DNA from: Oscillospiraceae bacterium | GTDB taxonomy: Bacteria > Bacillota > Clostridia > Oscillospirales > Oscillospiraceae | Assembly (NCBI GenBank): GCA_017455015.1 | Contig: JAFTBW010000073.1 | Coordinates: 1 to 61,717 of the forward strand | DNA length: 61,717 nucleotides | Direction of reading: 5' to 3' | Part shown: in pieces, positions 1-61,717 of the stretch | Numbering within the stretch: the first letter of the stretch is position 1 | How the letters are laid out: the number at the start of each line of letters is the position of its first letter | Program-made: the position numbers and the translations under genes | The notes under the pieces: model-generated | The model's input: the letters and a program-made list of their open reading frames with translations, nothing else | The model's database searches: none | What the model was told of the DNA's origin: nothing

Positions 1-136
1 CACGCTTGACGGCAAATTTTGCGCCCGCCTGCGTTGCAAAAACCTTGAAATACACAAAGTATTCCTGCGGTTTTTGCGCCTTGGCGGACACAAAATTTGC
101 TCGCCAATCGCACGCGTTGATTTCATCAGCGTTTCC
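1..136 (-). repeat. Family-1 long-hairpin intergenic repeat, copy A (outer part cut by window edge)
   Basis: The reverse complement aligns almost base-for-base with copies 51389-51554, 55298-55461 and 57124-57286. It contains the core GCAGGAATACTTTGTGTATTTCAAGG. Its extended end CCATTTAA supplies the last codon and stop of the adjacent CDS. Confidence 0.85.
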
Positions 137-1159
137 TTAAATGGATGCTTTGGAGGCCTCCAGCGCCGCGATGACGCGGTCGCACCAGGCGTCGAAGTCC
201 GGGTCCGGTACGCGGCACTCCGGGTGGGCCAGGATGTAGTCCAGGGCGATACGGACCCCCTTGTGGAAGGGCACTGTGGTTGCCATCTGAGGGACGAGCC
301 GTTTCAGCTTGCGGTTGTCAAACACCACGGAGACGGCCTTGTCGCCCAGCAGGCTCCCGGCGAAGTCGTAGCCGTATTTTTCCCCCGCCGCCGCCAGATA
401 GTCGGAGGATACGTGGTATGGACGAAGCGTCACGCCCAGAGCGTCCGCGATCGTGGCGTAGATCTGATCCCAGGTCAGGGTCTCGTCTCCGGTGATCTGG
501 AACGCCTCCCCGATGGCGTGCCGGTTGCCCATCAGCCCCGCATACCCGGTGGCGAAATCCTCATTATATGTCACGGTCCAGAGACTGCTGCCATCCCCCT
601 GGATCAGCACGGGTTTGCCGTCCAGCATCCGCTGCAGCACCTGCCAGAAGCCCTTTTCGCCGTGAAGTCCGGTGGGCACATGGCGCTCGTCATAGGTGTG
701 GCTGGGCCGCACAACGGTCACGGGGAAGCCGTCCTCCCGGTACTTCTCCATCAGAAAGCTCTCGCAGGCCAGCTTGTCCCGGGAGTACTGCCAGTAGGGG
801 TTGGCAAGACCGGTTCCCTCGTTCACCAGATAGTCCGGCGTCGGCTTGTGATAGGCCGAGGCGGAGCTGGTAAAGAGATACTGGGCGGTCCTGCCCCGGA
901 ACAGCCGCCAGTCCCGCTCCACGTCCTCCACGCGGTAGCCGATAAACTCGCAGACCGCGTCAAAGCGCGCATCGCCCAGCTTCTCCCGGACCTCCGCCTC
1001 ATTGCGGATGTCCGCGGTGACGGTCCGCACGTTCTCCGGCAGCGCCTCCGGACGGTTCCCCCGGTTCAGGACCCAGACCTCCCACCGGCCCTCCCCGGCC
1101 AGGCGGCGCACGATGGCGGAGCTGATGGTCCCCGTTCCTCCGATAAAGAGCGCTCTCAT
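137..1159 (-). CDS. NAD-dependent epimerase/dehydratase family (SDR) protein
   Basis: 340-aa ORF with the N-terminal Rossmann motif FIGGTGTISSAIVRRL. The final codons ATT TAA lie in the extension of the family-1 repeat terminus. Confidence 0.8.
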   Translation of the reverse strand: MRALFIGGTGTISSAIVRRLAGEGRWEVWVLNRGNRPEALPENVRTVTADIRNEAEVREKLGDARFDAVCEFIGYRVEDVERDWRLFRGRTAQYLFTSSASAYHKPTPDYLVNEGTGLANPYWQYSRDKLACESFLMEKYREDGFPVTVVRPSHTYDERHVPTGLHGEKGFWQVLQRMLDGKPVLIQGDGSSLWTVTYNEDFATGYAGLMGNRHAIGEAFQITGDETLTWDQIYATIADALGVTLRPYHVSSDYLAAAGEKYGYDFAGSLLGDKAVSVVFDNRKLKRLVPQMATTVPFHKGVRIALDYILAHPECRVPDPDFDAWCDRVIAALEASKASI

Positions 1160-1169
1160 CCCGCTGCCC

Positions 1170-1577
1170 TCACAGTCTCTTTTTGATGGTCAGGATATTC
1201 TTGCCGTCCCGGTATTCGTATTGGACGGCGTCCATGGACTTCTTCACGATATACACCCCCAGCCCGCCGGCTTTTCGCTCGTCCAGCGCCAGGGTCACGT
1301 CCGGGTCCTCTGCGGCCAGGGGGTCGTAGGGCGTACCGCTGTCCAGAAAGCGGATGACGGCGGCCAGGGGCTCCTGTTCGGCCTCCACCTGCACAGTGGC
1401 GCTGCCGGAGCCGCCACCGTAGGCATAATAGGCGATGTTGCTGAACAGCTCGTCGATGGCCACGTCGATCTGGACCTGGGCTTTCATGGGGCAGCCCAGT
1501 TCCTCCAACTGCTCATTGACAAAATCCGTGACGGCGGGAACGTTTTCAATGGCGGCTTCCACGGTGATCTCTTTCAT
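1170..1577 (-). CDS. Anti-sigma regulatory factor-like ATPase (SpoIIAB/RsbW-type HATPase domain)
   Basis: Start trimmed to MKEITVEAA (ATG ending at 1577), preceded by a GGGAGG RBS; 135 aa. Has a [11 protein letters not shown]-box-like motif. The remaining 5' part of the 214-aa track ORF has no RBS and overlaps the prfA promoter region. Confidence 0.65.
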
Positions 1578-1662
1578 GCGCAGGCCTCCCTTGTCGGTGA
1601 TGCTGTTATTATATGCGTTTTTCTCCCGCATTTCAAGAATGTTTCCGGTTTTTTCCCGGCGG

Positions 1663-1691
1663 TTTACAAAGCCGGCAGAATATGGTATACT
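1663..1691 (+). promoter_or_regulatory. Candidate sigma-A promoter of prfA
   Basis: TTTACA, 17-nt spacer, TATACT, about 70 nt upstream of the prfA ATG. Confidence 0.45.
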
Positions 1692-1761
1692 CCGGGATAG
1701 ACGCAATATGCCATTTACAGAACGAAAACGGCAAAACCGGACGTACACGGGAGAGGGGCCT

Positions 1762-2829
1762 ATGCTGGAAAAGCTGAAAGGGATCGAGGAAAAATACGCC
1801 CTCCTGCGGGCCAAGATGGACGCGCCGGAGATCTACAGCGACCCGGCCGCCTACGCCGCGCTGGCGCGGGAGGAGCGGGAGCTGGCGCCGCTGGCCGAAC
1901 AGTGCGCGCGCCTGCGCGCCCTGCGCCGGGACGAGGCGGAGGCGCAGGAGCTGCTGGGCGACCCCGAGCTGCGGGAGCTGGCCCAGGCGGAGCTGGAGGC
2001 CGCCAGGGCGGGCATCGCGGAGACGGAGCGTGCGCTGCGGCTGCTGTTGCTCCCGAAAGACCCCAACGACGGCAAAAATGTGATCCTGGAGATCCGGGCG
2101 GGCATCGGCGGCGAGGAGGCTGCGCTGTTCGCCAGGGACCTGTACCGGATGTACGCCATGTACGCGGAAAAGCGGGGCTGGGAGCTGGAGCTTGTGAACG
2201 TCAACGAGACGGACCTGGGCGGCTTCAAGGAGCTTTGCTGCATGATCCGGGGACAGGGGGCATATTCCCGGCTGAAATATGAGGCCGGGGGCCACTGCGT
2301 CAAGCGGGTGCCGGAGACCGAGGCCAGCGGCAGAATCCAGACCTCCACCGCCACGGTGGCGGTGCTGCCGGAGATCGGGGAGGTGGAGTTCTCCCTGGAC
2401 CCGGCGGAACTGAAGATCGACACGTTCCGCTCCTCCGGCGCGGGGGGGCAGAAGGTGAACAAGACTGAGAGCGCCATCCGGGTCACCCACCTCCCCACCG
2501 GAACGGTGGTGGAGTGCCAGGACGAGCGCAGCCAGTACAAAAACAAGGACCGCGCCCTGGCCATTCTGCGCTCCCGGCTCTATGAGCGGGAGCAGCAGCG
2601 GCAGGGCGCGGCGGTGGCCGCATGGCGGAAAAGCCAGGTGGGCACCGGGGAGCGAAGCGAGAAGATACGGACCTATTTCTTTCTCCGCAGCCAGGTGGTG
2701 GACAACCGGCTGAGCGGGGACGAGCGCGCTTTCCGGCTGGACACCGTGCTCAACGGGGGCCTGGACGGCCTGATCGACGCCCTCACCCTTGCGGATCAGA
2801 CAGAGCGATTGAAAGGGGAGAGGGAATGA
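1762..2829 (+). CDS. prfA: Peptide chain release factor 1
   Basis: 355 aa starting [10 protein letters not shown]. Has the GGQ motif ([14 protein letters not shown]) and an RF1-type P-x-T tripeptide (PET). The 5' extension in the ORF track is not supported. Confidence 0.95.
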
Positions 2830-4034
2830 AAACAGAGGATCTTACCCGCGATCTGCACCGGGCGGCGGCGGTGCTGCGGCAGGGCGGGCTGGTGGCGGTG
2901 CCCACGGAGACGGTGTACGGTCTGGCGGGCAACGGGCTGGACGGCGCTGCGGTGGACAGGATATACCGGGTAAAGGGCCGGCCGGAGGTAAAGCCTCTGA
3001 GCCTGCTGGTGCCGGACGACTGCTGGCTGGACCGGCTGTGCCGGAACGTGCCCTTGGCGGCGCGGACGCTGGCAAAGCGCTTCTGGCCGGGGCCGCTGAC
3101 CCTGGTGCTGCCCTCCCGGGGCCTGGAGCCGGAGATCGTGCGGGCAGGCGGGAACACGGTGGCACTGCGGTGCCCGGACCACCCGCTGACCCGCTCCCTG
3201 CTGTCCATGGCGGGCGTGCCGCTGGCCGCTCCCTCCGCCAACCCCAGCGGGGAGGCCAGTCCGCGGACGGCGGAGGAGGTGCTGGCATACTTTGACGGGC
3301 GGATTGAGGGGATTGTGGACGGCGGAGAGAGTTCCCTCGGGCGGGAATCCACGATCTTTGACCTGAGCCGCACCCCCTACCGGGTCCTGCGGGCCGGAGC
3401 GCTGCCGGAGGCGGAGATCCTGGCCGCGCTGCGGGCCGGGCTGACCCTGGTGGGCATCACCGGCGGCAGCGGCTGCGGCAAGACCACCGCCCTGCGCACC
3501 CTGGAAAAGCGGGGCGCGCTGATCCTGGACGCAGACAGCATCTACCACGAGCTGACCCGCTGCAGCGGCGAACTGAGAGGGGAGCTGACGGAGCGCTTCG
3601 GGGACGTGTACAGCGAAAACGGCCTGGACCGGAAAAAGCTGGCCGGGGTGGTGTTCTCCGACCCGGCGGCGCTGGAGGACCTGAATGGCATCACCCACAA
3701 GTACGTGCTCTCGGAGATCGAACGGCGGCTGACCGAACACGCCCTGGCAGGCGGGACCATCGCCGCCGTGGACGCCGTCGCTCTGATGGAATGCGGTCTC
3801 GGCGCGAAAACCAGCTTCAACGTGGCGGTGACCGCCCCGGCAGAGGACCGGATCACCCGGCTGACCGCCCGGGACGGTATCCCGGCCGAGGCGGCGCGGG
3901 CCAGGATCGGCGCCCAGAAGCCGGAGGCGTTTTACAGAGAAAACTGCGACTTTGTCTTACATAACGACGGCGACCGGGCCTCTTTTGAGACGAAGTGCGA
4001 CGATTTTTTTCAGGAGGTATTACGGGATGTCTGA
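2826..4034 (+). CDS. Fusion: L-threonylcarbamoyladenylate synthase (TsaC/YrdC domain) + dephospho-CoA kinase (CoaE domain)
   Basis: The ATG overlaps the prfA stop (ATGA). Residues 1 to ~205 are YrdC-like ([21 protein letters not shown]). Residues ~207-402 are CoaE-like (P-loop [22 protein letters not shown]). Confidence 0.85.
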
Positions 4035-5442
4035 GGAAAAAAAGACAGAGCAGAGTCAGGAGGAGCTTCTCCGCAAGCAGCTCTTTTACGAGCAGAAAAA
4101 CGGCTATGACCGGCTCGACACGGCCGAGCGGCTGGTGCTGGAGGCGTACTGCGAGGACTACAAGCGCTATCTCAGCGCATCCGCGACCGAGCGGGAGGCG
4201 GTGCGCGAGGCGGTGCTTCTGGCCCGGCAGGCGGGCTTTCGGGAGTTTCTCCCCGGCGCGGAAATCGCCCCCGGGGACCGGCTTTACCGCCTGAACCGGG
4301 GCAAGGGCCTGATGCTGGCGGTGGTGGGGCGGCGTCCCCTGAGCCAGGGGGCCACGATCACCGCCGCCCACATCGACTCCCCCAGACTGGATCTGAAGCC
4401 CCTGCCCCTGTTCGAGGACGGGGAGATGGCCTTTTTCAAGACCCACTACTACGGCGGCATCAAGAAATACCAGTGGGTGACCATTCCCATGGAGCTCCAC
4501 GGCACGGTGGCGCTCAAGGACGGCACCAGCGTGGACATCTGCATCGGCAGGGACCCCGACGACCCCCAGTTCACCATCACGGACCTGCTGATCCACCTGG
4601 CCTCGGACCAGATGCAGAAAAAAGCCTCGGAGGCGGTCAAGGGCGAGAGTCTGAATCTGCTGGTGGGCGGCGTCCCCTACGCCGGAGAGGGCAAGGAGCG
4701 GGTGAAGCTGGCGGTGCTGAGCATGCTCTTTGACAGCTACGGCATCACGGAGGAGGACCTGATTTCCGCCGAGCTGGAGGCCGTCCCCGCCCTGGGCGTC
4801 CGGGATGTGGGGCTGGACCGCAGCTTCATCGGCGGCTACGGCCACGACGACCGGGTCTGCGCTTATGCGGAGCTGCGGGCCATCCTGGAGCTGGAGACGC
4901 CGGAGACCACCGCCGTCTGCGTGCTGGCGGACAAGGAGGAGATCGGCTCCGTGGGCGCCACCGGCATGCGCAGCTACGCTTTCGACTGCTTTATGGAGGA
5001 CCTCTGCGAGCCCCAGGGGACCCCCCTGCGCCGCTGCTTTGAAAACAGTCTCTGCGTCTCCGCCGACGTGTGCAACGCCTTTGATCCCCTCTACCCGGAG
5101 GTCAGCGAGAAGCGCAACAACGCCAGGGCCAATTACGGCATCGGCATCTGCAAGTACACCGGCGCCCGGGGCAAATCCGGGGCCAACGACGCGGATGCGG
5201 AGACGCTGGGCAAGCTGCGGGCCATTCTGGACGGCGCCGGGGTGGTCTGGCAGATGGCGGAGCTGGGCAAGGTGGACCAGGGCGGCGGCGGCACCGTTGC
5301 CCAGTTCATGGCGGAGCGGAACATCTCCACCGTGGACGCCGGCGTGCCGGTGCTGAGCATGCACGCCCCCTGGGAGGTGGTGGCCAAGCTGGACTGCTAC
5401 ATGACGGGCAAGGCCATCCGGGCCGTGTACGAGCGCAGTTGA
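4027..5442 (+). CDS. M18-family aminopeptidase
   Basis: 471 aa starting MSEEKKTEQ; overlaps the upstream stop by 8 nt. GHDDRVCAYA and ADKEEIGSVGATG are metal-ligand-type motifs of M18/M42 aminopeptidases. Confidence 0.8.
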   Translation: MSEEKKTEQSQEELLRKQLFYEQKNGYDRLDTAERLVLEAYCEDYKRYLSASATEREAVREAVLLARQAGFREFLPGAEIAPGDRLYRLNRGKGLMLAVVGRRPLSQGATITAAHIDSPRLDLKPLPLFEDGEMAFFKTHYYGGIKKYQWVTIPMELHGTVALKDGTSVDICIGRDPDDPQFTITDLLIHLASDQMQKKASEAVKGESLNLLVGGVPYAGEGKERVKLAVLSMLFDSYGITEEDLISAELEAVPALGVRDVGLDRSFIGGYGHDDRVCAYAELRAILELETPETTAVCVLADKEEIGSVGATGMRSYAFDCFMEDLCEPQGTPLRRCFENSLCVSADVCNAFDPLYPEVSEKRNNARANYGIGICKYTGARGKSGANDADAETLGKLRAILDGAGVVWQMAELGKVDQGGGGTVAQFMAERNISTVDAGVPVLSMHAPWEVVAKLDCYMTGKAIRAVYERS

Positions 5443-5450
5443 CCGGCGGC

Positions 5451-5479
5451 TTGACACCGCGCACAAAACCCGGTATACT
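5451..5479 (+). promoter_or_regulatory. Near-consensus sigma-A promoter of the small gene 5511-5681
   Basis: TTGACA, 17-nt spacer, TATACT, 31 nt upstream of the ATG. Confidence 0.55.
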
Positions 5480-5510
5480 GTTCCAAACCGTTCTAAAGGA
5501 GGTCCATTCC

Positions 5511-5681
5511 ATGAATATGACAGAAAACTCCCGGCTCATGATCGGTCTGCGCGAGAAAGGCTGGAGCGATACGGAGATCGTCAATTTCTGCCTGTGGGTT
5601 GAGACCGGTGATGAAAAGTATCGCCCGAAAGAGGATGCGAAAATCAAAGGAAACGCTGATTCAATCAACGTGTGCGATTGA
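5511..5681 (+). CDS. Small hypothetical protein (56 aa)
   Basis: AAGGAGG RBS 7 nt upstream of the ATG, with its own promoter and a downstream GC hairpin. Sequence MNMTENSRLMIGLREKGWSDTEIVNFCLWVETGDEKYRPKED. The last 11 codons and the stop are encoded by family-1 repeat copy B1. Confidence 0.5.
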   Translation: MNMTENSRLMIGLREKGWSDTEIVNFCLWVETGDEKYRPKEDAKIKGNADSINVCD

Positions 5682-5716
5682 CGAGCAATTTTTGTGTCCG
5701 CCAAGGCGCAAAAAAC
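5646..5716 (+). repeat. Family-1 repeat, copy B1 (left arm only)
   Basis: AAAGGAAACGCTGATTCAATCAACGTGTGCGATTGACGAGCAATTTTTGTGTCCGCCAAGGCGCAAAAAAC matches the left arm. The core loop and right arm are absent and replaced by a GC hairpin. Confidence 0.75.
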
Positions 5717-5752
5717 GCCGCCCGGCTTGATGCCGGGCGGCAAAGCTTTTTC
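5711..5752 (+). terminator. Intrinsic terminator-like hairpin
   Basis: GCCGCCCGGC-ttgat-GCCGGGCGGC is a perfect 10-bp stem, flanked by an A-run upstream and AAAGCTTTTTC downstream. Confidence 0.55.
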
Positions 5753-5784
5753 TCGGGTCATTTTATCTGTGCGCCGTTTTTGCA

Positions 5785-5948
5785 AAGGAAGCGCTGATGA
5801 AATCCGGCGAGAGCAGATGTCGAGCAAATTTTCGCCGGATCAAGGCGCAAAAAGTGCAGGAATACCTTGTGTATTTCAAACTTTTTGCAACGCAGAGCCG
5901 GCGAAAATTTGCCGGCAGATGCCGAAGACGGATGAATCAGCGTTTCCC
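5785..5948 (+). repeat. Family-1 repeat, copy B2 (diverged arms, conserved core)
   Basis: Termini are AAGGAAGCGCTGA ... TCAGCGTTTCCC and the core is GCAGGAATACCTTGTGTATTTCAA. The stem segment AAATTTTCGCCGG / CCGGCGAAAATTT replaces the canonical TTTTGTGTCCGCC / GGCGGGCGCAAAA. Confidence 0.8.
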
Positions 5949-5954
5949 AAAGGC

Positions 5955-6815
5955 TTATCCGGCCTGTGATGCCCTTCGCGCAGCCTCGGCCACATGGGAG
6001 GCCAGCACGCTGGTGGTCATGCCGCCCACGCCGCCGGGGACCGGGGTGTAGGCCCGGACGATGCCCTCCGCCTCCTCCTGAATAAGATCGCCGCAGAGCT
6101 TTCCCTTTGCCTCGTTCCAGCCGATGCCCACGTCCAGCACCACCTGGCCGGGCCGGAGGTATTCCGCGCCGACGCGCTCCATCTGTCCCGTGGCGGCCAC
6201 CAGGATGTCCGCCTCCCGGGCCAGAGCGGCCGCGTCCGGGGTTTTGGTGTGGCAGACCGTCACCGTGGCGTTGGCGTGCAGGAGCAGCATTGCGACGGGG
6301 CGTCCGATCACCAGGGAGCGGCCCAGCACCACCGCCCGCCGCCCCGCGGGGTCCGTGCCGTAATAGCGCAGCAGCTCCATCACCGCCTGGGCGGTGCAAG
6401 GGGGAAAGCCAGTGGGCATGCCCGTGAACACGCCCGCCAGGGAGCCGTCCGTGCAGCCGTCCACGTCCTTTTCCGGGGCAAGCAGCCGTCTTGCCCGCTC
6501 CCCGTCCAGATGCTCAGGCAGGGGGCGCAGCATCAGGATGCCGTGGACCGCGGCGTCCCGGTTCAGGTCCTCCAGGGTCCGGAAAAAGCTGCCGCTGTCC
6601 ACGGTTTCGGGCAGCGTGACGGGCCGGACGGCGATGCCGGTCTGTGCGCAGCGCTTCACCGCTCCCCGCTCATAGCTCAGGTCGCTTTCCCGCTCCCCCA
6701 CCCGGAGGATCGCCAGGGTGGGGACGACGCCCGTTTCCCGCAGCGCAGCCGCAGCAGCAGCGGTCCTTTCGTCCAGCGCAGCCGCCGCCGGCGCGCCCTT
6801 CCACTTCTCCGCCAT
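5955..6815 (-). CDS. folD: Bifunctional methylenetetrahydrofolate dehydrogenase / methenyl-THF cyclohydrolase
   Basis: 286 aa with FolD-like layout (PTLAILRVGERESDLSYERG..., GRSLVIGRPVAMLL, TPVPGGVGGMT). Confidence 0.9.
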   Translation of the reverse strand: MAEKWKGAPAAAALDERTAAAAAALRETGVVPTLAILRVGERESDLSYERGAVKRCAQTGIAVRPVTLPETVDSGSFFRTLEDLNRDAAVHGILMLRPLPEHLDGERARRLLAPEKDVDGCTDGSLAGVFTGMPTGFPPCTAQAVMELLRYYGTDPAGRRAVVLGRSLVIGRPVAMLLLHANATVTVCHTKTPDAAALAREADILVAATGQMERVGAEYLRPGQVVLDVGIGWNEAKGKLCGDLIQEEAEGIVRAYTPVPGGVGGMTTSVLASHVAEAARRASQAG

Positions 6816-6817
6816 CG

Positions 6818-7435
6818 TCAGTCATACCTCCGGTACACGTCCATGAAAATGCGGTCCGCCAGAGCGCCGAACTGCTCCACCCGCTGGTCCACATATTCGT
6901 TCAGCCGTTCGGCGTAGGTCCTGTCCTCCATGAGCTTGGTGTTCACCTTGACGTTCACCGCCGCGCCGTACAGCGCCCCCCGGCAGATGGCCGCCCCGGT
7001 GGCGGCGTCAGAGCGCACCAGGGCGCTGCCCTTGGCGGCGAAGTCGCCCTGCATGGAGATGACCTCACAGCACAGGTCCAGGATCTCCAGCGGCGCCGCC
7101 GCCGCATCCCGGAGGCAGCGCTCCATGATCTCCGGCCGGGCCGGGTCGTCCCCGGGGATGCCGTAGGCCCGGCTCAGCGGCTCAAAGGCCGCGGCGTCCT
7201 TCTCCACGCACTCCAGCAGCCGCTGCCGGAGGGTCTCCGCCCGCACCATCAGCGCCCGGATGTCCCGCTCCACCGCGGCGTATTTTTTTTTGCCCACGGT
7301 CAGCTCTCCCACCATGCTGCCCAGGGCGACGGCCAGGGCTCCGGCCAGGGCGCTGGCGCCCCCGCCGCCGGGAACGGGGGCGGCGGTGGCAAGCTGTCCC
7401 GCGAACTCCGAAATGCTTCGGTTCAGAAAATCCAT
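6818..7435 (-). CDS. fchA: Cyclodeaminase/cyclohydrolase family protein (methenyl-THF cyclohydrolase FchA-like)
   Basis: 205 aa. The N-terminus FAGQLATAAPVPGGGGASALAGALAVALGSMV is typical of the formiminotransferase-cyclodeaminase C-terminal domain family. Confidence 0.8.
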   Translation of the reverse strand: MDFLNRSISEFAGQLATAAPVPGGGGASALAGALAVALGSMVGELTVGKKKYAAVERDIRALMVRAETLRQRLLECVEKDAAAFEPLSRAYGIPGDDPARPEIMERCLRDAAAAPLEILDLCCEVISMQGDFAAKGSALVRSDAATGAAICRGALYGAAVNVKVNTKLMEDRTYAERLNEYVDQRVEQFGALADRIFMDVYRRYD

Positions 7436-7450
7436 GCGTTTTCCCCCTGT

Positions 7451-7575
7451 CCTAACCCGGATAAACCGGAAAAGTGGTCAGTGGTCAGTGGTCAGTGGTT
7501 AGTGATATAGACGGATCACAAACCTCCGGATAAAAAGATTTTGCCATTTTGCGAAATCTTTTGGCCATAAGTGGC
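7451..7575 (-). repeat. Family-3 repeat, copy 3a (contains a 7-nt tandem array)
   Basis: About 95% identical to 40794-40917. Contains GTGGTCA x3 plus GTGGTTA at 7474-7501. Begins directly after the TAG stop of fhs. Confidence 0.85.
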
Positions 7576-9252
7576 CTAAAACAGTCCTGAAATCACGCCG
7601 TTTTCGTCCACGTCGATTTTTTCCGCCGCCGGGACCCTCGGCAGTCCGGGCATGGTCATGATGTCGCCGGTATAGGCCACGATAAAGCCCGCGCCGGCGC
7701 AGACCTTCAGATCGGAAACCTGTACGGTAAAGCCCTCCGGCGCGCCCGGCAGCGCGGGGTCGTCGGAAAAGGAATACTGCGTCTTTGCCATGCAGACGGG
7801 CAGGCCGCCGAAGCCCAGCGCCTCGATCTCCGCCGCCTTTTTCTTCGCCGCCGGCAGCATCAGCAGATGCTTGGCGTGATAGACCCGTTTGGCAATGGCG
7901 CGGATTTTTTCCTCCACCGGCAGGTCCGGCGCGTAGGAGAACGCAAAGTGATTGGGCTGCCCGCAAAGCCGCACGACCTCCTCGGCCAGGGCCGTCCCGC
8001 CCGCGCCGCCTTTCGCCCAGACCTCGCTGAGGACGGCGTTGACGCCCTTTTCCCGGCATTTTTCCTCCACGAGGGCCAGTTCCGCCGCCGTGTCCGTGGG
8101 GAAGGCGTTGACCGCCACCGCGCAGGGCAGGCCGAACACCTCCCGGATGTTCTCCACATGGCGCAGCAGATTGGGCATGCCCCGTTCCAGCGCGTCCAGA
8201 TTCTCCGCGCCCAGTTCCGTCTTGGAAACGCCGCCGTGGTATTTCAGCGCCCGGACCGTGGCGACCACCACTACCGCGGCGGGAGTCAGTCCGGCCATGC
8301 GGCACTTGATGTCAAAAAACTTTTCCGCCCCCAGATCCGCGGCGAAGCCCGCCTCCGTGACGGCGTAGTCCCCCAGCTTGAGCGCCATGCGCGTAGCGGT
8401 GACGGAGTTGCAGCCGTGGGCGATGTTGGCAAAGGGTCCGCCGTGGATGAATGCCGGGGTCCCCTCCAGGGTCTGCACCAGATTGGGCTTGAGGGCGTCC
8501 TTTAAGAGCGCCGCCATGGCCCCCTCTGCCTTCAGGTCGCGGGCGGTCACGGGCTTCCCATCGTAGGTGTAGCCCACGATGATGCGCCCCAGCCGGGCTT
8601 TCAGGTCGGGAATGTCGGAGGCCAGGCACAGCACCGCCATGACCTCGCTGGCCACGGTGATCTCAAAGCCGTCCTCCCGGGGAACGCCCTGCATCCGCCC
8701 GCCCAGGCCGGAGACGATGTTCCGAAGCTGCCGGTCGTTCATATCGACCGCCCGCTTCCAGGTGATGCGTTTGCAGTCGATGCCCAGGGCGTTGCCCTGC
8801 TGGATATGATTGTCCAGCATCGCCGCCAGCAGATTGTTGGCCGCGCCGATGGCGTGGAAGTCCCCGGTGAAGTGGAGGTTGATGTCCTCCATGGGCACGA
8901 CCTGGGCCCTGCCGCCGCCGGCAGCGCCGCCCTTGACGCCGAACACGGGGCCCAGCGACGGCTCCCGCAGGGCAAGCACGGCATTTTTTCCCAGCCGCCG
9001 CAGCCCGTCCGCCAGGCCGACGGAGGTGGTGGTCTTCCCCTCCCCCGCCGGGGTGGGGGTGATGGCGGTGACCAGGATCAGCTTTCCGTCCGGCTTTTCC
9101 GCCATGTCCCGCAGCAGCCGGTAATCCACCTTGGCCTTGTAGCTGCCGTACTGCTCCAGATACGCCTCATCCACGCCGGCCAGCGCGGCGATCTCGGTGA
9201 TCTTCTTCATCCGGCACGCCTGGGCGATTTCGATGTCGGTCAGGTATTCCAT
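7576..9252 (-). CDS. fhs: Formate--tetrahydrofolate ligase
   Basis: 558 aa with P-loop region [25 protein letters not shown]; the start overlaps the psd 3' end. Confidence 0.95.
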
Positions 9253-10097
9253 ATCCGGTCCTCCGTGGCATTGGAATTATATGTTTTTTCGGCACGCAGG
9301 GCGCTGCCGAGGGCCTCTCCCAGGCGCACCGGAACTTCCGGGCGGGAGCGGAAGTTCTCCCGCACCCGCAGCCGCCCCGGCTCGGTCAGGAGAATAATCG
9401 TAGAGCCGCCGTACTGGAAGCAGCCCTTCTCCTCCCCCCGGCGCACCTCCGCCCGGTCGCGGTCAAGGTTGGCGATCCGGCCCACCAGCATGGCCCCCAC
9501 CTCCATTTGCAGCAGCGTCCCGAAGCGCTCCGTGCGCAGGAGCGTGTACTCCCGGGTGTTCTCACAGAACACCGGGCGGCGGCGCAGCGCCACCGGCTGA
9601 ACCGTGTGGTACACGCCCCGGATGCGCCAGGTGGGGCTTTTCAGGCCGGAGGCGGGGTATATGTAGCGGTGGTAGTGGTCCACCCGCAGACGGAACACCA
9701 GACAGTTTCCCCCGTCATAGCGCCGGGCCAGAGCGCGGCTGCGCAGCAGGTCCGAGACCCGGTAGAGGCTCTGCTTCACGGGCAGGACCAGATCCTGCGC
9801 GATGGGGTACACCGTCAAAAGCCCGTCGCAGGGGGCGAGGAGATGATCCGGGTCCGGGTCCAGGGGCCGCAGCTCGGGACGGATGCGGCGGCAGAAATAG
9901 TCGTTGAAGCTATTCCCCGGGTCCGGGAGATAGTCCTCCGGCCGGATGCCGCTGCGGCGGATAAAGGGCGTCACCAGGGGCCGGGAGAGCCGGGAATCCA
10001 GAAAGGCCCCCGCCGCAGCCGAAACGCCCCTGCCCGTCAGGGGCTTTAAAAGTACCCTGCCGGGCAGCGTGCCGTAGAGAAATTCCAACAGCTCCAT
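9240..10097 (-). CDS. psd: Phosphatidylserine decarboxylase proenzyme
   Basis: Start trimmed to MELLEFLYG (AAGGTGAGA RBS); 285 aa. Has the G-S-T self-cleavage motif in [11 protein letters not shown]. The upstream part of the 457-aa track ORF is Arg/Pro-rich and not coding-like. Confidence 0.85.
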
Positions 10098-10117
10098 ACG
10101 TCTCACCTTGCAGTTCC

Positions 10118-10807
10118 CTACCGTCTGCGGATGTGCAGATAGAGGGCCATCAGGAAAAATTCCGCCGCGCCGATGGCGATCAGAAGGATCAGCGTGCGCC
10201 GGCTGGGCTTGCGGATCGTGAACCTGCCCAAAAACAGGCAGCCCACCACCGGCAGCGCCACGAAATAGGCCAGGGAGAAATCCCGGACCGTGAGATAGTT
10301 CAGCAGGAGGATCAGCGGGAAAATCAGGGCGGAGGCGGTGACCGGCAGGCCCACATAGCGCTTGTGGCCCTCCTCGTCCGTCCCCTCGTGATGGAGCTCC
10401 AGCACATTGAACCAGGCAAGGCGGACCATCGCGGCCAGCACGAAAAACAGCGCGGCGGCAAAATACAGCACGGAGTAGAGCTTGAACACCCCCGCGTCGT
10501 TGAACACGGAGACGCGCCGCACCCCGCTGGTCAGCAGGGAGATGGCGATGGCGGCCGGCAGTACGCCGAAGGCAACCAGATCGGAAAGGGAGTCGATCTG
10601 CATGCCGAAGCATTTCTCTTTCTCTGTGCGCCCCGGCTTGGAGCGGGCCACGATGCCGTCAAAGGTGTCGCAAAGTCCGCAGAACAGCAAAAAGAAAGAA
10701 CCGATATAGGGATGTCCCGAGCCGAAGGTGCAGACCATGATGCCGGTGACGGCGCTCAGCAGGGACAGATAGGTCAAAATCACCGTATAGTCGTAGATGC
10801 CGATCAC
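10118..10807 (-). CDS. pssA: CDP-diacylglycerol--serine O-phosphatidyltransferase
   Basis: The GTG start overlaps the upstream stop (GTGA). Has the CDP-alcohol phosphatidyltransferase motif DTFDGIVAR...GMQIDSLSD. Confidence 0.85.
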   Translation of the reverse strand: MIGIYDYTVILTYLSLLSAVTGIMVCTFGSGHPYIGSFFLLFCGLCDTFDGIVARSKPGRTEKEKCFGMQIDSLSDLVAFGVLPAAIAISLLTSGVRRVSVFNDAGVFKLYSVLYFAAALFFVLAAMVRLAWFNVLELHHEGTDEEGHKRYVGLPVTASALIFPLILLLNYLTVRDFSLAYFVALPVVGCLFLGRFTIRKPSRRTLILLIAIGAAEFFLMALYLHIRRR

Positions 10808-11844
10808 TTGGATTCCTCTTTTCTCTTTCGCAGCGCGAGATAGCCCAGCAGGGAGATCAGTCCCCCCAGGGCCATGCAGAGGTAGAAGCTGAAGGTCCGG
10901 GAGAGCAGCCCCAGGCGGAGCGCGTTGTCCCGGATGAGAAACTGGCTGAAGCTCTGGTACAGCAGATAGTCCGCCGCGCCCATCCCCCCCGGCAGCGGCA
11001 GGAACGAGGAGCCCACCAGCGAAAAGGCGGAGCTTGCCCAGATCTGCGGGAGCAGACCGGGACTGCCGTAGAGCGCCAGGTGGACCAGCGCCGTCACCGT
11101 GACCTGGGAGACGCGCTGCAGCAGGGTCAGGAGGAAAGCGCCCGGCAGCAGCCTCCACTTTCCGCGGGTCATGGCGGCGCACTGCTCATATTGCCCCACG
11201 ATGCGCTCCAATTGCTGCACCCGGGCATCGCCCCTGCGGACAAGGCGGAGCTTCTCCAGAAAACGGATCAGCCGCGTCCCCACGCCCAGCAGCCGCCCGC
11301 CCCGGTGCAGCAGCAGATAGAACAGCGCCAGCAGTCCGGTCAGGGCCACCACGCCCGCCAGGATCAGGACCCGGGGCAGGGTGTCCATCACCAGCAGCCC
11401 GCGGGGCCAGCAGATGATCGCCAGCACGCAGATGGCCATGGTGGCCTCCGTATAGGCGATGAGATTGACCAGCAGCGTCACGGCCACCACCGCGGCGGGG
11501 ATGCCGTCGGCATGCATGAAATACGCGCTGGCGGGCTGTCCGCCGGAGGCGGAGGGCGTGATGGCGGAAAAGAAGATGTCCGAGGCGCTGTAGAGCAGGC
11601 CGGAAGAACGCCCCATCCGGTAGCCCAGCCCCTTCAGAATCCACAGAAGGGATTCCCCCTCCAGGACGATGAAGCCCAGCATGGCCGCAACGGCCAGCGC
11701 CAGCCAGCCCTTGTGGGAATACCGCAGCAGCTTAAGCATCCCCCGCAGGCTCAGGGCGGAGCTCATTCGGAGGATGGTGCGAACCGTCAGCACCATGAGA
11801 AGCGCTGTCACGGCGCCCCAGATCAGTTTGTTGTACTTCCGCAT
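10804..11844 (-). CDS. UPF0104 / lysylphosphatidylglycerol-synthase TM-region-like (flippase-like) membrane protein
   Basis: 346 aa, polytopic and hydrophobic. First gene of the pssA-psd string. Confidence 0.65.
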   Translation of the reverse strand: MRKYNKLIWGAVTALLMVLTVRTILRMSSALSLRGMLKLLRYSHKGWLALAVAAMLGFIVLEGESLLWILKGLGYRMGRSSGLLYSASDIFFSAITPSASGGQPASAYFMHADGIPAAVVAVTLLVNLIAYTEATMAICVLAIICWPRGLLVMDTLPRVLILAGVVALTGLLALFYLLLHRGGRLLGVGTRLIRFLEKLRLVRRGDARVQQLERIVGQYEQCAAMTRGKWRLLPGAFLLTLLQRVSQVTVTALVHLALYGSPGLLPQIWASSAFSLVGSSFLPLPGGMGAADYLLYQSFSQFLIRDNALRLGLLSRTFSFYLCMALGGLISLLGYLALRKRKEESK

Positions 11845-11927
11845 ACGATGTCTCCAAGCGCGTCAAAAGAGCAACGGGACAGAAAACAGGAGCCGCCGGA
11901 TGTCCATCCGACAGCCCCCGCTCAAAT

Positions 11928-11956
11928 ATTCTACCAGAAAGCGCCGGAATTGACAA
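11928..11956 (-). promoter_or_regulatory. Candidate promoter of the lipid/C1 gene string
   Basis: On the minus strand: TTGTCA, 17-nt spacer, TAGAAT with an upstream TG (extended -10). Confidence 0.45.
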
Positions 11957-11996
11957 GACCGGCTTGTGAAGAATTTGCTGGTATTTTCACAATTTA

Positions 11997-12056
11997 AAAG
12001 CCTTCCCCCGGAGGGGGGAAGGTGGCACGGCGCAACGCGCCGTGCCGGATGAGGGG
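11997..12056 (+). repeat. Family-4 repeat, copy 4a (two hairpins + GGATGAGGGG); probable terminator of the aromatic operon
   Basis: AAAAGCCTTCCCCC-gga-GGGGGGAAGG, then TGGCACGGCGC-aac-GCGCCGTGCC, then GGATGAGGGG. Read on the minus strand, hairpin 1 is followed by CTTTTAAATT. Confidence 0.7.
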
Positions 12057-12080
12057 ATATGCGCGCGAAACGCGCCTTTT

Positions 12081-13112
12081 TTATAACTGCTCCGCCATGT
12101 CGTAGATCAGCCGTTCGCTCTTTTCCCAGCCCAGGCAGGGGTCCGTGATGCTCTTGCCGTAGACGCCGCCGCCCACGGCCTGGCAGCCGTCCTCGATGTA
12201 GCTCTCCACCATAAAGCCGCGGACCAGCCGCTTCACCTCCGGGCTGTGGCGGCAGGAGTGGAGCACCTCCATCAGGATGCGGGGCTGCTCAAAGGGGTTC
12301 TTGCCGCTGTTGGCGTGGTTGCAGTCCACCACCAGGGCGGGGTTTTGCAGCCCCCATTTGGCGTACAGCTCCGTCAGGTACACCAGGGTCTCGTAGTGGT
12401 AGTTGGGATGGGTGACGCCCTGGCGGTTCACATAGCCCCGCAGGATGGCGTGGGCGTAGGGGTTGCCGTAGGAGTGTCCCTCCCAGCCCCGGTAGATGAA
12501 GTCGTGCTGGTGCTGGGCGGCCATAATGCCGTTCATCATGACGGTCAGATCGCCGCTGGTGGGGTTCTTCATGCCCACGGGGCAGTCCGCCGCGCTGGCG
12601 GTGAGCCGGTGCTGCTGGTCCTCCACGCTCCTGGCTCCCACGGCCACATAGCCCAGCAGATCGTCCAGGTACTTGTGGTTCTCCGGGTAGAGCATCTCGT
12701 CGGCGCAGGCAAAGCCCGTCTCCCGCACCGCCCGCATGTGCAGCTCCCGGGTGGCGATGATGCCCTTGAACAGGTCCGGCTGCGCGGTGGGGTCCGGCTG
12801 GTGCACCAGTCCCTTGTAGCCGTCGCCCGTGGTCCGGGGCTTGTTGGTGTAAATGCGGGGAACGATGAGAATTTTGTCTTTCACCTTCTCCTGCACCGGG
12901 GCGAGGCGGGTGATGTAGTCCATCACGCTGTCCTCGTTGTCCGCGGAGCAGGGGCCGATGATCAGCGCCAGTTTTTCGCTTCTGCCGGAGAAAATGGCCT
13001 TGAGCTCCGCCAGACGCTTTTCCACGTCCTCCCCCATTTTGCCGGAGAGGGGGTACATCTCCTTGACCTCCATGGGGATGGGCAGGCGGCGCTTGAAATC
13101 CATGTTCATCAT
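12081..13112 (-). CDS. 3-deoxy-7-phosphoheptulonate (DAHP) synthase, class I
   Basis: 343 aa starting MMNMDFKRR (GAGGA RBS). Has the KPRT motif (IYTNKPRTTGDGYKGLVHQPDP). Confidence 0.9.
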   Translation of the reverse strand: MMNMDFKRRLPIPMEVKEMYPLSGKMGEDVEKRLAELKAIFSGRSEKLALIIGPCSADNEDSVMDYITRLAPVQEKVKDKILIVPRIYTNKPRTTGDGYKGLVHQPDPTAQPDLFKGIIATRELHMRAVRETGFACADEMLYPENHKYLDDLLGYVAVGARSVEDQQHRLTASAADCPVGMKNPTSGDLTVMMNGIMAAQHQHDFIYRGWEGHSYGNPYAHAILRGYVNRQGVTHPNYHYETLVYLTELYAKWGLQNPALVVDCNHANSGKNPFEQPRILMEVLHSCRHSPEVKRLVRGFMVESYIEDGCQAVGGGVYGKSITDPCLGWEKSERLIYDMAEQL

Positions 13113-13125
13113 AAGAATACGATCC

Positions 13126-13980
13126 TCACTTGTCGAAATACGCACGGCGAGCGGTACTCAGCCGCATCTTCTCCCGCAGGCCCTCCGCGTCACCGGCGGC
13201 CAGCAGCTCCCGGAGCGCGCCAAGCTCCCCGATAAACCCGTCCATCTGCCGCAGCAGCTCGTCCTGATTGAGCAGGAACAGCTCGCTCCACATGGCGTCG
13301 TTGATGCGGGCGATCCGCGTCAGGTCCCGGAAGCTGTCGCCGGTGTAGTCCGCCAGATGCCGGTTGTCCGTGCATGTCATCAGCGCCACGGCAATGCAGT
13401 GGGTGAGCTGGCTGAGAAAACCGATCATCTGATCATGCTCCTCGGGAGAGAGCACGCTGATCCTCCGGAACCCCAGGATGCGCCCCAGGCTCTTGCACCA
13501 CTCCACCGCCTCCGGGGTGTTTTTCTCCGTGGGGGTGACGATGTAGTTGGCGCCCTGGAAGATGCGGTCGTCGCTGTTCTCCACGCCGGAGACCTCCCGG
13601 CCCGCCATGGGGTGGGCGGCGATGAACTCCACGTCCGGCCGCAGCATCTCCTGGATGTCGTAGACAATACAGCGCTTGACGCCGGTGACGTCCGTCAGCA
13701 TGGCGCCGGGCTTCAGCAGATACTGGTTGTCCCGGACCCAGTTTTTGAACACGCCGGGATAGAGGGCGAAGATCACCGCGTCCGCGCCGCACACCAGCTC
13801 CGGGTCGGGAAAGGTGCTGCCCGCGTCGATGATGCCCTGCCCGATCGCGTATTCGACGGTCTCAGGCCGCCGGGCCAGGGCGGAGACGCGATAGCCCAGC
13901 CGTTTCAAGGCTCTGGCGTAGCTGCCGCCCATCAGGCCGAGGCCCACGATCAGGATATTGCTGTCAGAAATCCATTTCAT
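13126..13980 (-). CDS. tyrA: Prephenate dehydrogenase
   Basis: 284 aa starting MKWISDSN (GAGGGAAAC RBS). Rossmann motif IVGLGLMGGSYARAL. Confidence 0.85.
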   Translation of the reverse strand: MKWISDSNILIVGLGLMGGSYARALKRLGYRVSALARRPETVEYAIGQGIIDAGSTFPDPELVCGADAVIFALYPGVFKNWVRDNQYLLKPGAMLTDVTGVKRCIVYDIQEMLRPDVEFIAAHPMAGREVSGVENSDDRIFQGANYIVTPTEKNTPEAVEWCKSLGRILGFRRISVLSPEEHDQMIGFLSQLTHCIAVALMTCTDNRHLADYTGDSFRDLTRIARINDAMWSELFLLNQDELLRQMDGFIGELGALRELLAAGDAEGLREKMRLSTARRAYFDK

Positions 13981-13991
13981 AGTCGTTTCCC

Positions 13992-15233
13992 TCAATTCAT
14001 AGCGGATGCTCCGCGCTCTCCCTGGAAGGACACCGCGATCCCCAGGCTCCGGAGCCGTTCAAAAAAGTCCGGGAAGCTCTTGTCCACCGCCTCCGCGCCG
14101 TTGACCGTCCCGCCCACCCTGGCGCAGAGCAGGCTCAGAGCCATGACGATCCGGTGGTCGTTGTGGCCGTCCAGCGCGCCGTCGGGCGGACGCAGGCCGC
14201 TCCCCACGGTAATCTCGTTTTCCGACACGGTGACGGGGACGCCGAACTTCCGGAGCTCCTCGGCCATGACCGCGCCGCGGTCGCTCTCCTTGAGCCGGAG
14301 CCGCCGGGTCCCGGTAAACGTTCCTCCCCGGCGGGCGGCGGCATAGGCCAGCAGCACGGGACCGAGATCCGGGCAGTCCGACAGGTCCAAGCGCTCTCTG
14401 CCGCCGTCCAGGGCGCGGAAATACGTCTCGCAGACCCGGTCCCCCTGGAGACTGTTCGGGTCCAGTCCCGTCACCGTGACCCCGGGGCCCAGCGCCAGCA
14501 GGAAAGCGGCGTTGGACCAGTCCCCCTCCACCGTGACGGCCGGGCGGCTTCCCGCCCGGGCCGGGAGGCGGAAGCGCTGTCTGCCGGGCACGGCGACGGT
14601 CCCGTCGTCCAGCCAGCGCGTCTCAATGCCGAAGCGCCGGAGGGCGTCCATCGTCAGCAGGATGTAGCTCCGGCTCTCCACCGGGGCCGCCAGCCGGATG
14701 CGGCTGTCCCCCGGCAGGGCGGGCAGGGCGAAGAGCAGACCGCTGACAAACTGGCTGCTCACGTCCCCCGGCAGGGTGAACTCCCCGGGGCGCAGCGTCC
14801 CCTCCACGGTGACGGAGGTTTCGGTCTGTTCAAAGCGGATGCCCTTTTCCCGGCAGAGGTCCCGGTAGACCCCCAGGGGCCGTTCCAGCAGCCGGGGAGA
14901 GCCGGTGAGGGTGACGGGCGGGCCGGAGAGGCAGAGGGGCAGGAAAAACCGCAGAGTGCTGCCGCTCTCCCGGCAGGGCAGCACCGTCCCCGGCTCCGGG
15001 AGGCGGGGAGATTTTCCGTACAGGGTCACGTCCCCGTCCCGCATGAGGCTGTCGATGCCCAGGGCGCTCAGGCAGTCCAGGGTGGCCAGGATGTCCTGGG
15101 ACGCGGCCACGCCCCGGACCAGGGTCTCTCCCGGACACTGTCCGGCGCACAGCAGCAGCCGGTGGGCCATGCTCTTGCTGGGGGGCGCGGGTGCGGTTCC
15201 GGCGGCGGAGGAGGGGCGGATGGTCACGTTCAT
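13992..15233 (-). CDS. aroA: 3-phosphoshikimate 1-carboxyvinyltransferase (EPSP synthase)
   Basis: 413 aa starting MNVTIRPS. The ATG overlaps the aroQ stop (ATGA). PSKSMAHR and LPGDVSSQFVSGLLFAL motifs. Confidence 0.9.
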   Translation of the reverse strand: MNVTIRPSSAAGTAPAPPSKSMAHRLLLCAGQCPGETLVRGVAASQDILATLDCLSALGIDSLMRDGDVTLYGKSPRLPEPGTVLPCRESGSTLRFFLPLCLSGPPVTLTGSPRLLERPLGVYRDLCREKGIRFEQTETSVTVEGTLRPGEFTLPGDVSSQFVSGLLFALPALPGDSRIRLAAPVESRSYILLTMDALRRFGIETRWLDDGTVAVPGRQRFRLPARAGSRPAVTVEGDWSNAAFLLALGPGVTVTGLDPNSLQGDRVCETYFRALDGGRERLDLSDCPDLGPVLLAYAAARRGGTFTGTRRLRLKESDRGAVMAEELRKFGVPVTVSENEITVGSGLRPPDGALDGHNDHRIVMALSLLCARVGGTVNGAEAVDKSFPDFFERLRSLGIAVSFQGERGASAMN

Positions 15234-15664
15234 GTCCGGCTCCTTTCGACGAGCAGGTCCATGGCCTCCGTGTAGCCCGCAAGGCCCCGGCCGGAAATCG
15301 TGGCGACGCAGGCGGCGCGGATATAGCTGATCTGCCGGAAGTCCTCCCGGGCGGAGACGTCCGAGATGTGGACCTCCACCGTGGGGATACCCACCGCCTT
15401 TACCGCGTCCAGGAGGGCGATGCTGGTGTGGGTGTAGGCCCCGGGATTGATGACAATGCCGTCCGCCGTACCGTAGGCGGACTGGATCTTGTCCACCAGA
15501 TCCCCCTCGTGATTGGATTGGTACAGCTCCGCCTCCACACCCCGCCTGGCGGCGTGGTCCAGGACAAGGCGGCAAAGGGTCTCATAGCGCTCCGTGCCGT
15601 AGATACCCGGCTCGCGGATACCCAGCATGTTCAGGTTGGGTCCGTTGATGACAAGGATTTTCAC
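15230..15664 (-). CDS. aroQ: Type II 3-dehydroquinate dehydratase
   Basis: 144 aa, GTG start behind a GGAGG RBS. NGPNLN, QSNHEG and INPGAYTHTSIAL signatures. Confidence 0.9.
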   Translation of the reverse strand: MKILVINGPNLNMLGIREPGIYGTERYETLCRLVLDHAARRGVEAELYQSNHEGDLVDKIQSAYGTADGIVINPGAYTHTSIALLDAVKAVGIPTVEVHISDVSAREDFRQISYIRAACVATISGRGLAGYTEAMDLLVERSRT

Positions 15665-15690
15665 GGTTTCAGCCTCCTGATGATCTCACG

Positions 15691-15864
15691 AGCAATGAAA
15701 TTTGCAATTTCATTGCTCCGTGAAAGGTTGCACTTCGTTCGCGCCGCCGCGGGGGAGCGGCACTCACTCCGTGAGGAGTGTTTTTGGCGAAAACGCGGTT
15801 TCCGCCAAAAATGGATTTGATTTATTCGCGCCTGCGGGCGCGAACTCTGCGAGGCAACGAAAGG
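15691..15864 (+). repeat. Family-2 multi-hairpin repeat, copy 2a
   Basis: Fills the aroE/K-aroQ spacer. Aligns with the reverse complement of 21148-21325 through four hairpin modules and the conserved tail CTCTGCGAGGCAACGA. Confidence 0.8.
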
Positions 15865-15867
15865 TTT

Positions 15868-17142
15868 TTAACCATTTTCGATCATGGATATGATCTCATT
15901 TGCCGTCTCCTCCGGCGTGCCGGCGACCGGGACGCGCAGGCCGTTCCAGTCCTCCGCCGCAGCCAGATAGACGGGATAGCGGGTGCGGTACAGGGCCTCC
16001 AGCTTCTCCCGGTCGTCGGAGAGGGGGCGGTCCGCCGTGGGCAGCAGCTCCGAAAGCGGCCGGTCCAAAAAGATCAGCTTTCCGCCCCTTTGGATGCTCC
16101 GCCGGTTCTCCGTCCGAAGGATGCCCCCGCCGCCGGTGGCGATGACCTGTCCCGGCTCCCGGCAGAGCCGCGCCAGGGTCTCCGTCTCCATGTCCCGGAA
16201 CCGCGTCTCCCCGTACCGGGAGAAGATCTCGGGGATGGGCATTCCGGCAGAGCGGACGATCTCCGCGTCGCAGTCGAAAAAGGGTCTGCCCAGTTTTTTT
16301 GCCAGCAGCCGTCCCAGGGTGGACTTGCCGCTGCCGGGCATCCCCGCCAGCACCAGATTGGTCTTTTCAAAGGCCAGGGCGTCCCGCAGCGGCTCCCACG
16401 CCGGGGGACTGTCCGGCGCGCCGGTGAACCAGGCCGCCGCCAGGGCCGCCTGGCAGACCAGCATCCCCAGGCCGTTGCCGGTGTGGGGGATGCCACGCTC
16501 CCGGGCCTGACAGACCAGCTCCGTGGTCACGGGGTTGTAGATCACGTCCGCCACGGTGTCCAGCCTCGGAAGCCGGTCCAGATCCACGGGGCAGCTCTCC
16601 ACGCGGGGGTACATTCCTGCGGGCGTGGTGTTGATGAGTACCTGTGCGCCGCCATAGCGGGCATAGGCCTCCCCGTAGCCGAGCACGTCCCCCTCCCCCG
16701 ACGGGGTCCGGCTCAGGCGGAAAATCCGCTCCGCCCCCAGCCGCCTTGCCGCCGCCCGGGCTGTGAGGCTGGTGCCGCCGGCGCCGGCGATGAGGACGGT
16801 TTTTCCCGTCAAATCCCCCGCGCCGATGGAGCGGAGCAGGGCCATGAGGCCGCCCAGGTCCGTGTTGTGCCCGTAGAGCGCGCCGCCCCGGTTGACGACG
16901 GTGTTGACCGCGCCGGTCTCCCGGGCTTCCCGACTCATATCCGCCAGATAGGGGATTACCGCCCGTTTATAGGGGATCGTGACGTTGATGCCGTCAAAGT
17001 CCCGCAACCTGAAAAACTCCCCCAGTTTTTCCGGGGACACCTCCATCAGTCGGTAGTCCCCGCCGCCGGGGTAGCCCAGCCGCCGGTGGATCTCCGGGGA
17101 AAAGCTGTGGGGAAGCCGCTCTCCCAGCAGTCCGATCTTCAT
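15868..17142 (-). CDS. Fusion: shikimate dehydrogenase + shikimate kinase
   Basis: 424 aa starting MKIGLLGERL. The ATG overlaps the aroC stop. AroE motif GINVTIPYK in the N-terminal half and AroK P-loop GMPGSGKSTLGRLLA in the C-terminal third. Confidence 0.9.
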   Translation of the reverse strand: MKIGLLGERLPHSFSPEIHRRLGYPGGGDYRLMEVSPEKLGEFFRLRDFDGINVTIPYKRAVIPYLADMSREARETGAVNTVVNRGGALYGHNTDLGGLMALLRSIGAGDLTGKTVLIAGAGGTSLTARAAARRLGAERIFRLSRTPSGEGDVLGYGEAYARYGGAQVLINTTPAGMYPRVESCPVDLDRLPRLDTVADVIYNPVTTELVCQARERGIPHTGNGLGMLVCQAALAAAWFTGAPDSPPAWEPLRDALAFEKTNLVLAGMPGSGKSTLGRLLAKKLGRPFFDCDAEIVRSAGMPIPEIFSRYGETRFRDMETETLARLCREPGQVIATGGGGILRTENRRSIQRGGKLIFLDRPLSELLPTADRPLSDDREKLEALYRTRYPVYLAAAEDWNGLRVPVAGTPEETANEIISMIENG

Positions 17143-18242
17143 GGACGCTCTCCTCTCAGGAAATCTGTACCGTAGCGCTGGGCCAGGGCGTCGCAGAGCA
17201 CCAGGGCCGTGACGCTGTCGGCCACCACCCGCGCCCGGTGCAAAATCGCCGGGTCGTGCCGCCCCTTGAGCTCCAGTCTGGCGTCCTCCCCCCTGAGAAA
17301 GTCCACCGTGTCCTGGGCCTGATAAATGGAGGGCGTGGGCTTTACCGCGCAACGAAAACGCAGGGGCATTCCGTTGGAGATGCCGCCGTTGATGCCGCCG
17401 TTGTGGTTCGTGCGGGTGCGCACCGCGCCGTTCTCCATATAAAATGGGTCGTTGTACTGACTGCCCTTCGCGTCCGCCAGATCGAAGCCGCCGCCGAACT
17501 GGACGCCCTTGACGCCGGGGATGGAGAACAGGCCGTGGGCCAGCAGCCCCTCCAGGGTGTCGAACCAGGGCTCCCCCACCCCTGCGGGCAGGCCCGTGAC
17601 CGCCGTCTCCAGCACGCCGCCCACGCTGTCCCCCGCCTCCGCGGCGCGGGCGATAGCATCGCGCATCCGCTCTCCGGCGTTCTCGTCCAGCACGGCGAAG
17701 ACCTTTTCATTCAGCGCGGCGATGTCTGAGGCTTCGTCCGGGGAGAACTCCCGGTCCGCCACCCCGCCGCAGCGGGCGATGTGGGTGCCGACGGCGATCC
17801 TTTTGCCCCGCAGGGCCAGCAGCGCTACGGCCCCGGCCGCCGTCAGGGCGGCGGTGATCCTGCCGGAAAAGTGCCCGCCCCCCCGGTAGTCCTCGAAGCC
17901 GTGGTATTTCATATATGCGGTGTAGTCCGCGTGGCCGGGCCGGGCCAGAGCGCGGGTGGCGGCGTAATCCCGGGAGCGTATATCCTCGTTGGGGACGAGG
18001 ATGCACAGGGGCGTGCCTGTGGTCCTCCCCTCGAACACGCCGCTGACGATCTGAAAGCGGTCCGCCTCCGCTCTCGCGGTGGAGATCCTGCCGCAGGGCC
18101 GCCGCAGGGAGAGCTGACGGGCGATGAATGCCTCGTCCACGGGGATGCCGGGCGCCATGCCGTCCAGCACCGCGCCGATGGCGGCTCCGTGGCTCTCGCC
18201 GAACAGCGTCACGCTGACGCCGGTTCCCAGGGTGTTCTTCAC
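17139..18242 (-). CDS. aroC: Chorismate synthase
   Basis: 367 aa. The GTG start (GGGAGGTGG RBS) overlaps the aroB stop. FGESHG motif. Confidence 0.9.
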   Translation of the reverse strand: MKNTLGTGVSVTLFGESHGAAIGAVLDGMAPGIPVDEAFIARQLSLRRPCGRISTARAEADRFQIVSGVFEGRTTGTPLCILVPNEDIRSRDYAATRALARPGHADYTAYMKYHGFEDYRGGGHFSGRITAALTAAGAVALLALRGKRIAVGTHIARCGGVADREFSPDEASDIAALNEKVFAVLDENAGERMRDAIARAAEAGDSVGGVLETAVTGLPAGVGEPWFDTLEGLLAHGLFSIPGVKGVQFGGGFDLADAKGSQYNDPFYMENGAVRTRTNHNGGINGGISNGMPLRFRCAVKPTPSIYQAQDTVDFLRGEDARLELKGRHDPAILHRARVVADSVTALVLCDALAQRYGTDFLRGERP

Positions 18243-19246
18243 GGAGCAGCCACCTCCCGGATCAGGGGGCGCAGGGACTCCGGCGGCACCTCGCGCACCG
18301 CGCACCGGCCGGGCTCGTCCACAAATACCGCCGAGACGGTCCCCGCCCCCATCTTTTTGTCGTGGAGCAGGGCGGCGTACACGGCCTCCGGGTCCGCCTG
18401 CACCCGGGTGGGCAGGCCCAGCTTTTCCAGCACGGGCAGCAGCCGCGCCCGGACCGGCCGGGAACACATGGGAAGCATCCCCAGGGCCACGCACTCCCCG
18501 TGCAAAAGGCCGGTGACGCTCTCGATGCCGTGGCCGATGGTGTGGCCGAAGTTCAAGATCTTCCGCAGGCCGCCCTCGTGCTCGTCTGCCTCCACCACGG
18601 TCTTCTTCACCCGCAGGGCCTTGCCGATCACGTCCTCCAGGTCCGCCTCGCCGACGCCCGCCTCGAAGCGTTCAAAGAGCGATGCGTCCGCGATGAGTCC
18701 GGCCTTGACCGCCTCCGCCAGCCCCTCGGCCCGGAGCCGGGGGGACAGGGTTTGCAGCGTGTCCGGGTCGATGAGCACCCGGCGGGGCTGCCAAAAGGCT
18801 CCGACGATGTTCTTGACCCCGCCCAGGTTCACCGCCGTCTTGCCGCCGATGGAGCTGTCCACCTGGGCCAGCACCGTGGTCGGCACGTTGTAGAAGTCCA
18901 CGCCCCGCATATAGCACGCCGCCGCGAAGCCCGCCAGGTCCCCCACCACGCCGCCGCCCACGGCGCATACGCAGTCGCCCCGGGTAAAGCCCGCCCGGAG
19001 CATGTCCGTCAGCAGCGTTTCCAGTACGGAAAGGCTCTTGCTGCCCTCCCCCTGGGGAACGCAGCGCAGCAGCGGGGCGCGGCACTGGGCCGCGACCGCC
19101 GCGGCGTACTCCGCCGGAACGCCCGCGTCCGTGACGATCAGCACCCGGCGGTCAAGGTCCAGCTTTTCCCCGGCGGATGCAAGGCTTTCCCGCTCCAGAA
19201 TCACGTCATAGCTGCGCGCGCCCAGGTCTACGGTCAGCGCCGTCAT
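18239..19246 (-). CDS. aroB: 3-dehydroquinate synthase
   Basis: 335 aa starting MTALTVDLG. The ATG overlaps the pheA stop. GGGVVGDLAGFAAA...VPTTVLAQVDSSIGGKTAVN. Confidence 0.9.
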   Translation of the reverse strand: MTALTVDLGARSYDVILERESLASAGEKLDLDRRVLIVTDAGVPAEYAAAVAAQCRAPLLRCVPQGEGSKSLSVLETLLTDMLRAGFTRGDCVCAVGGGVVGDLAGFAAACYMRGVDFYNVPTTVLAQVDSSIGGKTAVNLGGVKNIVGAFWQPRRVLIDPDTLQTLSPRLRAEGLAEAVKAGLIADASLFERFEAGVGEADLEDVIGKALRVKKTVVEADEHEGGLRKILNFGHTIGHGIESVTGLLHGECVALGMLPMCSRPVRARLLPVLEKLGLPTRVQADPEAVYAALLHDKKMGAGTVSAVFVDEPGRCAVREVPPESLRPLIREVAAP

Positions 19247-20352
19247 ATCGTCTCGCCCCCCTGGTGCGCGTTCTCCGGGGCGCTGTAGTGGCCCGCCACC
19301 TTCACCATCGGACAGACGCCATGCAGCGCGGAGAGCATTCTGCGGCCGTCCTCGGAGCAGTCGTCCCCCTCCAGCTCCGCGTAAAAATAGTAGTGCCAGG
19401 ACAGATTCTTCATGGGCCGGGAGCGGAGCACCCGCATGTTGTAGCCGTAGGCGCTGATGATATTGATGGCCTTCGCCAGGCCGCCGGCCTCGTCCTTGAC
19501 CATGAACAGCAGCAGAAATCCGCCGCCCTCCCGCTTTCCCATCTGCGCCAGGGTCCGGGAGAACACCGCAAAGCGGGTGGTGTTGGTTTCGCTGGCGTTG
19601 ATCTGCCGTTCCAGGATCTCCAAGCCGTAGCGCTCCGCCGTCTCCGCGCTGGCAATGGCGGCCACGGCGGGGTCCCGCCCCTCCGCCACCTGCCGGGCGG
19701 CCAGGGCGGTGTTCTCCGCGCTGCGGGCAGTCAGGCCGTGCTCCCGGATATAGGTCTGGCACTGCTGCAGCGCCTGGGGATGGCTGACCACAGTGCGGAT
19801 CGCGCTCCTGTCCGCGCCGGGAAGTCCCAGCAGATTCTGGGTCACCGCCAGATCGTAGACGCCGTTCACATACAGGTTCCCGGAGAACATCAGGTCCAGC
19901 ACCTGACCCACCTCTCCGGCGTAGCTGTTCTCGATGGGCAGCACCGCCGTGTCGCAATCCCCGCTTGCCACGGCATGATATGCCTCCTCAAAGCCGGGGC
20001 AGCTCACCGGGGTCCCGTCCGGAAAAATCCTGCGGGCTGCGATGTGGGCAAAGGCCCCCTCCACGCCGCTGTAGGCCACCCGGAGTCCCTCCGTCAGCCG
20101 GTGCTGAAAGAGCTTGCTCACATCCATAACGTGCTGCAAAAACAGCATGTAATACTCCCGCAGGACCGGGTCCTCCACCAGCGCTCCGCGGCCTTCCAGC
20201 ACCCGCGCCTCCTGGGCCGGGTCCTCCACCGGCAGCCCCCGGGCCCGCTTGTATTCCGCCACGGTGTGCACCGCCTCCATGCGCCGGACAAACAGCGCCG
20301 CCATCGCCTCATCCGCCTGGCGGATACGCTCTCTCGCCTCGTTCAGTTCCAT
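19243..20352 (-). CDS. pheA: Bifunctional chorismate mutase / prephenate dehydratase (P-protein)
   Basis: 369 aa: N-terminal chorismate mutase helix bundle, prephenate dehydratase domain (RVAYSGVEGAFAHIAA, TNTTRF) and a C-terminal ACT-like region. Confidence 0.9.
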   Translation of the reverse strand: MELNEARERIRQADEAMAALFVRRMEAVHTVAEYKRARGLPVEDPAQEARVLEGRGALVEDPVLREYYMLFLQHVMDVSKLFQHRLTEGLRVAYSGVEGAFAHIAARRIFPDGTPVSCPGFEEAYHAVASGDCDTAVLPIENSYAGEVGQVLDLMFSGNLYVNGVYDLAVTQNLLGLPGADRSAIRTVVSHPQALQQCQTYIREHGLTARSAENTALAARQVAEGRDPAVAAIASAETAERYGLEILERQINASETNTTRFAVFSRTLAQMGKREGGGFLLLFMVKDEAGGLAKAINIISAYGYNMRVLRSRPMKNLSWHYYFYAELEGDDCSEDGRRMLSALHGVCPMVKVAGHYSAPENAHQGGETI

Positions 20353-20361
20353 TTTTTCACC

Positions 20362-20835
20362 TCACAGGATCCGTTCCATCCCCGTTTTCTGGGGCGCCAT
20401 GCCCAGCCTTTCGTAGAAAGCTTTCGCCCCAGGATTGCATTCCCACACGTTCAGCTCCACGTTGTAGCAGCCTTTCTCCCGGGCAAAGGCCAGCACATGG
20501 TCGTAGAGCGCCTTACCGATATGCTTGCCCCGCAGGTGCTCGAACACGCAGATATCGTCGATATACAGGGTCTTCACCCCGGTGAACAGCCTGTCGTTGC
20601 CGTGCTGATGCAGGACGCAGAAGGCGTGGCCCTGCACCCTGCCGGCCTCGTCCACGCTGACAAAAACCGGCTCCGTCCCGTCCCGGAGCTTTTCCCGCAG
20701 CTCCTCCGCGGTGTATTTGGTGGTTGGCCCCCGGAACAGGTCCGGCCTGCCCAGATGGTGGACCATGTTCACCTGCACCAGCAGGTCCAGAATGGCGGGG
20801 ATGTCCCGTTCCTCCGCCCGGCGGATGTTGCTCAT
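20362..20835 (-). CDS. GNAT-family N-acetyltransferase
   Basis: 157 aa starting MSNIRRAEERD (AAAGGAGG RBS). Acetyl-CoA motif LRGKHIGKALYDHVLAFA. Confidence 0.8.
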   Translation of the reverse strand: MSNIRRAEERDIPAILDLLVQVNMVHHLGRPDLFRGPTTKYTAEELREKLRDGTEPVFVSVDEAGRVQGHAFCVLHQHGNDRLFTGVKTLYIDDICVFEHLRGKHIGKALYDHVLAFAREKGCYNVELNVWECNPGAKAFYERLGMAPQKTGMERIL

Positions 20836-20859
20836 GTGCGTCCTCCTTTCACGCGCCTG

Positions 20860-20898
20860 AAAATGAAAAACCGCCCCTGTCCTGCGGGACAGGGGCGG
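20860..20898 (-). terminator. Intrinsic terminator in the aromatic-operon leader (candidate attenuator)
   Basis: On the minus strand: CCGCCCCTGTCC-cgca-GGACAGGGGCGG (perfect 12-bp stem) followed by TTTTTCATTTT. Lies 25 nt after the leader-ORF stop and 24 nt before the GNAT ATG. Confidence 0.8.
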
Positions 20899-20923
20899 CA
20901 TTACCTGCAAGCTTGCTTCGCAC

Positions 20924-21040
20924 CTATCGCGTTCGGACAGCTTTCGGGGAATGGGTATTATAAGCAAAGCCCCCAAAAAAGCGGGCGAACGCAAACGGAA
21001 AGAGGGGCGCACAAATCCGGGTCTGCATCTGGCTGGTCAT
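20924..21040 (-). CDS. Candidate Phe-rich leader peptide (38 aa)
   Basis: GAGGAGG RBS 8 nt upstream of the ATG. Translation MTSQMQTRICAPLFPFAFARFFGGFAYNTHSPKAVRTR has 6 Phe in residues 14-25 (plus Tyr27). Not in the ORF track, presumably because it is below the length cut-off. Confidence 0.5.
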   Translation of the reverse strand: MTSQMQTRICAPLFPFAFARFFGGFAYNTHSPKAVRTR

Positions 21041-21090
21041 GGAAGCGGCCTCCTCTCGCTTTGCTGTGCTAAAGCATTGATGTGGCTCAT

Positions 21091-21119
21091 ACCATAGCAC
21101 CCCGCGGGAAAAAAGTCAA
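21091..21119 (-). promoter_or_regulatory. Candidate sigma-A promoter of the aromatic operon
   Basis: On the minus strand: TTGACT, 17-nt spacer, TATGGT, about 50 nt upstream of the leader ATG. Confidence 0.5.
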
Positions 21120-21147
21120 GAAAAAAATGCGGGTAACTGTTTAGATA

Positions 21148-21325
21148 CCCTCGTTGCCTCGCAGAGTTCCGCCGCGCACGGCGGAATAAAGTCCAATCCA
21201 TTTTCGGCGGAAACCGCGTTTTCGCCGAAAATACTCCTCGCGGAGCGAGTGTGCCCTCCCCCGCAGGGCGCGCTCGCGTAGCGCAACCCTTTTAACTGTT
21301 CAGAACCCACAGGGTTCTGAACAGT
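21148..21325 (-). repeat. Family-2 multi-hairpin repeat, copy 2b
   Basis: The reverse complement aligns with 15691-15864. Hairpin 1 is AACTGTTCAGAACCC-tgt-GGGTTCTGAACAGTT here versus AGCAATGAAAT-ttgca-ATTTCATTGCT in copy 2a. Confidence 0.8.
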
Positions 21326-21359
21326 TACAAATGCGGAATACCGGGATTTTCGGAAACCG

Positions 21360-21389
21360 TTGCAAAGAACGGGAAAACTATGGTACAAT
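21360..21389 (+). promoter_or_regulatory. Candidate promoter of ymdB-rmuC
   Basis: TTGCAA, 18-nt spacer, TACAAT preceded by TGg (extended -10). Confidence 0.45.
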
Positions 21390-21437
21390 AAACCCGTCTC
21401 CCCCGGGGGAGAGCTTTAACGGAAAAGAGGCAACGCC

Positions 21438-22211
21438 ATGGAAATGAGAGTATTGGCGGTGGGCGACGTGTGCGGAAAGGCGGGGATCGACCATCTGCGC
21501 AGGTGCCTCCCGGAAATCACAAAGAAGTACCGCATCGACTTCACCGTCGTCAACGGGGAGAACGCCAACGTGGTCGGGGTGACGCCCGGCCAGTGCGAGG
21601 AGATGTTCTCCGCCGGGGCGGACGTGATTACCCTGGGCAACCACACCTGGACGAGGACGGAGATGCGCGACTACCTCAAGCGCTCCACGCGGGTGCTGCG
21701 CCCGGCCAACTACGCCCCCCAGTGTCCCGGCATCGGGGCTGCGGTGTACGACACGCCCTTCGGGCCGGTGCGGGTCATCAACATGATGGGGCGCTTCACG
21801 CTGGACGCCAACACGGACAACCCCTTTGTGGTCATGGACGGCATCGTCAGCGCGGAGGACATCCCCATCACCCTTGTGGACTTCCACGCCGAGGCCACCA
21901 GTGAAAAGCTGGCCATGGGGTACTATCTGGAGGGCCGGGCCAGCGCGGTCTGGGGCACCCACACCCACGTGCAGACCTCGGACTGCCATGTGCTGGAGGG
22001 CGGCACCGGCTATATCACGGACCTGGGCATGACCGGGCCGGGACGCAGCGTGCTGGGCATCGACGTGGAACAGAGCATCGGCAAGTTTTTAGGCGACCCG
22101 CCCCGGCGCTACAACCCCGGCGGCGGGCGGTGTAAAATGGAGTGCGCGGTGTTCGCCATCGACAGCGAGACGGGGCGGTGCCTCTCCGCCGAGGCGCTGC
22201 GGGTGGAGTGA
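21438..22211 (+). CDS. ymdB: YmdB-family metallophosphoesterase (2',3'-cyclic-nucleotide phosphodiesterase-like)
   Basis: 257 aa with motifs GDVCGKAG, VVNGENA, TLGNHTW, DFHAEATSEK and GTHTHVQTSD. Confidence 0.85.
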   Translation: MEMRVLAVGDVCGKAGIDHLRRCLPEITKKYRIDFTVVNGENANVVGVTPGQCEEMFSAGADVITLGNHTWTRTEMRDYLKRSTRVLRPANYAPQCPGIGAAVYDTPFGPVRVINMMGRFTLDANTDNPFVVMDGIVSAEDIPITLVDFHAEATSEKLAMGYYLEGRASAVWGTHTHVQTSDCHVLEGGTGYITDLGMTGPGRSVLGIDVEQSIGKFLGDPPRRYNPGGGRCKMECAVFAIDSETGRCLSAEALRVE

Positions 22212-22221
22212 CGAAGCGGCG

Positions 22222-23532
22222 ATGGAAATTCTGATCGCATGCCTGCTGATTGCATCGCTGGCGGTGGGGGCGGTCTGCCTTGTGCTGCTGCTGCGGATAA
22301 ACAGGCGCAGCCGCCCCATCGACGAGCGCGCGCTGTCCGAGCGCGTGGCGGACCGGACCGCGGACGAGGTATCGGAGCGGCAGGAGGTGCGCCTCACCGG
22401 CCTGAAAGCGGAGCTTTTGGCGGAGAACCGGGCCTCCCGGACGGAGACGGGGGCCATGGTACATACCACCATGTCCGCGGTATCCGACTCCCTGACCGCC
22501 AGCGTGAACCAGCAGTTCCGCACCTTTTCCCAGCAGAGCCTGGCAAGCCTGGAGGGCATCCGGGCGGAGGTGAAAGGCCGGCTCGACTCCCTGCAGCGGG
22601 ACAACCACGCCCAGTTGGAGCGGATGCGGGAGACCGTGGACGAAAAGCTCCAGAAAACTCTGAACGAGCGGATCACCGACTCCTTCCGGCTGGTGAACGA
22701 GCGGCTCCAGGAGGTCTATACGGGCCTCGGGGAGATGAAGACCCTGGCAAACGGCGTGGGAGACCTGAAAAAGGTACTGAGCAACGTGAAGACCCGGGGA
22801 ATTCTGGGAGAATACCAGTTGGGCGCGATTTTGAGCGAGATCCTGAGCCCCGAGCAGTATGAGGAGAACGTGGTGACAAAGGCAGGCTCAACCCAGCGGG
22901 TGGAGTTCGCCATCCGCCTTCCGGGGGAGGACGGCAGTCCCGTGTATCTGCCCATCGACGCCAAATTTCCGGGGGACACCTACGCCGCCCTGCTGGACGC
23001 CTACGAGTCCGGGGAGCCGGAGGCGGTGGCCTCAGCCCAGCGCGCTTTGGAGCAGCGGCTGAAAAGCGAGGCAAAGGACGTCCGTGACAAGTACGTGGAC
23101 CCGCCCAATACCACGGACTTCGCCATCCTGTTCCTGCCCTTTGAGGGCCTGTACGCCGAGGTGACGCGGCTGGGTCTGGTGGACGTGCTGCAGCGGCTCT
23201 ACCGGGTAAACATCGCCGGGCCCACCACCTTTGCCGCCCTGCTGAACAGCTTGCAGATGGGCTTTCGCACCCTGGCCATCCAGAAGCGCTCCGCGGAGGT
23301 CTGGACCCTGCTGGGCGCGGTGAAGACGGAGTTCGCCTCCTTTGAAAGCGTGCTGTCAAGCGTGCAAAAGCGCATCGAGCAAACCGGCGCGGAGCTGGAC
23401 AAGCTGGTGGGCGTGCGCACACGAAAGATCAACAGCAGCCTGCGGAGCGTGTCCGCCCTCCCCAGCGAGGAGAGCGCCCGCCTTCTGGGCGAAGGGGCGG
23501 AGCATCTCCCTGCGTCCGCTCCCGAGGAGTAA
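22222..23532 (+). CDS. rmuC: DNA recombination protein RmuC
   Basis: 436 aa: N-terminal TM helix, long coiled coil, and a C-terminal RmuC nuclease-like region (YLPIDAKFP, DFAILFLPFEGLYAEV). Confidence 0.8.
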   Translation: MEILIACLLIASLAVGAVCLVLLLRINRRSRPIDERALSERVADRTADEVSERQEVRLTGLKAELLAENRASRTETGAMVHTTMSAVSDSLTASVNQQFRTFSQQSLASLEGIRAEVKGRLDSLQRDNHAQLERMRETVDEKLQKTLNERITDSFRLVNERLQEVYTGLGEMKTLANGVGDLKKVLSNVKTRGILGEYQLGAILSEILSPEQYEENVVTKAGSTQRVEFAIRLPGEDGSPVYLPIDAKFPGDTYAALLDAYESGEPEAVASAQRALEQRLKSEAKDVRDKYVDPPNTTDFAILFLPFEGLYAEVTRLGLVDVLQRLYRVNIAGPTTFAALLNSLQMGFRTLAIQKRSAEVWTLLGAVKTEFASFESVLSSVQKRIEQTGAELDKLVGVRTRKINSSLRSVSALPSEESARLLGEGAEHLPASAPEE

Positions 23533-23550
23533 GCCGAAGGCACACCTCTT

Positions 23551-23583
23551 TAAAGCCTTCCCCTCGGGGGGAAGGCTTTAAAA
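23551..23583. terminator. Bidirectional terminator hairpin (family-4 hairpin-1 type)
   Basis: TAAAGCCTTCCCC-tcgg-GGGGAAGGCTTTAAAA lies between convergent rmuC and spoIID. Its 3' arm contains the spoIID stop codon. Confidence 0.65.
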
Positions 23584-24618
23584 GGAATCCCCCGCCGAAT
23601 CGGTCAGCACCGCCATGACCAGCTCCGTGCCGGGGTAGTAGTGTTCCAAAATCTCCCCGTAGCTTTTCCCGGCCTTCGCCATGAGGTTTGCTCCGTGCTG
23701 GCTCATGCCCATGCCGTGGCCGTAGCCGCTGACGCGGAAAAGGAAGCGCTGCCCCTCCCCGTCCCAGGCCAGGGTGAAATCCGTGGAGCGAAGGGAGAAC
23801 ATCTGCCGCAGGGTCTGGCCGCTGACGGACGCCCCGCCGATCACCGCCTGGGACACCCGTCCCGCGCCGTCCAGCGACACGGTCCCCACCCAGGAGGCGG
23901 GGTCGTCCTCCGGAAGCGATGCCTCCGGCACCGTTCTGGTGACCGTGGCGGCAAAATCCGCCGCACTGACCTCCACGGTGGTGCAGAGGTTCTGCACAGT
24001 CTCTGGCGTCTCCGGCGTGCTGACGCTGACCAGATACGGCAGGGCAGTCCCCAGGGCCGCTCCGTCCTCCGTCACATCCAGGGAGGAGGCGTGGAACACC
24101 GTCAGGGCCGGCTCGTCCTCCCAGACCAGATACTGACCGTCGGTGGCGGCGGCCGCGGCGGAGAGCTTTTCCATGTAGACGCCGTAGTTCTCCCCCCAGC
24201 GGGAGCGTAGATGCTCCTCCGTCTCCAGGGCGGCGCAGCAGCCCGGGTCAGAGCAGACATCAGCCTCCGGGTGGGCCGCTTTCCGATTGGCACGATAGCG
24301 CAGCGCGTAGGTGCGCAGGGCCACTGCCTGGGCTTTCAGCGCCTCGTCCGAAAAGGCGGCGGGCATCTCCGCCGCCATCGCCAGGGGGAGATACTCGGCC
24401 ATGGTCATCTCCGTGATCTGCGCCTCCGTCTGCACCGCCAGGACCACGGAGCCGTCCAGCACCTGAATGTCGGAGCGGTCCCGGACCGGCGCGGCGGCGG
24501 CCGGAGCGGGCGGCGCCTCCGGCGTTTCCTGCGCCCCAAGCCGGGGCGGAGAGAGCAGCACCGGCAGCAAAAAGCCGACGCCGGTCACCAATATGGACAG
24601 CAAAAAGGACTGTTTCAT
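23578..24618 (-). CDS. spoIID: SpoIID/LytB-domain protein (stage II sporulation protein D-like)
   Basis: 346 aa starting MKQSFLLSILV (GGAGG RBS, signal/TM N-terminus). GYGHGMGMSQHGANLMA motif. The longer track ORF reads through a family-1 repeat. Confidence 0.85.
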   Translation of the reverse strand: MKQSFLLSILVTGVGFLLPVLLSPPRLGAQETPEAPPAPAAAAPVRDRSDIQVLDGSVVLAVQTEAQITEMTMAEYLPLAMAAEMPAAFSDEALKAQAVALRTYALRYRANRKAAHPEADVCSDPGCCAALETEEHLRSRWGENYGVYMEKLSAAAAATDGQYLVWEDEPALTVFHASSLDVTEDGAALGTALPYLVSVSTPETPETVQNLCTTVEVSAADFAATVTRTVPEASLPEDDPASWVGTVSLDGAGRVSQAVIGGASVSGQTLRQMFSLRSTDFTLAWDGEGQRFLFRVSGYGHGMGMSQHGANLMAKAGKSYGEILEHYYPGTELVMAVLTDSAGDSF

Positions 24619-24689
24619 GGGGGAAACCTCCAAAGCGCGACATTTGCGCCCTTGACGGATGGAGCGCAAGGGTATAAAATAGAAGCTCG

Positions 24690-24853
24690 AAGGAAACGCG
24701 GAATAAATCCCCGCGCACGCCTGGCGGCAAATTTTGCGCCCGCCTGCGTTGCAAAAGCCTTGAAATACACAAAGTATTCCTGCGGTTTTTGCGCCTTGGC
24801 GGGCACAAAATTTGCTCGCCAATCGCACACGTTGCTTTCATCAGCGCTTCCCT
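24690..24853 (-). repeat. Family-1 repeat, copy D
   Basis: Full-length copy in reverse orientation, between the divergent spoIID and membrane-protein genes. Confidence 0.85.
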
Positions 24854-24884
24854 AAATCATTTCTATTTGGACGGGCTTTCGATT

Positions 24885-25682
24885 ATGCAAAAAAACGCGA
24901 TGACAATCACGCTGTCCACCCTTGTGATGGGCATTTTCGGCGCTTTTCTCCGCTGGCTGCAAAACGTGGGCATCTATGAGCAGGACACGGGCCTGGCGAT
25001 CCGCGGGGCGGGTATCAGCGCGGCGGTGCTGATCTTCACGCTTCTGGTCCTGGCTTTGCAGATCGGGATCGCCTGCTTCTGGCTCCGGGAGACCAACCGG
25101 CTCCAAAGCGCGGAGGAGGCGTTCCACACGGACAGGATACTCCCGATCCTCCTGGGCTGGCTGTGCTGCGCCGTCTACGCGGTGGGCGGCATCATGCTGA
25201 TGTTCTCCGCGGGCAGCACCGCCATGCCCGTCATGCAGCGGCTGCTGGGGGCGTTCGCCATCGTGGCGGGGGTGTGCTTCCCGTTCCTGCCCAGCCGGAT
25301 CAAATATGAGGGAGCCAGCCAGCTCGGCAAGCAGATGACAAGCAGTCTGCTCTCCCTGTTCTTCTGCTTCTGGCTGGTATACAGCTACCGCTCCGGCGCG
25401 CAGGTCCCCTCTCTGTGGACCTACGCGCCCGAGATCGTGGCCCTCTCCGCCGGGGCATTGGCTTTCTACTACGTCTGCGGCTGGTGCTTTGGCCGGGTCC
25501 GGCCCAAAATCAGTCTGATTATGCTGCAATTCGCCGCGTTTCTCTGCATCGCCGTCCTGCCGGACGACCGGAACCGGGCCGTCACCCTGCTGTTGATCGC
25601 CGCCGCCGCCATGCTGCTCATGCTGGAGTATCTTTTCGTCAACAATCTGCTGCGGACCGAGCCCGCGCCGGCGGAGGAGTGA
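24885..25682 (+). CDS. Polytopic membrane protein of unknown function
   Basis: 265 aa starting MQKNAMTITL, with several hydrophobic segments. The track ORF's 5' extension lies in repeat D. Confidence 0.6.
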   Translation: MQKNAMTITLSTLVMGIFGAFLRWLQNVGIYEQDTGLAIRGAGISAAVLIFTLLVLALQIGIACFWLRETNRLQSAEEAFHTDRILPILLGWLCCAVYAVGGIMLMFSAGSTAMPVMQRLLGAFAIVAGVCFPFLPSRIKYEGASQLGKQMTSSLLSLFFCFWLVYSYRSGAQVPSLWTYAPEIVALSAGALAFYYVCGWCFGRVRPKISLIMLQFAAFLCIAVLPDDRNRAVTLLLIAAAAMLLMLEYLFVNNLLRTEPAPAEE

Positions 25683-25690
25683 TTGAATTC

Positions 25691-25729
25691 GTTTCGCGCT
25701 GCGGCGCGAAATTCTGCGAAGCAACGGGG
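25691..25729 (+). repeat. Family-2 repeat, partial copy 2c (hairpin 4 + tail)
   Basis: GTTTCGCGC-tgc-GGCGCGAAATTCTGCGAAGCAACGGGG matches TTCGCGCC-tgc-GGGCGCGAACTCTGCGAGGCAACGAAAGG of copy 2a. Confidence 0.6.
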
Positions 25730-25761
25730 AAAGTATTGAAAGGATAATTGATGTGAGTATC

Positions 25762-25797
25762 AAAAACGCTGCAAGCCCGCGGGCTTGCAGCGTTTTT
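25762..25797. terminator. Bidirectional intrinsic terminator
   Basis: AAAAACGCTGCAAGCCCGCGGGCTTGCAGCGTTTTT lies between convergent genes. Confidence 0.8.
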
Positions 25798-25831
25798 GAT
25801 GATGCGGAAAGCTCTGTCAGCGTCTGTCGTT

Positions 25832-26653
25832 TCACGCCTCGTCCGTCAGCTCTCCCTTTGCGGTGACCGCGGCGGGGCCGGTGAGCCAGAGATTTTTCAG
25901 CCTGTCCCCCTCGTATTCCAGGTCCACCCGCAGCGTGCCGCCCTCCATCTCCGCGGTGACGGAGGACTCCGTCAGTCCCAGGGCGTGCAGAGCCCAGACC
26001 GTGGCCCCGGTGCCTGTGCCGCAGGCATAGGTGAAATCCTCCACCCCCCGCTCATAGGTCTTCAGGCGGATGCGGTCCCGGGCTTTGATCTCATAAAAAT
26101 TCACGTTGGCCCCCCGGGGAAAGGCGGCGTGGAAGCGCAGTTCCCGGCCCAGGGCCCGGAGCGCGCCGGTGTCCGCGTCCTCCGGCAGGGCGACCGCCGC
26201 GTGGGGGATGCCGGGACAGCCCAGCTCCACATAGGCGCAGCGGTATTCCCGCCCGCCCGCGGTCACGGCCATGTCCAGTCTCGCGTTTCCCGGATCGTTG
26301 AGCCGGACCCGCCAGAGCCCTCCGGCCTCCCGGTAGCCGGTGACCAGGCCCGCCGTGGTCTCCACGCGCACGGTCTCGCCGCCAAGGCCCGCCTCCCAGC
26401 CGAAGCGGGAGACGCACCTTGCCCCGTTGCCGCACATCTCCCCCACGCTGCCGTCGGAGTTGAAGAACAGCATTTTGAAATCCCCTTCGCCCTCCGCCGG
26501 ACGGACCACCATCATGCCGTCGGCTCCCAGGCTCAGCCGCCGCCGGCACACGCGCCGGGCCAGCTCCGGCAGCGTCCCGTCCGGCAGCGCCCGCTCCAAA
26601 TCCGGGATCAGCACAAAATCGTTGCCGGCCCCATGCATTTTCCAGAATTTCAC
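25832..26653 (-). CDS. dapF: Diaminopimelate epimerase
   Basis: 273 aa with MHGAGNDF and [16 protein letters not shown] active-site motifs. Confidence 0.9.
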
Positions 26654-26730
26654 GGTCAGCGCCCCCTTTGCGCCTATTCTATCACGGAAAAACGCGTTTG
26701 TACAGGGCGCTTGAAAATGAGAAAAATAGC

Positions 26731-26759
26731 TTGCATTTCCCGCCGCTGTCTGCTATAAT
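26731..26759 (+). promoter_or_regulatory. Candidate promoter of rpmE
   Basis: TTGCAT, 17-nt spacer, TATAAT. Confidence 0.55.
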
Positions 26760-26829
26760 TCCTCTGCGTCTTGTAACGGCGGCGCTTTGCCGTACTCAAG
26801 GCAGCTTTGAAAAACAGGAGAGCATCACC

Positions 26830-27027
26830 ATGAAAAACGGTATCCATCCGGATTATCAGCCCACCACCATCCGCTGCGCCTGCGGCAATATCATCGAGAC
26901 GGGCAGCACCAAGAAGAACATCACCGTTGAAATCTGCTCTAAGTGCCACCCGTTCTACACCGGCAAGCAGAAGCTGGTTGACACCAGCGGACGGGTCGAT
27001 AAGTTCAACAAGAAGTACGGTCTGTAA
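26830..27027 (+). CDS. rpmE: 50S ribosomal protein L31
   Basis: 65 aa starting [10 protein letters not shown]. Zinc-ribbon cysteines CACG...[10 protein letters not shown]. Confidence 0.95.
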
Positions 27028-27051
27028 TCCGGTCACGGTCGGTCATATCGC

Positions 27052-27102
27052 CAAAAAACGCCGCTGCCTCCCGCTTTGGAGGCGGAGGCGTTTTCGGTTT
27101 TT
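27052..27102 (+). terminator. Intrinsic terminator after rpmE
   Basis: CGCCGCTGCCTCC-cgcttt-GGAGGCGGAGGCG followed by TTTTCGGTTTTT. Confidence 0.7.
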
Positions 27103-27134
27103 CCACTCTTTTCCCCTGTTTCCGGTTCATTTCC

Positions 27135-27163
27135 TTGACATTGGGCGGAAAAACCGATATGAT
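27135..27163 (+). promoter_or_regulatory. Candidate promoter of the NuoE/NuoF/GltD-like operon
   Basis: TTGACA, 17-nt spacer, TATGAT. Confidence 0.5.
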
Positions 27164-27215
27164 ACTTATTTAAGAGCAAGCCTTTGTTTCCAAACCCGAA
27201 AAGGAGTGAACGCAT

Positions 27216-27710
27216 ATGCCGAACTGCAACCACGGCGCGGTGGATCTGACAAAGCTGGAACCGACGCTGGAGGAGTATGCCTCCGTCAAGGGCAGCCTGA
27301 TCACCGTCCTGCAAAAGACTCAGGAGATCTACGGTTACATCCCCATTGATGCCGTGTACCGCATCTCCGAGCGCACCGGCCTCAGCCCGGCCAGGATCCT
27401 GGGCGTGGCCACCTTCTACTCCCAGTTCCGCTTCCAGCCCATCGGCCAGAACCTCATCATGCTCTGCAAGGGCACGGCCTGCTATGTGAACGGCGCGGAG
27501 CGGATTCTGGACGCCGTCACGGACGAGCTGGGCATCGGGGACAACCAGACCACGCCTGACGGCCTGTTCTCCCTGAGCGTGGTGGCCTGCCTGGGCTGCT
27601 GCTCCCTGGCTCCGGTGATGATGATTAACGACCGTACCTACGGCTCTCTGACGCCGGACAAGGTCAGACAGATCCTGCGGGACATCAGAAAGGAGGCGGA
27701 GGCGCAATGA
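27216..27710 (+). CDS. NuoE/HydC-like [2Fe-2S] thioredoxin-like subunit
   Basis: 164 aa with Cys pattern CKGTAC...ACLGCCSLAP. AAGGAG RBS. Confidence 0.85.
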   Translation: MPNCNHGAVDLTKLEPTLEEYASVKGSLITVLQKTQEIYGYIPIDAVYRISERTGLSPARILGVATFYSQFRFQPIGQNLIMLCKGTACYVNGAERILDAVTDELGIGDNQTTPDGLFSLSVVACLGCCSLAPVMMINDRTYGSLTPDKVRQILRDIRKEAEAQ

Positions 27711-29464
27711 GCGTGAGAATCGTTGTCGGCGAAGGAAGCTGCGGCCTGGCCGCGGGAGCCGCCGCTGTCTATGACGCCATCAAAGAGAAGCTTTCCCCGG
27801 AGAGCGGGGCGAAGCTCTCCATCACCGGCTGCGTGGGCGCGTGCTTCCTGGAGCCCATCGTGGACGTGTATGAGGAATCCGGCGCGCTGCACCGCTGCGT
27901 CCGGGTAACTCCCAAGGACGCGGAAAACATCGTCTCCGCCGCGGAGAGCGGCGACTGGTCAAAGCTTTCCGGCGTTGCCATTGCGCCGGAGGACGAGGGC
28001 TTTCTGAGCAAGCAGACGCGCATTGCCCTGCGGCACTGCGGCGTCATCGACCCGGAGAGCATCGACGACTATCTGGCCCACGAGGGCTATCAGGCGCTGG
28101 AGAAGGTCCTGAAAACCATGTCCCCCGAGGACGTGATCGCCGTCGTCAAGACCTCCGGCCTGGCCGGGCGCGGCGGCGCGGGCTTCCCCACCTGGTTCAA
28201 GTGGAACGCCGCCCGGCAGAGTCCGGGGACGGAGAAATACCTGATCTGCAACGCCGACGAGGGCGACCCCGGCGCGTTCATGGACCGGGCCGTCATCGAG
28301 TCCGACCCCCACAACCTGATCGAGGGCATGCTGATCGGCGCTTACGCCATCGGGGCCGGCGAGGCCGTGGTCTACGTCCGGGCGGAGTACCCTCTGGCCA
28401 TCGTCCGTCTGACGGAGGCCCTCCGGCAGGCCCGGGAGCGGGGTTACCTGGGCAAGAACATCCTGGGCACGGACTTCTCCTGCGACATCCGCATCAAGGC
28501 CGGGGCCGGCGCGTTCGTCTGCGGCGAGGAGACCGCCCTCATCGAGTCTCTGGAGGGCAGCCGCGGCATGCCGCGCCTCAAACCCCCCTTCCCCGCCGCC
28601 GAGGGCTACTGGCACAAGCCCAGCAATATCAACAACGTGGAGACCTACGCCAACGTGAGCTGGATCATCTTGAGCGGCGGCGAGGCTTTTGCCGCCATGG
28701 GCACGGAGAACAGCAAGGGCACCAAGGTCTTTGCCGTCACCGGCAAGGTGAAGCGGGGCGGCCTCGTGGAGATCCCCATGGGCAAGACGTTGCGGGACGT
28801 GATCTTTGACATCGCCGGCGGCATCCGCGACGGCCGGAGGTTCAAGGCCGTGCAGCTCGGCGGACCCAGCGGCGGCTGCGTCCCGGAGAGTCTGCTGGAC
28901 ACCGTCATCGACTACAAGAGCCTCCAGGCCACGGGGGCCATCATGGGCTCCGGCGGCATGGTGGTCATGGACGAGAGCACCTGCATGGTGGGCATCGCCA
29001 AGTTCTTCCTGGACTTTACCACCAAGGAGAGCTGCGGCAAGTGCGTCCACTGCCGCATCGGCACCAAGCGCCTGGGCGAGATTCTGACCCGCATCGTGAA
29101 CGGCGAGGGGCGCGAGGGCGACATCGAGCTGCTGGAGGAGCTGTGCGTCTCCGTCAAGGACGGCGCGCTCTGCGGCCTGGGGCAGACCGCCCCGAATCCG
29201 GTGCTGAGCACCATCCGCTACTTCCGGAACGAGTATGAGGCCCACATCCGGGACAAGAAATGTCCCGCCAAGGCCTGCCCGGCCCTGCTGACCTACGCCA
29301 TCGACCCCGAAAAATGCGTGGGCTGCTCCGCCTGCTCCAAAAAGTGCCCGGTCAAGGCCATCTCCGGCGAAATCAAGAAACCGTTCAAGATCGATCCCGA
29401 CAAATGCATCCGCTGCGGCATGTGCCTGAACACCTGCCGCTTCGGCGCGGTGAACGTGGACTAA
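27707..29464 (+). CDS. NuoF/HydB-like NAD(H)- and FMN-binding iron-sulfur subunit
   Basis: 585 aa with GRGGAGFPT, ESCGKCVHCR and two C-terminal ferredoxin motifs (CVGCSACSKKCP, CIRCGMCLNTC). ATGA overlap with the upstream gene. Confidence 0.85.
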   Translation: MSVRIVVGEGSCGLAAGAAAVYDAIKEKLSPESGAKLSITGCVGACFLEPIVDVYEESGALHRCVRVTPKDAENIVSAAESGDWSKLSGVAIAPEDEGFLSKQTRIALRHCGVIDPESIDDYLAHEGYQALEKVLKTMSPEDVIAVVKTSGLAGRGGAGFPTWFKWNAARQSPGTEKYLICNADEGDPGAFMDRAVIESDPHNLIEGMLIGAYAIGAGEAVVYVRAEYPLAIVRLTEALRQARERGYLGKNILGTDFSCDIRIKAGAGAFVCGEETALIESLEGSRGMPRLKPPFPAAEGYWHKPSNINNVETYANVSWIILSGGEAFAAMGTENSKGTKVFAVTGKVKRGGLVEIPMGKTLRDVIFDIAGGIRDGRRFKAVQLGGPSGGCVPESLLDTVIDYKSLQATGAIMGSGGMVVMDESTCMVGIAKFFLDFTTKESCGKCVHCRIGTKRLGEILTRIVNGEGREGDIELLEELCVSVKDGALCGLGQTAPNPVLSTIRYFRNEYEAHIRDKKCPAKACPALLTYAIDPEKCVGCSACSKKCPVKAISGEIKKPFKIDPDKCIRCGMCLNTCRFGAVNVD

Positions 29465-29477
29465 GGGGGGCGTGGAA

Positions 29478-31508
29478 ATGTCTGAAATCAAGCTGACCAT
29501 CAACGGAGTGCCCTGCGCGGGTCAAACCGGCGAGACCATCCTGGACATCGCAAAGCGTAACGGCATCGACATCCCCACCCTCTGCCACGACGGCAGCGTG
29601 GCCCACTACGGCGCCTGCGGCGTCTGCGTGGTGGAGGCGGAGAATTCACCCAAGCTGCTGCGGGCCTGCTCCACCCTGGCCGCGGACGGCATGGTCATCA
29701 ACACGGAGGGCGCGCGCTGCGTTCAGGCCCGGAGGATCGCCCTGGAGCTTCTCATGAGCGACCACGACGGCGACTGCATGGGGCCCTGCCGGCTGGCCTG
29801 TCCCGCCGGCACCGACTGCCAGGGCTACGTGAAGCAGGTTGCCCTGGGCAACACAAAAGAGGCCGTGCGCATCGTCAAGGAGCGGCTGCCCCTGCCCGCC
29901 TGCATCGGCCACGTCTGCCCCCACCCCTGCGAAAAGGACTGCCGCCGCGGTCTGGTGGAGGAGCCCATCTCCATCGCCGGCATCAAGCGCTACATGGCGA
30001 TGGATATGCTGGACAAGACGGACAAGTGGCGTCCCGAACGGGCAGCGGCCACCGGCAAAAAGGTGGGCGTCATCGGCGGCGGCCCGGCGGGTCTGACCGC
30101 GGCCTACTACCTCGCCCTCAAGGGCCACGACGTGACCCTGACCGAGCAGATGCCCAAGATGGGCGGCATGCTGCGCTACGGCATCCCCGAGTACCGGCTC
30201 CCCAAGGCCGTGGTGGACGCGGAGATCGCCGAGATCGCCGAGACCGGCGTGAAAATGGAGAACGGCGTCGCCATCGGCAGGGACATCTCCTTCGCCGACT
30301 ACCGGGCGAAGTTTGACGCGGTGGTCCTGGCCATCGGCGCATGGAAGAGCTCCCCCCTGGGCTGCGCCGGTGAGGAGCAGGAGGGCGTGTACGGCGGCAT
30401 CGACTTCCTGCGCTCCGTGGCGCAGGGCGCTCCCCTCGACATCGGCAGGCGCGTGGCCGTCGTGGGCGGCGGCAACACCGCCATGGACGCCTGCCGCACC
30501 GCCGTGCGCCTGGGCGCGGAAAAAGTCTATATCGTCTACCGCCGCACCCGGAACGAGATGCCCGCCAACCCCGAGGAGATCGAGGAGGCCATGGAGGAGG
30601 GCGTGGAGTTCAAGTTCCTCACCAACCCTGCCGAGGTCCTGGGGGAGGACGGACGCGTCAGGGCCGTGAAGCTCCAGGTCATGGAGTTGGGCGAGCCGGA
30701 CGCCAGCGGGCGGCGGAGCCCGGTGCCCGTGGAGGGCAAATTCGAGACCCTGGACGTGGACAGCGTCATCGCCGCCATCGGCCAGAAAGTGAACGTCAGC
30801 GGCTTTGACGGCGTGGAGCTGAACCGCCGGGGCATCATCGCCGCGGACGAAAGCACGTTCCGCACGAACCTGGAGGGCGTCTTCGCCGTGGGCGACGCCA
30901 CCAACCGTGGCGCGGACATCGCCATCGCCGCCATCGGCGAGGCCGGCAAGTGCGCCGACGTGGCGGACAGCTACCTGAAAGGGGCCGTCGTCCCCTACCG
31001 GAAGCCCTTTGTCAGCCGCCGGAAGGTCACCGCCGAGGACTATAAGGACCGGGAGAAAAAGCCCCGGGTCCGCATCGAAAACCGCCCCGCGGAGGAGCGG
31101 CGGCGGGACTTCAAGCCCGTCAACAGCGGGTTTGACGCCGAGGAGGCCATGAAAGAGGCCTCCCGCTGCCTGGAGTGCGGCTGCCACGACTACGGCGATT
31201 GCAGCCTGATCCGCCACGCGAACCGCTATCCCATCGACCCGGAGCGGCTGGCCGGTCAGAAGCGCAAGCACGACAGCGAGACGCGTCTGGCGGTCATTGA
31301 GCGGGACAACGGCAAGTGCATCCTCTGCTCCCTGTGCGTGCGCGTCTGCGACGAGGTGGCAAAGGAGGGCCTGCTGGGCCTGGTGGGCCGCGGCTTCGGC
31401 ACCGTCATCAAGCCGGAGTTCCGGGACACAGACCGCATCAAGGTCTGCGCAAGCTGCGGCAAGTGCGTGGCGGCCTGCCCCACCGGCGCGCTGAAAATGC
31501 TGAAATGA
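29478..31508 (+). CDS. Fusion subunit: N-terminal [2Fe-2S] ferredoxin + GltD/NfnB-like FAD/NAD(P) oxidoreductase + C-terminal [4Fe-4S] domain
   Basis: 676 aa from the ATG behind a GGGGGG RBS. Motifs CHDGSVAHYGACGVCVVE, VGVIGGGPAGLTAAYYL...GGMLRYGIPEYRLP, CILCSLCVRVC and CASCGKCVAACP. Confidence 0.8.
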   Translation: MSEIKLTINGVPCAGQTGETILDIAKRNGIDIPTLCHDGSVAHYGACGVCVVEAENSPKLLRACSTLAADGMVINTEGARCVQARRIALELLMSDHDGDCMGPCRLACPAGTDCQGYVKQVALGNTKEAVRIVKERLPLPACIGHVCPHPCEKDCRRGLVEEPISIAGIKRYMAMDMLDKTDKWRPERAAATGKKVGVIGGGPAGLTAAYYLALKGHDVTLTEQMPKMGGMLRYGIPEYRLPKAVVDAEIAEIAETGVKMENGVAIGRDISFADYRAKFDAVVLAIGAWKSSPLGCAGEEQEGVYGGIDFLRSVAQGAPLDIGRRVAVVGGGNTAMDACRTAVRLGAEKVYIVYRRTRNEMPANPEEIEEAMEEGVEFKFLTNPAEVLGEDGRVRAVKLQVMELGEPDASGRRSPVPVEGKFETLDVDSVIAAIGQKVNVSGFDGVELNRRGIIAADESTFRTNLEGVFAVGDATNRGADIAIAAIGEAGKCADVADSYLKGAVVPYRKPFVSRRKVTAEDYKDREKKPRVRIENRPAEERRRDFKPVNSGFDAEEAMKEASRCLECGCHDYGDCSLIRHANRYPIDPERLAGQKRKHDSETRLAVIERDNGKCILCSLCVRVCDEVAKEGLLGLVGRGFGTVIKPEFRDTDRIKVCASCGKCVAACPTGALKMLK

Positions 31509-31624
31509 TCCTCCCCGGCCCTCCCCCCTTCCGGGGGGAAGCCGGGAGAAGCACCGCTACATTCCTGTACGCGGAGAAAGCCCCCCGGCTTTGTCCGCGT
31601 ACAGAACTATTGTAAGAATTTGAG

Positions 31625-33004
31625 GTGAGGCCCGTGGGCAAGTCCGGACTTGACATGACGGAGGGGCGCGTGATGCGCTCCCTGCTTGCGTTTTCCATCC
31701 CCGCGCTGCTGGCAAATATGCTCCACCAGGTCTACACGCTGACGGACAACATCATCGTAGGCCGCGTTTTGGGGCTGGAAGCCCTGGCAGCGGTGGGCGT
31801 GACCACGCCCGTGATCATGCTGCTGGGCTCGCTGATCTTTGGCATCAACAACGGCGTCACGATCCTGCTCTCCCAGGCCTACGGCAGCCGGGACATCCCC
31901 CAGATGCGCCGGAGCTTTTACAACAGCCTGTACCTGGGGCTGCTGGTGGCGGCGGTGATGGCGGCGCTGGGCACGGTGCTGCCGGTTCCGGTCCTGAAGC
32001 TCATCGGCACGCCGGAGGGACCGCTGCGCGACGCGGCAAGCTACATCCGCATCAGCTTTTTCACCTCGTTCTGCCCCATGCTGTACTTTCTGTTCTCCTG
32101 CGCGTTCCGGGGCATGGGCGACAGCCGGACCGCGCTGTACTGCATGATCGTCTCTGTCACCGGCAACGTGTTTCTGGACCTCCTGTTCGTGGCGGTGTTC
32201 GGCTGGGGCGTGGCGGGCTCCGCCTGGGCCACCGCGCTGGCGCAGTTTTGCGCCACGGCGCTGGCCGCGGTGCTGCTGTTCCGGAAGTACCCGATCATCC
32301 GGCCACAGCCGGAGGATTGGAGGCCGCAGGGCGCGATTTTGAAACGCATCGCCGGGCTTGCCATCCCCATCGCCCTGCAATCGGCCTTTATCAACCTGGG
32401 CAGCCTCGCGGCCCAGGCCGCAGTCAATCTGTTCGGGGAGCTGGTCATGGGCGCTTACACCGCGGCGGGCAAGATCGGCGCGCTGGCGCTGCTGCCGCTG
32501 GAATCCCTGGGCAGCTCCCTGTCCGTCTTCACCGGACAGAATTACGGCGCAAAAAAAGCCCCTCGCATCCGGGCGGGCGTCCGCGCAGGGCTGCTGCTGC
32601 AGCTTCTGTTCTCCACGGCGCTGGCCGTGCTGCTGGCGCTGTTCGGGCGGCAGTTCACCGCCCTGTTCCTCACCGATCCGCCGGCGGAGATGCTGGACAT
32701 CTCCTTCTCCTATCTCATGATTACGGCGGTCCCGGGCATCCTGGCCGGTGTGATGTTCGTCTACCAGCAGGCCCTTCGGGGCGTCGGACTGGTCCGGGAT
32801 TCCATGTACGGGGGCTTTGTGCAGCTCGGCGTGAAGATCGCCGTGGTTCTGATCGGCGCGATGGCCCTGCGCAGCCTGAACGTCATCTGGCTGGCCTGGC
32901 CCCTGTCCTACATCGCCGGCGCGGTCTTCGTCTGGCTGCGCGGCCGGCGGAGCCCCTGGATCATGGGCTCAGCGCAAAAGGAGGCGGTGCAGCGTGGAGC
33001 ATAA
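31625..33004 (+). CDS. MATE-family efflux transporter
   Basis: About 455 aa, 12-TM-like hydrophobic pattern. The start is uncertain (GTG 31625, GTG 31634 behind GAGGTGA, or ATG 31655). Confidence 0.8.
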   Translation: MRPVGKSGLDMTEGRVMRSLLAFSIPALLANMLHQVYTLTDNIIVGRVLGLEALAAVGVTTPVIMLLGSLIFGINNGVTILLSQAYGSRDIPQMRRSFYNSLYLGLLVAAVMAALGTVLPVPVLKLIGTPEGPLRDAASYIRISFFTSFCPMLYFLFSCAFRGMGDSRTALYCMIVSVTGNVFLDLLFVAVFGWGVAGSAWATALAQFCATALAAVLLFRKYPIIRPQPEDWRPQGAILKRIAGLAIPIALQSAFINLGSLAAQAAVNLFGELVMGAYTAAGKIGALALLPLESLGSSLSVFTGQNYGAKKAPRIRAGVRAGLLLQLLFSTALAVLLALFGRQFTALFLTDPPAEMLDISFSYLMITAVPGILAGVMFVYQQALRGVGLVRDSMYGGFVQLGVKIAVVLIGAMALRSLNVIWLAWPLSYIAGAVFVWLRGRRSPWIMGSAQKEAVQRGA

Positions 33005-33512
33005 TACACCCGTCAGGCAGAAAATTCTGGCGGTCTCCGGCGTCAAGAACTCCGGGAAAACCACCTTACTGGAAAAGCTGATCCCCGCCCTGGCCCAGCG
33101 GGGAATCCGTACTGCGGTCATCAAGCACGACGGCCACGGCTTCGCCGCCGACCGGGAGGGGACGGACACCTGGCGCATGCTCCGCGCCGGGGCCGCCGGC
33201 GCGGCGATCTACGACAGCGGGAAATTCCAGGCGGTCAAATACGCCCCTGTGACGGAAGCGGAGCTGATCGCGCTGTACCCGGAGGCGGAGCTGATCCTGC
33301 TGGAGGGCTTCAAGTGGACAGGCTACCCGAAGATCGAGGTCTGGCGCAGGGACAATTCCCCCGCGCCCGTCTGCGACAGCGCTTCGCTGCTCGCCCTGGT
33401 GACGGACGGGGAGAGTCCGTTTCCCGGCGTCCTGGTCCTGGGGCCGGAGGATACGGAGGGACTTGCGGAGCTGGTCTGCCGTTTTTTGCGGGAGGAAAAA
33501 CAGGAGGAATGA
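32994..33512 (+). CDS. mobB: Molybdopterin-guanine dinucleotide biosynthesis adapter protein
   Basis: 172 aa, GTG start behind AAGGAGG. P-loop VSGVKNSGKTTL and IKHDGHGF. Confidence 0.8.
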   Translation: MEHNTPVRQKILAVSGVKNSGKTTLLEKLIPALAQRGIRTAVIKHDGHGFAADREGTDTWRMLRAGAAGAAIYDSGKFQAVKYAPVTEAELIALYPEAELILLEGFKWTGYPKIEVWRRDNSPAPVCDSASLLALVTDGESPFPGVLVLGPEDTEGLAELVCRFLREEKQEE

Positions 33513-33515
33513 AAG

Positions 33516-34097
33516 ATGGCTGAAACGGAATACACCGAGATCATCCGGCTCCGGGAAAAACAGTATGTTTTCCGCCAGGGGGACCCCGGAGACTGTATGT
33601 ATGAGATTCTGAAAGGGAGCGTCGGCATCTATTCCGGGACCGGCGGGGGTTCTTCCGGGCAAAAGCTGCTGACAGAGCTGGGAGAGGGGGACTTTTTCGG
33701 CGAGATGGGCATGGTGCGGGGCTTTCCGCGCTCCTCCTCGGCCATGGCGCTGCGCCCGGGCACGGAGCTGCGTGTGATCGCCTGGGACACGCTGGCCCGC
33801 TATTTTGAAACGCAGCCCTCCCGGATCGTCCAGATCATGCAGCATATCAGCAACCGCCTGGCGGAGCTCACGGACGACTACATGGACGCCTGCCGCGCCA
33901 TTGACGCGCTGAGCCGGGAAAACAAGGTGCTGCGGAACGTCCTGGAGCGGGAGGTCAAGCCCTCCGCCGTGGCGCGCGACCGTCTGGCGGCGCTGGACGG
34001 GCCGGATCAGTACACCGACGCCGGCTATCAGCGGCACCTGGAACGCTATCAGAGCTTCGCCGCAAGCCGGTCCGAAAAAGAATCGAACTGCGTATGA
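33516..34097 (+). CDS. Cyclic-nucleotide-binding domain protein (no DNA-binding domain evident)
   Basis: 193 aa. cNMP-binding signature GDFFGEMGM...RSSSAMA followed by a helical C-terminal region. Confidence 0.7.
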   Translation: MAETEYTEIIRLREKQYVFRQGDPGDCMYEILKGSVGIYSGTGGGSSGQKLLTELGEGDFFGEMGMVRGFPRSSSAMALRPGTELRVIAWDTLARYFETQPSRIVQIMQHISNRLAELTDDYMDACRAIDALSRENKVLRNVLEREVKPSAVARDRLAALDGPDQYTDAGYQRHLERYQSFAASRSEKESNCV

Positions 34098-34119
34098 ACG
34101 GGCATTGAACGGTCTTTTT

Positions 34120-34178
34120 CACAAAAAGTGCGCGGGAGCATCCGGTTTCGGAACGTCTCCCGCGCATTTCTCATTATT
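34120..34178. terminator. Bidirectional terminator hairpin
   Basis: GCGCGGGAG-(18-nt loop)-CTCCCGCGC is flanked by AAAAAG upstream and ATTTCTCATT downstream, between convergent genes. Confidence 0.55.
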
Positions 34179-34181
34179 ACA

Positions 34182-37100
34182 TCAGTCCTGGATCAAAATC
34201 TCCAGCGTCTCATACAGGTGCTCCGGCTCCACCGGCTTGCTGAGGTGGGCGTTCATGCCCACCTGCAGGGAGCGCTGCACATCCTCGTCAAAGGCGTTGG
34301 CCGTCATGGCGATAATGGGGACGGTCTTCGCGTCGGCTCGCGGCAGGGCGCGGATGGCGGCGGTCGCCTCAAGGCCGGTCATCACGGGCATGCGCACGTC
34401 CATCAGGATGGCGTCGTAGGTGTTCTCCGGGCTGTTCTGGAACATCTCCACCACAATCTGTCCGTTCTCCGCGTGATCGACCTCCATCTCCCGCATCCCC
34501 AGCAGCTCTTTCATGATCTCCGCGTTGATGAGCATGTCCTCGGCCAGCAGAATGTGCTTTCCGGTCAGGTCCGCCCTGTGGACATCCTCATGGCTGACGC
34601 TCTTCCGGGCGATGGCAAGCTGGAACTCCTCCAGCACCCCGGACGCGAACAGGGGCTTTGACATGAAGCTGTCCACGCCGGCGGCGATGGCGTCCTCCAT
34701 GACATCGTCCCAACTGTAGGCGGTCAGGATGATGATGGTGCTCTCCCCGTTGTACAGCTCCCGAATGGCCCGGGTGACCTCCACGCCGTCCTGCTCCGGC
34801 ATCCTGAGATCCACCAGGATCAGATTGTAGGCCTCCCTGCGGGCGTGGGCCAGGCGGAGCATCTCCATGGCCTCCCGTCCGCTGTAGCAGGAGTCGGAGA
34901 CGATGCCCACCTCCTCCAGCACCAGTCTGGCATGCTCGCAGGCGACGGGGTCGTCGTCAATGATCAGCACACGCATATCCTGGGGACGGAGCCCGCCGCC
35001 CGCCTGGGCCTTTTTGCCGGATTTTTTCAGGGTGACGGTGACGGTAAAGGTGGAGCCCACGCCCTTTTCGCTCTCCACGGCGATGTTGCCGTTCATCATC
35101 TCCACGATGTTTTTGGTGATCGCCATCCCCAAGCCGGTGGAGCCGTACTTGTTCGCCTTGTTGGAGTCCTCCTGGGAGAAAGCCTCAAAAATTTTGGGCA
35201 GGAAAGCCTTGTCCATGCCCACGCCGGTGTCTTTCATGACAAAGCGCAGGGTGGCCTTGTCCTCGTACTGGGACACGGGCTCCACCAGGAACGTCACGGT
35301 GCCGCCCTCCGGCGTGAATTTCACAGCGTTGCCCAGAATGTTGATGATGACCTGCTTAAGCTTCATGGCATCCCCGATGTAAAAATCCTCCACATGGCCG
35401 GTGATGCGGCAGTCGTAAACCAGGCCCTTGTCCTGGCACTGGCCGTTGATCATGGTGTTGATCTGCTCCAGTATCTCCCGGAACGAGAATTCCTCGCTTT
35501 TCAGGGTCATGCGTCCGCTCTCGATGCGGCTCATATCCAGAATGTCGTTGATGAGGGATAGCAGATGCTTGGCGCTGCCGCCGATCTTTTCCAGTTGCTC
35601 CCTGGTCTTTGGGGGAAGGTCGGGGTCGCTGAGGGCGATGCTGTCCAGACCGATGATGGCGTTCATCGGCGTGCGGATCTCGTGGCTCATGCTGCTGAGA
35701 AAGCTCGTCTTGGCGGCGTTGGCCCGTTCCGCCTCGCTCAGGGCGTTGGCAAGCAGCTCGTTGCGCACCCGCTGCTCCATCAGCACCTCGGTCACGTCGG
35801 ACTTCAAAAGGATGTAGAATTGCGTGTCCCGGTTCACCGGATAGAACGTGAACCGCTTGTTGAAAATCTCGCCGCCGATGGCACAGGTGACATCCACGGA
35901 ATAGCTGTCCTCGGTCTCCAGCACTTTTTCCACGGTCTCCAGGAGGAGCGCTGACGCCGTGGCCTCCCGTTCCTCCTCCGGGACCACGGGGAGGACCTGT
36001 TCCTGCACATAGTCCATATAGACGCCGTCCCGCTTCTTCGGGAAAATGCTGCCCCGGGCGATGTTGGCGGCGTCCCCGATGGTCACGCCGTAATAGCCGC
36101 CCACCAGATAGGTGACCATGTCGTACTGCTGGGCGAGGATCTTCCGGTTCATCACGTCGGTGATCATCTCAGAGTTGTACTCCGTCTCAATGCCGAAGGC
36201 GTCCACGTCCCCCGTCACGGGGTTGCGGCTGGCGGAGCCGGAGAACCGGACGAAGCACTGCCGCCCGGAGGCCCGCCGGCAGTAGCACACCAGCGTGGCC
36301 GGCCCCAGCCCCCGGGCGGTGCGCTCCAGGAGCCTTTCCATGTCAAAGGTCTCGATATACTTCTCCCGGTCGCTCTCCACCAAAAGGCTTTCCAACCGGC
36401 TGGCGGCATAGGCCGGGACGGTGTTGCCCACATAGTCCGAGGGATAGAGGTCGTTGCCCCGGATGTCCTCGATGAGACCCGTGGACATGTTGGAGCGGAT
36501 AACGGTGAGGCTCTCGTCCGCGATGGCGTTGAACTGGTCCACCATGCTGTTGTGGATGGTCTGGGTCCGCTCCCGCTCCCGCTGCTCCCGCAGTATCTCC
36601 GTGATGTCGGATTTCAGCAGAATGTAGAACCTGGTCTCCCTGTCCACGGTGTAGTAGGTGAAGCGCTTTGTGAACGTCTCCCCGCCGATCTCGCAGACGA
36701 CGTCCACGGAATAGCTCTCCTCTTCCTCAAGCTTTGCGGCGATGGTCTCCAGGGAGAGGGCGCTGCGTATCAGCTCCCGTTCTGCCTCCGGCACGACGGG
36801 AAAAACCTGCTCGCGGAGGTAGTCCATATAGATCCCGTCCCGCTGCTTCGGGAAAATGCTGCCTTTTTTGATGTTTGCGGCGTCTCCGATGGTGACGCCG
36901 TAGTTGTTGTCCACGATGTAGCACACCATGTCATACTGCTTGGCCAGGACCTTTTCGTTGAGGACCTCGCTGACCTTCTGGGAGTTGTATTCCGTCTCCA
37001 CCCCCAGAACGATCACGTCGCCGGTCTCGGGGTCCCGGCGCATGGCTGCGGAATACTTGATAAAGCACTGCCGGCCGGACTGCCGCCGGGAGAAAAACAC

Positions 37101-37778
37101 CAGCTCGGAGGGACCCTCGCCGAGATAATACTTCTCCTGGAGCTTTTCCAGGTCAAATACCTTTACGTAGGTCTCCCGGTCCGAGGCCACGGGCATATTG
37201 GCCATGCGCACGTTGATGAGGTCCGTGATCGGCGCGCCGGGCTTGTCCACGTCGTAGAGGTCCGTGCCGTGGACCTCCTCCACCACGCCCTTTGTCAGAT
37301 TGGAGCGCAGGGCGGCAAGGCTCTGGCTGGACAGCGCCTCCAGCTCCTTGTTCAGCTCCCGGTACATGGCCATGGTCTGCTGCTGGCTCTGCTTTAGCTC
37401 CGTCACGTCGGTATAGGTGCAGTAGGCGTACTGCACGCCGTCCTGCTTGACAAAGGCGTAGTGGACGGTGACCCAGATCTCGCCGCCCAGGACCGTGCGC
37501 TTGCGGAATGTCAGGCTGTTGGAGCCGTCCCGGGCGACCTGGTTCTGAAACAGATAGGCAACGCGCTCCCGGTCCTCCGGGTGGACGGAGATCATGCCCT
37601 CGCCGCTCTCAAAGAGGATGCACTCCTCCTCCGTTCCCTCCATCATCTCCGCGTACTCGTGGGAACACCAGACCGGGCGGTACGCCCCATCGGCGTCCAC
37701 CTGCATCAGCACGGAGTTGTTGTCCAACGATTCAAAGAGCTTTTCGTAGAATCCTGTCTCAAAGTGCAACATAAGCAT
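34182..37778 (-). CDS. Cytoplasmic hybrid sensor histidine kinase / response regulator (PAS + duplicated sensory module + HisKA-HATPase + 2 REC)
   Basis: 1198 aa; the true start may be the second ATG at 37772, 7 nt from AGGAG. H-box SHEIRTPMNAI, G-boxes DTGVGM/GSTGLGM, REC motifs DLRMPEQDG and MDVRMPVMTG. No TM segment. Confidence 0.9.
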   Translation of the reverse strand: MLMLHFETGFYEKLFESLDNNSVLMQVDADGAYRPVWCSHEYAEMMEGTEEECILFESGEGMISVHPEDRERVAYLFQNQVARDGSNSLTFRKRTVLGGEIWVTVHYAFVKQDGVQYAYCTYTDVTELKQSQQQTMAMYRELNKELEALSSQSLAALRSNLTKGVVEEVHGTDLYDVDKPGAPITDLINVRMANMPVASDRETYVKVFDLEKLQEKYYLGEGPSELVFFSRRQSGRQCFIKYSAAMRRDPETGDVIVLGVETEYNSQKVSEVLNEKVLAKQYDMVCYIVDNNYGVTIGDAANIKKGSIFPKQRDGIYMDYLREQVFPVVPEAERELIRSALSLETIAAKLEEEESYSVDVVCEIGGETFTKRFTYYTVDRETRFYILLKSDITEILREQRERERTQTIHNSMVDQFNAIADESLTVIRSNMSTGLIEDIRGNDLYPSDYVGNTVPAYAASRLESLLVESDREKYIETFDMERLLERTARGLGPATLVCYCRRASGRQCFVRFSGSASRNPVTGDVDAFGIETEYNSEMITDVMNRKILAQQYDMVTYLVGGYYGVTIGDAANIARGSIFPKKRDGVYMDYVQEQVLPVVPEEEREATASALLLETVEKVLETEDSYSVDVTCAIGGEIFNKRFTFYPVNRDTQFYILLKSDVTEVLMEQRVRNELLANALSEAERANAAKTSFLSSMSHEIRTPMNAIIGLDSIALSDPDLPPKTREQLEKIGGSAKHLLSLINDILDMSRIESGRMTLKSEEFSFREILEQINTMINGQCQDKGLVYDCRITGHVEDFYIGDAMKLKQVIINILGNAVKFTPEGGTVTFLVEPVSQYEDKATLRFVMKDTGVGMDKAFLPKIFEAFSQEDSNKANKYGSTGLGMAITKNIVEMMNGNIAVESEKGVGSTFTVTVTLKKSGKKAQAGGGLRPQDMRVLIIDDDPVACEHARLVLEEVGIVSDSCYSGREAMEMLRLAHARREAYNLILVDLRMPEQDGVEVTRAIRELYNGESTIIILTAYSWDDVMEDAIAAGVDSFMSKPLFASGVLEEFQLAIARKSVSHEDVHRADLTGKHILLAEDMLINAEIMKELLGMREMEVDHAENGQIVVEMFQNSPENTYDAILMDVRMPVMTGLEATAAIRALPRADAKTVPIIAMTANAFDEDVQRSLQVGMNAHLSKPVEPEHLYETLEILIQD

Positions 37779-37911
37779 GCTCCTATCCGTGTCTCAATAC
37801 CGGTTCAAATCTCCCCCGCATTGCTGTCTGCTATAACTCAATTTTAAATTATAACACGATTGGTGGGTTTTCGCAAGAGCGGCGAAACTATCATTTTCAG
37901 CCCTATCATTT

Positions 37912-38424
37912 TCAGCAGTCATGTCCGGCATCCTCCGCGAATTCCGGGTCGTTGACGAAAAGGCCGCTCTTGCCTCCGGTCTTTTTCGCCAGGTGGATGC
38001 CTGTGATCTCCATCCGCTTGTCGATGGCCTTGCACATATCGTAAATCGTGAGCAGCGCCGCGCTGACCCCGGTCAGGGCCTCCATCTCGACGCCGGTCTG
38101 TCCCCGCAGGGACGCCGTACACACCGCCTCCACCGCGTTCTCGGACTCCAGAATCCGAAAGTCCACCGTACACCGCCCCAAAGGCAGCGGATGACAGAGA
38201 GGGATCAGCTCGCCGGTGCGCTTGGCCGCCATGATCCCGGCGATTCTCGCCACGCCCAGCACGTCGCCCTTGGCGGCCGTTCCCTCCCGGATCACCCGAA
38301 GCGTCTCCGCTCCGACGCGGATGCGCCCTTTGGCGATTGCGGTCCGGTCCGTCTCCGCTTTTGCGGTGACGTCCACCATGACCGCCTGTCCGCGCTCATC
38401 AAAATGCGTCAGCTTTGGTTCCAT
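37912..38424 (-). CDS. moaC: Cyclic pyranopterin monophosphate synthase
   Basis: 170 aa starting [10 protein letters not shown], with MVDVTAK, LCHPLPL and GVEMEALTG motifs. Confidence 0.9.
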
Positions 38425-38673
38425 CTTTTCAGTCGCTCCGTCTGTCTGTTTTCTCCGCCGCGGCGTCTCGCACGGCAGACGCCGTTTTTCGGTCCGTCCC
38501 ACCTATGATTATACGATGATTTTGCTTTCCGTCAAGACAGCTATTTTCGTGAAGTGACATTTTTTCAGAAAACCGCTGTACCGGCGGGGGGAAACGTAGT
38601 ATACTGTGGGAGTGACGGGCCGGAAACGGCGTCGCCCCGAAAAGCCAGGAAGTCAGAGAGAGGAAGCCGGAAC

Positions 38674-39929
38674 ATGGAAGCCTTGAAAAAAGGCCGCCGG
38701 AAACACACGTTCAGCCGGCGGCACTGGATGGTCATTCTATTCGGATTTTTGCTGTATTACTTCTGTAACGCCTGTATGACAGACGGCATGAACGTGATTG
38801 CGCCGCGGCTTGCCCGGGAGCAGGGCTGGGATTATGCCTATATGCTCTCCTTTGCCACGCTGTCGGGCTGCGTGAGCGTGTTCGGGCAGCTTGGCTTCGG
38901 CGTGCTCTGCCGCTTTCTGGGTCCCCGGAAGACCATCAGCCTCGCGCTGGCCGGCGCGGGGGCGTTCATCCTGCTGTACGGCTTTGCCGGGAGCATCCCC
39001 GTGTATGTGATCGCGCTGTGCGGCGTCGTGACCTGTTCCAGCTCCTACGCCTACGTGGGTGTGGGCGCGCTGCTGGGAAACTGGTTCCCGGAGAAAAAGG
39101 GCATTGCCTCCGGCTATTCCTCCATCGGCATCCCCGCCTCCACGGCCACCTCCGTGGCGGCGTTCACCTTTGCGTTCTCGCATGCGGGCTTTACGCCGGT
39201 GATGGCGGGGGTCTCCGTTGCGCTGTTCGCGCTTTCCGTCCTCGCCTTTGTGCTTCTGCGGGACACCCCCGAGGAGCTTGGGGAGTACCCCGACGGAAAA
39301 GCGCCGGCGGAGGAAAAGCGCCAGGACGCGGCGGCGGAGGGTTCCGGGAAACAGCTCACGTTCCGGGACATGCTGGGCATCCGGGAGATGTGGCTGGTGG
39401 GGATCATATTCGGGCTGTTCAGCGTCGTGACCACCGGCGTCATGGGACAGTTCGTAATCCGCCACCGGCAGTCCGGCTTCAGCGAATCGGAGACGCTGGC
39501 GCTGTTGACCGCCTGCGCCCTGATCGGAATGGCGGGCAGCCCCATCCAGGGCCGTCTGGAGAACGCGCTGGGGACGAGGCGGGGCTTTCAGGTCTGCTGC
39601 GGGATCTTTTTGCGGCCATACTGCTGAATTTTACGGACAACCGGGCACTCATCTATGCCTCAATCGTGTGTATCGGCATCTGCATCACCGGCTTTCCCAT
39701 CTACCTCACGAGCTTTCTGATCAACATCTTCGGGCGGGAGAATTTCAAGACCGCCTACGCCATCGCCTTTCCGCTGTCGAGCCTGATCGGCCAGACCGCT
39801 TTCCTGTTCACCGCGCTGGCGCTGCGAGCGTTCGGCGAGATGCGCTTTGCCTATCTGCTGTTTGCCGCCATGCTGCTCCTGGCGTTTGTGCTGAGCCGGT
39901 TCCTGCGGATGGAACGAACGGATGCATGA
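38674..39929 (+). pseudogene. MFS transporter (OFA-like) interrupted by a frameshift
   Basis: The N-terminal ~310 aa are in the frame of ORF 38554-39627 and the C-terminal ~105 aa are in the frame of ORF 39018-39929. Adding one T to the T5 run at 39607-39611 gives a continuous hydrophobic sequence GFQVCCGIFFAAILLNF. Confidence 0.7.
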
Positions 39930-40001
39930 ATGGACGGGCGCCGCCAGGTTATAGAACCGCCGCCTGCGCGGTATACTACCCAAAAATGCACGGAGGCGGC
40001 A

Positions 40002-40679
40002 ATGGAAATACTTCAAATCGCAGGCACGGCGACATTCTCCGCCGCGGTGTTGTTTGTCATCGCAAAGGTCATGGGCCACAAGGAGATCGCCCAACTGGAT
40101 TTCTTCGACTATCTGTCCGGCATCACCCTCGGCTCCATCGCCGCAGAGCTGGCCACGGAGCTGGAAACGCCGTGGAAGCCGCTGTGCGCCATGGCCGTGT
40201 ACGGCGGCATTGCGCTGGGACTGGACGCGCTGGCAAACCGTTTCGCAAAGGCCCGGAAGTATGTGAACGGAACGCCGACCATCCTCTTTGACAAGGGAAA
40301 GCTCTACCGGGAAAACCTGAAAAAGGCCAAGCTGAATCTGAGCGATTTTCTGATGCTGTGCCGCCAGGCGGGCTACTTCAATCTCGCCGACATTCAAACG
40401 GCGGTGTTTGAGAGCAACGGCAGGCTCTCCGTCCTCCCATGCAGCGAAAGCCGTCCCGCGACGAGAGCAGACATGGCGCTCTCTCCGCCCCAGGAGGAGC
40501 TCAGCGTCGAGGTCATCATGGACGGGCGCATCCTGGACGAGAATCTGCACCGCATGGGACTGGACGTGAAATGGCTGCAAAAGCAGCTCTCCGCCCAGGG
40601 ATACCGCAGCGCGAAGGAGGTCTTTCTTGGCCTGTGCGACAGCTTGCACCGGCTGTCCCTGTACGCAAACCGGCACTGA
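40002..40679 (+). CDS. DUF421 (YetF-like) membrane protein
   Basis: 225 aa starting MEILQIAG (GGAGG RBS): N-terminal TM helices followed by a soluble C-terminal domain. Confidence 0.7.
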   Translation: MEILQIAGTATFSAAVLFVIAKVMGHKEIAQLDFFDYLSGITLGSIAAELATELETPWKPLCAMAVYGGIALGLDALANRFAKARKYVNGTPTILFDKGKLYRENLKKAKLNLSDFLMLCRQAGYFNLADIQTAVFESNGRLSVLPCSESRPATRADMALSPPQEELSVEVIMDGRILDENLHRMGLDVKWLQKQLSAQGYRSAKEVFLGLCDSLHRLSLYANRH

Positions 40680-40681
40680 AT

Positions 40682-40722
40682 CGCCGCGGCGTCGGTGTTG
40701 TCCGACGCCGCGGCGGTTTCTC
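40682..40722 (+). terminator. Intrinsic terminator
   Basis: CGCCGCGGCGTCGG-tgttg-TCCGACGCCGCGGCG followed by GTTTCTC. Confidence 0.7.
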
Positions 40723-40793
40723 AGAATTTCCTTTTCAACGGCTTTTCCTCCCCCTCCGGGGGAGGAAAAGCCCGCAAAGGAACAGATACTGCC

Positions 40794-40917
40794 CCTAACC
40801 CGGATAAACCGGAAAAGTGGTCAGTGGTTAGTGGTTAGTGGTTAGTGATATAGACGGATCACAAATCTCCGGATAAAAAGATTTTGCCATTTTGCGAAAT
40901 CTTTCGGCCATAAGAGC
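40794..40917 (-). repeat. Family-3 repeat, copy 3b
   Basis: About 95% identical to 7451-7575. The array is GTGGTCA x1 plus GTGGTTA x3. Starts directly after the TAG stop of the minus-strand gene 40918-42897. Confidence 0.85.
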
Positions 40918-42897
40918 CTATTCCAATTCCGCCAGGGAGTCTGCGGGCTGACGGCAGGCTCCGTTCTTGCAGAGATAGTACCGCGCTCCCGTCTCCGGGA
41001 TCGGGTAATCCGCAGTAAAAGGCGCGATTGCCGCAAGGCGTCCGGCTGTCTCCTCCGTTTTGACCAGCACCGCGATCCCGTCCGGCGCGCGCTCCCGCAG
41101 CCAGGGGAAAAGCTCCGCAGGAATCCGGCGGGCGGCGCAGATCAGCTCCCCCGCGGGCCACAGGACCTCGGAAAAGCCGTACAGCGCAAAGGCGTGGCCC
41201 GCGGGCTGCTCCGCCGCCCGGCCGGCCAGCCAGCGGCTTTGCAGCCGGGCGGCGCTGCGCCAGCGCTCCTCCCCGGTGAGCCGCCCGAGGCGGGAGAGGG
41301 CCAGCGCGGCCGCGGCGTTGCCGGAGGGCATCGCGCCGTCGTAGGCCTCCTTTTTGCGGGTGATGAGCTGCTCGCCGTCCGAGGCATAGGGGTAAAAGCC
41401 GCCGCGGTCGCTGTCAAAGAACAGCTCCAGCAGCGTATCGCACAGACGGCAGGTCTCCTCCAGCCAGGGCAGCTCCACGGTCGCGCCGTAGAGCTCCAGC
41501 AGTCCCCAGGCAAGGAAAGCATAGTCGTCCAGCTTGCCCGGATGGGCCGCCTCGCCGTCGCGCCAGCGGGAGAGAAGATGCCCCTGCCCGTCGGAGAGCC
41601 TGCCCCGGAGAAATGACGCGGCGGAGACGGCGGCGTTCGTATAGCGGGGCTCGTCAAAGACCAGACCCGCGCGGGCCAGGGCTGCGATCATCAGGCCGTT
41701 CCACGCGGTGAGCACCTTGTCGTCCCGGTGGAGGGCAGTCCGCTCCCGGCGATAGACGGCGGCCTTGCGCCGCATTGCTTCGATTTTCTCAGAAGCATCT
41801 GCCCAGTCGGGCGCGTCCAGCAGGTTCGGGATGCTCCTGCCGTGGAAATTGCCCTGCGGCGTGATGCCGAAGCGGGCGCAGAAGGCCGCAGCGCCGTCCC
41901 CCAGCGGGCCGCGCAGCTCCTCCGGCGTGAAGACGTAGTACTTCCCTTCCACGCCCTCGCTGTCCGCGTCCTGCCCGCAGTAAAAGCCCCCGGCAGGGTC
42001 CCGCAGCTCCCGCAGCACATAGTCCAGCGTCTCCATGGCGGCGCGGCGCATCCAGGCCCTGCCTTCGGCGCGCCACGCATCGGTCAGGCTGAGCGCCAGC
42101 AGCGCGTTGTCATAGAGCATCTTTTCAAAGTGGGGTACCAGCCAGCGGCGATCGGTGGCATAGCGGGAGAAGCCGCCGCCGATGTGGTCATAGATGCCGC
42201 CGCGGTACATGGCCTCCAGCGTCCGCTCCGCCATCCGGCGGGCGGGGACGTCCCCCGCTGCCGAAGCATACCGCAGCAAAAACAGCAGATTGTGCGCCGA
42301 CGGGAACTTCGGCGCTCTGCCGAAGCCTCCCCATTCCCCGTCAAAGATGCGGGAAAACGCGCCTGCGCCTGCCTCCGGCAGCGCGCGTACCGGCTCCTCC
42401 CCCGCGCTGTCGGAGGCTTTGCGCAGCAGCCCGGTCAGTTCCTCCCCCGCGCCCAGCAGGCTCTCCCGATCCGTGCGCCAGAGCGCAGCCGCCCGTTCCA
42501 GCAGGGCAAGAAGCTGCCCCTTCGGCAGATAGGTCCCCGCCCAAAAGGGCAACTGGTCCGGCGTCAGAAGCACGGTCAGGGGCCAGCCGCCGGAGCCGTT
42601 CAGGGCGAGGCAGGCGTCCATATACACTGCGTCCACATCGGGGCGCTCCTCCCGGTCCACCTTGACGGGGATAAAATCCCGGTTCAGCGCCTCTGCCACC
42701 TGCGCATCCTCAAAGGACTCGTGCGCCATCACATGGCACCAGTGGCAGGTGGAGTAGCCGATGCTCAGAAACACCGGTCTGTCCTCCGCCTTCGCGGCCG
42801 CGAAAGCCTCCGCACCCCAGGGACGCCAGTCCACGGGATTCCCCGCGTGCTGAAGCAGATAGGGCGATTTCTCGAATTGCAATCGGTTCATTTTCAT
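40918..42897 (-). CDS. Thioredoxin-domain protein (DUF255/YyaL-like, N-terminal Trx fold + six-hairpin glycosidase-like domain)
   Basis: About 659 aa starting [14 protein letters not shown]; an alternative ATG lies at 42891. Active-site-like [11 protein letters not shown]. Confidence 0.8.
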
Positions 42898-43235
42898 CTC
42901 CAGGCTTCGGAACCGTCCCCCCTCTCCGAGGAGAGGCACGGTTCATGGTATATCTTTTTTTATTTTAGCGCGGAATTGGACGAATATACCGTTGATACCG
43001 CGTCATTTCAGAATATGATTCAAGGCCATTGGGCCAAAAGACCTTTGAAGCGCAGGTCATGTTTCATTACAGTCTGAGCCCCTGCCGGAAATCTTTTTCT
43101 GATTTCGCGGAAAACCGGAAAAAAGGTCGGGCAATGCGCAATTCCTCCCGTGACAGAGGCCGGTCACGTGTGTTACAATAGGGCAGAGAATGTATACCCG
43201 CGGCGCGGGTCAACTCAGATTTGAGGAGGAACAGC

Positions 43236-45698
43236 ATGAAACAGCAAAAATGGAATGGCGGCTGGAAATTCTGGCCGGACAAGGACGCATTCGCCCTGGT
43301 ATGGAGCATCCCGGAGAACGCCCGGGACGTGACCCTGCCCCACGACGCCATGATCGAGAGTCCCGCCCGGGCGGACAGCCCCAACGGCGGCAACACCGGC
43401 TACCGGGACGGCGGGAACTACACCTATGTGAAGCTGCTGCGCCTGGAGGAAGCGGACCTGGGGAAAAAGTACATCCTGAAATTTGAGGGCGTCTACTGTC
43501 ACGCGCTGGTGTATGTCAACCAGCAGCTTGCCGGCAGCGAGGCAAACGGCTACAGCACGTTTTACGCGGATCTGACGCCGCTGCTGCGCGCAGGCGAGAA
43601 CGAGATTCGCGTCCAGGTTCGCAACGCGGGCATGACCAACTCCCGCTGGTACTCCGGCAGCGGCATCTACCGCGACGTGTACCTGTTCTCCTCCGGCGCT
43701 GCCTATATCGAGCCGGACAGCGTCCTCATTTCCACCGAGAACGCGGACGGCGAGCTGGCCCTGCTCACGGTTCGGACGACCGTTGCCAATGAGACGCCGC
43801 TGTCCCGGACCTTCCGGCTGCAAACCGGCATTCTCTCCGGCAGCGGCGCGGAGGCGGGAGCGGAGCGCACATCGTTCTTCCTCAAGGCGGGGGAGCGCAG
43901 GACGCTGACCCAGCGCATCCTGGTCCGAAACCCCGCCCTCTGGTCGGAGGACAGCCCCGCGCTCTACACCGCCTGTGTGACGCTCTCAGACGGGGAAGAT
44001 GCCATCGACAAAGCCGATACCGTGTTCGGCATCCGCACCCTGGCCCTGGACGCGGCGCGGGGCTTTCGCGTCAACGGCCGGACGGTCAAGCTCCGGGGGG
44101 CCTGCATCCACCACGACAGCGGCGTCCTCGGGGCGGCCACCTACTATGACGCCCAGTACCGGCAGGTCCGGCTGCTGAAGGAGGCGGGCTTCAACGCCAT
44201 CCGCATGTCCCACCACCCGGCTGCCCCGGCGCTGCTGCGCGCCTGCGACGAAGTGGGCATGTACGTCATGGACGAGTTTTCCGACATGTGGCAGCGGGCG
44301 AAAAACGACCTGGACTACGCCCTGGATTTTGACAAATGGTGGGAAAACGACCTGCGCCTCATGGTCAAAAAGGACTTCAACCACCCCTCCGTGGTCCTCT
44401 ACTCCGTGGGCAACGAGATCCCGGAGATCGGCACGGACGGCGGCAGCCTGACAAACGCAAAGATCTCCGGACTCATGAAGGAGCTGGACCCCGCCCGCTT
44501 CACCACCGCCGGCATCAACGGCGTGTTCGCCGCGGGGGACCAGATGGGGCGCATTATGGCGGACATCACCCGGGACATGCGCGATTCCGGGGAGATCAGC
44601 GGCAACGTCAACGACTTCATGACCGTCATGGACACGAAGATGGATGAGATCGTCGTGCATGAGGCCATCTCCGAGCGCCTGGAGAAAGCCTGCGCCGGCC
44701 TGGACGTGGCGGGCTACAACTACATGGCCGCGCGCTATGAGCCGGACAGCGTGAACTACCCCAACCGGGTGATGGTGGGCTCCGAGACCTACCCGCCGGA
44801 CATCGCCCGCAACTGGGCGCTGGTGGAAAAGCTGCCCGCCGTCATCGGCGACTTCACCTGGACCGGCTGGGACTACATCGGCGAGGCCGGCGTGGGCATT
44901 CCCGCCTACCGCTTCGGCGAGGGCGGCTTCGGCGCGCAGTTCCCCTGTCAGTTGGCCTATTGCGGAGATATGGACCTGACCGGCTTCCGCCGCCCCCTGT
45001 CCTATTACCGGGAGATCGTCTTCGGCCTGCGGGAGACGCCCTACATCGCCGTGCAGAACCCCCATCACTACGGGGAGACGCTGATCAAGACCCCATGGGT
45101 CATGAGCGACGCGATCGAGAGCTGGAACTGGCCCGGCTGCGAGGGAAAACCTGCGGTGGTGGAGGTCTACGCGCCGGGCGACGAGGTTGAGCTTTTCCGG
45201 AACGGCGTGAGCCTCGGGAGGAAAAAGCCGGAGAGCTTCCGCGCCCTCTTTGAGACGGTCTACGAGCCGGGAAGCCTGCGGGCCGTAGCTTACCGGGACG
45301 GAGTGGAAAAGGGCAGCTATGAGCTGCGCAGCCCCGGCGCGGATGTCCGGCTCGCGCTGCGCGCGGACTGCTGCGGGCAGGAGCTGGTCTACCTCACCGC
45401 CCAGCTTTGCGACGGGGAGGGCGTCCCCGTCACCGGCGCGGACGAGCTTCTGACGGCCTGCGCGGAGGGGGCGGAGCTGCTGGGCTTTGGCAGCGGGGAC
45501 CCCAGACCCGCCCGCAATTACAACGAGGGCGCGGCCGAAACCTGGCTGGGTCGGGCGCAGCTTGTTCTGAAAAAGACCGGAGAAGAGAACATCACGGTGC
45601 GCGTCAGCACCCAGTCCGGGAAAACCGCACAAATCACGCTTCCAATCATATCAAATCAAGCCGACAAACGCAAGAAAGGACGGGCAGCAGAAATATGA
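43236..45698 (+). CDS. Glycoside hydrolase family 2 protein (beta-galactosidase/beta-glucuronidase-like)
   Basis: 820 aa starting MKQQKWNGG (GAGGAGGA RBS). WYSGSGIYRDVYL, IRMSHHP and VGNEIP (acid/base Glu context). Confidence 0.8.
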   Translation: MKQQKWNGGWKFWPDKDAFALVWSIPENARDVTLPHDAMIESPARADSPNGGNTGYRDGGNYTYVKLLRLEEADLGKKYILKFEGVYCHALVYVNQQLAGSEANGYSTFYADLTPLLRAGENEIRVQVRNAGMTNSRWYSGSGIYRDVYLFSSGAAYIEPDSVLISTENADGELALLTVRTTVANETPLSRTFRLQTGILSGSGAEAGAERTSFFLKAGERRTLTQRILVRNPALWSEDSPALYTACVTLSDGEDAIDKADTVFGIRTLALDAARGFRVNGRTVKLRGACIHHDSGVLGAATYYDAQYRQVRLLKEAGFNAIRMSHHPAAPALLRACDEVGMYVMDEFSDMWQRAKNDLDYALDFDKWWENDLRLMVKKDFNHPSVVLYSVGNEIPEIGTDGGSLTNAKISGLMKELDPARFTTAGINGVFAAGDQMGRIMADITRDMRDSGEISGNVNDFMTVMDTKMDEIVVHEAISERLEKACAGLDVAGYNYMAARYEPDSVNYPNRVMVGSETYPPDIARNWALVEKLPAVIGDFTWTGWDYIGEAGVGIPAYRFGEGGFGAQFPCQLAYCGDMDLTGFRRPLSYYREIVFGLRETPYIAVQNPHHYGETLIKTPWVMSDAIESWNWPGCEGKPAVVEVYAPGDEVELFRNGVSLGRKKPESFRALFETVYEPGSLRAVAYRDGVEKGSYELRSPGADVRLALRADCCGQELVYLTAQLCDGEGVPVTGADELLTACAEGAELLGFGSGDPRPARNYNEGAAETWLGRAQLVLKKTGEENITVRVSTQSGKTAQITLPIISNQADKRKKGRAAEI

Positions 45699-48469
45699 AG
45701 ATCGCGCAGATCAAACTGAACGGCATCCGCGAACCCCTGGGCTTTGCCATGGATACGCTCTGCGTCTCCTGGAAGGTCGTCGATACCCCGAGCCAAAGGG
45801 CGGCAAGCAGCCGCATTTGCATCCTTTCGGCGGACGGCGCAGTCCTGGCCGAACGCGCCGGCGCGGATTTAAACCACAGCGGGGAGCACTTCTCCCTGTC
45901 CCTGACGCCCCGGACGGCTTACCGCGTCCTGGTCCGCGTGGAGGGCGACGCCGGGGACAGCGCGGAGGCGGAGAGCATGTTCGAGACCGGCAAGCGGGAC
46001 GAGCCCTGGCAGGCCGATTGGATCACCGCGAAAACCGGCGACGGCTGCCACCCCCTGTTCCAAAAGCGCTTTTCGGTCCGGCCCGGGCTGGTCCGGGCGC
46101 GGCTCTACGCCTGCGGCGTGGGTCTGTTTGAGGCCTTTGTCAACGGCGAAAAGCTGGGCGAGGAATACCTGAAGCCCGGCGTCACTAACTATGAAAAGCG
46201 CCTCCAGGTCGTGACCTTCCCCGTGGAACGGCTGGCCGAGGGTGAAAACGAGCTGTCGTTCCTCCTGGGCAAGGGCTGGTACATGGGCGTCTTCGGCCTG
46301 GAGCACACGGAGAACACCTTCGGCAGCCGGATGGCCGTCATCGGCGAGCTGGTCCTCACCTATGCGGACGGCAGTGAGGAGCGCGTCTGCACGGACGGGG
46401 ATTTCGTCTACCGCCCCTCCGACATCGTTGAGTCCGGCATTTATTTCGGCGAGACCCTGGACCGCACGGCGCAGGGCGGCGAATGGCGGAGCGCGGAGGT
46501 GCTCGCGGCGCCGGAACGGGACCCCGGCACGAAAAACCTCGTGAAAACCCGTCTGCGCGACCGGCTGAGCCTGCCCGTTGTGGTCAAGGAGACGCTCCCG
46601 GTGCGGGAGATCCTCACCACCCCCGCGGGAGAGACCGTGCTGGATTTCGGCCAGAATTTTGCGGGCTTTCCGGAGTTTGACGCCGCGCTGCCCGCCGGTA
46701 CCAGGGTGGTGCTGGACTTCGGCGAGGTGCTGCAGCAGGGGAACTTCTACCGGGACAACTACCGGGAGGCCAACTCCCAGTTTGTCTACGTCTCCGACGG
46801 ACGCAAGGAGACGGTGCGGCCCCGCTTCACGTTCTTCGGCTTCCGCTATGTGAAAGTCACGGGCTGGACCGGCGAACTGACAAAGGATATGTTCCGGGGC
46901 TGCGTCCTCTACTCCGACATGGACCGGGCGGGGTATATCCGCACCGGCAACGCGAAGATCGACCGGCTGTACCAGAACACCGTCTGGGGCCTCAAGTCCA
47001 ATTTCATCGACATGCCCACGGACTGCCCCCAGCGCGACGAGCGCCTGGGCTGGACCGGCGACGCGCAGATCTTCGCCCCCACCGCCAGCTACCACATGGA
47101 CACCCGTGCATTTTACCACAAATTTGAACAGGACCTCATGGACGAGCAGAGCTTCCTGGATGGGGCGGTCCCCAACTACGTCCCCAACATCGGCCACAAA
47201 AAGGACGCCACCAGCGCCTGGGGCGACATTGGAACGTTCCTGCCCATGACCCTCTGGAAATACTACGGCGACCGGGAGGAGCTGGCCTTTGCCTACCCCA
47301 TGATGCGCGGCTGGGTGGACTACATGGACCGCCTGGATACGCAGCGGCGCTACACCTTCGACCCCGGCTTCCAGTTCGGCGACTGGCTGGGACTGGACGG
47401 TGTGAGCGAGACCAGCTTCAAGGGCGGCACGGACGACGGCTACCTGGGCGCGGTCTACTATTACCGCTCCGCCAAGCTTACCGCGGAGGCGGCCGGGATC
47501 CTGGGGCGGTCGGAGGAGGCGTCGCACTACGCCGATCTGGCGGAGAAGATCCGCACCGCCATCTTGAACGAGTATTTCACGCCCAACGGCCGCTTTGCCA
47601 TGGACACCCAGGCAAGCTATGTGGCGGCGCTGAAGTTCGGCCTCTGGGTGGACCGGGACAGGCTGATCGCGCAGTTTGTGGACCGGCTCAAAAAGGACGG
47701 CTACCGCATCCGCTGCGGCTTTGTGGGCGCGCCGATGCTGTGCACGGTGCTGGCCGAGTGCGGTCTGACGGGTCTGGCCTACGACTTTCTGCTCAAGGAG
47801 GGCTTCCCGAGCTGGCTCTACTGCGTCAACCTGGGGGCGACCACGGTCTGGGAGCGCTGGAACTCCATCGGGCCGGACGGTGTCATCTCCCCCACCGGCA
47901 TGAACTCCCTGAACCACTACTCCTACGGCTCCGTCATGGAGTTCGTGTACGGCTGGGCGGCGGGCATCCGTCCGCTGAGTCCCGGCTTCCGGCGGGCGGT
48001 CATCGCGCCCAATCCCGACTACCGGCTCCCGACGCTGGAGTGCTCCTTTGATTCGGCGGCGGGCAGATACGTCTCCAACACAAAAATCAACGCCGACGGG
48101 ACCCTCTCCGTCCACGTAGAGATCCCCTTCGGCTGCGTGGCGGAGCTGACCCTGCCCCGCTCCGGACGGGGAACCGAGACCCTGGGCGCCGGCGTGTACG
48201 ACTTCCAATATATGCCGGAGCGGGACTACCGCAAGCCCTTCGACGAGCACACCGCGATCTGTCTGCTGGGGCAGAACGGACAGGCCTTGGACATCCTCTT
48301 CTCCCTGGTCCCGGCCATCGGCGGCATGGCGAAGAGCCAGGACCCGGAATTCGGGTTTTCCGGTCTGGAGGCGTTCCGGCACATGGGCTTTCTGCCCATT
48401 GATCCGGCGAAGCTGGAGGAGGCCATTGAAAACATCAAAAACCTGACGGTGGATATTTCAAAAAGTTGA
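45695..48469 (+). CDS. Glycoside hydrolase family 78 alpha-L-rhamnosidase
   Basis: 924 aa. The ATG overlaps the GH2 stop (ATGA). The DCPQRDERLGWTGD motif is typical of GH78 catalytic domains. Confidence 0.8.
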   Translation: MKIAQIKLNGIREPLGFAMDTLCVSWKVVDTPSQRAASSRICILSADGAVLAERAGADLNHSGEHFSLSLTPRTAYRVLVRVEGDAGDSAEAESMFETGKRDEPWQADWITAKTGDGCHPLFQKRFSVRPGLVRARLYACGVGLFEAFVNGEKLGEEYLKPGVTNYEKRLQVVTFPVERLAEGENELSFLLGKGWYMGVFGLEHTENTFGSRMAVIGELVLTYADGSEERVCTDGDFVYRPSDIVESGIYFGETLDRTAQGGEWRSAEVLAAPERDPGTKNLVKTRLRDRLSLPVVVKETLPVREILTTPAGETVLDFGQNFAGFPEFDAALPAGTRVVLDFGEVLQQGNFYRDNYREANSQFVYVSDGRKETVRPRFTFFGFRYVKVTGWTGELTKDMFRGCVLYSDMDRAGYIRTGNAKIDRLYQNTVWGLKSNFIDMPTDCPQRDERLGWTGDAQIFAPTASYHMDTRAFYHKFEQDLMDEQSFLDGAVPNYVPNIGHKKDATSAWGDIGTFLPMTLWKYYGDREELAFAYPMMRGWVDYMDRLDTQRRYTFDPGFQFGDWLGLDGVSETSFKGGTDDGYLGAVYYYRSAKLTAEAAGILGRSEEASHYADLAEKIRTAILNEYFTPNGRFAMDTQASYVAALKFGLWVDRDRLIAQFVDRLKKDGYRIRCGFVGAPMLCTVLAECGLTGLAYDFLLKEGFPSWLYCVNLGATTVWERWNSIGPDGVISPTGMNSLNHYSYGSVMEFVYGWAAGIRPLSPGFRRAVIAPNPDYRLPTLECSFDSAAGRYVSNTKINADGTLSVHVEIPFGCVAELTLPRSGRGTETLGAGVYDFQYMPERDYRKPFDEHTAICLLGQNGQALDILFSLVPAIGGMAKSQDPEFGFSGLEAFRHMGFLPIDPAKLEEAIENIKNLTVDISKS

Positions 48470-48482
48470 AAGGAGCAGAACC

Positions 48483-49685
48483 ATGCATATTGCAGTCGTA
48501 TCCCTTGGCGCGTTCGGCCATGTCAACCCCACCCTGTCCTTTGTGACGGAGCTGGTCCGCCGGGGCGTCCGCGTGACCTATTTCACCACGGAGGACTTCC
48601 GCAGGATCATCGAGCCCACGGGCGCGAGGTTCGTCCCTGTGCCCTCCTGGATGGCCTCCAACGACCCCAAGGACCAGAAAAAAGAGGACGGGCAGAAAGA
48701 AGAGAGCGGCGACAGCGTGGCGGCCATCGTCCCCTTCCTCTTCCTCAACGAGGCGGGCGCTTACATCGACACGGTGCTTGAGGTCCTCCGGGAGGACAGG
48801 CCCGACGCCATCCTCCACGATTTCGCGGGCATCGCCGGCACCATGGCCGCCGACATCCTCAAGGTCCCCAACATCATGCTCTACACCAGCTACCCCTCCA
48901 ACGACAGCTATTCCGTGTCCGCCTCCTTCAGCGGCATCCCGGAGGACCACCCCATGCGTATCGCCGCCGATCAGGTCGCCGAGGGCTATGTTCAGAAGTA
49001 CGGCTGCCGCAAGATGACCGTCAAGGAGATCTTCGACGGCCAGGGCGACCTGAACCTGGTCATGGTGCAGAAGCGGCTGGTTCCCAATTATGAGAGCTTT
49101 GACGACAGCTTCGTCTTCACCGGCGTGCAGATCGGCAAGCGCAGCGCTTTCGGCTCCTGGACCGCGCCGGACAACGGCAAGCCCCTGCTCTACTCCTCCC
49201 TGGGAACGTCCTTCAACAACTGGCCCGAGTACTACCCCATCCTCTTTGACGCGGTGCGCGACCTGGATATCAACGTCTTCGCCGCGCTGGGCGGCATCGA
49301 CCCCGAGAGCCTGACGGACGTGCCCGCCAACGTGGAGCTGGGCAAGATGGTGCCGCAGCTCGACATCCTCTCCCAGGCCAGTGTGTTCATCACCCACGCC
49401 GGCATGGGCGGTACCGGCGAGGCGATTTACTACGGCGTGCCGATGATCGCCATCCCGCAGATGGACGAGCAGGCCATCACCGCGAGGCAGATCGAAAAGA
49501 ACGGCCTGGGCTTTGCTTTCCCGGACAAGAACGCCATCACCGGCGAAAAGCTGAAAGCGGCCATCGTGAAGCTGCTGGAGGACCCCGCGTACCGCAACAC
49601 CGTCAGGGAATTCAGCGAAGACATGAAGTCCCTGGGCGGCGCGCAGGCCTCCGCCGACGCGATCATCCGTTTCCTGGAGAAATAA
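48483..49685 (+). CDS. GT1-family (macrolide/UDP-glycosyltransferase-type) glycosyltransferase
   Basis: 400 aa. N-terminal GAFGHVNPTL and C-terminal nucleotide-sugar motif HAGMGGTGEAIYYGVPMIAIPQMDEQ. Confidence 0.8.
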   Translation: MHIAVVSLGAFGHVNPTLSFVTELVRRGVRVTYFTTEDFRRIIEPTGARFVPVPSWMASNDPKDQKKEDGQKEESGDSVAAIVPFLFLNEAGAYIDTVLEVLREDRPDAILHDFAGIAGTMAADILKVPNIMLYTSYPSNDSYSVSASFSGIPEDHPMRIAADQVAEGYVQKYGCRKMTVKEIFDGQGDLNLVMVQKRLVPNYESFDDSFVFTGVQIGKRSAFGSWTAPDNGKPLLYSSLGTSFNNWPEYYPILFDAVRDLDINVFAALGGIDPESLTDVPANVELGKMVPQLDILSQASVFITHAGMGGTGEAIYYGVPMIAIPQMDEQAITARQIEKNGLGFAFPDKNAITGEKLKAAIVKLLEDPAYRNTVREFSEDMKSLGGAQASADAIIRFLEK

Positions 49686-49711
49686 CAGCAAAGAAACAGC
49701 GGCAAAGGCGC

Positions 49712-49762
49712 AAAAAAGCCCGCATTTTCTCCGTCGGGGAAAATGCGGGCTTTGATATTTTT
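49712..49762. terminator. Bidirectional intrinsic terminator
   Basis: AAAAAAGCCCGCATTTTC-tccgtcgg-GGAAAATGCGGGCTTTGATATTTTT lies between the convergent GT1 gene and proS. Confidence 0.8.
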
Positions 49763-51198
49763 CAGTACGCCACGCCCCAGTAGATCATCTGCTTGGCGGG
49801 CTTTCCGCAGCAGGCGCAGGTGTCGCCCAGCTTCTCCTGTGCAAAGGGGATGCAGCGGCTGGTCATGCCGGCCTGCTCCTTCATCGCCATCTCGCAGGCC
49901 AGGTCGCCGCACCACATGGTCTTGATAAAGCCGCCCTCCTTCTCCTGGATGGCCCGGGCCTCCTCCAGCGTGGCGGCGGCGTAGGTGTGGCTGTCCAGAT
50001 TCTCCTTGGCGCGGCGGTACAGCCCGAGCTGCACCTCCGCCAGCAGCTCCGGCACCCGGCGCAGCAGCTCCGGCAGGGCGACGGTGATCTTTTCAAAGCT
50101 GTCCCGGCGGACGCAGACGCAGCGGTCGGCCTCCATGTCCTTGGGACCCAGCTCCAGCCGCAGGGGCACGCCCTTCATCTCCCACTGGGCGCACTTCCAG
50201 CCCAGGGAGTTGTCGCTGTCGTCCATTTTGGCGCGGATGCCGGCGTCCTTCAGAATCCGGCAGACCTCCGCGGCCTTGTCCAGCACGCCGGGCTTGTGCT
50301 GGGCCACGGGCACCACGATGACCTGGATGGGGGCGACCTCGGGGGGCAGCACCAGGCCGTTGTTGTCGCCGTGGGTCATGATGATGCCGCCGATGATGCG
50401 GGTGGAGACGCCCCAGCTTGTCTGGTGGGGATAGGCCTGCTGGTTGTTCTTGTCCGCGAAGCAGATGTTGAACGCCCGGGCGAAGCTGTCGCCTAAGTAG
50501 TGGCTGGTGCCGCTCTGCAGGGCCTTGCGGTCGTGCATCATGCACTCGATGGTGTAGGTGCGCTCCGCCCCTGCGAACTTCTCCTTGTCGGTCTTGACGC
50601 CCTTGACCACGGGCATGGCAAGAAGCTGCTCGGCGCAGTCGGCGTAGACCTCCAGCATCTGCTCCGTCTCGGCGATGGCCTCCTCCGGCGTGGCGTGGAG
50701 GGTGTGGCCCTCCTGCCACAAAAATTCCCGGCCCCGCAGGAACGGACGGGTGGTCTTCTCCCAGCGCAGCACGGAGCACCACTGGTTGTACTTCATGGGC
50801 AGGTCCCGCCAGGAGTGGACCACATGGCTCCAATGGTCGCAGAACAGCGTTTCGCTGGTGGGGCGGACGCACAGCCGCTCCGGCAAAGGCTCGCTGCCGC
50901 CCACGGTGACCCAGGCGCACTCCGGGGCAAAGCCCTCCACATGGTCCTTCTCCTTTTGCAGCAGGCTCTCGGGAATCAGCAGGGGCATGGAGACGTTCTC
51001 GTGACCCAGCTCCTTGAAGCGCCGGTCCAGATAAGCCTGGATGTTCTCCCAGATGGCGTAGCCGTAGGGCCGCAGGATGAACAGGCCCTTGACGCCGGAG
51101 TAGTCCACCAGCTCCGCCTTCAGGCAGACGTCCGTGAACCACTGGGCGAAATCCGCCTCCATATCGGTGATCTGCTCCACTTTCTTTTCCTTTGCCAT
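49762..51198 (-). CDS. proS: Proline--tRNA ligase (archaeal/eukaryote-like type)
   Basis: 478 aa class II aaRS lacking the bacterial insertion domain. C-terminal zinc-binding region ending ...YWGVAY. Confidence 0.9.
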
Positions 51199-51220
51199 GA
51201 CAGTTTTCTCCTTATCTTGA

Positions 51221-51251
51221 CCGTCAGCGCCCCGAAACGGGACGCTGACGG
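51221..51251 (-). promoter_or_regulatory. Stable 5'-UTR hairpin of proS
   Basis: On the minus strand: CCGTCAGCG-T-CCCG-ttt-CGGG-G-CGCTGACGG, 22 nt before the ATG and with no U-tract. Confidence 0.5.
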
Positions 51252-51272
51252 TGGAATAATTGTGTTTACGAC

Positions 51273-51301
51273 ATTATACCAGCGACATCGGCTATCGTCA
51301 A
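51273..51301 (-). promoter_or_regulatory. Candidate promoter of proS
   Basis: On the minus strand: TTGACG, 17-nt spacer, TATAAT. Confidence 0.55.
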
Positions 51302-51323
51302 GAACCTGATTGCGGGGAGATTG

Positions 51324-51390
51324 CCCCTCATCCGCCATCCGCCTCGCGGGGGATCGGCGGATGCCACCTTCCCCCAGAGGGGAAGGCTTT
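51324..51390 (-). repeat. Family-4 repeat, copy 4b
   Basis: The reverse complement reads AAAGCCTTCCCC-tct-GGGGGAAGG, TGGCATCCGCC-(12-nt loop)-GGCGGATGGC, GGATGAGGGG. It abuts family-1 copy E. Confidence 0.7.
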
Positions 51391-51554
51391 AAGGAAACGC
51401 TGATTAAATCAACGCGTGCGATTGGCGCGCAAATTTTGTGTCCGCCAAGGCGCAAAAACCGCAGGAATACTTTGTGTATTTCAAGGTTTTTGCAACGCAG
51501 GCGGGCGCAAAATTTGCCGTCAAGCGTGCGTGGAGATTTATTCAGCGTTTCCTT
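51389..51554 (+). repeat. Family-1 repeat, copy E (canonical)
   Basis: TTAAGGAAACGCTGA ... TCAGCGTTTCCTTAA are 15-nt perfect terminal inverted repeats, and the arms pair along their whole length. The right end supplies ATT TAA of the DUF2284 gene. Confidence 0.9.
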
Positions 51555-52089
51555 AAATGGTGTGATACAGCAGGCAGCAGGTGTAGGCGATCTTTTCGTC
51601 GCCGTAGTTGTAGGGCACGCCGTTGTCCTTGCAAACCTGGCTGACGAACAACCCGCAGGCCTCCATGGAGGGAAACAGCTTTTCCGGGAAGCGGCAGGGG
51701 GCGTCCGGGTAGGTGCAGGTCTTGCATCGGGTGCAGGTCCCGGCGGTCATGAACAGAAAGTCCTCCCCCGCCGCCAGCAGCCGGTCCGCCAGAGCGTCGG
51801 TCTGGCGCTTGTTCTCCTCCGCCGCCTCCAGCATGGCCTCGATGTCGTAGGAGTCCTCCCGGTCCCCGACGGTCTGGAGCAGCAGACCGCGGTCGTAAGC
51901 GGCAGCCTTCTTCTCCCAGTCGGAAATCTCCCCGCAGGCCGGGGGACATGACCAGTTTTTGTCGTAGCTCCGGCAGCGGTCCGCGGCGCACATGCTCCGC
52001 ACCTCCGGCAGGAATTTCAGCGTGGCCGGGTCCAGCGGGGCCACATTCGTAAAGCCGCTCTCCCTGGCGGCCTGGGCAAAGTCCGTCAT
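51553..52089 (-). CDS. DUF2284 metal-binding protein
   Basis: 178 aa starting MTDFAQAARE (GGAGGAGG RBS; ATGA overlap with the upstream gene). Cys-rich signature CRSYDKNWSCPPACG ... CTRCKTC. Confidence 0.8.
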   Translation of the reverse strand: MTDFAQAARESGFTNVAPLDPATLKFLPEVRSMCAADRCRSYDKNWSCPPACGEISDWEKKAAAYDRGLLLQTVGDREDSYDIEAMLEAAEENKRQTDALADRLLAAGEDFLFMTAGTCTRCKTCTYPDAPCRFPEKLFPSMEACGLFVSQVCKDNGVPYNYGDEKIAYTCCLLYHTI

Positions 52090-53582
52090 ACAAATACCTC
52101 CTCCCACTCGTCGAACAGCATCGCTTCGATGTAGTTGTCGTTGAACAGCGGCGAGGAGCTGAGCTCCTCATAGCCGCATTTTGCCGTCAGCTCCGCCAGC
52201 GCACGCCGTCCCTGCTCCGTCAGCGCCAGGGCCGCGCCCTTGCCGGCGCTGTTGCCCACGCTGCGCACACGATCCAGCAGCGCGGGGGGCAGCATCCCGA
52301 TGGCGCAGGCGCTTTGCAGCCGCAAAAAAGCCCCGAAACCGCCTGCCAGCAGCACCTGGGCGATGTCGCCGTACTCCTTTCCGCTGCGCTCCAGCAGGGT
52401 CTCGATGCCCGCCCGCACCGCGGCCTTGGCCAGTTGGAGCTGGCGCACGTCCTTTCCGGAGAGGTAAACCTCGCCGGAGAGGGTGTACTTTTCCGCGTCC
52501 ATCCGGCCCGTCTCGTCGATGATCTCATTGTAGAGCAGCGCCGCCACGGCGTCGATGAGGCCGCTGCCGCAGAGGCTTTTTGCCGCTCCGCCGCCCAGGA
52601 CCGTGCACTTCAAATCCGTCTCCACGGCGCTGATGGCCCCGTCCCGCGCCGGGGAGCCGCAGGCTATCTCCGCGCCCTCAAAGGCCGGTCCGGCGGCGGT
52701 GGCGCAGGAGAGAAAGCCGTCGCGGTTACCCAGGGCCATCTCCCCGTTGGTGCCCACGTCGATGAACAGGGTCAGACCGTCGGAGCTTGATGCGCCGCTG
52801 CTGAGAAGCCCGGCGGTGATGTCGCCCCCCACATAGCCAGCCACGGCGGGACAGAGGTAGAGGCGGCAGTCCGGGGCAAAGCAGTCAAAATAGCCTGAGG
52901 CAGCCTCCTCCCGGCCAAAGAGGCTCAGGGGCGCAAAGGGGGCCACGCCGATGCTCTCCGGGCTGAGGCCGGCAAAGAGATGCTCCATGACCGTGTTCCC
53001 GGCGATGCTGACGTAAGTGATTTTCGCGGTGTCCGGACTCAGCCGCCGCGCGAGCTCCCGAATCTGGCTCCGGATGGCGTCCCGCAGGGCGGCCAGCCCC
53101 TCCGGGGTGCGGGCGTGCTGGATGCGGCTGATCACGTCCCCGCCCCAGCTCCGCTGGGCGTTCATCTCCCCCGCCGCCCCCAGACAGCGGCCTGTGGCCA
53201 GGTCATAGAGATAGGCCGCGACGGTGGTGGTGCCGATGTCCACGGCAAGGCCCAGGCCCGTTCCCTCGCCGGGGATGTCAATGGCGTCGGCCAGCACCCG
53301 GTCCCCGGCGGACAGGGGGACCGTTACTTCCCCGTCTCCGGCCGGGCGGAGGCGGCAGGAAAGAGCCTTTTCCCCGCGGTACTCCCGTGTCTGCCCGCCG
53401 GCGTCGCAAAACAGGCCGGTGCAGACTACGGAGCACTGATTGCAGGTGCCGTTGCCCCCGCAGGGCGCCTGGACGGCGATACCGGCGTCCCGGAGGAATT
53501 CCAGCAGCGTCCTGGCCGGGGAGGCGCGCAGGGTATGGGTCTCCGTCCCCTGCGTGACGGTGATGCGATGGGTTTGTTCCAT
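52086..53582 (-). CDS. RACo/RamA-like corrinoid reductive activase (2Fe-2S ferredoxin + ASKHA ATPase, DUF4445)
   Basis: 498 aa starting MEQTHRITV. N-terminal CGGNGTCNQC and an ASKHA phosphate-binding motif LAVDIGTTTVAAYL. Confidence 0.8.
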   Translation of the reverse strand: MEQTHRITVTQGTETHTLRASPARTLLEFLRDAGIAVQAPCGGNGTCNQCSVVCTGLFCDAGGQTREYRGEKALSCRLRPAGDGEVTVPLSAGDRVLADAIDIPGEGTGLGLAVDIGTTTVAAYLYDLATGRCLGAAGEMNAQRSWGGDVISRIQHARTPEGLAALRDAIRSQIRELARRLSPDTAKITYVSIAGNTVMEHLFAGLSPESIGVAPFAPLSLFGREEAASGYFDCFAPDCRLYLCPAVAGYVGGDITAGLLSSGASSSDGLTLFIDVGTNGEMALGNRDGFLSCATAAGPAFEGAEIACGSPARDGAISAVETDLKCTVLGGGAAKSLCGSGLIDAVAALLYNEIIDETGRMDAEKYTLSGEVYLSGKDVRQLQLAKAAVRAGIETLLERSGKEYGDIAQVLLAGGFGAFLRLQSACAIGMLPPALLDRVRSVGNSAGKGAALALTEQGRRALAELTAKCGYEELSSSPLFNDNYIEAMLFDEWEEVFV

Positions 53583-53622
53583 GCTCTTCACCTTTGATCC
53601 TTTCAACTGTTCTCTCCCGATC

Positions 53623-53651
53623 AGTGTAATACAATCCGCCCCTTCTGTCAA
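53623..53651 (-). promoter_or_regulatory. Candidate internal promoter for the activase-DUF2284 pair
   Basis: On the minus strand: TTGACA, 17-nt spacer, TACACT, downstream of a terminator. Confidence 0.5.
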
Positions 53652-53664
53652 TGCGCATTGCGCG

Positions 53665-53705
53665 CAAAAAAAGCCGGACAGCGCGCAGGAGAAGCGCTGT
53701 CCGGC
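53665..53705 (-). terminator. Intrinsic terminator after the 98-aa gene
   Basis: On the minus strand: GCCGGACAGCGC-ttctcctgcg-CGCTGTCCGGC (imperfect stem) followed by TTTTTTTG. Confidence 0.75.
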
Positions 53706-53714
53706 CGGCTGGGT

Positions 53715-54011
53715 TCAGATCCGCTTTCCGGTCACGTCAAACTCGCCCATGGCGTTCTTGCTCTTGCCCGTCAGGGTGTCGCCGTCCACGGTGCCGCTGA
53801 GCTCGTTGGTCATCTCGCCCACGGCGGTCTTGATGGTCAGGCGGTAGCTGAACGCCCCGTTCTCAAACCTGCCGTCCTCGATGGGGGCCTCCGCGCCGTT
53901 GGCGGCGTCCTCCACGGTTCCGGTCAGGACCGCGCCCTCCACCTTGTAGGTGCAGTGGGAGGTCATATCCCCCATATAGGTGTGTACCACCAGATCCCAT
54001 TTGCCTTCCAT
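53715..54011 (-). CDS. Small soluble protein of unknown function (98 aa)
   Basis: AAAGGAG RBS 8 nt upstream, 31 nt after the methyltransferase stop. MEGKWDLVVHTYMGDMTSH... with internally repeated G-x-LTG strands. No cofactor motif recognised. Confidence 0.7.
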   Translation of the reverse strand: MEGKWDLVVHTYMGDMTSHCTYKVEGAVLTGTVEDAANGAEAPIEDGRFENGAFSYRLTIKTAVGEMTNELSGTVDGDTLTGKSKNAMGEFDVTGKRI

Positions 54012-54042
54012 GTCTGTCCGCTCCTTTCCAAAAATCGTTGCT

Positions 54043-55023
54043 TCACGCGAATTTCAGCGTGGCGTAATTGCCGTACTTTTTGCCCTCGTCGTCGATGATG
54101 CCGTCCACCTTCGGCACCACGGAAAACATCACCGAGGAGGAGGCCATGAGGCCGCCGCCCTTGCCCAGGGTGTCGATGACCCGGCGGACCTCCGCCCGGA
54201 TGGTCTCCTCCGTGGCCCCTGGCACGTCCGTGACCTGGGCGTCCACGGCGCCGGCGAAAACCAGCCTGTCCCCGTAGGTCTCCTTCAGCATCTTCAGATC
54301 GTTCATGGGCTGGACGGAGTGCCAGGAGTCCACGCCGATCTCCACCAGATCTCCCACGATGGGGGTGATGTAGCCGCAGGAGTGGTGCATGTAGTGCATC
54401 CCCAGGTCGTGGGCGGCCTTGGCCATGCGCCGCTCCGGCTCCTTGTAGAACTGCCGCCACTGGTCCGGGGACAGGAACATGTTCTCCTGGTTGCCCCAGT
54501 CGTCGTGCATCATCACAAAGTCGATGTCCAGGTACTCCTTGAGCAGAGAGAACAGGTTGATGCGGTAGTCGGCGTAGGCGTCCACATAGGCCTGGTAGGC
54601 GTCCTCGTCGTCATAGGGGGCCATCAGGCCGTTGGCGTGGCCCATCATGGCGCAGATGCGCTCGAAAGCGCCCATGTTGCCCACATAGTAGCCCTGGAGC
54701 TGGTCCTTTTTGCTCCACATGGCCTTGGTGCGCTGCCGGGCCGCCTCCCAGTCCTTGTCCTTGAAGTCGGGGAATTTGATGTAATCCTCCCACTCCGTGA
54801 TGTCGTCGAACTTTTCCGCCCCCGGCTTCACGTGGGTCATCAGCTCCGGATGGGCCGGGTCCAGCTCCCACTCCAGGCCGAAGTGGTCCTTTCCGCTCAT
54901 GAACAGCGGACGGTCATTGACCTCCGGCGTGATGATCATCTGGGCCGCCGTGTTGATCATGGGCACCCATTCCGGCTGCTGGTGGTTCCAGCAGATCTCC
55001 ATGTTTTCCCGCTCTGTCAGCAT
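54043..55023 (-). CDS. Uroporphyrinogen-decarboxylase (URO-D) family protein, corrinoid-methyltransferase-like
   Basis: 326 aa with a TIM-barrel URO-D-like layout (MHDDWGNQ, HHSCGYITPIVGDLVEIGVDSWHSVQP). Genomic context with a RACo-like activase. Confidence 0.7.
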   Translation of the reverse strand: MLTERENMEICWNHQQPEWVPMINTAAQMIITPEVNDRPLFMSGKDHFGLEWELDPAHPELMTHVKPGAEKFDDITEWEDYIKFPDFKDKDWEAARQRTKAMWSKKDQLQGYYVGNMGAFERICAMMGHANGLMAPYDDEDAYQAYVDAYADYRINLFSLLKEYLDIDFVMMHDDWGNQENMFLSPDQWRQFYKEPERRMAKAAHDLGMHYMHHSCGYITPIVGDLVEIGVDSWHSVQPMNDLKMLKETYGDRLVFAGAVDAQVTDVPGATEETIRAEVRRVIDTLGKGGGLMASSSVMFSVVPKVDGIIDDEGKKYGNYATLKFA

Positions 55024-55117
55024 TGCTCCGTCCCCCGTTCCGTATCGTTTTCAGTTTGATTGATACGGAGAGTATAGCAGATACCGGCCGGCGGCGCCAG
55101 CAGTTTTTCCTTTCAAG

Positions 55118-55138
55118 CTTACAACCAACGGTTGTAAG
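55118..55138. promoter_or_regulatory. Perfect palindrome upstream of the URO-D-family gene (candidate operator)
   Basis: CTTACAACC-aac-GGTTGTAAG, 95-115 nt upstream of the ATG at 55023. Confidence 0.3.
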
Positions 55139-55141
55139 GCA

Positions 55142-55293
55142 GTGTCCAGAAATAAATGCCACAATGATTGCGCAGTATTTTTGGCCTGTGCCAAGGCGGA
55201 AAAGCGCAGGAATACTTTGTGTATTTCAAGCTTTGACAACGAAGGCACAGGCCAAAAAGACAAGCAAGAATGTGGCATTTGTTTTTGGACAGC
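55142..55293 (+). repeat. Family-1 repeat, copy F1 (strongly diverged arms, conserved core)
   Basis: The core GCAGGAATACTTTGTGTATTTCAAG is intact. The arms GTGTCCAGAAATAAATGCCACA.../...TGTGGCATTTGTTTTTGGACAGC are unlike the canonical arms but are mutually complementary. Confidence 0.8.
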
Positions 55294-55297
55294 GCCT

Positions 55298-55461
55298 AAG
55301 GAAACGCTGATTAAATCAACGTGTGCGATTGGCGAGCAAATTTTGTGTCCGCCAAGGCACAAAAACCGCAGGAATACTTTGTGTATTTCAAGGTTTTTGC
55401 AACGCAGGCGGGCGCAAAATTTGCCGCCAAACGTGCGCGGGGATTTATTCAGCGTTTCCCT
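55298..55461 (+). repeat. Family-1 repeat, copy F2 (canonical)
   Basis: Full-length copy, 4 nt downstream of F1. Confidence 0.9.
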
Positions 55462-55466
55462 AAGCG

Positions 55467-56354
55467 TCACTCCGCCTCGAAGCGCTCCCGGAGGCCGCTG
55501 ACGATCTCCGCCAGATCCTTGTCCGGGCTGCCGTCCCGGTAGAGCAGCACGGTGGAAAAGCGCAGGGGCGTGCCGGGGTAGGGAAAGCTCTTGATCCTGG
55601 CCTCCTCCATGTTTGTGAAGGCCAGGGGGAACACGGCAAAGCCCGCCGCCTGGCCCAGCAGCACCAGCATGGTCTCAAAGTTGCGGGCCTCGATCACCTT
55701 GCGGCAGGGGATATTCCGGTAGAAGCTGGCCTCGGCGGGTACGGTATAGTGGTCGTCGTCCATGCGCATTTTGATGAAGCACTCGCTTTTCAGGTCCTCG
55801 GCAGTGATACCGGACCGCATCGCCCAGGGGTGCAGCAGCGACACCACCACCCTGGCCTCGTAGGTGCCGAACACCAGCCGCCGGCAGCCCTCCCAGTCAT
55901 CCTCCTCGTGGGAGTTGGTCAGCAGCAGGTCCAGCTTGCCGTCCAGAAAGCGCCGCAGGCCGTCGGAGAGCTCCAGCATCTCCAGGCCGATCTGCCTGTC
56001 CGGAAAAGCGGAGAGCAGATAGGACACCAGCGGCAGCACCAGGTTTTCCCGGGGCAGCGCAGAGAAGATGCCCAGATTGAGCCGGTCTCTGCCGTTTTGG
56101 GCGTATGCCCGGATGTCGCCCACCGCGGCATCGAAATCCCGGACGACGGATTCCAGCTTTGTCCAGGCGTAACGCCCCAGGGGCGTCAGCGCCGCGCCCC
56201 GCCGGGTGCGGGTGAACAGTTCGCCGCCCAGCTCCCGCTCCAGGATGCCCATCTGCTTGGTCAGGGCCTGGGGGGACAGATACAGCTCCTGCGCGGCCAG
56301 GGAGAAGCTCTCCTTCTCCGCCGCCGTAAGAAAATATTTGATCCGCTGCAGCAT
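55467..56354 (-). CDS. LysR-family transcriptional regulator
   Basis: 295 aa. N-terminal wHTH FSLAAQELYLSPQALTKQMGILE followed by a LysR substrate-binding domain. Confidence 0.85.
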   Translation of the reverse strand: MLQRIKYFLTAAEKESFSLAAQELYLSPQALTKQMGILERELGGELFTRTRRGAALTPLGRYAWTKLESVVRDFDAAVGDIRAYAQNGRDRLNLGIFSALPRENLVLPLVSYLLSAFPDRQIGLEMLELSDGLRRFLDGKLDLLLTNSHEEDDWEGCRRLVFGTYEARVVVSLLHPWAMRSGITAEDLKSECFIKMRMDDDHYTVPAEASFYRNIPCRKVIEARNFETMLVLLGQAAGFAVFPLAFTNMEEARIKSFPYPGTPLRFSTVLLYRDGSPDKDLAEIVSGLRERFEAE

Positions 56355-56866
56355 AGGCTCTCCGCTTCACATAAATATGAATTTAAATCAACTCGTCAAA
56401 AACATCCCGGAGATGAATTTCCAGGTCTTCGTAAAGACTGCACCGGAAAGCGGTGACGGCCGCCTCCCGCTCCTCTCTCCCGCGTCCGCGGGCGGGTTTT
56501 CGTATGATATACTATATCATAAATAAAACTGCCTTTCAATAGGCGGGTAAGGAGTGACACTTTCCTATCTATTTCATGCTGTCCGCGGCAAGCTTTTGCT
56601 TTTTCCGATACCACATACGGTGCTACACTCTGATGTCCGTCTTTATCTCATCCATCTGACGCTTTATTTCTTTCTTTACATCATCCAGATATTCATATAC
56701 AACGCGAACAGCAGGTGCAAGCAGGTCAGTGGAAAAACTATCGCGCTCCATACAGTCGCATAGGGCATACAAAAAGCTTACGCCTCCTTCCAGCTTGAAA
56801 TACAACGTGGAAATGCTCAGCACCAAATCCAGATAGTGTCATATCAAGACACTCTTCAGTGAGTTC

Positions 56867-56895
56867 ATTATAGTGTATTATTGATTCACTGTCAA
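56867..56895 (-). promoter_or_regulatory. Orphan consensus sigma-A promoter divergent from the XRE gene
   Basis: On the minus strand: TTGACA, 17-nt spacer, TATAAT. The -35 box lies 20 nt from the XRE start codon. Only short ORFs lie downstream. Confidence 0.55.
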
Positions 56896-56914
56896 GACGC
56901 ATTTCAGGGAGAGG

Positions 56915-57136
56915 ATGCAGATGTTCGGCAAAAGATTGAACACGACGCGAAAAGAAAAGGGCTACAGCGCGCAGCAGATGGCAGATTTGCTCCATATCAG
57001 CATTCGCAACTATCGAAAATATGAAAGTGGCGACGTGAAACCGACGCTGGAGGGATTGGCCGCGATTGCGGATATTCTGGATGTGTCCGCGGATTATCTG
57101 CTGGAAAGGGATGCGTTTCTCTCAAGGAAGCGCTGA
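56915..57136 (+). CDS. XRE-family helix-turn-helix transcriptional regulator
   Basis: 71-73 aa; ATG 56921 has the better spacing to GGAGAGG. HTH YSAQQMADLLHISIRNYRKYESG. The last three codons and the stop lie in family-1 copy G. Confidence 0.8.
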   Translation: MQMFGKRLNTTRKEKGYSAQQMADLLHISIRNYRKYESGDVKPTLEGLAAIADILDVSADYLLERDAFLSRKR

Positions 57137-57286
57137 TAAAAGCAACGTGCGCGGTTGGCGAGCAAATTTTGTGTCCGCCAAGGCGCAAAAACCGCAGGAA
57201 TACTTTGTGTATTTCAAGGTTTTTGTAACGCAGGCGGACGCAAAATTTGCCGCCAAGCGTGCGCGGGGATTTATTCAGCGCTTCCT
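57124..57286 (+). repeat. Family-1 repeat, copy G
   Basis: AAGGAAGCGCTGA ... TCAGCGCTTCCT termini with the canonical core. Confidence 0.9.
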
Positions 57287-57325
57287 CAAAGAAAGGAAAA
57301 GGGTAATGTGGCTTCGCCCGTTTGG

Positions 57326-57359
57326 ATTGTCAACCAAATTTTCAATATCTGTTGACAAT
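57326..57359. promoter_or_regulatory. BirA operator (bioO-like) upstream of bioY
   Basis: ATTGTCAAC-(16-nt spacer)-GTTGACAAT closely resembles the E. coli bioO half-sites TTGTAAACC/GGTTTACAA. Lies 53 nt before the bioY ATG, with birA downstream. Confidence 0.75.
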
Positions 57360-57411
57360 TCATTTCCGGCGGATTACAATACTGCCATCTTGTTTTGAGG
57401 CGGCGATTTCT

Positions 57412-57975
57412 ATGCAACAAAAGCTTTCCATAAGGGACCTGGCGCTGATCTCCACAGGGGCGGCGCTTCTGGCGGTGTGCGCCTGGATCACCCTGCCCCT
57501 GCCCGCCCCGCTGGTCCCCTTTACCCTGCAAACCTTCGGCGTCTGCCTGTTAAGCGCCCTGCTGGGGACGCGGCGGGGCGTGAGCGCGGTGGCGGTGTAT
57601 CTGCTGCTGGGCGGCGTGGGCATTCCGGTGTTCTCCGGGTTCCGGGGCGGCGCGGAGGCGCTGCTGGGGACCACGGGGGGCTATCTCCTGGGCTTTTTGT
57701 TCACCGCGCTGATCGTGGGGCTGGCCGCAGACCGCTTTGGGCGGAGGCCGAAAACGCTGATCCCGGCCATGGTACTGGGTCTGGCGGTCTGCTACGCCTT
57801 CGGTACAGCGTGGTTTGTGACCGTGTATGCCCGCACCCGCGGACCCATCGGCGTGCTGGGGGCGCTTAGCATGTGCGTGTTCCCCTACCTGATCCCGGAC
57901 GCGCTGAAAATCGCCGTTGCGGTCATTCTGGCGGGGCGGCTGGAGAAATACGTCCGGGGAGGCATCGCCGCATGA
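57412..57975 (+). CDS. bioY: Biotin transporter S-component
   Basis: 187 aa starting MQQKLSIRDL. Hydrophobic, with BioY-like FTLQTFGVCL...GGYLLGF. Confidence 0.85.
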   Translation: MQQKLSIRDLALISTGAALLAVCAWITLPLPAPLVPFTLQTFGVCLLSALLGTRRGVSAVAVYLLLGGVGIPVFSGFRGGAEALLGTTGGYLLGFLFTALIVGLAADRFGRRPKTLIPAMVLGLAVCYAFGTAWFVTVYARTRGPIGVLGALSMCVFPYLIPDALKIAVAVILAGRLEKYVRGGIAA

Positions 57976-58997
57976 AAAAGGAAGAGGTCCTGGCCCTGCT
58001 GCTGGAGCGCTCAGGCAGCTTTGTCTCCGGGGCGGAGGTCGCCGAAAGCCTCTCCGTCAGCCGCTCCGCCGTGTGGAAGTGGGTGGAACAGCTTCGCGCC
58101 GAGGGCTACCCCATCGAGTCCGTGACCAACCGGGGCTACCGGCTGGACGGGGATAATGATTTGCTCAGCGCGCCGGGCATCCGCCGCCATCTGCGCCACG
58201 GAGAGGCGGACATCCGCGTCTTTGACAGCGTGGACTCCACCAACGCCGTGGCAAAGCGTTTGGCCTCCGAGGGCGCGGCCCACGGCACCGCGGTGGTCGC
58301 CGGGAGCCAGACCGCCGGACGGGGGCGGCTGGGCCGCAGTTTTTTTTCCCCAGCCGGCAGCGGGCTCTATCTCAGCGTAATCCTGCGCCCTGCCCTGCCC
58401 CCCACGGAGGCGACAGCCATCACCTGCTGCGCCGCGGTGGCGACGGCAAAGGCGGTGGAGGCCGTGACGGGAAGGGCGGCGGAAATCAAGTGGGTCAACG
58501 ACGTACTGCTGGACGGAAAAAAGGTCAGCGGCATCCTGACCGAGGCGGCCATGAGCCTGGAGACCGGCCTTGTGGACTATGTGGTGGCGGGCATCGGCGT
58601 CAACACCCGGCCCCCGGAGGGGGGCTTCCCGGCGGAGCTGCGGAACATTGCCGGAGCCCTTGGCGCGGAGCGTCTGCCGGAACTGCGCTGCCGCCTGGCG
58701 GCTGCCATCATTGACGGGCTGCTGGACGGCTGTGCGGACCTGAAAAGCGAGGCGCTGTTCGCGGAATACCGCCGCCGGAGCGCGGTGCTGGGGCAGGAGA
58801 TTCTCGTGCTGGCCCCGGGGCGGGAACCGCGGGAGGCGCTGGCGCTGGATCTCGGGCGGGATTACTCTCTGCTGGTGCGCTACCCCGACGGCAGCTCCGC
58901 CGCCCTGAGTTCCGGGGAGGTGAGCGTACGGCGCGCTTCGTTTTCTATCCTTCCCCCTCTGGGGGAAGGTGGCTGCGCCGCAGGCGCAGACGGATGA
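57972..58997 (+). CDS. birA: Bifunctional biotin--protein ligase / biotin-operon repressor
   Basis: 341 aa. The ATG overlaps the bioY stop. N-terminal wHTH and the GRGRLGRSF motif. The last ~17 aa and the stop are encoded by family-4 copy 4c. Confidence 0.9.
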   Translation: MKKEEVLALLLERSGSFVSGAEVAESLSVSRSAVWKWVEQLRAEGYPIESVTNRGYRLDGDNDLLSAPGIRRHLRHGEADIRVFDSVDSTNAVAKRLASEGAAHGTAVVAGSQTAGRGRLGRSFFSPAGSGLYLSVILRPALPPTEATAITCCAAVATAKAVEAVTGRAAEIKWVNDVLLDGKKVSGILTEAAMSLETGLVDYVVAGIGVNTRPPEGGFPAELRNIAGALGAERLPELRCRLAAAIIDGLLDGCADLKSEALFAEYRRRSAVLGQEILVLAPGREPREALALDLGRDYSLLVRYPDGSSAALSSGEVSVRRASFSILPPLGEGGCAAGADG

Positions 58998-59001
58998 GGG
59001 G
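58949..59001 (+). repeat. Family-4 repeat, copy 4c
   Basis: CCTTCCCCC-tct-GGGGGAAGG, TGGCTGCGCC-gc-aGGCGCAGAC, GGATGAGGGG. Confidence 0.7.
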
Positions 59002-59097
59002 CGGCGCGAAATGCATATACAATGGATGTTTCCCGGTGAAAAATGTGAACGATTCGATAAAAATGCAGAATTTGGGAAAAAAGTTTGATCCTTTCAG

Positions 59098-59127
59098 TTG
59101 ACAGGAGCCCGCTGCGGGTGCTAAATT
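59098..59127 (+). promoter_or_regulatory. Candidate promoter of ilvBN
   Basis: TTGACA, 18-nt spacer, TAAATT, about 100 nt upstream of the ilvB ATG. Confidence 0.4.
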
Positions 59128-59226
59128 ATATGGAATCACCATTGCGTGTGAGACAGCGAAACCACCGGTCCCCCCGGGCGGAACGGACAGAGCGCTGCGG
59201 GACCGAAAAGAGAGGAATCGACCGAC

Positions 59227-60936
59227 ATGAAGATGAAAGGCGCAGAGATCGTGATTCAATGTCTGCTGGAACAGGGCGTAGACACCGTGTTCGGCTACCC
59301 CGGCGGCAGCATTCTCAACGTTTATGACGCGCTGTACGGTTACAGCGACCGCATCCGCCACGTCCTGACCAGCCACGAGCAGGGGGCCGCCCACGCGGCG
59401 GACGGCTACGCCAGGGCAACCGGCAAGGTGGGCGTGTGCTTTGCCACCTCCGGCCCCGGCGCTACGAACCTGACCACGGGCATCGCCACCGCCTACATGG
59501 ACTCCTCCCCCATGGTCTGCATCACCTGCAACGTGAACGGGTCTCTGATGGGCAAGGACTCCTTTCAGGAGGTGGACATCACCGGCATCACTCTGCCCAT
59601 CACCAAGTGCAACTATCTGGTGAAAGACGTGAACACCCTGGCGGACATCCTCCGGGAGGCGTTCGTGCTGGCGCGGAAGGGCCGTCCCGGACCGGTGCTG
59701 GTGGACATTCAGAAGGACGTGACGGCCGCGGAGTGCGACTATGAGCCCATGCCGGTATCGGAGCACATCCACCACGGGCGGCTGGCGCGGCTGATGCAGC
59801 ACGCCCCCCACGACGTGGTGAACCCCACACCGAAAACCGAGGACCTGGACGCCCTGGCCGGGCTGCTGCGGGAGAGCAAAAAGCCCCTGCTCATCTGCGG
59901 CGGCGGCGTGGTGCGCTCCGGCGCTTCCGAACAGTTCCGCGCCCTGGCGCGGCGGATGGACGCCCCGGTGGCCATCACGGTCATGGGCGGAGGCGCGTTC
60001 TCCGGCCGGGACGAGCTGACCACTGGCATGATCGGGATGCACGGCTCCCAGGCCAGCAACCGGGCCTGCGAGGCCTGCGATCTGCTGCTGGCGGTGGGCT
60101 GCCGCTTCTCCGACCGTGTGGCCCTGGACCCCGCCACCTTTGCGGCCCAGACCAAGATCGCCCAGATCGACATCGACCCCGCAGAGATCGACAAGAACGT
60201 CAAGACCGACTGCCACATCATCGGCGACGCAGGCACGGTGCTTTCCGGCCTGCTGGTGCGCCTGGAGCAGATGGAGCATAAGGAGTGGAAGGACTACGTG
60301 TTCTCCTTCCCCACCGAGACGGAGTACGACGATAAACCGGGCGCGGTGCTGACGCCCAAGCAGGTGCTGACCGCCGCCTCGGAGCTGATGCCGGAGGACA
60401 CCATCGTGACCACGGACGTGGGCCAGCACCAGATGTGGGCCATCCAGCACTTCAAGTTCAGCTACCCGGGACAGCTCATCACCTCCGGCGGCTTCGGCAC
60501 CATGGGCTTCGGCCTGGGGGCAGCCATCGGGGCGCAGGTGGGAAAGCCGGACAAGCGGGTGCTGCACGTCACGGGCGACGGCTCCTTCCGCATGAACTGC
60601 AATGAGCTTGCTACCGAGCAGTTCTACGGCCTGCCGATCATCACGATCATCTTTGACAACCGCACCCTGGGTATGGTGCGCCAGTGGCAGCACCTGATTT
60701 ATCAGGAGCGCTACTCTCAGACCACCCTGGACCGGGGGCCGGATTTTGTTGCGCTGGCGAAGGCCTACGGCCTGAACGGCTTCCGGGCCACGTCGGAGGA
60801 GGAGCTGCGGCAGGCGCTGAAAGCCGCGCTGGCCTCGGACAGGGGCAGCGTGATCGACTGCGCCATCGACATGGACGAGATGGTGCGGCCCATGGTGGGC
60901 GGCGGAAGCCCCATCACCGATTTTATGCTGAGCTGA
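59227..60936 (+). CDS. ilvB: Acetolactate synthase large subunit (biosynthetic type)
   Basis: 569 aa. ThDP enzyme motifs GYPGGSIL and GDGSFRMNCNELAT. Confidence 0.95.
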   Translation: MKMKGAEIVIQCLLEQGVDTVFGYPGGSILNVYDALYGYSDRIRHVLTSHEQGAAHAADGYARATGKVGVCFATSGPGATNLTTGIATAYMDSSPMVCITCNVNGSLMGKDSFQEVDITGITLPITKCNYLVKDVNTLADILREAFVLARKGRPGPVLVDIQKDVTAAECDYEPMPVSEHIHHGRLARLMQHAPHDVVNPTPKTEDLDALAGLLRESKKPLLICGGGVVRSGASEQFRALARRMDAPVAITVMGGGAFSGRDELTTGMIGMHGSQASNRACEACDLLLAVGCRFSDRVALDPATFAAQTKIAQIDIDPAEIDKNVKTDCHIIGDAGTVLSGLLVRLEQMEHKEWKDYVFSFPTETEYDDKPGAVLTPKQVLTAASELMPEDTIVTTDVGQHQMWAIQHFKFSYPGQLITSGGFGTMGFGLGAAIGAQVGKPDKRVLHVTGDGSFRMNCNELATEQFYGLPIITIIFDNRTLGMVRQWQHLIYQERYSQTTLDRGPDFVALAKAYGLNGFRATSEEELRQALKAALASDRGSVIDCAIDMDEMVRPMVGGGSPITDFMLS

Positions 60937-60948
60937 GAGGAGCGGGCC

Positions 60949-61461
60949 ATGGAAGAAACGAAACGCTATACCGTCGCCGCCCTGGTCATCAATGAGGCGG
61001 GCGTTCTGAGCCAGGTGAGCCACCTGTTCTCCCGCAAGGGCTACAACATTGAGACGCTGGCCGTGGGCTGCACGGAGAACCCGGAGATCAGCCGCGTGAC
61101 CATTGAGGTCGTCACCGACGAGAGCCGCATCGTGCTGCTGTGCAACCAGCTCCGGAAGCTGATCCCCGTCTACTCCGTCAAGCTGCTGGAGCCCGGCAGC
61201 TCCATCCGGCGGGAGCTGGTGCTGATCAAGGTCAGCGCCCCCGACCGGGAAACGAGGGACGAGATCATTCAGATCGGCAACATTTTCCGGGCCAGCATCA
61301 TCGACATCACCCCCAGCACCCTGACCGTCTCCGTCATCGGGGACGAGACGAAGACCGCCGCGGTGGAAAACCTGCTGCGGGAGTTCGGGATTCTGGAGCT
61401 TGTCAGAACCGGCATCGTCGCCATCGAGCGCGGCGCCAATACGATAAAGGAAGCCCTTTAA
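60949..61461 (+). CDS. ilvN: Acetolactate synthase small (regulatory) subunit
   Basis: 170 aa. N-terminal ACT domain (VINEAGVLSQVSHLFSRKGYNIETL) and a C-terminal AHAS small-subunit domain. Confidence 0.9.
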   Translation: MEETKRYTVAALVINEAGVLSQVSHLFSRKGYNIETLAVGCTENPEISRVTIEVVTDESRIVLLCNQLRKLIPVYSVKLLEPGSSIRRELVLIKVSAPDRETRDEIIQIGNIFRASIIDITPSTLTVSVIGDETKTAAVENLLREFGILELVRTGIVAIERGANTIKEAL

Positions 61462-61518
61462 AGCCTTCCCCCTCCGGGGGAAGGTGTCGCGGCGCAATGC
61501 GCCGTGACGGATGAGGGG
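61459..61518 (+). repeat. Family-4 repeat, copy 4d
   Basis: Starts at the ilvN TAA: TAAAGCCTTCCCCC-tcc-GGGGGAAGG, TGTCGCGGCGC-aat-GCGCCGTGAC, GGATGAGGGG. Confidence 0.7.
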
Positions 61519-61717
61519 CGTAGGAGCATCGCCGGAGGGCTGGGAGGTGGATGACCTCACCCACCACCGGCCCGTAGGGCCGGCGGTCCCCCCACAAGGG
61601 GACCCCGGCGTGGCCCAGCGAAGCGGGCACGCTGGGGAAAAGGAAGAAGGAGCCAACGGATATGCAGCTTGCGCCGCCAGGCGGAAGCGGAATGGAGTTG
61701 GCTTCTTCTGACGCGGG

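Follow-up and report, generated by a model that had tools for sequence, protein, structure and literature searches.

Family-1, an intergenic hairpin repeat that recurs throughout a 61.7-kb stretch of Oscillospiraceae DNA (the window, by which the whole stretch analyzed is meant), is a family of MITEs, as observed from its target-site duplications, its terminal inverted repeats, its lack of coding capacity and its housekeeping neighbors. With a probability of roughly 0.7, these MITEs have been moved in trans by a DDE transposase, probably an IS5-like one, and the rod formed by a single strand of the element is under selection. The family goes beyond an ordinary MITE in that its center and length are more constrained than its ends. 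In addition, the rod is probably selected on a fixed strand, independently of transcription, and is maintained at orthologous sites. An initial annotation of the window had read the element as a non-autonomous MITE, and the terminal inverted repeats and 3-4-bp target-site duplications described here bear this out. That annotation had missed the duplications themselves, how widely the family is distributed, how little apex and length vary, and the fact that copies at orthologous sites keep the rod.

Copies of Family-1 in the Window

The presence of a repeated element in the window, as first claimed, is real. The 25-nt core GCAGGAATACTTTGTGTATTTCAAG (with up to two mismatches) matches seven times in the window and not once in 100 shuffled sequences, and the covariance model agrees. 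A repeat finder, an HMM and the unfiltered covariance model return an identical set without extra copies, comprising seven core-containing copies, either full or truncated by the edge of the window, and one fragment of a left arm. Coordinates are given here as the ends of the element without its duplications, and those ends were set objectively from the covariance-model alignment of copies from many genomes; the coordinates reported initially were correct to within a few bases. The element proper, GGAAACGCTGA...TCAGCGTTTCC, begins at GG, finishes at CC and is about 160 nt long. Its termini are inverted repeats as originally described, except that the outermost (T/A)AA and (Y)T bases, which had been counted among them, represent direct target-site duplications of 4 bp.

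Copy E, the copy named in the initial annotation (51393-51552, + strand), is a 160-nt element with the ends GGAAACGCTGA...TCAGCGTTTCC, located between the stop codon of a DUF2284 gene (51553-52107, - strand) and the proS promoter. Its left (51389-51392) and right (51553-51556) target-site duplications both read TTAA, and the TTA of the right duplication, read on the opposite strand, is the codon at which the DUF2284 gene stops. The apical hairpin of this copy, GGAATAC/TTTGT/GTATTTC, occupies positions 51464-51482 of the + strand. Copy A (1-136, - strand) is cut by the start of the window; its 5' end, GGAAAC, is at position 136, and the TTAA beside it (137-140) includes the stop codon of an epimerase gene (137-1159, - strand). 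Copy B (5649-5718, + strand) consists of a left arm only, which ends short of the apex and continues, in the region 5700-5750, into a terminator-like hairpin of typical Rho-independent form (GCCGCCCGGC-TTGA-TGCCGGGCGGC, then a T run). An 80-codon ORF (5439-5681) runs into copy B and terminates inside it.

Copy C (5787-5947, + strand) belongs to a diverged subfamily and carries the duplication CAAA/CAAA (5783-5786 and 5948-5951). Its terminal repeat agrees over the initial ~13 nt with that of copy G (57126-57285, + strand; duplication TCAA/TCAA at 57122-57125 and 57286-57289), and the arm interiors of the two copies differ and are compensated. Copy G took the place of the last five codons of an HTH_3 gene (56915-57136), the stop codon of which now lies in the terminal repeat. 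The C-terminus of the encoded protein has been altered from ...LSKKGKG to ...LSQGSA, an allele that every metagenome contig of the species shares, and the bioY promoter is found downstream of copy G at 57352. Copy D (24692-24851, - strand) is flanked by TTAG and TTCG in element orientation. It lies in the 5' UTR of a gene (24885-25682) to which it is antisense, and a conserved promoter, TTGACG-17-TATAAAAT, is located 11 nt upstream of it. Copy F1 (55138-55296, + strand), a member of an old diverged subfamily, has the ends GGCAGTGTCC...GGACAGCGCC with TAA on both sides. Copy F2 (55300-55459, + strand; duplication CTAA/CTAA at 55296-55299 and 55460-55463) was inserted at the right edge of the older F1, a few nucleotides from the stop codon of a LysR gene (55467-56354, - strand). 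The early statement that copies lie always between genes is nearly right, the exceptions being copy G, which truncates the HTH gene, and copy B, which the small ORF enters; the site of copy D is a 5' UTR.

Several further repeats are present in the window. A second, unrelated family is represented by two 121-nt copies (7451-7571 and 40794-40914) that are 97% identical and contain tandem heptamers (GTGGTCA/GTGGTTA) and a small hairpin. At locus L066 the intergenic spacer orthologous to a site of this 121-nt repeat holds a Family-1 copy instead. A third family of ~135 nt (15733-15870 and 21140-21282; 86% identical) has several internal hairpins, and its two copies are inverted and lie 5.3 kb apart with a block of genes between them. 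Direct repeats with a spacing of 810 nt (35764-36263 and 36574-37073; 72-73% identical) occur within the gene for a 1198-aa hybrid histidine kinase (34182-37778) and resemble a domain duplication rather than a mobile element.

Target-Site Duplications and Evidence of Insertion

Perfect 4-nt direct repeats flank 28 of 92 copies and a 3-of-4 match is seen in 18 more, as compared with 0/184 perfect direct repeats in a control shifted by 4 nt. Examples include CAAA/CAAA, CTAA/CTAA, TCAA/TCAA and TTAA/TTAA, and a subfamily with GAACCTG/GAGCCTG ends has a 3-bp TAA duplication on both sides. Since duplications such as CTAA, TCAA, CAAA and TTAG are not palindromic, a mere extension of the palindrome is excluded. 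Flanking direct duplications indicate that the element entered its sites via a staggered cut, and they mark it as a genuine transposed element, a MITE. The motif YTAR accounts for 16 of the 28 perfect duplications (TTAA in nine, TTAG in four, CTAA in three), with TCAA (five) and others deviating; YTAR is the motif measured for IS5 insertions (PMC5009759). Taken together, most duplications conform to YTAR/TYAA.

An empty site was found in a comparison across species. The spacer of locus L047 that is orthologous to the site of copy D lacks the element, is of the expected length and retains the promoter. The initial annotation had proposed comparing strains for target-site duplications and for presence/absence polymorphism. 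Duplications were found, but polymorphism at the level of strains was not seen, as every same-species metagenome contig recovered by exact-protein look-ups (ProRS, LysR and the neighbor of copy D) carries the same copies. Relatives with a ProRS of 86% identity show no synteny around that gene.

Structure, Covariation, and the Invariant Apex

The rod-like fold proposed initially is well founded, with copy E forming one continuous rod. As RNA, the + strand of copy E reaches -103.4 kcal/mol (z = -13) and the - strand reaches -76.5 kcal/mol, and with DNA parameters the corresponding values are -55.2 and -43.5 kcal/mol. The minimum-energy fold of this copy includes seven G:U pairs. A covariance model, R1, was built and used to align 100 copies. 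In this alignment the proportion of cells that are paired is 85.8%, as opposed to 35-48% when partners are slid by one to three columns, and the covariation score is 0.59, as opposed to 0.09-0.16 for slid partners. Covariation, which the initial annotation had thought an alignment of many copies should reveal, is massive, with changes on both sides at 60 of the 66 base pairs. Pairing in the outer helix, which comprises 17 pairs, amounts to 89.5% in the 100 copies, and the terminal G:C pair is almost invariant. Covariation of the arms excludes a conserved ORF.

Length is tightly held, at 157-163 nt in 90 of 93 copies, with a median arm identity of 47%. The best conserved part is the apical hairpin GGAAUAC-UUUGU-GUAUUUC, which is nearly invariant and includes a conserved G:U pair, and a 26-nt segment, cGCAGGAATACTTTGTGTATTTCAAG, is likewise nearly invariant. 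For the apex, this near-invariance is in part an effect of ascertainment, as loci were collected with the exact apex pattern; bystander copies in the fetched loci have one to four apex changes, some of them compensatory, and retain ATACTTTGTGTAT. Conserved islands are also found in the internal loops (ggCGAG, aAgG, and AAA..CCG). Drift affects the arms together with their terminal repeats, and what preserves the rod is a combination of compensatory changes, G:U pairs and oppositions of two purines. On the element strand, non-canonical oppositions are overwhelmingly purine-rich, with G.A/A.G in 430 cells and C.U/U.C in 40. At least four classes of terminal repeat, all beginning with G, can be distinguished (GGAAAC..., GGCAAY..., GTAACC..., and GARCCTG...), sometimes several in one genome. 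Different classes, with duplications of different lengths, have one common apex, which is odd if a transposase reads the terminal repeats alone.

One explanation for this pattern would be structure-guided mobilization, in which an enzyme reads the apical hairpin of a folded single strand, of either DNA or RNA, and measures from there to its cutting site where the rod begins, so that terminal sequences need only pair and not be read. Such a mechanism would fit the conservation of apex and length above all else, the drift of the terminal repeats into four or more classes, at times within one genome, and a strand-specific fold that is independent of host transcription; folding would also unite both ends of one strand. 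We consider it unlikely nonetheless. No such enzyme was found, and to our knowledge none has been described that recognizes an apex and cuts at the base of a rod. The near-invariant terminal G:C pair and the 13 nt shared by copy C and recent copies in the window resemble ordinary recognition of terminal repeats, the duplications and YTAR targets suit an ordinary DDE enzyme, and maintenance of the rod at orthologous sites (described below) would be left unexplained.

Strand Specificity and Orientation

The excess of G:T over A:C oppositions noted initially in copy E is seen again here, with 4 G:U and 0 A:C in 45 well-paired variable columns. Likewise, the observation that one strand folds better holds for 91 of the 92 copies compared, which come from many genomes and in which the strand defined by the apex is the more stable by a mean of ~22 kcal/mol. 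Among 43 representatives with arm identity below 70% there are 146 G:T and 57 A:C oppositions, and the latter fall to 30 once two columns with a conserved A.C are removed. The conserved center contributes only ~7 of the 23 kcal/mol in these representatives.

Such an excess bears on the possibility that Family-1 is a neutral palindrome, that is, a junk MITE without function whose arms are kept complementary by template switching during replication. Copying from arm to arm would yield both the compensation seen among orthologues and the covariation. A process of this kind gives no reason for a three- to fivefold excess of G:T over A:C on a fixed strand whatever the orientation, nor does it account for the conserved asymmetric internal loops, the invariant and non-palindromic apex, or the fixed length. 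Neutrality is therefore regarded as improbable. Arm-to-arm correction may be a contributor, and alone it is insufficient for the G:T excess, the asymmetric loops and the fixed length.

Orientation with respect to genes is near random and weakly antisense (36 antisense and 24 sense copies). Of the copies no more than 10 nt away from a stop codon, 21 are antisense and 6 sense, and one third of the sides that face the 3' end of a gene are within this distance of the stop. The GC skew of the flanks, a proxy for the direction of replication, is slightly negative on the element strand (56 vs. 35). As a cause of the strand asymmetry an orientation bias of ~60:40, antisense and with negative skew, is too weak. 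The energy difference between strands is -22.4 kcal/mol in sense copies and -23.7 kcal/mol in antisense copies. This similarity indicates that the asymmetry is not tied to the direction of host transcription and that the better-folding strand is often absent from mRNA. Neither promoters nor terminators were found in the elements, nor promoters beside them, and TGATTAAAT of the terminal repeat lacks the key -10 positions.

Copies occur close to and even within riboswitches. At locus L070 (~1560-1860, - strand) a Family-1 copy in sense orientation splits an FMN riboswitch at the P3 loop, with an aptamer score of 51 bits, and at locus L089 (6604-6759) an intact FMN riboswitch (93 bits) begins 6 nt past a copy. 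Roles in the stabilization, processing or insulation of mRNAs have been proposed for ERIC, Correia and REP elements. The selected form of Family-1 might similarly be RNA, with the rod acting in such ways in transcripts or as a small RNA. The copy in the P3 loop would be harmless there only if it folds by itself. Frequent G:U pairs, one of them invariant in the apex, the conserved G.A/A.G oppositions (430 cells against 40 for C.U/U.C), the proximity of one third of 3'-facing sides to stop codons and the placement of copy D within a 5' UTR point in the same direction, and the retention of copies at orthologous sites suggests that they act locally. Set against these observations are the lack of a promoter in or beside the elements and an orientation that is near random or, if anything, antisense (36 vs. 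24 overall; 21 vs. 6 beside stops). Antisense copies moreover show the same asymmetry of folding, the better strand often not being in the mRNA. RNA as the selected form is for these reasons a possible but somewhat doubtful reading.

Distribution and Neighboring Genes

Family-1 is not confined to the window, a point that the initial annotation had left to be checked. The exact apex pattern occurs in at least 111 other genome stretches from a collection with one genome per species. Among the matches listed, carriers are nearly all gut bins (>60) of Oscillospiraceae or other Clostridia from human, ruminant, rabbit and mouse sources, and they include Faecousia, Limivicinus, Avoscillospira, and Acutalibacter. 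Typical Family-1 copies were also seen in two Bacteroidales bins, one of Alloprevotella (L080) and one of Barnesiella (L087), which are more likely to contain mis-binned Clostridia contigs than to represent true occurrence. The nearest ProRS outside the species of the window organism is 86% identical, and the amino-acid identity between this organism and those of the loci is 40-65%; this low identity of the hosts shows that the family spans a deep divergence.

Carriage by phages was considered and rejected, as the pattern is found in only 5 of 2.9 million viral contigs. A distant blastn search of a plasmid collection gave no match. The initial annotation had noted that no transposase is encoded in the window, and the flanking genes are indeed of housekeeping type. 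Clustering of 710 predicted proteins from the 111 loci revealed no specific recurrent neighbor gene; the families recurring beside copies are ABC transporters, EF-G and other housekeeping functions only, and no RAYT or transposase gene was seen adjoining copies in these loci. Short-read contigs frequently break within the element or beside it, and the termini of contigs account for many of the pattern matches. Two contigs, L112 and L113, end near or inside copy E.

Persistence at Orthologous Sites

Individual insertions can be followed across species. At the uxaC locus of three species the element is 97.5-98.8% identical, as compared with 90-91% for the flanks. In three more distant species (L050, L056, and L099) a copy occupies an identical junction in the spacer adjacent to rnpA, where the flanks are 70-83% identical and the copies abut one conserved terminator hairpin (GCGGGGCGAA...TTCGCCCCGC). 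The duplications of this trio have decayed, and the rods still fold with -75 to -85 kcal/mol. The copies differ from one another by 14-19 doubly compensated pairs. The rnpA-adjacent copy looks like an old, vertically inherited insertion, and same-site copies in different genera have retained the rod despite the decay of their duplications.

Comparison with Known Repeat Families

Family-1 behaves like ERIC, Correia and REPIN elements yet belongs to none of them. The ERIC (IRU) elements of Enterobacteriaceae and Vibrio resemble it as imperfect palindromes of 120-170 bp that are intergenic, often transcribed and present in both orientations. They also share with it a conserved central part, an occurrence in several genera, the lack of a known transposase and a hairpin argued to be constrained. 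ERIC elements differ in belonging to another host phylum. Family-1 is distinguished from them by demonstrated 4-bp duplications of YTAR type, by a length fixed to within +/-2 nt and by an apex far more conserved than the ends. An nhmmer search with the Family-1 profile gave no match to an ERIC consensus that was not drawn from a database.

The Correia (NEMIS) elements of Neisseria are MITEs of ~155 bp that have terminal inverted repeats, duplicate their target and occur in hundreds of copies. Like Family-1 they insert at or into gene ends, no cognate transposase is known for them, and their center is thought to bind a host protein. Correia elements have a TA duplication and conserved terminal repeats of 26 bp. 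A resemblance between the cores (CAAGGCG..CCGCAG..TAC) was examined and discarded, the score being -0.6 bits against up to 3.1 for shuffled sequences, with a Correia consensus that likewise did not come from a database.

REPINs, which are mobilized by RAYT, raise the possibility that Family-1 is a REP-like element moved as single-stranded DNA by an IS200/IS605-type Y1 transposase. Both are extragenic repeats that form hairpins, have compensated arms and persist vertically over long times, and in both the form is specific to a single strand. REPINs have neither a target duplication nor terminal inverted repeats of DDE type, and Family-1 has both; transposition by Y1 enzymes produces no target duplications. 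The arms of REPINs are conserved and their loop is variable, the opposite of the pattern in Family-1. Family-1 is also without a GTAG-type 5' tetranucleotide, and it shows no strong orientation bias relative to the GC skew of its flanks (56 vs. 35). REPINs depend on linkage to a RAYT gene; in the 111 loci no such gene adjoins any Family-1 copy. A REPIN-like origin is thus very improbable.

Integron attC sites were likewise rejected. The GGAAAC/GTTTCC termini do not fit the R''/R' cores (RYYYAAC/GTTRRRY), and Family-1 copies are scattered among housekeeping genes and have duplications. A search of the whole window against Rfam returned no match at the gathering score and, at E <=10, only generic microRNA-hairpin noise of at most 24 bits against cut-offs of 54-100. 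No description of Family-1 was found in the literature searched. With neither an Rfam nor a plasmid match and no relevant literature, the early remark that this is not a named family stands, and Family-1 is probably a new family of MITEs.

The IS5 family provides the closest parallel among insertion sequences, through 4-bp YTAR duplications of the kind seen in Family-1 (PMC5009759). MITEs derived from IS5 differ from Family-1, in which the palindrome extends over the full length and has a conserved center, features unexpected for a deletion derivative. The Family-1 subfamily with a 3-bp TAA duplication and GAG/GAA ends presumably resembles the IS1031 group.

Mobilization and a Possible Role for the Rod

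In the favored reading, mobilization would have occurred in trans through a DDE transposase; we infer both the enzyme and its family. Judged by how long the duplications are, by their motif and by termini that start with G, the likeliest enzyme is one of the IS5 family. The GG or GA starts fit IS5 according to the ISfinder family table. Neither an IS5-family transposase nor an autonomous, full-length IS with Family-1 ends was found in the ~0.85 Mb made up of the window and the loci, which by rough estimate represents ~0.5% of the carrier genomes, too small a share for the absence to carry much weight. The search was for inverted 18-mers that are separated by 0.6-3.5 kb and bordered by a duplication of 3-4 bp. 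A search of the window and loci for 15-mers of the terminal repeats beyond the copies already known likewise gave no convincing match.

The rod of the element strand would be the selected single-stranded form and its apex a putative recognition site for a protein. A hairpin of the element's own DNA strand, formed during mobilization or maintenance, is slightly preferred over read-through RNA, because the asymmetry is independent of host transcription and the elements have no promoter. A role in RNA, as a self-contained inert or stabilizing module in transcripts, is also conceivable. Known DDE transposases work on duplex DNA, and we know of no mechanism that requires a whole-element hairpin on one strand. 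Given the long retention of a strand-specific shape, tip and length, the hairpin itself probably does something.

Rather more tentatively, the rod may be a functional single-stranded module, read through its invariant apex and fixed 160-nt length, and not a by-product of the terminal repeats. Such a module could serve structure-guided mobilization, with recognition of the apex, a molecular ruler and folding that joins the ends of one strand. Alternatively, the host might have retained the copies, hundreds in number, because they serve it as structured cis elements or as sites for protein binding. A functional module would explain why center and length are conserved over the ends, why several end classes have one apex and why the rod is kept across genera.

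Significance for Oscillospiraceae

Few gut bacteria are as abundant as the Oscillospiraceae, and few have been cultured as little. A repeat that occurs about once per 8 kb breaks metagenome assemblies of these organisms. It also affects gene structure, copies being located at gene ends, in 5' UTRs and even within a riboswitch. The model R1 can be used to mask or annotate the family. The persistence of ERIC, REP and Correia elements and the role of their hairpins have been debated for decades. Family-1 offers an unusually clean data set for the question of what hairpin repeats do, combining deep covariation, a strand asymmetry independent of transcription, an invariant apex, a fixed length, and orthologues that can be traced across genera.

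Follow-up and report, generated by a model that had tools for sequence, protein, structure and literature searches.

Two adjacent hairpin MITE insertions with a common apex and different ends in an intergenic region of an Oscillospiraceae contig

The intergenic region at 55024-55466 of the window, by which we mean the whole 61,717-nucleotide stretch of Oscillospiraceae bacterium DNA that was analysed, lies between two minus-strand genes, a LysR-type regulator gene (55467-56354, −) and a URO-D family gene (54043-55023, −), whose Pfam names were taken from the source annotation of the identical contig. It carries two elements in the same orientation. Judged by sequence, fold and ends, F1 (55138-55296, +) is a 159-nt hairpin MITE with termini GGCAGTGTCCAG... 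and ...TTGGACAGCGCC, which belong to an end class that we call class B, and F2 (55300-55459, +) is a 160-nt hairpin MITE with class A termini GGAAACGCTGATTAAATC... and ...GATTTATTCAGCGTTTCC. In a covariance model search F1 scores 96 bits and F2 164 bits. The apex of F1 (55206-55230, +) is made of GCA, a 7-bp stem GGAATAC-GTATTTC with a TTTGT loop, and AAG, and the 25-nt apex of F2 (55368-55392, +) is identical to it. F2 is also 91-95% identical to three other full-length copies in the window.

The spacing of the two elements is 3 nt (TAA) and not the 4 nt given in the initial annotation, whose limits for F1 (55142-55293) and F2 (55298-55461) are slightly corrected here. F1 is flanked by a TAA target-site duplication on its left (55135-55137) and on its right (55297-55299), and class B copies elsewhere also have 3-bp duplications. 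As read from the sequence, the last base of F1 (55296) together with the right TAA of F1 forms the left CTAA duplication of F2, whose right CTAA lies at 55460-55463. Because each of them has its own target-site duplication, of 3 bp and of 4 bp, F1 and F2 are independent transposon insertions. Since the left CTAA of F2 consists of F1 sequence and F1's own duplication, F1 is the older of the two, and we conclude that F1 inserted first and that F2 then landed on the right junction of F1. Taking out both elements in silico restores a 10-bp hairpin, GCTTACAACC/GGTTGTAAGC, with which the LysR-type stop codon is immediately followed (55118-55138 and 55464-55466), and the TAA target of F1 sits within the stem of this hairpin. 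Among records sharing the protein of the flanking URO-D gene the arrangement was always identical, with no empty allele, and metagenome runs covering the locus were fragmented at the repeats and gave no allele without F1 or F2.

The core GCAGGAATACTTTGTGTATTTCAAG occurs seven times in the window, six times exactly and once, in copy B2, with two changes, against a chance expectation of 0. An unfiltered covariance model search of the window recovered these seven and, as its only further hit, a half copy, B1; the density is about one element per 8 kb. Besides F1 and F2, the copies, all of class A, are copy A (1-136, −), which is truncated by the window start; B1 (5649-~5722, +), a left-arm half copy without apex, assigned like copy A by covariance model and sequence; B2 (5787-5947, +), 161 nt long, with different inner stems and the duplication CAAA/CAAA; copy C (24692-24851, −), with flanks TTAG/TTCG; copy D (51393-51552, +), with TTAA/TTAA; and copy G (57126-57285, +), with TCAA/TCAA. 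Full copies in the window are 159-161 nt long, and a simple in-house coding score selected none of the ORFs that cross the elements. Within 5649-5760, at the point where an apex would be expected to start, B1 gives way to a GC-rich hairpin, CCGCCCGGC...GCCGGGCGG, with a T-run behind it, and the two together resemble an intrinsic terminator.

The element alters gene ends, and one copy in the window rewrites the last codons of a regulator. Copy G interrupts the 3′ end of a 73-aa HTH (XRE-type) gene (56915-57136), the protein of which now ends in ...AFLSRKR* with a stop codon supplied by the element; removal of copy G and one TCAA restores the end ...AFLSKKGKG*. The TAA stop codons of the genes at 137-1159 (−) and 51553-52107 (−) fall in the TTAA (137-140 and 51553-51556) flanking copies A and D, and both genes terminate in CCATTTAA, a shared end that hints at a possible longer target preference, (A/C)TTTAR. 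In an approximate gene call, element ends often lie within ~15 nt of a stop codon. The target is AT-rich in a GC-rich genome, and therefore many ends lie near stop codons and two stop codons of the window lie inside TTAA.

The predicted fold of F1, F2 and B2 is in each case one long hairpin, with RNA minimum free energies of -79.4, -99.3 and -85.9 kcal/mol and z-scores against dinucleotide shuffles of -11.1, -14.0 and -10.5, respectively. The stems that the initial annotation had singled out are all present: TTTTGTGTCCGCC / GGCGGGCGCAAAA in the canonical copies (11 Watson-Crick pairs and 2 G·T), TTTTTGGCCTGTGCC / GGCACAGGCCAAAAA in F1 (a perfect 15 bp) and AAATTTTCGCCGG / CCGGCGAAAATTT in B2 (a perfect 13 bp), together with the closing stems AAACC/GGTTT, AAAGC/GCTTT and AAAGT/ACTTT. 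Its expectation that changes in the two arms would be correlated in a larger alignment was borne out by an alignment of 89 distinct copies of full length (6 of them in the window, the other 83 in MAGs), for which RNAalifold gave 41 consensus pairs, 34 of them with pair-keeping changes on both sides. Paired cells made up 90.6% compared with 68.0 ± 0.5% in shuffled alignments (0 of 500 as high), double-change cells numbered 807 compared with 278 ± 16, and the covariation score was 0.575 compared with 0.179 in the control; copies of one lineage are not independent, and hence the shuffle controls overstate significance and these comparisons should not be read as probabilities. Sliding the partner by 1-3 columns lowered the paired cells to 39-53%, and the consensus pairs carry 127 additional pair types, which together make chance implausible as the source of the arm covariation.

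The fold belongs to one strand. When both strands were folded, as had been proposed, the plus strand was more stable than its complement in 88 of the 89 copies with RNA parameters (mean -22 kcal/mol) and in all 89 with DNA parameters (mean -10 kcal/mol), and after the core had been swapped for GAAA it was still more stable in 86 of the 89. The consensus pairs that lie outside the apex include 233 G·U against 71 A·C (3.3:1). Several asymmetries are fixed across subfamilies, namely an AAGG / ACGMA internal loop, a GCA / AA loop beneath the apical stem, and left and right ends that differ as GATTAAAT and GAATAAAT. Pairing along the whole element is maintained by covariation, and much better on the plus strand, which tolerates G·U/G·T pairs. 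The copies are not decaying dead repeats, in agreement with the initial annotation.

The apex requires more caution, because the genome scan demanded the core, so that the core is constant by construction in the 89-copy alignment and its invariance there is circular. A fairer sample is given by the extra copies in the collected loci that were found by covariance model or by terminal-repeat matching; ~5 of these have an exact core, and ~10 (about two thirds) have 1-6 core changes. The description of the apex as essentially invariant is to be read with this caveat. Conservation is nevertheless much higher in the apex than in the arms: the apex changes at ~7% by a rough count, and inner and outer arms are 32-57% identical between copies. 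Diverged cores keep the apical stem by compensation, for example as GCCATAC...GTATGGC, GGCAATAC...GTATTGAC and GGAATAA...TTATTTC, and most of them keep the TTTGT loop, with TTTAT and TCTGT seen once each. Hence the apex behaves as a stem-loop with a sequence-specific loop, and it may, as the initial annotation proposed, be a protein-binding site.

Two classes of ends are combined with this hairpin. Class A ends, such as GGAAnCnCTGATTAAATC, are of the types GGAAnCnCTGA..., GGCAAYACCGC... and GTAAnCGnTGA... and go with a 4-bp duplication; class B ends are of the types GRRCCTGT..., GGAACTGTGCAG... and the GGCAGTGTCCAG of F1 and go with a 3-bp duplication. F1-like ends are present in other MAGs, for example at L110 and in a Red-deer MAG. 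Over the outer ~35 nt of each side the two classes are 32% identical, which is about the level of unrelated sequence, whereas the inner part is 47% identical between classes and 48% within class A. Both classes share an inner module of ~100 nt, with a long stem, fixed internal loops, the 7-bp stem and the TTTGT loop. Accordingly, the outer arms of F1 and F2 did not diverge by stepwise compensation, as had been supposed, and are different end modules from unrelated terminal-repeat classes; the differences between their inner stems are true covariation. This comes close to the contrary case foreseen in the initial annotation, in which elements merely have the core in common by recombination, except that the shared part is the inner ~100 nt and reaches beyond the 25-nt core.

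The same arrangement is seen in copies that occupy one site in related species. The flanks of L051:2726-2896 and L094:925-1095 are 86-89% identical and those of L007:6488-6658 and L092:5417-5587 are 73-79% identical, and in both pairs the ends differ in blocks while the inner part and core are kept, with 10-13 pairs changed on both sides. Same-site copies with unrelated ends mean either that the site was hit twice or that the ends were replaced in place.

Duplications and empty sites confirm that the element is mobile, a property that the initial annotation had left out of account. Within one subfamily the flanking repeats vary from copy to copy (CTAA for F2, TTAA for D, TCAA for G and CAAA for B2), with left equal to right. 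An exact 4-bp flanking repeat was found in 28 of the 83 full-length copies with aligned ends, compared with 4.1 ± 1.9 (maximum 12 in 5000) when the right flanks were permuted. For class A this amounts to 28 of 47 copies, with TTAA, CTAA, TTAG and TCAA dominant. Class B has 3-bp repeats (TAA, TTA, TCA, AAA) and never 4 bp; these flank five of seven full-length copies and six of seven shortened F1-like copies of one Red-deer MAG. The outermost 10-14 nt are complementary in most copies, giving terminal inverted repeats of several end types. An empty paralogous site exists in one MAG, where AAAAAC-TTGG-ATATCC is found against AAAAAC-TTAA-[element]-TTAA-ATATTCC (L086 and L089), and for both copies of L083 several public runs have contigs that pass from one flank straight into the other and lack 162-164 nt, which is the element plus one repeat copy. 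A TA-only duplication of the IS630/mariner type was considered and rejected, the CTAA, TCAA, CAAA and CAAG duplications not being readable in that way.

IS5-family and PIF/Harbinger-type DDE transposases make staggered 3-4-bp duplications at TTAA/CTAA/TAA-like sites and act on ends that start with GG; according to ISfinder values, IS5 makes 4-bp duplications at YTAR, and the IS1031/PIF subgroups make 3-bp duplications at TNA/TWA. The YTAR-like 4-bp duplications of class A and the TAA/TTA/TCA duplications of class B agree with these values. The ends of E. coli IS5A, GGAAGGTGCGAA, have only GGAAG (~5 bases) in common with the element ends, and class B ends such as GGCCTTGTTTG and GAGCCTGTTT resemble those of Tourist elements. 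In ~870 kb of DNA (window plus loci), there were no end sequences outside known copies that would mark an IS, no half-cores at possible IS boundaries, and no inverted-repeat pairs 0.7-3 kb apart with a duplication, and a phmmer search with E. coli IS5 InsH against six-frame ORFs of the same sequences returned nothing at E <= 10. A lone end-like match in L058 was considered as an IS and rejected. Since no autonomous element was found, the transposase assignment draws on duplication length, target preference and end shape only; these suggest that DDE transposases of the IS5 / PIF-Harbinger kind act in trans, one per end class. In structure the element is a MITE in every respect except for the missing autonomous partner.

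The family is widespread in its host group. When one genome per species was scanned for the 23-nt core, at least 111 core-bearing stretches were found, almost all in MAGs labelled Oscillospiraceae, Faecousia, Limivicinus, Avoscillospira, Oscillibacter, Acutalibacter, Butyricicoccaceae and Ruminococcaceae; among the matches listed, the MAGs come from human, rabbit, mouse, deer, buffalo, goat, sheep and yak, and three records are labelled Alloprevotella, Barnesiella and Megasphaera, labels that we take to be binning errors. In gut metagenomes (runs X1-X4), words of the canonical subfamily (F2, 55300-55459) have 450-650 times the depth of single-copy flanks, and words of the F1 outer arms only ~3-10 times. 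Because element words are hundreds-fold deeper than the flanks, gut metagenome assemblies break at the element, and contigs indeed end there. A plasmid collection gave no element match. In a phage collection the matches were three unannotated human-faecal 'Bacteriophage sp.' contigs only (MT835604.1 29844-29965, MT837732.1 and MT838926.1), whose copies have 73-82% identity over 34-76% of F2; the family therefore also occurs in phage or prophage DNA. Rfam gave no hits at gathering score over the whole window, and at E <= 10 only microRNA-precursor models, which match any long hairpin, at the F1/F2 locus. We found no paper with the core sequence or on MITEs of Oscillospiraceae/Ruminococcaceae.

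Derivatives of the element are frequent. They include ends-only forms, such as a 54-nt copy and a 22-nt remnant with TGA on each side, and forms in which part of one arm is missing or the apex is duplicated (L100:152-205, L095:1651-1726, L058:~6585-6606, L064:1375-1567, L099:1608-1815 and many CAJOFI01 loci).

Expression of the plus strand has no visible source at the locus. Longest-ORF gene calling is unreliable in GC-rich DNA, and a trained position-specific score was used in its place; with it, the orientation of elements relative to neighbouring genes was mixed and leaned towards antisense, in counts that are approximate (<E< 27, <E> 20, >E> 15, >E< 13). No promoter-like or terminator-like sites were found in F1 or F2. 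With mixed orientation and no such sites, the plus-strand RNA that would be required has no obvious origin. No RNA run matched the window locus. Metatranscriptome contigs carry related copies joined to unrelated flanks, and the runs concerned (F2 and L083) are unstranded; the depth excess of the element over its flanks in metatranscriptomes is ~25-100 times and is not above the ~180 times seen in a run of ambiguous type labelled GENOMIC/RNA-Seq. Among the features of a structured RNA, covariation on one strand was found, and a discrete RNA with consistent orientation and a curated Rfam match were not. Our reading is that the strand-specific fold was inherited from the lineages that spread, with no visible tie to local transcription.

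We think it likely that F1 and F2 belong to a large superfamily of hairpin MITEs, non-autonomous, ~160 bp long and not described before, in the Oscillospirales of gut and rumen; these would be moved in trans, and their spread would depend on the hairpin and its apex. F1 landed in a TAA within the small hairpin just past the LysR-type stop codon, and F2 followed in the CTAA made by the last base and the TAA of F1, each presumably moved by the transposase of its own end class. Spread would be confined to lineages in which the plus strand, be it RNA or single-stranded DNA, can form the hairpin and offer its apical stem-loop to a factor that recognises a specific sequence. The apex is common to two end classes, and this factor is therefore probably distinct from the end-binding transposase. 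It is conceivable, and to us rather doubtful, that the inner ~100-nt hairpin is itself a functional module, a structured RNA or a single-stranded DNA ligand of a conserved Oscillospirales protein, and is carried through gut Clostridia as MITE cargo by at least two unrelated end systems (those with 3-bp and with 4-bp duplications). If this is true, selection would act on the function of the module and not on transposition alone.

The remaining explanations account for part of the data each. A multi-copy family of structured small-RNA genes that serve the host, with no transposon involved, would agree with the strong covariation, the strand-specific fold and the tolerance of G·U, with same-site copies (L051/L094 and L007/L092) that keep pairing and core despite different arms, and with the related copies in metatranscriptome contigs. 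However, copy-specific 3-4-bp duplications and empty sites mean insertion as DNA, orientation is variable, promoter, terminator and Rfam match are lacking, and copy G lies inside a coding 3′ end, so that we regard such a family as unlikely; mobility does not exclude an RNA role of the inner module. A DNA-level by-product without structural selection, whether from template switching, arm replacement or a few master-copy lineages, could produce outer arms that differ as whole modules between classes and the difference between L051 and L094 in blocks instead of scattered points, and related sequences can beat all shuffles without any structure. Yet arm-to-arm correction would give symmetric arms, and the fixed asymmetries persist across subfamilies (the AAGG / ACGMA and GCA / AA loops, and the GATTAAAT and GAATAAAT ends), as does the 3.3:1 excess of G·U over A·C; the additional pair types and the collapse of pairing with a slid partner also speak against it, and we give this origin little credence.

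HUH enzymes read hairpin signals of the kind that the apex represents, a stem-loop with a conserved loop and, here, a covarying stem, and the fold is strand-specific under DNA parameters too (89/89). An element of REPIN/RAYT type or derived from IS200/IS605, with single-stranded DNA as its substrate and a Y1 HUH transposase recognising the apical hairpin, would fit these features. Such systems make no target duplication and have a fixed flanking tetranucleotide, however, whereas CTAA, TTAA, TCAA and CAAA occur here within one subfamily and the elements have long terminal inverted repeats. Because its duplications are copy-specific, the element falls outside the definitions of REPINs and of IS200/IS605, and an origin of this type is very improbable. 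Hardly credible is a local tandem duplication followed by compensatory divergence in place, the reading implied when F1 and F2 were described as tandem diverged and canonical copies. Their adjacency, common orientation and identical 25-nt apex would be expected from it, but the junction anatomy, with separate target duplications of unequal length (TAA and CTAA), refutes it; moreover, F1-type ends with 3-bp duplications exist in other species, the outer arms are unrelated, and F2 has its close relatives in the three other window copies.

Under the preferred reading, a mobile hairpin MITE, several known systems offer parallels. REP sequences and REPINs are abundant intergenic hairpins near gene ends with a structure maintained within each family, and in all of these points our element is like them. 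REPINs have no target duplication, carry the conserved REP at the arm ends and not at the apex, and are moved by a single-copy Y1 enzyme; our element, unlike them, duplicates its target and conserves its apex. With IS5 and the PIF/Harbinger-Tourist MITEs it shares 4-bp and 3-bp duplication classes and ends starting with GG, but ~870 kb of sequence yielded neither an IS5-like transposase nor a full-length partner, and the likeness of the ends is limited to ~5 bases. ERIC is described as having a central inverted repeat that is conserved. ERIC and Correia elements are imperfect-palindrome MITEs of 100-160 bp that lie in untranslated regions and form stable RNA hairpins, and Correia elements have a central IHF site and are cleaved by RNase III in transcripts (PMC3184786, PMC10969869). 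They differ from our element in that they belong to Proteobacteria, use TA-type targets and have one described end type per family. Neither a strand asymmetry such as that seen here (88/89) nor two duplication lengths are described for them (PMC3184786, PMC10969869).

The closest description is that of bcr1, a dispersed intergenic repeat of ~155 bp in the Bacillus cereus group (Firmicutes), flanked by short direct repeats; its locations are not conserved between strains, and a long hairpin at the RNA level is kept by compensatory changes (PMC3184786). The direct repeats of bcr1 are 5 bp long, and it is transcribed (PMC3184786, PMC10969869). Our element is likewise a dispersed hairpin (~160 nt) of a Firmicutes host with direct-repeat flanks and compensatory changes. 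It differs in the length of its duplications, and bcr1 is confined to one species group; a constant apex with unrelated end classes is not reported for bcr1, with which we made a comparison by description only. Hairpin MITEs with compensatory changes are thus already known from bcr1 and ERIC, and the kind itself is not new. What is new is the family, which is very abundant, its group of hosts, and the combination of a constant apex with ends that can be exchanged.

Oscillospiraceae belong to the most abundant bacteria of the gut and to those least cultured, and a covariance model of the family would aid annotation and repeat masking of their MAGs. The unusual features of the element are its inverted pattern of conservation, with a constant apex and interchangeable ends, the use of one inner module by two transposition classes, and the strong strand bias. 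These make it a testable case in which a small structured nucleic acid, and not the transposon ends, may be the unit of selection.

The window holds further repeats. A short hairpin, CCTTCCCC-N4-GGGGAAGG, occurs at four sites (23556-23575, 51367-51386, 58949-58969 and 61464-61484) where 0.11 are expected; one of them is 6 nt from copy D, and the flanks of L086 and L089 are full of this motif. From its sequence it looks REP-like or terminator-like. A third family consists of two 121-nt copies (7451-7571 and 40794-40914) that are 97% identical and hold a short run of GTGGTCA-like heptamers and two small hairpins. Finally, internal repeats at 35764-36263 and 36574-37073, 72-73% identical and spaced by 810 nt, lie within a 1198-aa ORF (34182-37778, −) and are probably repeated protein domains.
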